Source of the DNA: a virus
Taxonomy: Duplodnaviria; Heunggongvirae; Uroviricota; Caudoviricetes
Direction: 5' to 3' (one strand)
IMG/VR virus record: IMGVR_UViG_2693429656_000025
DNA length: 5,403 nt
Position numbers and translations under genes: made by a program. Shown here one piece after another: positions 1-5,403 of the stretch. Under the pieces are notes generated by a model. That model saw only the letters and a program-made list of their open reading frames with translations. It was not told the origin of the DNA and ran no database searches. Each line of letters begins with the position of its first letter. Positions within the stretch are counted from its first letter, which is position 1.

Positions 1-474
1 ATGTACAGTCCGGTACAAATAGCCAATAAATTCATAACGTTGGGAAACCAACATCATAATCCTCTGACCCACATGCAACTGCAGAAGCTTACTTATATTG
101 CCCATGGTTACTATTTAGCATTAACAGGTAAGCCTTTGCTCAATGAATGTGTCTCCGCGTGGAAGTACGGTCCAGTTATTCCTGGAATGTACGATGCTTT
201 CAAAGACTATGGGAATAAACCTGTTACGAATGTAGCAGTAGCTCCTTTTGGTGGCATCGTTACTATGGATCCGCAAGCAGAGAGCATTATCGGGGCTGTT
301 TATAAGTTTTACGGCTCGAAAAATGGAATTGAGTTATCAACTCTAACTCATATGCCAGGTACGCCTTGGTCACAAGCTTATAATGGTATTGGCTCGTCAA
401 TCATCTCAAATGATGCGATCAAGGCTTATTATCATGATTTATTGAATAACCGACAGCAATGTCAGGGCCTCTGA
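1..474 (+). CDS. Panacea-domain (DUF4065 / COG3600 GepA-like) protein; candidate PanA-type antitoxin
   Basis: 157-aa ORF beginning at window position 1 with ATG (true start could lie upstream of the window). The translation carries the pattern I associate with DUF4065/Panacea: 'MQLQKLTYIAHGYYLALTGKPLLNECVSAWKYGPVIPGMYDAFKDYG'. Stop TGA at 472-474, 22 nt before the next gene. Family assignment is by motif recall, not a search. Confidence 0.75.
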   Translation: MYSPVQIANKFITLGNQHHNPLTHMQLQKLTYIAHGYYLALTGKPLLNECVSAWKYGPVIPGMYDAFKDYGNKPVTNVAVAPFGGIVTMDPQAESIIGAVYKFYGSKNGIELSTLTHMPGTPWSQAYNGIGSSIISNDAIKAYYHDLLNNRQQCQGL

Positions 475-485
475 AAAAGTAATAT

Positions 486-490
486 TCAGG
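486..490 (+). promoter_or_regulatory. Ribosome-binding site (AGGGA) for the 497..1045 CDS
   Basis: AGGGA lies 6 nt upstream of the ATG at 497. Confidence 0.45.
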
Positions 491-496
491 GATGAC

Positions 497-1045
497 ATGT
501 CTCACAATTCAGATATCTATAAACTTATCGGAGCGGCCGCAGGTGTTGAAAATGGTCGCTCTGAAGCATCCTTAAACTCTACTGACAGTCAAGAACAGGT
601 TTTTAAATCTGCATTTGAGCCGTCTAATCATGAGAGCGACGATGATTCTTCTTCAGAAAATAAAGCTATTCTGGAGGCAGAAGAGTTTGGTTCTAATACT
701 GGTGCATTGCATGAGTTTATGCAGCAGAACAGAATGGACAGTCTTCAAGCTCAGCTTGATATGCTCAAATCACAAGTACGGGATAAGATAGCTGACGCAA
801 CTGGTAAAGAAATAGACAATGAGCTTCGGACAAAAATGGCCTCATTCACGGTTTGGTTTATGTCGTGTTGGTGCTTATTCGTTGTCGCAATGTTTACATC
901 GTTTCTTATTGCACATGAAGGAAAGCCTCCAGTTGAAGCGATCGTTGCATTACTAGGTACAAGTACAATTAGTATTGTTGGTTTGGTTGGTTTCGTTGTT
1001 AGTGGATTGTTCAAATCAAGAAAAGATAGTGATAAAGAAAAATAA
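497..1045 (+). CDS. Small membrane protein: acidic Ser/Asp-rich N-terminus, predicted coiled coil, two C-terminal transmembrane helices; candidate toxin/effector partner of the upstream Panacea protein
   Basis: 182-aa ORF with ATG at 497 and RBS AGGGA upstream. Low-complexity acidic stretch 'SNHESDDDSSSENKAILEAEEF', heptad-like segment 'LQAQLDMLKSQVRDKIADATGKEIDNELRTKMAS', then two hydrophobic spans 'FTVWFMSCWCLFVVAMFTSFLIAH' and 'IVALLGTSTISIVGLVGFVVSGLF' separated by 'EGKPPVEA', and a basic tail 'KSRKDSDKEK'. Stop TAA at 1043-1045. No family recognised. Confidence 0.6.
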   Translation: MSHNSDIYKLIGAAAGVENGRSEASLNSTDSQEQVFKSAFEPSNHESDDDSSSENKAILEAEEFGSNTGALHEFMQQNRMDSLQAQLDMLKSQVRDKIADATGKEIDNELRTKMASFTVWFMSCWCLFVVAMFTSFLIAHEGKPPVEAIVALLGTSTISIVGLVGFVVSGLFKSRKDSDKEK

Positions 1046-1064
1046 CCCGTACATATACGGGTTA
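1043..1064. terminator. Bidirectional intrinsic terminator between convergent genes
   Basis: Inverted repeat AACCCGTA / TACGGGTT (1044-1051 and 1056-1063) with a 4-nt loop CATA. T-rich sequence follows on the plus strand (TCCATAGTTTTAGTTT...). On the minus strand the hairpin is followed by TTATTTTTCTTTATC. It sits between the TAA of the 497..1045 gene and the stop of the minus-strand 1079..1351 gene. Confidence 0.5.
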
Positions 1065-1078
1065 TCCATAGTTTTAGT

Positions 1079-1351
1079 TTAGTTATATTTTTGTTTTTCC
1101 GTTCTGACTTTTTCCCACTCAGCACGCCCTTCTTCTCGCCTTTTGTCTATGTATTCCGCAAGATCCTGAATATTGATGCAACGTTTTGCTTTTTGTGATG
1201 TGCCGATGCGATATGTTGGAACGGGCAACTTACAAGCGTTTGCTTTTGCTTCTGCCGTGGCTGGACTCATGCCAAAGTACTTTTGGCTAACTGCTGAGAG
1301 TTCAATGTTTGGGGTATTGAATTCAGCCATCAGTAAAAACAAGGTGTTCAT
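1079..1351 (-). CDS. PrtN-family / excisionase-like small DNA-binding protein (putative recombination directionality factor)
   Basis: The ORF track gives 1079..1378 from a GTG. An in-frame ATG at 1351 has a strong RBS (GGAGAAAA, about 5 nt upstream) and yields a 90-aa product starting 'MNTLFLLMAEF...', which resembles the N-terminus of pyocin-activator PrtN-like prophage proteins as I recall them. Position at the distal end of the operon fits an Xis-like role. Start choice and function are not certain. Confidence 0.55.
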   Translation of the reverse strand: MNTLFLLMAEFNTPNIELSAVSQKYFGMSPATAEAKANACKLPVPTYRIGTSQKAKRCINIQDLAEYIDKRREEGRAEWEKVRTEKQKYN

Positions 1352-1387
1352 AATTTTCTCCATCAAAACCGGCTGCACCCGGGAAAA

Positions 1388-1959
1388 TCATAATTCTGTG
1401 CTGGTGGCAGGAATTAATTTCTGCCAGATAGCGGAAACATATTTTGCCTGATGACGGGCATCAGCCAGGGCGTTGTGCCGTTCGCCATCGAAAGGCATGT
1501 CCATTTTGGGGTCGAATCCGATGGAACGCCCAAGCGTAACGATCGTGCGTACATCGTGGTCATTCCAGTACGCCCACGGGCAGATTTGTCCTGCTCGCTC
1601 GTAAGCTCCACGTAAAATTACGTTGTCGAAGGTGGCCCCGTTACCCCAGACTTTTAAATATTTTATATTGTCTGTATGCTGATTAATGAAATGACTCAAT
1701 TCAGAGAGTGCATCGCTGATCGATAAAGTATCATCAATACAGATTGCAGTTCGTGCTTCAGGGCTCTGTTTCAACCACCACAGGAGGTATCGCCGTCAGG
1801 TGTAGCTCCTTGCTTCATAGCACTGTCTAGGCTGACAACCGCATAGAATTCTTGTCCGATGTCACCGGTTTCTGGGGTAAAGAACACCGCGCCAATGGAA
1901 ACGATCGGTGCATCCTTATTTTTCCCCATCGTCTCAAGGTCGATCATTAAGTTGTTCAT
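1388..1959 (-). pseudogene. DnaQ-like 3'-5' exonuclease (DEDD fold) interrupted by a frameshift; two ORF fragments
   Basis: N-terminal fragment (1771..1959, ATG at 1957-1959) carries an Exo I-like motif 'MIDLETMG' and ends '...PDGDTSCGG*'. C-terminal fragment (1388..1774) carries Exo II/III-like motifs 'WGNGATFDNVIL' and 'HNALADARHQAKY'. The two frames overlap only between about 1773 and 1798. Shifting frame there gives a continuous '...PDGDT..LWWLKQSPEAR...'. This is a single-base indel or a sequencing error. RBS AGAGGTGA lies upstream of the ATG at 1959. Confidence 0.7.
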
Positions 1960-2768
1960 CACTTCACCTCTTGTGATGGTTTTGCTGCAAAATACTCGAT
2001 ACCTTTATCCCAGATAGATTTTATGGTCGACCACGTGACTGGCACTTTAATTTCAATACGTCCGCTCCCGTCACAGGTATCGCAATCATCATCGCCAAAG
2101 CATTCCAGGCAGCTTATAAACGTAGTTTCTGAAAATTCACCGGATAGCACCCCCTTAACGCCGTTCTCGGCTGTTAGTCTCTTCGGCACCATAACCCAAC
2201 CATCCGGAGTTACCGGAGAGTTGCCAGACAGTGCGTTCTGCAATCGTTCCAGCTTAACGTATTCCTGAACCCTGTTTCCGTCGCACGCCTGAAGCCATTG
2301 CACAGCCTTTTGCGCATCAGTGTGAAAGGTACAAGTGCGACCGTCATCAAATTGCATTTCGTAGAGGTCAGCAACCTGTTTAAACTGCGTTTGTGGCAAC
2401 TTGTAAGCCTGGCTTGCAGGTACGGCACCATAGAGCATGGCAGCTCGGCAGGCGTTCCAGCCTTCATCAAAACCGACTATGCCATTATTTAAAGATGGAC
2501 GAGCATCTGGCACCACCGGCACTGGCTTGGCTATATATAGCGGCTGAACATACCAGCCCTTCGATAACCAACTGTCAGCAATGTTTTTACTCCTCGTTAT
2601 TGCCGGAATACCTAAGCCATTGTCTGAATGCAGCCATGCCACCGGATCCGCTTCCAGCGATGCCAATGCAATTTCATAAGCCCGGCGCTCAATATTGTCT
2701 CGCACATCTAGGCTGCTTATGCGCTCTTTGATTTCTTTAATCAGTTCTTTGTCGGTAAAAGTGGTCAT
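1959..2768 (-). CDS. Prophage hypothetical protein, possibly ead/Ea22-like, with C-terminal CxxC-x5-CxxC zinc-knuckle-like motif
   Basis: 269-aa ORF with ATG at 2768 overlapping the upstream stop (ATGA). Its stop TGA overlaps the exonuclease ATG (TGATG at 1957-1961). Contains 'CLECFGDDDCDTCDGSGR' near the C-terminus. The Ea22-like assignment is tentative recall of '...PVAW...QPLY...' segments. Confidence 0.55.
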   Translation of the reverse strand: MTTFTDKELIKEIKERISSLDVRDNIERRAYEIALASLEADPVAWLHSDNGLGIPAITRSKNIADSWLSKGWYVQPLYIAKPVPVVPDARPSLNNGIVGFDEGWNACRAAMLYGAVPASQAYKLPQTQFKQVADLYEMQFDDGRTCTFHTDAQKAVQWLQACDGNRVQEYVKLERLQNALSGNSPVTPDGWVMVPKRLTAENGVKGVLSGEFSETTFISCLECFGDDDCDTCDGSGRIEIKVPVTWSTIKSIWDKGIEYFAAKPSQEVK

Positions 2769-3241
2769 AATTGGTCATTCTCCGCTTTGGCTGTGCGTTC
2801 GGCTTTTTCGCGTTTATGGCTCTCATAAAACCATCGGTGAAGCTCCGTTAACTCTTTATCAATAGGCTCATATTCACGGTCAAAATATGCCTGAGCATTT
2901 TTTTCATCTTCGCTAGGTAATTCGCCTGGTCCAAACAAAGTGTTATAAATCCACATCAGTGCATTTTCTGCATTACCCGTTTCTCTCCATTCAATAATTG
3001 CAGCCTGCATAACCAGAATGTTTTTGCCAAAGAACAGATCGAGTTCTTTAAATCGCTTCCGAATATATTCGTTCTCGTCTTCAAGAGCTGCGAGGCGTTT
3101 GTCTTTGCCTTGCATTTCGTCCAGCATCGCTTTTGCGGAAATATAAAGTTCCTGCTTTTTACGATCAGCAGGATCGCTGTAATGGTCCTGCATGTACTGA
3201 AATTCTTCATGCAGTGCCTGATAGTTAATTTCGGTTGTCAT
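2765..3241 (-). CDS. Prophage hypothetical protein (158 aa), charged and probably alpha-helical
   Basis: ORF with ATG at 3241 overlapping the stop of the upstream PP-loop gene (ATGA at 3238-3241). Its stop overlaps the next start (ATGA at 2765-2768). No family recognised. Codon usage is continuous with its neighbours. Confidence 0.55.
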   Translation of the reverse strand: MTTEINYQALHEEFQYMQDHYSDPADRKKQELYISAKAMLDEMQGKDKRLAALEDENEYIRKRFKELDLFFGKNILVMQAAIIEWRETGNAENALMWIYNTLFGPGELPSEDEKNAQAYFDREYEPIDKELTELHRWFYESHKREKAERTAKAENDQL

Positions 3242-4116
3242 GCCACTATCTCTTCGAATTTCAACTCCAATTGATCACCCCAGATTTCACATGATTCAGG
3301 ACACGAACCAGTATCAAATCGCCTGGCCTGCACCATTGCCTGATACAAATTTCTGTAGTCGCTGTCTGCATACATTCTGGCAATCCCGTCAAGCGTCAGG
3401 TGACCACGGTACATAACGTCTTTACCTGTCCCGCGATGACCATCTCTGACGTGTTTACCCGTAACCAGTTCATTAAAAACTCGCATCAGACCAGGTTCGT
3501 CTTTACATGCAAGCCCTAGCTTTTGCGTTGACTTTTTGATGCAAAAAACACAGTTCCCTAGGTGCTCTGGGATTTGCAAATCAAAAGGTTGTTTACGCCA
3601 CCACCGGATAACATCCGACTTATCAAAATCAGACAGCTCGGCGAGATACCTGACGCCCGATTTCGGTTTCAGTCTGCGGGGTTCGTCTGCACGAATACCC
3701 AGCCATGTGATGTAATTCCCTCTCCCGAAATGGTCATCGCAGTATTTGGTGAAGGGGACGAGTTTTAATCTGTCAGTGCAGAACGCGCCGCCGATGTATG
3801 GCGTGCCATATTTTTTAACCATATCCATAAACGGCTTGAGCACCGGCATTCGTGTTTGAATATCCTTTGGTTCCCATACCGTATAACCATTTGGCTGCCC
3901 AAGCTCTGGATTTATATCGACCTGCAACACAGTTAGCGGTATGCCCCAGAACTTCACAACCTCCCGAATAAAGCGGTATGTCAGCGGATGTTCGCAACCG
4001 GTATCCATAAAGATGTAGCAGACGTTATTGCCAGCCTTTCTTTGTTCTTCCATCAGGTGAACAAGATATGCAGATGTTCTCCCGCCAGAAAAACTAACTA
4101 CATGAGTTATGCACAT
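3238..4116 (-). CDS. Phosphoadenosine phosphosulfate (PAPS) reductase family protein / PP-loop ATP pyrophosphatase
   Basis: 292-aa ORF. N-terminal 'HVVSFSGGRTSAYL' matches the PP-loop SGGxxS signature of the PAPS reductase / DndC-like superfamily. The ATG at 4114-4116 overlaps the 3' end of the upstream HD gene by 10 nt. Confidence 0.8.
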   Translation of the reverse strand: MCITHVVSFSGGRTSAYLVHLMEEQRKAGNNVCYIFMDTGCEHPLTYRFIREVVKFWGIPLTVLQVDINPELGQPNGYTVWEPKDIQTRMPVLKPFMDMVKKYGTPYIGGAFCTDRLKLVPFTKYCDDHFGRGNYITWLGIRADEPRRLKPKSGVRYLAELSDFDKSDVIRWWRKQPFDLQIPEHLGNCVFCIKKSTQKLGLACKDEPGLMRVFNELVTGKHVRDGHRGTGKDVMYRGHLTLDGIARMYADSDYRNLYQAMVQARRFDTGSCPESCEIWGDQLELKFEEIVA

Positions 4117-4643
4117 TTGCGTAATTCCGATAACTCGTTGAAGCGTTCTATAAACATCCCGTAGGCATGGCCCGGTGCCAGTGGAATCACGTTGAACATC
4201 TCTGTTGCCGGGATGCCTTCCAGTACAGGCCAGAAAGAGCCATCATCAAGCCCGAGATCGCGGCGTTCGGTTGCCAGCATGATGAGATCGGCATATTTCA
4301 CTGGCGTGCTCATAACAGGAGGTAACCCGTATTTCTCACGGATTACGGCATCTATTTTTTCTTCCATCCGTTTATAGTCAGGAAGAAGGCGTTTCAGTGG
4401 AGCGGGAATATCCTGGCAATACGCTTCTGTTGCATCATGCATTAACGCTTCAAAAGCAAATTCCTGCGGCACCAGCTGGCTGCAAAGCACCGCATGTTGG
4501 GCGACACTGTAGAAGTGAGAAAGATGACCTGCAAAGCGGCAGATATTTGAAAGGGAAACCGCGATATCGTTAATCACGATGTCGTCTTTATTTATCCTGT
4601 CATAATAAAAATGCTTCCCGGAAAAAGTTTTAATAAATGACAT
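4107..4643 (-). CDS. yfdR: HD-domain phosphohydrolase (YfbR/YfdR-like 5'-deoxynucleotidase family)
   Basis: The ORF track starts at GTG 4670, but the ATG at 4641-4643 has RBS GGAGA 7 nt upstream and gives 'MSFIKTFSGKHFYY...', 178 aa, the size I recall for CPS-53 YfdR. HD signature: 'VAQHAV' (His) and 'MHDATEAY' (HD...E). Stop TAA at 4107-4109. Confidence 0.8.
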   Translation of the reverse strand: MSFIKTFSGKHFYYDRINKDDIVINDIAVSLSNICRFAGHLSHFYSVAQHAVLCSQLVPQEFAFEALMHDATEAYCQDIPAPLKRLLPDYKRMEEKIDAVIREKYGLPPVMSTPVKYADLIMLATERRDLGLDDGSFWPVLEGIPATEMFNVIPLAPGHAYGMFIERFNELSELRKCA

Positions 4644-4648
4644 TTTGT

Positions 4649-4653
4649 TCTCC
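4649..4653 (-). promoter_or_regulatory. Ribosome-binding site (GGAGA) for the HD phosphohydrolase gene
   Basis: The minus strand reads GTGGAGAACAAAATG; GGAGA is 7 nt upstream of the ATG at 4643. Confidence 0.45.
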
Positions 4654-4736
4654 ACGTATATGCGCTGCACCGCGCTGAGTTTGGGTAAAAGGAAGCCCTC
4701 ACCATCCGGTGATTATTGAGTTAATTACGTTTCCAT

Positions 4737-4758
4737 AAATGCCCCCGCAGGGGCATTT
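4737..4758 (-). terminator. Perfect hairpin, putative intrinsic terminator or attenuator downstream of the yfdQ-like gene
   Basis: AAATGCCCC-CGCA-GGGGCATTT: 9-bp GC-rich stem with a 4-nt loop, 13 nt downstream of the TGA at 4771-4773 of the minus-strand gene. On the minus strand the stem is followed by ATTTAT, a weak U-tract. Confidence 0.45.
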
Positions 4759-4770
4759 GCAGTAATGAAA

Positions 4771-5403
4771 TCAGGCGGTGAAAGTACCAATAAAGGTTTC
4801 TACTTTGCTGTCTTTGAATTTCTCAACAAGCAGATCACGAAATTCGTTAGCCATATCTTCCTGCACCGCTTCCAGCTGAATAATGCGCAGAACCAGTACA
4901 GGACGATCGCCAGTGATAATGCTGAGGCGTAATTTAAACGGACGTTCTTTCAGACCTTCAAACGGAACGCATTTAAATTCAAATGCCACTGGCATAATGT
5001 CTTTGGTCTTCGCTTCGACAGATTCCATCAGGGAGCGTTTGCCGCTGAAGTCATTATCTTCAAAATCAGCGGTCTGGTTTGCTTCAATCGTGATTTTACG
5101 GACTGCCGCAGCCGCTTTTGTTGCCTGAATAGCGTCACCATTAGCATCAAAGCCCACAAGGTAGTCGGCCCAGTCTTCAATCCATTCTGCCAGTGACTTC
5201 TGGGAGTTACGCTCGCCGTTAACAGACAACAGGGCAGAGAACGGTGCTGTCTTTTTCAGTTTGAGAGTGGCGGTGTTATCTGCGTGACCTGGTTCATCAA
5301 TAGTACCCAGGTTAAGTACACTGACGGCACGCATATTATCAGCATCGATAAAGCAGCGGGTGCCTTCATCTGCAAGATCTTTAGAATAACGGGTAAAGTC
5401 ATC
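4771..5403 (-). CDS. yfdQ: Prophage protein, 3' portion only (reading frame open to the window edge); YfdQ-like (DUF2303) by context
   Basis: The reading frame stays open from 5403 down to the TGA at 4771-4773; the track's Met at 5334 is internal, with in-frame upstream sequence '...[23 protein letters not shown]'. It lies immediately upstream of the YfdR-like gene, as yfdQ does in CPS-53. The DUF2303 assignment is contextual, not motif-based. Confidence 0.6.

Follow-up and report, generated by a model that had tools for sequence, protein, structure and literature searches.

One of the nine PanAT toxin–antitoxin systems validated by Kurata et al. (2022; PNAS; PMC8832971), listed in their Table 1, is the E. 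coli STEC O31 pair, in which the antitoxin WP_000287252.1 is matched with the toxin WP_000019185.1, whose mode of action is given as "Membrane." The supplement of the same paper assigns this toxin to cluster T3 and the antitoxin to the "noNTD" type, lists the antitoxin gene ahead of the toxin gene with an intergenic distance of 22, and gives the pair the verdict "TA." This toxin, PanT Esc. col., brings transcription, translation, and replication to a halt together; depolarization measured with DiSC3(5) and increased SYTOX Green uptake were read as formation of large pores (Kurata et al. 2022). WP_000287252.1 neutralizes the toxin in co-expression, ClpXP and Lon are dispensable for neutralization by PanA, and the GPV motif, the signature of the Panacea domain, is critical for it; PanA:PanT complexes were recovered by pull-down for five other pairs, the E. 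coli pair not being among them (Kurata et al. 2022).

Among membrane PanATs, an interface model has been put to the test solely for the Bartonella choladocola (apis) pair, PanT(D11/T12)–PanA: the Panacea domain is modeled, with support from mutations, to contact the disordered N-terminus and the short helix ahead of the TM segments. As in the E. coli pair, the antitoxin is a Panacea domain standing alone and the toxin is a pore-forming membrane protein whose N-terminus is charged, but this toxin forms a separate cluster whose homology to T3 is suspected, and an interface for the E. coli pair is drawn from it by analogy. Caulobacter SocAB, a type VI toxin–antitoxin system, likewise has a Panacea-domain antitoxin.

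Membrane-directed toxins and prophage cargo from outside the Panacea family offer further points of comparison. In the TisB/IstR-1 and DinQ/AgrB systems of E. coli, a promoter with a LexA box drives production of a small inner-membrane toxin that dissipates the membrane potential; both belong to type I, their antitoxins being RNAs and their toxins approximately 30 aa long. Lambda RexB acts through loss of membrane potential. RexAB and the P2 old and tin genes, which are prophage-encoded exclusion genes, resemble panAT in being prophage cargo expressed from the lysogen, with no sequence relationship to it, and Rex consists of an activator-sensor and a channel, whereas panAT consists of an inhibitor and a pore toxin. 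The P2 old and tin genes occupy the P2 hotspot in which PanAT relatives occur (Rousset et al. 2022), and the LexA box of istR2 is among those listed in PMC3009722.

Here, we describe a panAT pair at the start of a 5,403-nt stretch of viral DNA (the window). A sequence-only reading of the window had proposed that its first two ORFs form an uncharacterized PanA/PanT-type toxin–antitoxin or phage-exclusion pair carried as prophage cargo. Our follow-up indicates that the locus is very probably best explained as a validated PanAT operon, a membrane-pore toxin with its PanA antidote, carried in a self-contained cassette with its own, probably SOS-controlled, promoter.

Identity of the gene pair

The features of the pair, with positions in the window, are as follows.

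1 to 474, plus strand: ORF1, panA; 157 aa, standalone Panacea-domain antitoxin with no N-terminal HTH
169 to 177, plus strand: codons for panA G57-P58-V59, the GPV signature of the Panacea domain, read from the translation WKYGPVIPG
475 to 496, plus strand: panA–panT spacer of 22 nt, AAAAGTAATATTCAGGGATGAC, with a weak Shine-Dalgarno-like AGGGA at 488 to 492
497 to 1045, plus strand: ORF2, panT; 182-aa membrane toxin, allele WP_021563277.1, toxin cluster T3 (Kurata et al. 2022)
836 to 916, plus strand: panT TM1, residues 114 to 140, a Kyte-Doolittle segment preceded by the invariant G..IDNxLR..MA motif
929 to 1012, plus strand: panT TM2, residues 145 to 172, ALLGTSTISIVGLVGFVVSGLFK, rich in small residues
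1040 to 1067, both strands: hairpin resembling a terminator, between panT and xis, which are convergent; right edge of the cassette

Positions 1–1400 of the window are 100% identical to several E. coli chromosomes, and these chromosomal loci annotate ORF1 as WP_000287252.1 and ORF2 as WP_021563277.1. ORF1 is identical to the validated antitoxin, and the gene order, the 22-nt spacer, and the toxin architecture, a charged N-terminus followed by C-terminal TM helices as in cluster T3, are also those of the STEC O31 pair. The toxin that was tested is a different allele, WP_000019185.1, with which the window PanT probably shares at least approximately 93% identity, a bound taken from allele diversity (E. 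coli alleles differ by up to 6.6%) rather than from a direct alignment. The window pair is very probably an already known, experimentally tested E. coli PanAT toxin–antitoxin pair. The proposal of a PanA/PanT-type system was correct, but the pair is not uncharacterized, given that its antitoxin appears in Table 1 of the very paper that the sequence-only reading had cited; similarly, the membrane partner said to match no recognized family belongs to toxin cluster T3, with a measured mode of action. Both genes are also already annotated as PanA and PanT in a 2025 phage record, PhiR47_1, from ECOR13.

Allelic variation among 48 E. coli-type loci falls mainly on the toxin. These loci carry 14 PanT alleles, all of 182 aa and 93.4–100% identical to that of the window, and three PanA alleles, with the window allele present at 41 of the 48. 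The validated PanA allele accompanies nine of the 14 PanT alleles. Spacer length is nearly constant, at 22 nt in 42 loci and 21 nt in the remaining six.

Profile searches bear out the assignment of ORF1 as a DUF4065/Panacea-like protein: it matches Pfam PF13274 (SocA_Panacea) with an E-value of 5.9e-18 and 66.3 bits (cut-off 25.7) over model positions 1–112 of 113. For ORF2, no Pfam or NCBIfam family scored above its cut-off, and it matched the phage family phrog_13343, whose function is unknown, along its entire length (E 1.9e-113). Weak matches of PanT to DUF2207_C (16.3 bits, cut-off 33), 7tm_6 (13.3 bits, cut-off 25.8), and an NCBIfam exosortase model were rejected as hydrophobic-segment noise. 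PDB sequence searches returned no match for PanA or PanT.

Conservation of the predicted membrane region in PanT

Most of what had been read from the ORF2 translation stood up to closer analysis. The gene begins 22 nt after ORF1 and encodes 182 aa, as described. Its acidic, disordered N-terminus is apparent both in composition (14 D/E against four K/R in residues 1–70) and in an AF2 model, in which pLDDT falls below 50 at residues 16–56 and residues 16–52 are disordered. The two C-terminal TM helices correspond to hydrophobic segments at residues 114–140 and 145–172 (Kyte-Doolittle, 19-residue window, maximum 2.22), and the model agrees, with a long helix spanning residues 53–139 and running into TM1, a short turn, and a second helix at 146–177 that contains TM2. 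Two details hold in part. A ribosome-binding motif is present upstream of ORF2, but it is weak, consisting of just AGGGA placed 4 nt 5' of the ATG; and the supposed coiled coil coincides with the long predicted helix, which has a modest heptad pattern that falls short of demonstrating a coiled coil. The AlphaFold model itself was built from 22 homologs and was used for topology only (pLDDT 59, pTM 0.28), its membrane part being the most confident (pLDDT approximately 78–85 at TM1).

The pairing of the two genes is conserved well beyond E. coli. In a survey of 52 viral contigs together with Enterobacter, Providencia, Serratia, and E. coli loci, conducted with HMMs built for this analysis, PanA lies directly ahead of PanT in all of the approximately 60 loci with upstream sequence, P2-like phages included. 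PanT homologs with 40–66% identity in these four groups each have a Panacea gene of 153–157 aa directly upstream on the same strand. Within PanT, conservation is uneven. Across 22 homologs that are 31–95% identical overall, TM2 is nearly invariant, and the 14 E. coli alleles contain no substitution in it. The motif G..IDNxLR..MA..T..FM..WC.FV, which runs into TM1, is almost invariant in the family alignment, with G103, I106, D107, N108, L110, R111, A115, T118, F121, M122, W125, C126, F128, and V129 invariant, and the acidic N-terminus is hypervariable. This pattern fits a protein with a conserved, self-assembling membrane core and a fast-evolving cytoplasmic part.

These observations can be set beside the published phenotypes in a simple scheme. 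PanT would enter the inner membrane through its conserved two-helix hairpin and, when free, would depolarize and permeabilize the membrane by forming large pores, as published work on a sister allele describes. Its antidote PanA, which consists of a Panacea domain alone, would neutralize it with no need for ClpXP or Lon, again as the literature describes. Since the Bartonella Panacea domain contacts the N-terminus and pre-TM helix of its toxin, the cytoplasmic part of PanT is the expected site of contact here, and PanA most likely binds the N-terminal and juxtamembrane region directly.

A cargo cassette in a dusA-integrated prophage

The pair is flanked by a 105-nt dusA fragment that ends 304 nt before panA, with zur, dinF, and lexA beyond it. 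The suggestion that the pair is prophage cargo is borne out by this context, in which the cassette lies within a lambdoid prophage integrated in dusA, close to its end. The dataset of Kurata et al. (2022) had flagged the locus "NotPhage," whereas it lies inside this prophage, which also exists as isolated phages. The PhiR47_1 record has the integrase and a dinI-like gene at the opposite end from panAT, and the circular gene order is therefore int, attP, panA, panT, and then the convergent xis/early-left operon.

Both edges of the cargo can be placed by comparison. The hairpin between panT and xis reads as a terminator on both strands (positions 9040–9067 of chromosomal locus L002, equivalent to 1040–1067 of the window), and phages that lack panAT match the window only from approximately position 1089, so that the cassette ends at the hairpin. 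In phage mEp460, the same slot is filled by two unrelated genes, and left-hand homology stops directly after the att core. Judged from where the panAT-less phages begin to match and from what fills the slot in mEp460, panAT is a self-contained cassette of approximately 1.3 kb in a variable cargo slot between attP and xis. Of 5,426 complete E. coli genomes, 79 contain panAT, in each case chromosomally. Neither gene occurs by itself, every genome with any match having both; the co-conservation expected of a true pair thus holds within E. coli as well as across genera. The backbone is common, with some part of window positions 1046–5403 matched in 3,679 of the same 5,426 genomes.

Anti-phage defense is a possible role for such cargo, one that we rank first among the roles considered but hold to be less likely than not, and the evidence for it is contextual. 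As an abortive infection or superinfection exclusion system, which is compatible with a toxin–antitoxin mechanism, the pair would respond to an incoming phage or its SOS signal by freeing PanT, and collapse of the membrane potential would block the invader. That the cargo lies at a prophage end and has a promoter and terminator to itself is consistent with this role, as is the greater polymorphism of the toxin compared with the antitoxin (14 vs 3 alleles). In P2-like prophages, several relatives occupy the gpA–portal interval, beside a reverse transcriptase or DUF4145; that interval is a documented anti-phage hotspot (Rousset et al. 2022), though location in a hotspot is circumstantial. Weighing against defense, neither PanA nor PanT significantly matches any defense-system model in PADLOC-DB v2, and we found no phage assay of the pair in the Panacea papers.

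An upstream promoter with candidate LexA boxes

The window opens exactly at the panA ATG, as many IMG/VR contigs also do, which leaves the promoter region outside it. We therefore read the panA leader in an identical chromosomal locus, where 245 nt of cassette sequence lie upstream of the gene. Located at positions 7757–8000 of L002, equivalent to 64–307 of PhiR47_1, this leader contains a perfect sigma-70 promoter, TTGACA-16-TATAAT (12/12), and a strong Shine-Dalgarno sequence, GGAGG, before panA. Also in the leader is a 24-codon ORF that lacks a Shine-Dalgarno sequence. Beginning 17 nt after the -10 element is a candidate SOS box (box 1), CTGTGTATATGTACAG, which is two positions off consensus; the leader sites agree with the SOS box pattern taCTGtatatatataCAGta. 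The placement of box 1 relative to the perfect promoter is compatible with blocking of transcription.

Two approaches were used to evaluate these sites, a matrix-free palindrome test and a weight matrix made from 17 published E. coli LexA boxes (PMC3009722, Table 4) with lexA left out as a control; the results agree. The strict palindrome CTGT-N8-ACAG occurs twice in the 17.4-kb locus (0.17 expected), once in the CTGTGTATATGTACAG site of the panA leader and once as the box of the host lexA gene. With the 17-box matrix, the leader sites score 16.2, 20.0, and 14.7 bits, and the independent host lexA controls score 19.1 and 18.1 bits; when each published box was scored with itself left out of the matrix, 16 of the 17 fell between 13.7 and 27.7 bits, with polB at 6.2.

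The association extends to the wider family. Among 30 non-duplicate family loci, which share ancestry and are not phylogenetically independent, a strict palindrome lies within 1 kb upstream of panA in 26 and a box of at least 17 bits in 28, in approximately 17 sequence versions. The other 145 kb of these loci contain no strict-palindrome match and a single weak matrix match (12.3 bits), and shuffled upstream regions yield 0.45 loci with a box. An Enterobacter locus (L015) retains an 11/12 promoter with an intact box approximately 20 nt later despite diverged flanks, a layout like that of the window cassette, and in another locus (L072) the box overlaps the -10 element. The association of SOS boxes with panAT is strong and apparently unreported, and it suggests SOS control: neither LexA nor SOS is mentioned in the Panacea papers of Kurata et al. 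(2022) and Ernits et al. (2023), the literature searched contained no report of a LexA box–panAT association and no instance of the box sequence, and DUF4065 and LexA are co-mentioned in one paper that draws no connection between them.

The sites could also be nonfunctional, arising by chance or belonging to tum/dinI operons next to which panAT has inserted at hotspots, and we consider this somewhat unlikely. In its favor, many P2-like loci have the box ahead of a 62-aa ORF and dinI, with a separate, box-free promoter nearer to panA; SOS control there would therefore need read-through, and the adjacency of the box in these dinI-containing loci may reflect the neighboring SOS operon. Common descent of the loci, noted above, and the lack of any box upstream in the Providencia loci point the same way. 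In the lambdoid context, on the other hand, the boxes lie inside the cassette rather than in the backbone, as the same slot in mEp460, filled with other cargo, has no box; the SOS elements therefore belong to the cassette there, and an SOS promoter as a feature of the backbone slot was rejected for this context. The promoter-then-box geometry also recurs in three contexts, and the enrichment upstream of panA is extreme against a near-zero background.

LexA control is our preferred interpretation. The cassette comes with a perfect sigma-70 promoter, candidate LexA boxes a short way past its -10 element, and a terminator, and it is likely that LexA keeps panAT transcription low in the lysogen and that DNA damage lifts this repression as the prophage is induced. 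An external repressor is plausible because PanA has no DNA-binding domain. More broadly, the chances are about even that LexA is the missing transcriptional regulator of the HTH-less PanAT family, keeping the genes silent in the lysogen and allowing a burst of expression upon DNA damage or prophage induction.

Other roles for the pair

Beyond defense, two further roles deserve consideration, both of which we judge improbable. The first is prophage addiction or stabilization, in which loss of the prophage would kill the cell as PanA decayed faster than PanT. This is classic type II toxin–antitoxin logic, and the pair is strictly co-inherited and adjoins the att site and xis. ClpXP and Lon, however, are not needed for neutralization and the lability of PanA is without support; moreover, a LexA-repressed promoter is ill-suited to the steady expression that addiction requires, and the pair is present in 1.5% of genomes, the backbone commonly occurring without it.

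The second is that of an SOS-timed membrane effector of direct use to the phage or host, producing TisB/DinQ-like depolarization and dormancy or serving as an auxiliary lysis or holin-like factor at induction, for which we see a similarly small chance. The likeness to TisB and DinQ lies in a LexA-box promoter, putative in the case of panAT, driving a membrane-depolarizing toxin; consistent with it, the toxin is pore-forming, the cassette promoter has candidate LexA boxes, and dinI and other SOS genes recur beside relatives. The panAT antitoxin, in contrast to the RNAs of those systems, is a protein, translated from the transcript that it shares with the toxin, and PanT is much the larger toxin at 182 aa, with a large cytoplasmic region. 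Co-transcription of the antitoxin ahead of the toxin means that induction alone should not free PanT, and the pair runs toward the early-left operon, at a distance from the lysis genes.

A SocAB-like (type VI) arrangement, in which the Panacea protein would act as a ClpXP adaptor feeding the toxin to the protease, has the Panacea domain and a weak match of 97 bits to the NCBIfam SocA_antitoxin model (NF047745) in its favor, but that score is far under the 190-bit equivalog cut-off, neutralization by PanA is independent of ClpXP and Lon, and the toxin is a membrane protein unrelated to SocB, so that this mechanism is essentially excluded.

Conclusions

In conclusion, the finding rediscovers a published, validated toxin–antitoxin pair, and the identity of the genes is not new. 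What the analysis contributes is a firm placement of the locus, as an exchangeable cassette of cargo genes, in a lambdoid phage that is inducible and integrates at dusA, together with a pattern of conservation, near-invariant in TM2 across genera and variable in the N-terminus and TM1, that points to where the pore assembles and where the antitoxin is recognized. A further, modest contribution is the association with SOS boxes, which bears on the regulation and triggering of PanAT systems. If LexA control is real, panAT would be an SOS-licensed effector, acting in the exclusion of competing phages or in dormancy or lysis brought on by damage, and not a toxin–antitoxin system that is poised constitutively, and it would offer a concrete handle on what controls and triggers the PanAT systems.

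Toxin and antitoxin diversity

Across 48 loci, the toxin was far more polymorphic than its antitoxin, with 14 alleles of PanT (window 497-1045) against three of PanA (window 1-474), and nine of the PanT alleles were found beside one and the same PanA protein. Substitutions among these loci clustered in the PanT N-terminus (residues 3, 28, 35, 37, 47, 61, and 78) and in its transmembrane segment TM1 (residues 120, 124, 130, 131, and 134); TM2 carried none across the 14 alleles. Between panA and panT, P2-like relatives have a GC-rich hairpin and, after it, a T-run; this element stops right at the panT ATG:

L019, 2975-2996: GC-rich hairpin, then T-run
L021, 2973-2995: GC-rich hairpin, then T-run
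L072, 2720-2741: GC-rich hairpin, then T-run

This hairpin could attenuate transcription of the toxin gene or mask the panT ribosome-binding site. No such hairpin is present in the E. coli cassette, where the spacer is 22 nt long.

Window boundary and panA leader

Position 1 of the window is exactly the panA ATG, a start shared by about 20 viral contigs of IMG/VR that have this pair too (among L024-L053), which looks like the product of a prophage-boundary prediction that cuts at a gene start. Such a cut costs the window 300 nt: the promoter and the predicted LexA boxes are lost, as is the true att end. In the leader of the identical E. coli chromosomal locus L002, positions 7953-7970 hold a palindrome, AACAGTGATGATACTGTT, which lies 47-30 nt ahead of window position 1. 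When E. coli is compared with Enterobacter, it ranks among the best-conserved leader stretches, and the third LexA-like site overlaps its right arm. It could form a hairpin in the 5'-UTR or act as a second operator. The 10-mer ATGTACAGTC also occurs twice, at L002 7870-7879 and at window 1-10. The former copy forms the right half of LexA box 1 and opens a 24-codon ORF that has no Shine-Dalgarno sequence in the leader, and the latter constitutes the first 10 nt of panA; the repeat probably arises by chance, the codons for M-Y-S happening to read like an SOS half-site.

LexA-like boxes are found elsewhere in these phages. A very strong match to the LexA matrix, TACTGTTTTTACATACAGTA (26 bits), is located inside or near the repressor gene of phage PhiR47_1, at L001 6512-6531; the cI annotation (6048-6740) spans the site. 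The integrase-adjacent dinI genes of PhiR47_1 and mEp460 are preceded by paired boxes scoring 21-23 bits.

Other genes of the window

The following features lie on the minus strand:

1388-1774 and 1771-1962, minus strand: exonuclease gene, split by a 1-nt deletion at 1785/1786
1959-2768, minus strand: Ea22/DUF551-like early-left protein, 269 aa

Compared with L002, where the 3'-5' exonuclease gene is intact (573 nt), the deletion leaves the window copy in two frames, and each half still gives a match to the Rv2179c-like exonuclease domain; the split means that the gene is a pseudogene, unless it stems from a sequencing error. The 269-aa protein matches only phage families of unknown function and ends in a cysteine-rich motif, CLECFGDDDCDTCDGSG, similar to a DnaJ-type zinc finger.

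Phage carriers and the cargo slot

The supplementary dataset of Kurata et al. 2022 (PMC8832971) marks the validated E. coli pair as 'NotPhage' (row GCF_000281775.1), whereas here the same pair is part of a prophage integrated in dusA. Sequenced phages have it as well: PhiR47_1, 1720a-02, and the Stx2k phage phiSTEC1575. In mEp460, the attP-to-xis slot (L081 1531-2434) holds two rightward genes of unknown function, gp23 and gp24 (177 aa and 57 aa), which are unrelated to panAT and occupy the same position. The slot is thus one at which phages of this group swap cargo.

Follow-up and report, generated by a model that had tools for sequence, protein, structure and literature searches.

It is very probable that a heritable one-base-pair deletion has made a pseudogene of a DEDDh 3'-5' exonuclease gene carried by a prophage. 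The window, which is the whole stretch of 5,403 bases analyzed here, coincides base for base with the end of contig CYBU01000028.1 in assembly GCA_001286005.1 (its final 5,403 bases). It belongs to a lambdoid prophage inserted beside zur/dinF/lexA in Escherichia coli, and the exonuclease gene is part of the early-left operon of this prophage. The features discussed below are listed in Table 1.

Table 1. Features of the 5,403-base window, in order of position
Feature	Position	Strand	Remarks
Panacea/SocA-domain protein	1-474	+	PF13274, 66 bits
182-aa protein	497-1045	+	phrog_13343, function unassigned; strongly hydrophobic C-terminal half; starts 23 nt after the Panacea gene
Hairpin	1040-1067		10-12 bp (ATAACCCGTA...TACGGGTTAT), T-runs on both strands; between the convergent excisionase-like and 182-aa genes
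TorI/PrtN-like excisionase (recombination directionality factor)	1079-1378	-	PF11112, 81.8 bits; phrog_1300
Whole exonuclease locus (probable pseudogene)	1388-1959	-	573 nt and 190 codons once the missing A is restored
C-fragment ORF	1388-1774	-	128 codons; Exo II (D112), Exo III (H162, D167); A71T, A96T
N-fragment ORF	1771-1959	-	62 codons + TGA; Exo I (D7, E9); out-of-frame tail S-C-G-G-stop
Inter-stop window	1771-1798	-	downstream-frame TGA 1798-1796, upstream-frame TGA 1773-1771; read from the sequence
Deletion junction	1785-1786	.	one bp absent between them (coding strand A, + strand T)
269-aa phage protein without assigned function	1959-2768	-	phrog_60; stop overlaps the exonuclease start
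Protein without assigned function	2765-3241	-	operon member
PAPS-reductase-like protein, 292 aa	3238-4116	-	PF01507 in residues 5-72 only; phrog_424
YfdR 5'-deoxynucleotidase	4107-4670	-	assigned by Pfam/PHROGs
YfdQ/DUF2303 protein	4771-5334	-	cut by the window end

One exonuclease domain in two reading frames

The original prediction, made from the letters alone, described a DnaQ-like (DEDD) 3'-5' exonuclease split by a frameshift, with an Exo I-like IDLET motif on the upstream fragment and Exo II/III-like motifs on the downstream one. The family assignment agrees with it. Both fragments match PF16473 (Rv2179c-like 3'-5' exoribonuclease; DEDDh, DnaQ-like/RNase H-like fold) significantly and in consecutive parts: the N-fragment covers profile positions 1-57 of 177 with 80 bits and the C-fragment positions 62-177 with 142.2 bits (cut-off 27 in both cases), and an intact homologue covers all of 1-177 with 252.4 bits. 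A split of this kind, with a single uninterrupted domain spread over two frames, is far beyond chance. At this locus the PF16473 domain is not encoded as one polypeptide. With D7/E9 and D112/H162/D167 mapped to separate frames, as predicted for the three motifs, and a stop between them, the locus is therefore to be read as a PF16473 pseudogene and not as a functional member of the family.

The two fragments occupy different minus-strand frames. Counted from a GTG, the N-fragment runs over 1771-1962 and has 63 residues; counted from the ATG at 1959, which is the start used in the annotation of homologues, it has 62. This ATG overlaps the stop of the upstream gene (TGATG), likewise in the annotated homologues. 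The two frames overlap across 1774-1795, and the inter-stop window is the sole place where a change of frame could join the N- and C-fragments. An overlap limited to about 1773-1798 had been predicted, and the two stops indeed bound the joinable stretch in this way; the minus-strand context given for it, GAT ACC TCC TGT GGT GGT TGA AAC, matches the sequence.

Alignment with intact homologues, the check proposed along with the prediction, locates the lesion as a single A missing between 1786 and 1785. In the alignment with three intact homologues the missing base is the A of GATACC[A]TCCTG and the sole gap in the gene; the ancestral sequence at the junction is GATACCATCCTG, coding for D-T-I-L, and the window frame continues after Thr58 as Ser-Cys-Gly-Gly-stop. 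Each of the three fetched homologues is one 573-nt coding sequence (190 aa) between a 269-aa hypothetical protein and a PrtN-family excisionase, so that the intact relatives have a single gene at this point and not two. A megablast search with the region as query, run on 5,426 complete E. coli genomes, returned 620 records. The full-length matches listed all span 652 bases against 651 in the query, and all of these are annotated as a single '3'-5' exonuclease' gene. With the A restored, the window protein has 190 residues and differs from the intact WP_096978612.1 at three of them. Across 3.3 kb, the deletion is also the sole gap relative to the closest relative, EC17CM13 (99.46% identity).

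Recurrence and rarity of the deletion

The deletion has been deposited several times. The exact junction 32-mer is found in two IMG/VR contigs that belong to separate IMG genomes. For both the 62-aa and the 128-aa fragment, NCBI has four protein accessions with the exact sequence (CTU, CTV, CTX and CTZ series), and the 'exonuclease' entries include CTU29966.1 for the N-fragment and CTU29955.1 for the C-fragment. The C-fragment is present on seven recorded contigs, one of them from the Logan de novo assembly of run ERR178203. The two NCBI E. coli assemblies in which the deletion was read, GCA_001286005.1 (L006) and GCA_001277715.1 (L007), come from different strains. Over 8.4 kb, their chromosomal flanks show 11 mismatches and one gap relative to each other, and their cargo genes between the excisionase and the chromosome are wholly different. 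Between contig L004 and the window there are 12 substitutions, confined to the 3' end of the excisionase gene, where a mosaic boundary lies.

The allele is rare. A 40-mer centered on the junction, which seeds megablast only where the deletion is present, finds nothing in the 5,426 complete E. coli genomes. With the surrounding 80-mer, none of the 350 matching records from the complete E. coli genomes reaches 99% identity, and the best 40 of these 350 all span 81 bases. The junction 32-mer is absent from the GTDB representative genomes. In IMG/VR, the in-frame version, counted with a degenerate pattern for the DGDTILWWLKQ stretch, occurs in at least 120 contigs versus two with the deletion.

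The intact gene is normally under purifying selection, as follows from a pN/pS of about 0.15 among 48 unique 190-codon alleles. The IMG/VR set comprised 113 listed copies not cut by a contig end. By a strict test, 83 of these have an ORF that contains both an Exo I motif and a Met start, and 73 of the 83 are exactly 190 aa long. The other 30 failed on the start-codon pattern only, and 29 of them show [IV]D[IL]E[ST] in the same open frame. Thus 112 of the 113 copies keep Exo I in one open frame with the motifs downstream of it, the exception being L099. In the window allele, residues 71 and 96 are both Thr (A71T, A96T). In 73 intact IMG/VR copies, residue 71 is Ala in 65 and Ser in 8, and residue 96 is Ala in 72 and Ser in one; Ala stands at both positions in 12 of 12 intact cluster members. 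Both private changes are downstream of the frameshift and none is upstream. They are consistent with drift once the gene was inactive, although relaxed selection cannot be proved from only two changes. Because they occur in no intact copy examined, they point to a distinct evolutionary history of the deletion allele.

Other disruptions of the gene are found elsewhere. The IMG/VR copy L099 (around 11710) is without the Exo I IDLET segment, another IMG/VR allele is shortened to 157 aa, and a complete genome of E. albertii encodes BAT46019.1, a protein of 148 aa annotated as 'putative exonuclease, N-terminal part'. Since these disruptions are independent, they suggest that this exonuclease decays recurrently in prophages.

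Probable loss of the enzyme and the alternatives to it

When T4 DexA, the repaired window protein and 67 homologues are aligned, the catalytic DEDDh residues are D7, E9, D112, H162 and D167, and each is invariant or nearly so (67-68 of 68 rows). The frameshift interrupts the best-conserved stretch of the family, T-I-x-W-W-x-x-Q-S-P-E-A-R, which even T4 DexA keeps. The division of the catalytic residues, D7/E9 on one side and D112/H162/D167 on the other, means that exonuclease activity would almost certainly be lost; neither fragment is expected to be active alone. Loss of the A in GATACC[A]TCCTG shifts the frame after Thr58, which then reads Ser-Cys-Gly-Gly and a stop, and the resulting 62-residue peptide has only two of the five catalytic residues (D7, E9). 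The other three (D112, H162, D167) lie in a fragment that has neither an ATG/GTG start nor a proper ribosome-binding site. We propose that no active enzyme is made. The mutation probably arose once in a prophage lineage and then reached a few related strains of E. coli by inheritance or transfer, and the two further amino-acid changes may have gathered later in the part that was no longer translated.

This reading presupposes that the deletion exists in the bacterium. The gene could be intact in the real genome and the missing base an error of sequencing or assembly, since the window comes from the end of a contig in an Illumina draft assembly, and the carriers' accession prefixes (CTU/CTV/CTX/CTZ, CYBO/CYBU) hint at one large submission, for which a shared pipeline is possible. 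However, the site reads ACC-A-TCC, which is not a homopolymer and rules out an error of the homopolymer type. The deletion is shared by at least two strain backgrounds, which differ in flanking SNPs and in cargo, and by the independent Logan assembly, and the allele carries its two private substitutions. The recurrence of the deletion in two strain backgrounds, in two IMG/VR contigs and in the Logan re-assembly excludes a random error. That several strains and two assemblers would share a systematic error at a site outside any homopolymer is very unlikely. We consider an artefact highly improbable, and the deletion appears to be a real, inherited allele. The original prediction had favored a real inactivating indel, and its recurrence in independent assemblies of at least two strain backgrounds bears this out; its hedge, a homopolymer or sequencing error, is not supported, as the A is not in a run and the deletion recurs even in a re-assembly from raw reads. 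A real deletion could still be overcome if a programmed -1 ribosomal frameshift or transcriptional slippage restored the full-length protein. A -1 (or +2) shift is required, and a -1 shift anywhere within 1774-1795 would rejoin the frames. However, no X XXY YYZ slippery heptamer exists anywhere in the upstream ORF, as had been predicted for the overlap, and the overlap sequence has no base run that would permit slippage of RNA polymerase. A stretch of 111 nt, from the overlap in the downstream direction, folds no better than shuffled sequence (MFE -23.9 kcal/mol, mean of the shuffles -23.75, z = -0.05), the whole window is without an Rfam match above threshold, and the two-frame layout is not conserved, as the homologues are single ORFs. 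Because slippery heptamer, stimulatory structure and Rfam match are all missing, programmed frameshifting, which the original prediction had also thought unlikely, is excluded in practice, and the chance that recoding rescues the protein is negligible.

It is also possible to imagine a gene that is split and still works, in which the C-fragment is made by termination-reinitiation and the pieces assemble into an active exonuclease. The C-fragment lacks an ATG/GTG start ahead of its catalytic residues; its sole candidate start is a TTG at 1774-1772 that overlaps the TGA of the N-fragment (TTGA, 1774-1771), and because of this overlap some reinitiation with synthesis of the C-fragment is conceivable. 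The catalytic residues are intact on both fragments, and the allele persists in several strains. Yet the TTG is a poor start without a correctly spaced Shine-Dalgarno sequence, its GGTGGT-like element being at zero spacing. No homologue has a two-gene arrangement; nearly all IMG/VR copies are in one frame, and L099 lost its Exo I segment instead. The break removes Ile59 and adds SCGG inside TILWW, within the most conserved segment, and two private nonsynonymous changes lie in the C-fragment. Assembly of the two pieces into a working enzyme is therefore very doubtful. Only a slight chance is given to the wider proposal that the split allele is alive, through TTGA reinitiation and an active enzyme or one of altered specificity, or that the loss itself was selected in this E. 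coli lineage. In the latter case the intact enzyme may be costly, for example, or may act in phage defense or counter-defense as reported for EcD/HREX. Inactivation by the one-base deletion is the reading we prefer.

Relatives, prophage setting and meaning of the split locus

The same gene is known intact in lambdoid prophages and phages as the E. coli '3'-5' exonuclease' (WP_096978612.1 in EC17CM13; WP_001061343.1; phage mEp460; PHROG 255). These copies hold the same operon position, between the phrog_60 protein and the TorI-like excisionase, with 95-99% nucleotide identity, and are single 190-aa ORFs, whereas the window copy lacks one A, is split and has A71T and A96T. With respect to PF16473, the DEDDh residues are conserved and the two fragments together cover the profile, but the domain is read in one frame elsewhere and in two frames in the window. 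The family is widespread in phages, with 1,389 phage records found by tblastn, from 98% identity in mEp460-type lambdoids down to 29% in T4 dexA. A literature search for Rv2179c yielded papers on Mycobacterium alone, in which the protein is mentioned, and none on phage members.

By sequence, relatives in the PDB are limited to 8KEL and 8KEN, the structures of T4 DexA and of its S87A/D90A mutant (PMC12153337). Homology to DexA is detectable (E = 4.8e-11, about 29% identity), and D7, E9, D119, H186, D191 and W152 of DexA correspond to D7, E9, D112, H162, D167 and W132 of the prophage protein, which is 37 residues shorter and lacks several DexA insertions. EcD (HAK9828821.1), an E. coli homologue of DexA, is reported to degrade 5hmC-DNA selectively and to protect against T4 ('HREX'); in EcD the tetramer-forming D90 of DexA is replaced (A78), a stated hallmark of this protein, while W152 and D169, tied to recognition of 5hmC, are retained, and most bacterial DexA homologues keep Asp at the D90 position (PMC12153337, 2025). 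Like EcD, which we compare by its published description, the window protein is a bacterial/prophage homologue of DexA in E. coli. It has D83 at the D90 position, as do 52 of the 68 non-DexA rows (67 homologues and the repaired window protein), W132 at W152, and S146 at D169, where the alignment runs through a gapped loop. We rejected the intact protein as a defense nuclease of the EcD/HREX type, as the defining replacement of D90 is absent.

The operon is tightly packed on the minus strand, with families assigned from Pfam and PHROGs. The gene for the PAPS-reductase-like protein stands where CPS-53 of K-12 has yfdS. K-12 shares only yfdQ-yfdR with the window. Its ypdJ, adjacent to torI in CPS-53, was considered as a remnant of the exonuclease and rejected (BLASTP E = 3.1, no blastn match). 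In EC17CM13, the closest intact relative, yfdR is broken instead (L001, 2592-2894): it is annotated as incomplete, its N-terminus is missing, and it sits at a mosaic junction with a cI/Cro module. Decay has affected different genes in different members of the prophage family. In relatives L001 and L002, a 105-bp fragment annotated as 'tRNA-dihydrouridine synthase, incomplete' lies between the prophage end and zur (7435-7539 and 5435-5539, respectively), and because these relatives carry it, integration of the family into dusA is suggested. E. coli SX12 has the exonuclease-excisionase region both on the chromosome (NZ_CP142783.1) and on a 55.6-kb 'plasmid' (NZ_CP142787.1); the latter record may represent either a phage-plasmid or a prophage that had excised as a circle and was assembled on its own.

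Pairs of a PanA-type antitoxin and a membrane toxin have been described (PMC8832971), and the Panacea gene and the 182-aa gene at the prophage end look like such a pair. The slot between excisionase and chromosome holds a YafO toxin in UPEC 26-1, genes for 57 and 177 aa in L007, and a 190-aa Panacea protein with genes for 128 and 57 aa in L001 and L002. It appears to be a variable hotspot for toxin-antitoxin or defense cargo. The hairpin between the convergent genes is probably a bidirectional terminator-like site.

The exonuclease locus is an ordinary, lineage-specific case of a one-base deletion that makes a pseudogene of an accessory prophage gene, and it is already public as two mis-split coding sequences. 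The main value of the finding is for annotation: the small 'exonuclease' coding sequences (CTU29966.1, CTU29955.1) should be one frameshifted pseudogene. It is also a clean case of prophage gene decay. As a putative natural loss-of-function allele, it could serve as a control when DexA homologues are tested in phage defense.

What the first reader, a model, noticed from the sequence alone, without database searches (positions are those of the whole stretch)
3238..4643. HD phosphohydrolase and PAPS-reductase-like PP-loop enzyme coupled in the prophage early operon
Seen in sequence: an HD...HD..E phosphohydrolase (YfdR-like) overlaps by 10 nt a protein with an SGGxxS PP-loop of the PAPS reductase/DndC-like family. 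Established knowledge: YfbR/YfdR-type HD proteins hydrolyse dNMPs, and PP-loop enzymes adenylate substrates, as in DNA phosphorothioation and deazaguanine pathways. Inference: the pair may act together on nucleotides, as a DNA/nucleotide modification or counter-defence function. In K-12 CPS-53 the gene after yfdR, as I recall, is much shorter, so this PP-loop enzyme may be a variable cargo position.
Basis: partly seen in the sequence, partly recalled or inferred. Interest (0 to 1): 0.6.

Follow-up and report, generated by a model that had tools for sequence, protein, structure and literature searches.

The report
yfdR next to a NinC-family gene
Two already-known prophage accessory genes, the HD hydrolase yfdR and a homologue of phage lambda's orphan gene ninC, sit side by side through ordinary phage gene shuffling, and nothing indicates they work as a pair.

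Summary
On the minus strand, 4107-4643 encodes YfdR, 98% identical to E. coli K-12 YfdR. It overlaps by 10 nt with 3238-4116, a 292-aa protein with an intact SGGRTS PP-loop that passes Pfam PAPS_reduct.

The functional coupling is not supported. The PP-loop protein belongs to the lambda NinC family: about 80% identical to lambda NinC and 93% to Stx-phage NinC. Among 160 NinC-homologue loci, YfdR lies directly upstream only in 10 near-identical E. coli prophage alleles. It was found in none of 80 loci from the one-genome-per-species collection. NinC usually sits in the nin region, next to NinB, NinG, replication genes or a Dam methylase.

Among 80 near-identical yfdR copies, the downstream gene always starts at the same ATG inside yfdR's last codons. 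That gene is YfdS-like in 71 loci and NinC-like in 8.

NinC resembles SspD, BrxP and DndC more than a true PAPS reductase. It is 56% identical to the PAPS domain of a Vibrio phage protein implicated in evading Dnd defence. YfdR separately binds DnaA. Both genes are already annotated in hundreds of genomes, so interest is low.

The parts
4107..4643 (-). yfdR: HD-domain phosphohydrolase, 178 aa (weak 5'-deoxynucleotidase; DnaA-binding protein in K-12)
   Evidence: 98% identical to K-12 YfdR. PHROG 318 E=2e-109. PDB 2gz4 HD protein E=4e-14. H49, H68-D69, E72 and D119 are present in the sequence. The DnaA-binding data are in PMC4776307.
3238..4116 (-). ninC-family gene: stand-alone PP-loop ATP-pyrophosphatase-like protein, 292 aa, annotated 'PAPS reductase family'
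4107..4116 (-). 10-nt overlap: the start codon of the downstream gene lies inside the last codons of yfdR (AAATGYGCATRA). This is the mosaic joint.
   Evidence: Window versus K-12 sequence. All 80 yfdR copies use the same ATG whether YfdS-like or NinC-like follows.
4771..5403 (-). yfdQ (DUF2303), cut by the window end; upstream gene of the same operon
   Evidence: Pfam PF10065 E=1.6e-61, matching profile positions 84-269. Full-length 274-aa copies occur in related loci.
2765..3241 (-). Ea22-like gene, 158 aa, immediately downstream; overlaps ninC by 4 nt
   Evidence: PHROG 18739 and 250. Relatives are annotated ead/Ea22-like.

Best explanation
The locus holds two independent, already-known accessory genes of the early-left operon of a CPS-53/KplE1-like lambdoid prophage. 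Modular phage recombination placed them next to each other. (1) yfdR encodes an HD-domain phosphohydrolase. In K-12 it is a weak dNMP phosphatase and binds DnaA domain I, damping chromosomal replication initiation when overproduced. (2) The next gene is a relocated member of the lambda NinC family. This is a stand-alone PP-loop ATP pyrophosphatase whose nearest defence-system relatives are the DNA-phosphorothioation enzymes SspD, BrxP and DndC. It is not a sulfate-assimilation PAPS reductase. I infer that it adenylates a substrate with ATP and uses its conserved cysteines, probably as an Fe-S site, for sulfur chemistry on nucleic acid. I also infer that its biological role is counter-defence against phosphorothioate-based immunity (Dnd/Ssp type), most likely by working with or interfering with host partner proteins, because no partner NTPase or DNA-binding subunit is encoded beside it. 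The 10-nt overlap gives translational coupling, but it is a fixed property of yfdR's 3' end that serves whichever gene is recombined in behind it. Shown here: gene identities, the intact motifs, the lack of co-conservation and the constant joint. Inferred: the Fe-S site, the sulfur chemistry and the anti-Dnd/Ssp role in E. coli.
For: Identities: YfdR is 98% identical to K-12 YfdR. The NinC-like protein is about 80% identical to lambda NinC and 93% to Stx-phage NinC.

Not a conserved pair: in complete E. coli genomes, yfdR occurs in 2948, this NinC allele group in 423, and the adjacent pair in 282. YfdR is directly upstream in 10 of 80 viral NinC loci, all >=94%-identical alleles, and in 0 of 80 loci from the species collection. 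An iterated profile search gave the same result. Stx phage PA2 has a YfdQ-like gene, then an unrelated 147-aa protein, then NinC. In the closest relative, EC17CM13, yfdR is truncated while NinC is intact.

Usual NinC context is the nin region: a NinB homologue in the locus in 37/160 (mostly directly upstream), NinG in 33/160, Rep O, DUF968, and a Dam methylase fused (6) or nearby (17).

Constant joint: all 80 yfdR copies use the same overlapping ATG; YfdS-like follows in 71 and NinC-like in 8.

Biology: the protein is 56% identical over 96% of its length to Vibrio phage 44E38.1 p0018 (P0086). Transfer of p0018 together with p0019 let a phage infect a Dnd-carrying host (preprint 10.1101/2021.05.05.442762; cited as anti-Dnd in PMC13551039). 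YfdR binding to DnaA is reported in PMC4776307.
Against: The anti-Dnd evidence comes from a two-gene swap in a Vibrio phage where the PAPS domain is fused to a Dam methylase. The PAPS domain was not tested alone. Other Vibrio phages carrying a PAPS-reductase gene infected hosts with and without Dnd equally well (PMC10945359). PT synthesis is reported to need a PAPS-domain protein plus a P-loop NTPase (PMC12914056), and none is next to NinC here. Lambda NinC is dispensable in K-12, which is not known to carry Dnd or Ssp (the K-12 point rests on my own knowledge). No Fe-S site has been shown. The two genes are probably co-transcribed and translationally coupled, so a local functional interaction in this clade cannot be excluded by comparative data alone.
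Confidence: 0.6

Rival explanations
1. One reading: YfdR and the PP-loop enzyme form a two-enzyme module acting on the same nucleotide or DNA substrate. For example, the HD hydrolase would supply or remove dNMPs for a modification made by the adenylating enzyme.
For: The genes overlap by 10 nt and have no promoter-like site between them, so they are likely co-expressed. The pair is present in 282 complete E. coli genomes. Both enzymes bind nucleotides.
Against: The pair is not co-conserved beyond one clade of near-identical alleles: 10/80 viral loci and 0/80 loci from the species collection. About 90% of sampled yfdR copies carry a different gene at the same joint. NinC relatives in lambda, Stx phages and phage-plasmids have other neighbours. 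yfdR is truncated in the closest relative while NinC stays intact. YfdR has a separately documented DnaA-binding role.
Confidence: 0.06
2. Auxiliary metabolic gene: the protein is a true PAPS/APS reductase (CysH-like) that boosts host sulfate assimilation during infection.
For: It passes the Pfam PAPS_reduct threshold. It is annotated this way in RefSeq and PHROGs. The closest solved structures are CysH and APS reductase. The AMG interpretation is common in the literature.
Against: Similarity to CysH covers only about 70 N-terminal residues. NCBIfam CysH PRK02090 scores 20.3 bits against a cutoff of 154. Fold-search TM-score normalised to the query is about 0.38. The PP-loop is the ATP-type SGGxxS, whereas CysH aligns SSSFGIQA at that position. 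The C-terminal ECGLH catalytic motif is absent from the sequence, and the family has its own conserved CxxC and CxxxC instead. Its genomic context is early or nin-region phage genes, and it is sometimes fused to a Dam methylase.
Confidence: 0.05
3. RNA-directed enzyme: NinC is a TtcA/TtuA/NcsA-like Fe-S-dependent thiolase or TilS-like modifier of tRNA. It would alter host or phage tRNA, for instance to escape anticodon nucleases or tune translation.
Against: Sequence profiles place it nearer SspD, BrxP and DndC than any tRNA enzyme. Recurrent fusion or adjacency to a DNA adenine methylase points to DNA. The one genetic result for a homologue concerns a DNA-PT defence.
Confidence: 0.15
4. Autonomous DNA phosphorothioate writer: NinC alone, with host IscS as sulfur donor, phosphorothioates phage DNA to mimic 'self' or resist nucleases.
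For: Homology to SspD, DndC and BrxP. The anti-Dnd phenotype of the homologous Vibrio phage module.
Against: PT synthesis is reported to require a partner P-loop NTPase and a DNA-recognition subunit, and none is encoded nearby. No Tris-dependent degradation of lambda DNA, which carries ninC, is known to me (own knowledge, not tested here).
Confidence: 0.08

Closest known systems
Bacteriophage lambda NinC (orf-290, nin region) and its Stx-phage homologues
   Same: About 80% (lambda) and 93% (Stx phages) amino-acid identity over the full length. Same size, about 290 aa. Same PP-loop and Cys motifs. Dispensable, function unassigned.
   Different: Genome position. Lambda's copy lies between ninB and ninD in the early-right nin region. 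This copy lies in the early-left operon directly behind yfdR.
E. coli K-12 CPS-53/KplE1 yfdQ-yfdR-yfdS-yfdT cluster
   Same: yfdQ and yfdR are orthologous, YfdR at 98% identity. The operon order is the same, ending in an exonuclease gene (only a short remnant, ypdJ, in K-12) and a TorI/PrtN-type excisionase. The overlapping start codon after yfdR is the same.
   Different: K-12 has YfdS (120 aa, DUF551-type, unrelated) at the slot occupied here by the NinC-like gene. The related complete prophages sit next to a dusA fragment rather than at argW.
Vibrio phage 44E38.1 p0018 (PAPS domain fused to Dam), part of a module that overcomes Dnd defence
   Same: 56% identity over 96% of the window protein (P0086). 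Same invariant residues.
   Different: The Vibrio protein carries a C-terminal Dam methylase domain (479 aa) and was tested together with a second gene. The window protein is stand-alone. Related prophages carry a separate Dam-type methylase about 6.5 kb away.
SspD / DndC / BrxP, the PAPS-reductase-domain enzymes of DNA phosphorothioation systems
   Same: PP-loop ATP pyrophosphatase core. They are the best-scoring defence-system profiles: SspD E=2.7e-15, BrxP and DndC weaker.
   Different: Only remote, partial similarity. There are no partner genes such as sspABC, dndDE or brxCZL. It is much shorter than the DndC and BrxP profiles (468-481 and 779 positions).
CysH / APS reductase (sulfate assimilation)
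   Different: ATP-type SGGxxS loop, no ECGLH motif, a different C-terminal half, and far below the NCBIfam cutoff.

Membership tests
YfdR (HD-domain 5'-deoxynucleotidase, CPS-53 type) | Orthology-level identity to E. coli K-12 YfdR | tested here: met
   175/178 identical, E=1e-137.
YfdR (HD-domain 5'-deoxynucleotidase, CPS-53 type) | HD metal-binding residues H...HD...D | tested here: met
   H49, H68-D69 (with E72) and D119 are present in the translation. The three differences from K-12 (K16R, M165I, D169E) lie elsewhere.
YfdR (HD-domain 5'-deoxynucleotidase, CPS-53 type) | Pfam HD-family model above the gathering score | tested here: inconclusive
   PF12917 24.3 vs 25.9 bits. PF13023 17 vs 22.5 bits. 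PF01966 not reported. PDB HD protein 2gz4 E=4e-14.
YfdR (HD-domain 5'-deoxynucleotidase, CPS-53 type) | dNMP phosphatase activity and DnaA binding | not testable with these tools
   Literature only, for the K-12 protein (PMC4776307).
Lambda NinC family | Full-length homology to lambda NinC | tested here: met
   79.7% identity over residues 2-287 to the lambda imm434 record. 90% nucleotide identity to genes annotated NinC in Stx phages.
PP-loop ATP pyrophosphatase superfamily | SGGxxS/T PP-loop motif at the first strand-helix turn | tested here: met
   SFSGGRTS, residues 8-15, invariant in 62 homologues. The model places it between strand 4-8 and helix 13-27.
Pfam PAPS_reduct (PF01507) | Score above the gathering threshold | tested here: met
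   37.3 bits vs 22.5, but only residues 5-72 align.
CysH-type PAPS/APS reductase (sulfate assimilation) | Equivalog-level match and C-terminal ECGLH catalytic cysteine motif | tested here: not met
   NCBIfam PRK02090 20.3 bits vs cutoff 154. There is no ECG(L/I)H in the sequence. The PP-loop position in CysH is SSSFGIQA.
SspD (Ssp phosphorothioation) | Full-length match to the SspD profile | tested here: inconclusive
   PADLOC SspD 54.8 bits, E=2.7e-15, covering profile positions 2-125 of 277. This is remote homology, not membership.
SspD / DndC / BrxP modification modules | Adjacent partner genes: P-loop NTPase (SspC/DndD/BrxC) and a DNA-binding subunit | tested here: not met
   No such genes are in the window or among recurrent neighbours of 80 viral homologue loci. 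The requirement is stated in PMC12914056.
DndC | Significant match to DndC profiles | tested here: not met
   14.9 and 13.7 bits, E=2.5e-3 and 5.6e-3, with no stretch passing on its own.
Anti-Dnd PAPS-Dam protein of Vibrio phage 44E38.1 | Homologous PAPS domain | tested here: met
   56% identity over 96% of the query (P0086).
Anti-Dnd PAPS-Dam protein of Vibrio phage 44E38.1 | C-terminal Dam methylase fusion | tested here: not met
   The window protein ends at residue 292 without a Dam domain. A Dam fusion occurs in only 6 of 160 homologue loci.
Conserved two-gene module (HD + PP-loop) | Adjacency conserved across divergent homologues | tested here: not met
   Adjacent in 10/80 viral loci, all >=94%-identical alleles, and in 0/80 loci from the species collection. 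Only 8 of 80 yfdR copies are followed by NinC.

The most novel reading that the evidence does not exclude
The NinC family, including lambda's orphan ninC, would be a stand-alone phage version of the SspD/DndC sulfur-inserting enzyme. It would plug into or jam the host's phosphorothioation machinery so that phage DNA escapes Dnd, Ssp or BREX type 4 restriction. E. coli prophages would then move this counter-defence gene between the nin region and the early-left operon, here onto the translational-coupling joint of yfdR so that it is made as early as possible.
Probability: 0.3. Interest if true: 0.55.

Novelty: already known. Interest (0 to 1): 0.2.

Why it matters
As proposed, as a coupled HD/PP-loop nucleotide-modification module, it does not hold up. 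Both genes are routinely annotated, and the adjacent pair is present in 282 complete E. coli genomes. Two points are still useful. First, the 'PAPS reductase' label on this widespread phage family is probably misleading. The family was found in 590 isolated phage records and has about 1,600 representatives at the 50% identity level. The sequence says ATP-type PP-loop enzyme related to DNA-phosphorothioation proteins, which argues against counting it as a sulfur-metabolism auxiliary gene. Second, lambda NinC is about 80% identical to the window protein, which is itself 56% identical to a Vibrio phage protein implicated in Dnd evasion. That makes lambda a convenient model for testing the family's function.

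Tried and rejected
(1) I tested whether K-12 YfdS is a truncated remnant of the PP-loop gene. BLASTP found no similarity, so this was rejected.

(2) I tested whether the Stx-phage and phage-plasmid genes upstream of NinC are diverged YfdR. They show no similarity and have no Pfam domain.

(3) I ran an iterated profile search (jackhmmer) for more distant YfdR- or YfdQ-like proteins near NinC homologues. It found no loci beyond those found by phmmer.

(4) I followed the citation 'a phage PAPS reductase evades Dnd'. The JSS1_004 paper concerns a T7-type kinase, not a PAPS reductase. The correct source is Piel et al.; only the preprint could be read.

(5) Literature searches for NinC with phosphorothioate, and for PptA with PAPS reductase, gave nothing relevant. 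The weak PDB hit 21fy 'PptA' (E=0.61) was not pursued.

(6) The afdb50 fold library was unavailable. The BFVD search added only other phage 'PAPS reductases'.

Full report
**What is there**

The window carries a run of minus-strand genes, listed here in the direction of transcription:
- yfdQ (DUF2303), cut by the window end, 4771-5403.
- A 178-aa HD protein, 4107-4643.
- A 292-aa PP-loop protein, 3238-4116.
- An Ea22-like gene, 2765-3241.
- A 269-aa protein, 1959-2768.
- An Rv2179c-type 3'-5' exonuclease split in two, 1771-1962 and 1388-1774.
- A PrtN/TorI-type excisionase, 1079-1378.

These assignments come from Pfam and PHROGs. The plus strand at the left end carries a Panacea-domain gene and a gene for a 182-aa protein. 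The HD and PP-loop genes share bases 4107-4116: CGC AAA TGT GCA TAA in the yfdR frame, with ATG TGC ATA A.. in the downstream frame. The HD motif is H49...H68-D69..E72...D119, so there is only one HD dipeptide.

**Identity of the two genes**

The HD protein is YfdR, 175/178 identical to the E. coli K-12 CPS-53 protein.

The PP-loop protein passes Pfam PAPS_reduct, but only over its first 70 residues or so. It matches PHROG 424 at E=6e-92. At the DNA level it is 90% identical to genes annotated NinC in Stx phages. At the protein level it is 93% identical to those and about 80% identical to lambda NinC. It is therefore a NinC-family gene.

RefSeq annotates the same arrangement in other E. coli chromosomes as 'yfdR: 5'-deoxynucleotidase' followed by 'phosphoadenosine phosphosulfate reductase family protein'. 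It sits inside a lambdoid prophage lying next to a dusA fragment. The genes read away from a CI-like repressor, which is the layout of an early-left operon.

**Are the two genes a functional pair?**

- In 5,426 complete E. coli genomes, yfdR is present in 2,948, this NinC allele group in 423, and the two adjacent in 282.
- In 80 IMG/VR loci encoding NinC homologues from 100% down to 35% identity, YfdR lies directly upstream only in the ten loci whose NinC is >=94% identical to the window's. Two further loci have a YfdR-like ORF elsewhere, on the other strand.
- In 80 loci from the one-genome-per-species collection, none has a YfdR homologue within 5 kb.
- An iterated profile search did not change this.
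- Stx phage PA2 has a YfdQ homologue (55% identical), then an unrelated 147-aa protein, then NinC.
- A phage-plasmid has yet other neighbours.
- In the closest E. coli relative of the window's NinC (99.7% DNA identity), yfdR is truncated while NinC is intact.
- The recurrent neighbours of NinC homologues are nin-region and replication genes. A NinB homologue is in 37 of 160 loci, mostly directly upstream, and NinG is in 33 of 160. Rep O, DUF968, RecT and YqaJ also recur. A Dam-type methylase is fused in 6 loci and lies within about 2.5 kb in 17.

**The overlap**

Among 80 near-identical yfdR copies, the downstream gene always starts at the same ATG embedded in yfdR's last codons. It is YfdS-like in 71 loci and NinC-like in 8. 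K-12 shows the same joint with the unrelated YfdS. The overlap is therefore a fixed feature of yfdR's 3' end and marks a recombination joint with exchangeable cargo.

**What the PP-loop protein probably does**

Sixty-two homologues share these invariant residues:
- S10 G11 G12 R13 S15, the ATP-type PP-loop.
- D38 T39 G40.
- Cysteines 113, 126, 189 and 192 (a CxxC pair) and 276. C272 is nearly invariant.

It is not a CysH-type reductase, for four reasons:
- The NCBIfam equivalog scores 20 bits against a cutoff of 154.
- CysH aligns SSSFGIQA where this protein has SFSGGRTS.
- There is no ECGLH motif.
- The C-terminal half is specific to this family.

Among defence-system profiles the best match is SspD (E=2.7e-15), then BrxP and DndC. 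More distant members of the family show the same preference without being SspD themselves.

The family is large. It has 1,644 representatives at the 50% cluster level with E<=1e-3 and occurs in 590 isolated phage records, many from Vibrio. One hit, P0086, is 56% identical over 96% of the query and is named as the 'Dam methyltransferase with PAPS reductase domain' of Vibrio phage 44E38.1. In the Piel et al. preprint, moving this gene (p0018) and its neighbour p0019 into a related phage allowed infection of a Dnd-carrying host. A 2026 paper cites the published version of this work as evidence that a phage PAPS reductase promotes Dnd evasion.

Against over-reading this evidence:
- The PAPS domain was not tested alone.
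- Other PAPS-carrying Vibrio phages showed no Dnd-related difference.
- PT synthesis is said to need a partner NTPase, and none is encoded here.
- Lambda ninC is dispensable in K-12.

My best reading is an ATP-dependent, Cys/Fe-S-assisted nucleic-acid sulfur enzyme used as counter-defence against PT-based immunity, probably through host partner proteins. The enzyme class is supported by sequence. The biological role is inferred.

**What YfdR does**

For the K-12 protein, the literature reports much lower nucleotide affinities than YfbR. It also reports direct binding to DnaA domain I, dependent on Phe46. Increased copy number of yfdQ and yfdR together with yfdS or yfdT inhibits replication initiation (PMC4776307). 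None of this involves a NinC-like partner, since K-12 has none.

**Verdict**

The functional coupling is not supported. Both genes and their adjacency are already annotated in public genomes, so this is ordinary phage mosaicism. The one point of residual interest is that lambda's long-orphan NinC family looks like a phosphorothioation-related counter-defence enzyme rather than a metabolic PAPS reductase, and that is readily testable in lambda.

Noticed in passing
window 1388-1962 (-), deletion near 1785/1786: The Rv2179c-like 3'-5' exonuclease gene is split into 63-aa and 128-aa ORFs. The cause is loss of a single A (GATACC[A]TCCTG) relative to two E. coli prophages with an intact 573-bp gene. 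It is a pseudogene or a sequencing error. The identical split is present in IMG/VR contig L006.
   Followed up: yes
window 1-474 (+) and 497-1045 (+); hairpin 1040-1067: A Panacea/SocA-domain protein is followed by a gene for a 182-aa protein with a hydrophobic C-terminal region, and then by a bidirectional terminator-like hairpin. This looks like a PanA-type antitoxin with a membrane toxin, placed as prophage-end cargo next to the attachment site.
   Followed up: no
window 2765-3241 (-): The Ea22-like 158-aa protein matches the PADLOC model named 'DpdH' at E=2e-41 (residues 47-147 against a 127-position profile). Either that model captures a common prophage domain, or the name is misleading.
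   Followed up: no
window 1959-2768 (-): The 269-aa protein has an N-terminus shared with DUF551/YfdS-type prophage proteins. Its C-terminal segment CLECFGDDDCDTCDGSGR resembles a DnaJ-type CxxCxGxG zinc finger. No Pfam family was assigned.
   Followed up: no
window 4725-4755 (-), between yfdQ stop and yfdR start: A perfect GC-rich hairpin (AAATGCCCC-TGCG-GGGGCATTT) sits in the 127-nt gap between the two genes. It has no T-tract, and the terminator scan did not call it. It may be an RNA-processing or stability element, or a site affected by antitermination.
   Followed up: no
L165-L175 and other short genome-contig loci (e.g. Pseudomonas sp. 30_B, Oceanobacillus profundus, Kitasatospora papulosa): NinC hits at an identical 80% identity occur in unrelated bacterial assemblies, on low-coverage contigs of about 48.4 kb or on tiny contigs. 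They look like phage lambda control-DNA contamination of those assemblies.
   Followed up: no
L003 5507-6328 (Stx phage PA2); L209 1680-2498 (Acinetobacter higginsii): A YfdQ/DUF2303 homologue lies upstream of NinC homologues in Stx phages and in one Acinetobacter prophage. Ten of 160 loci show this, so the link is loose, but unlike the yfdR link it extends beyond the near-identical E. coli alleles (>=94% identical NinC).
   Followed up: partly
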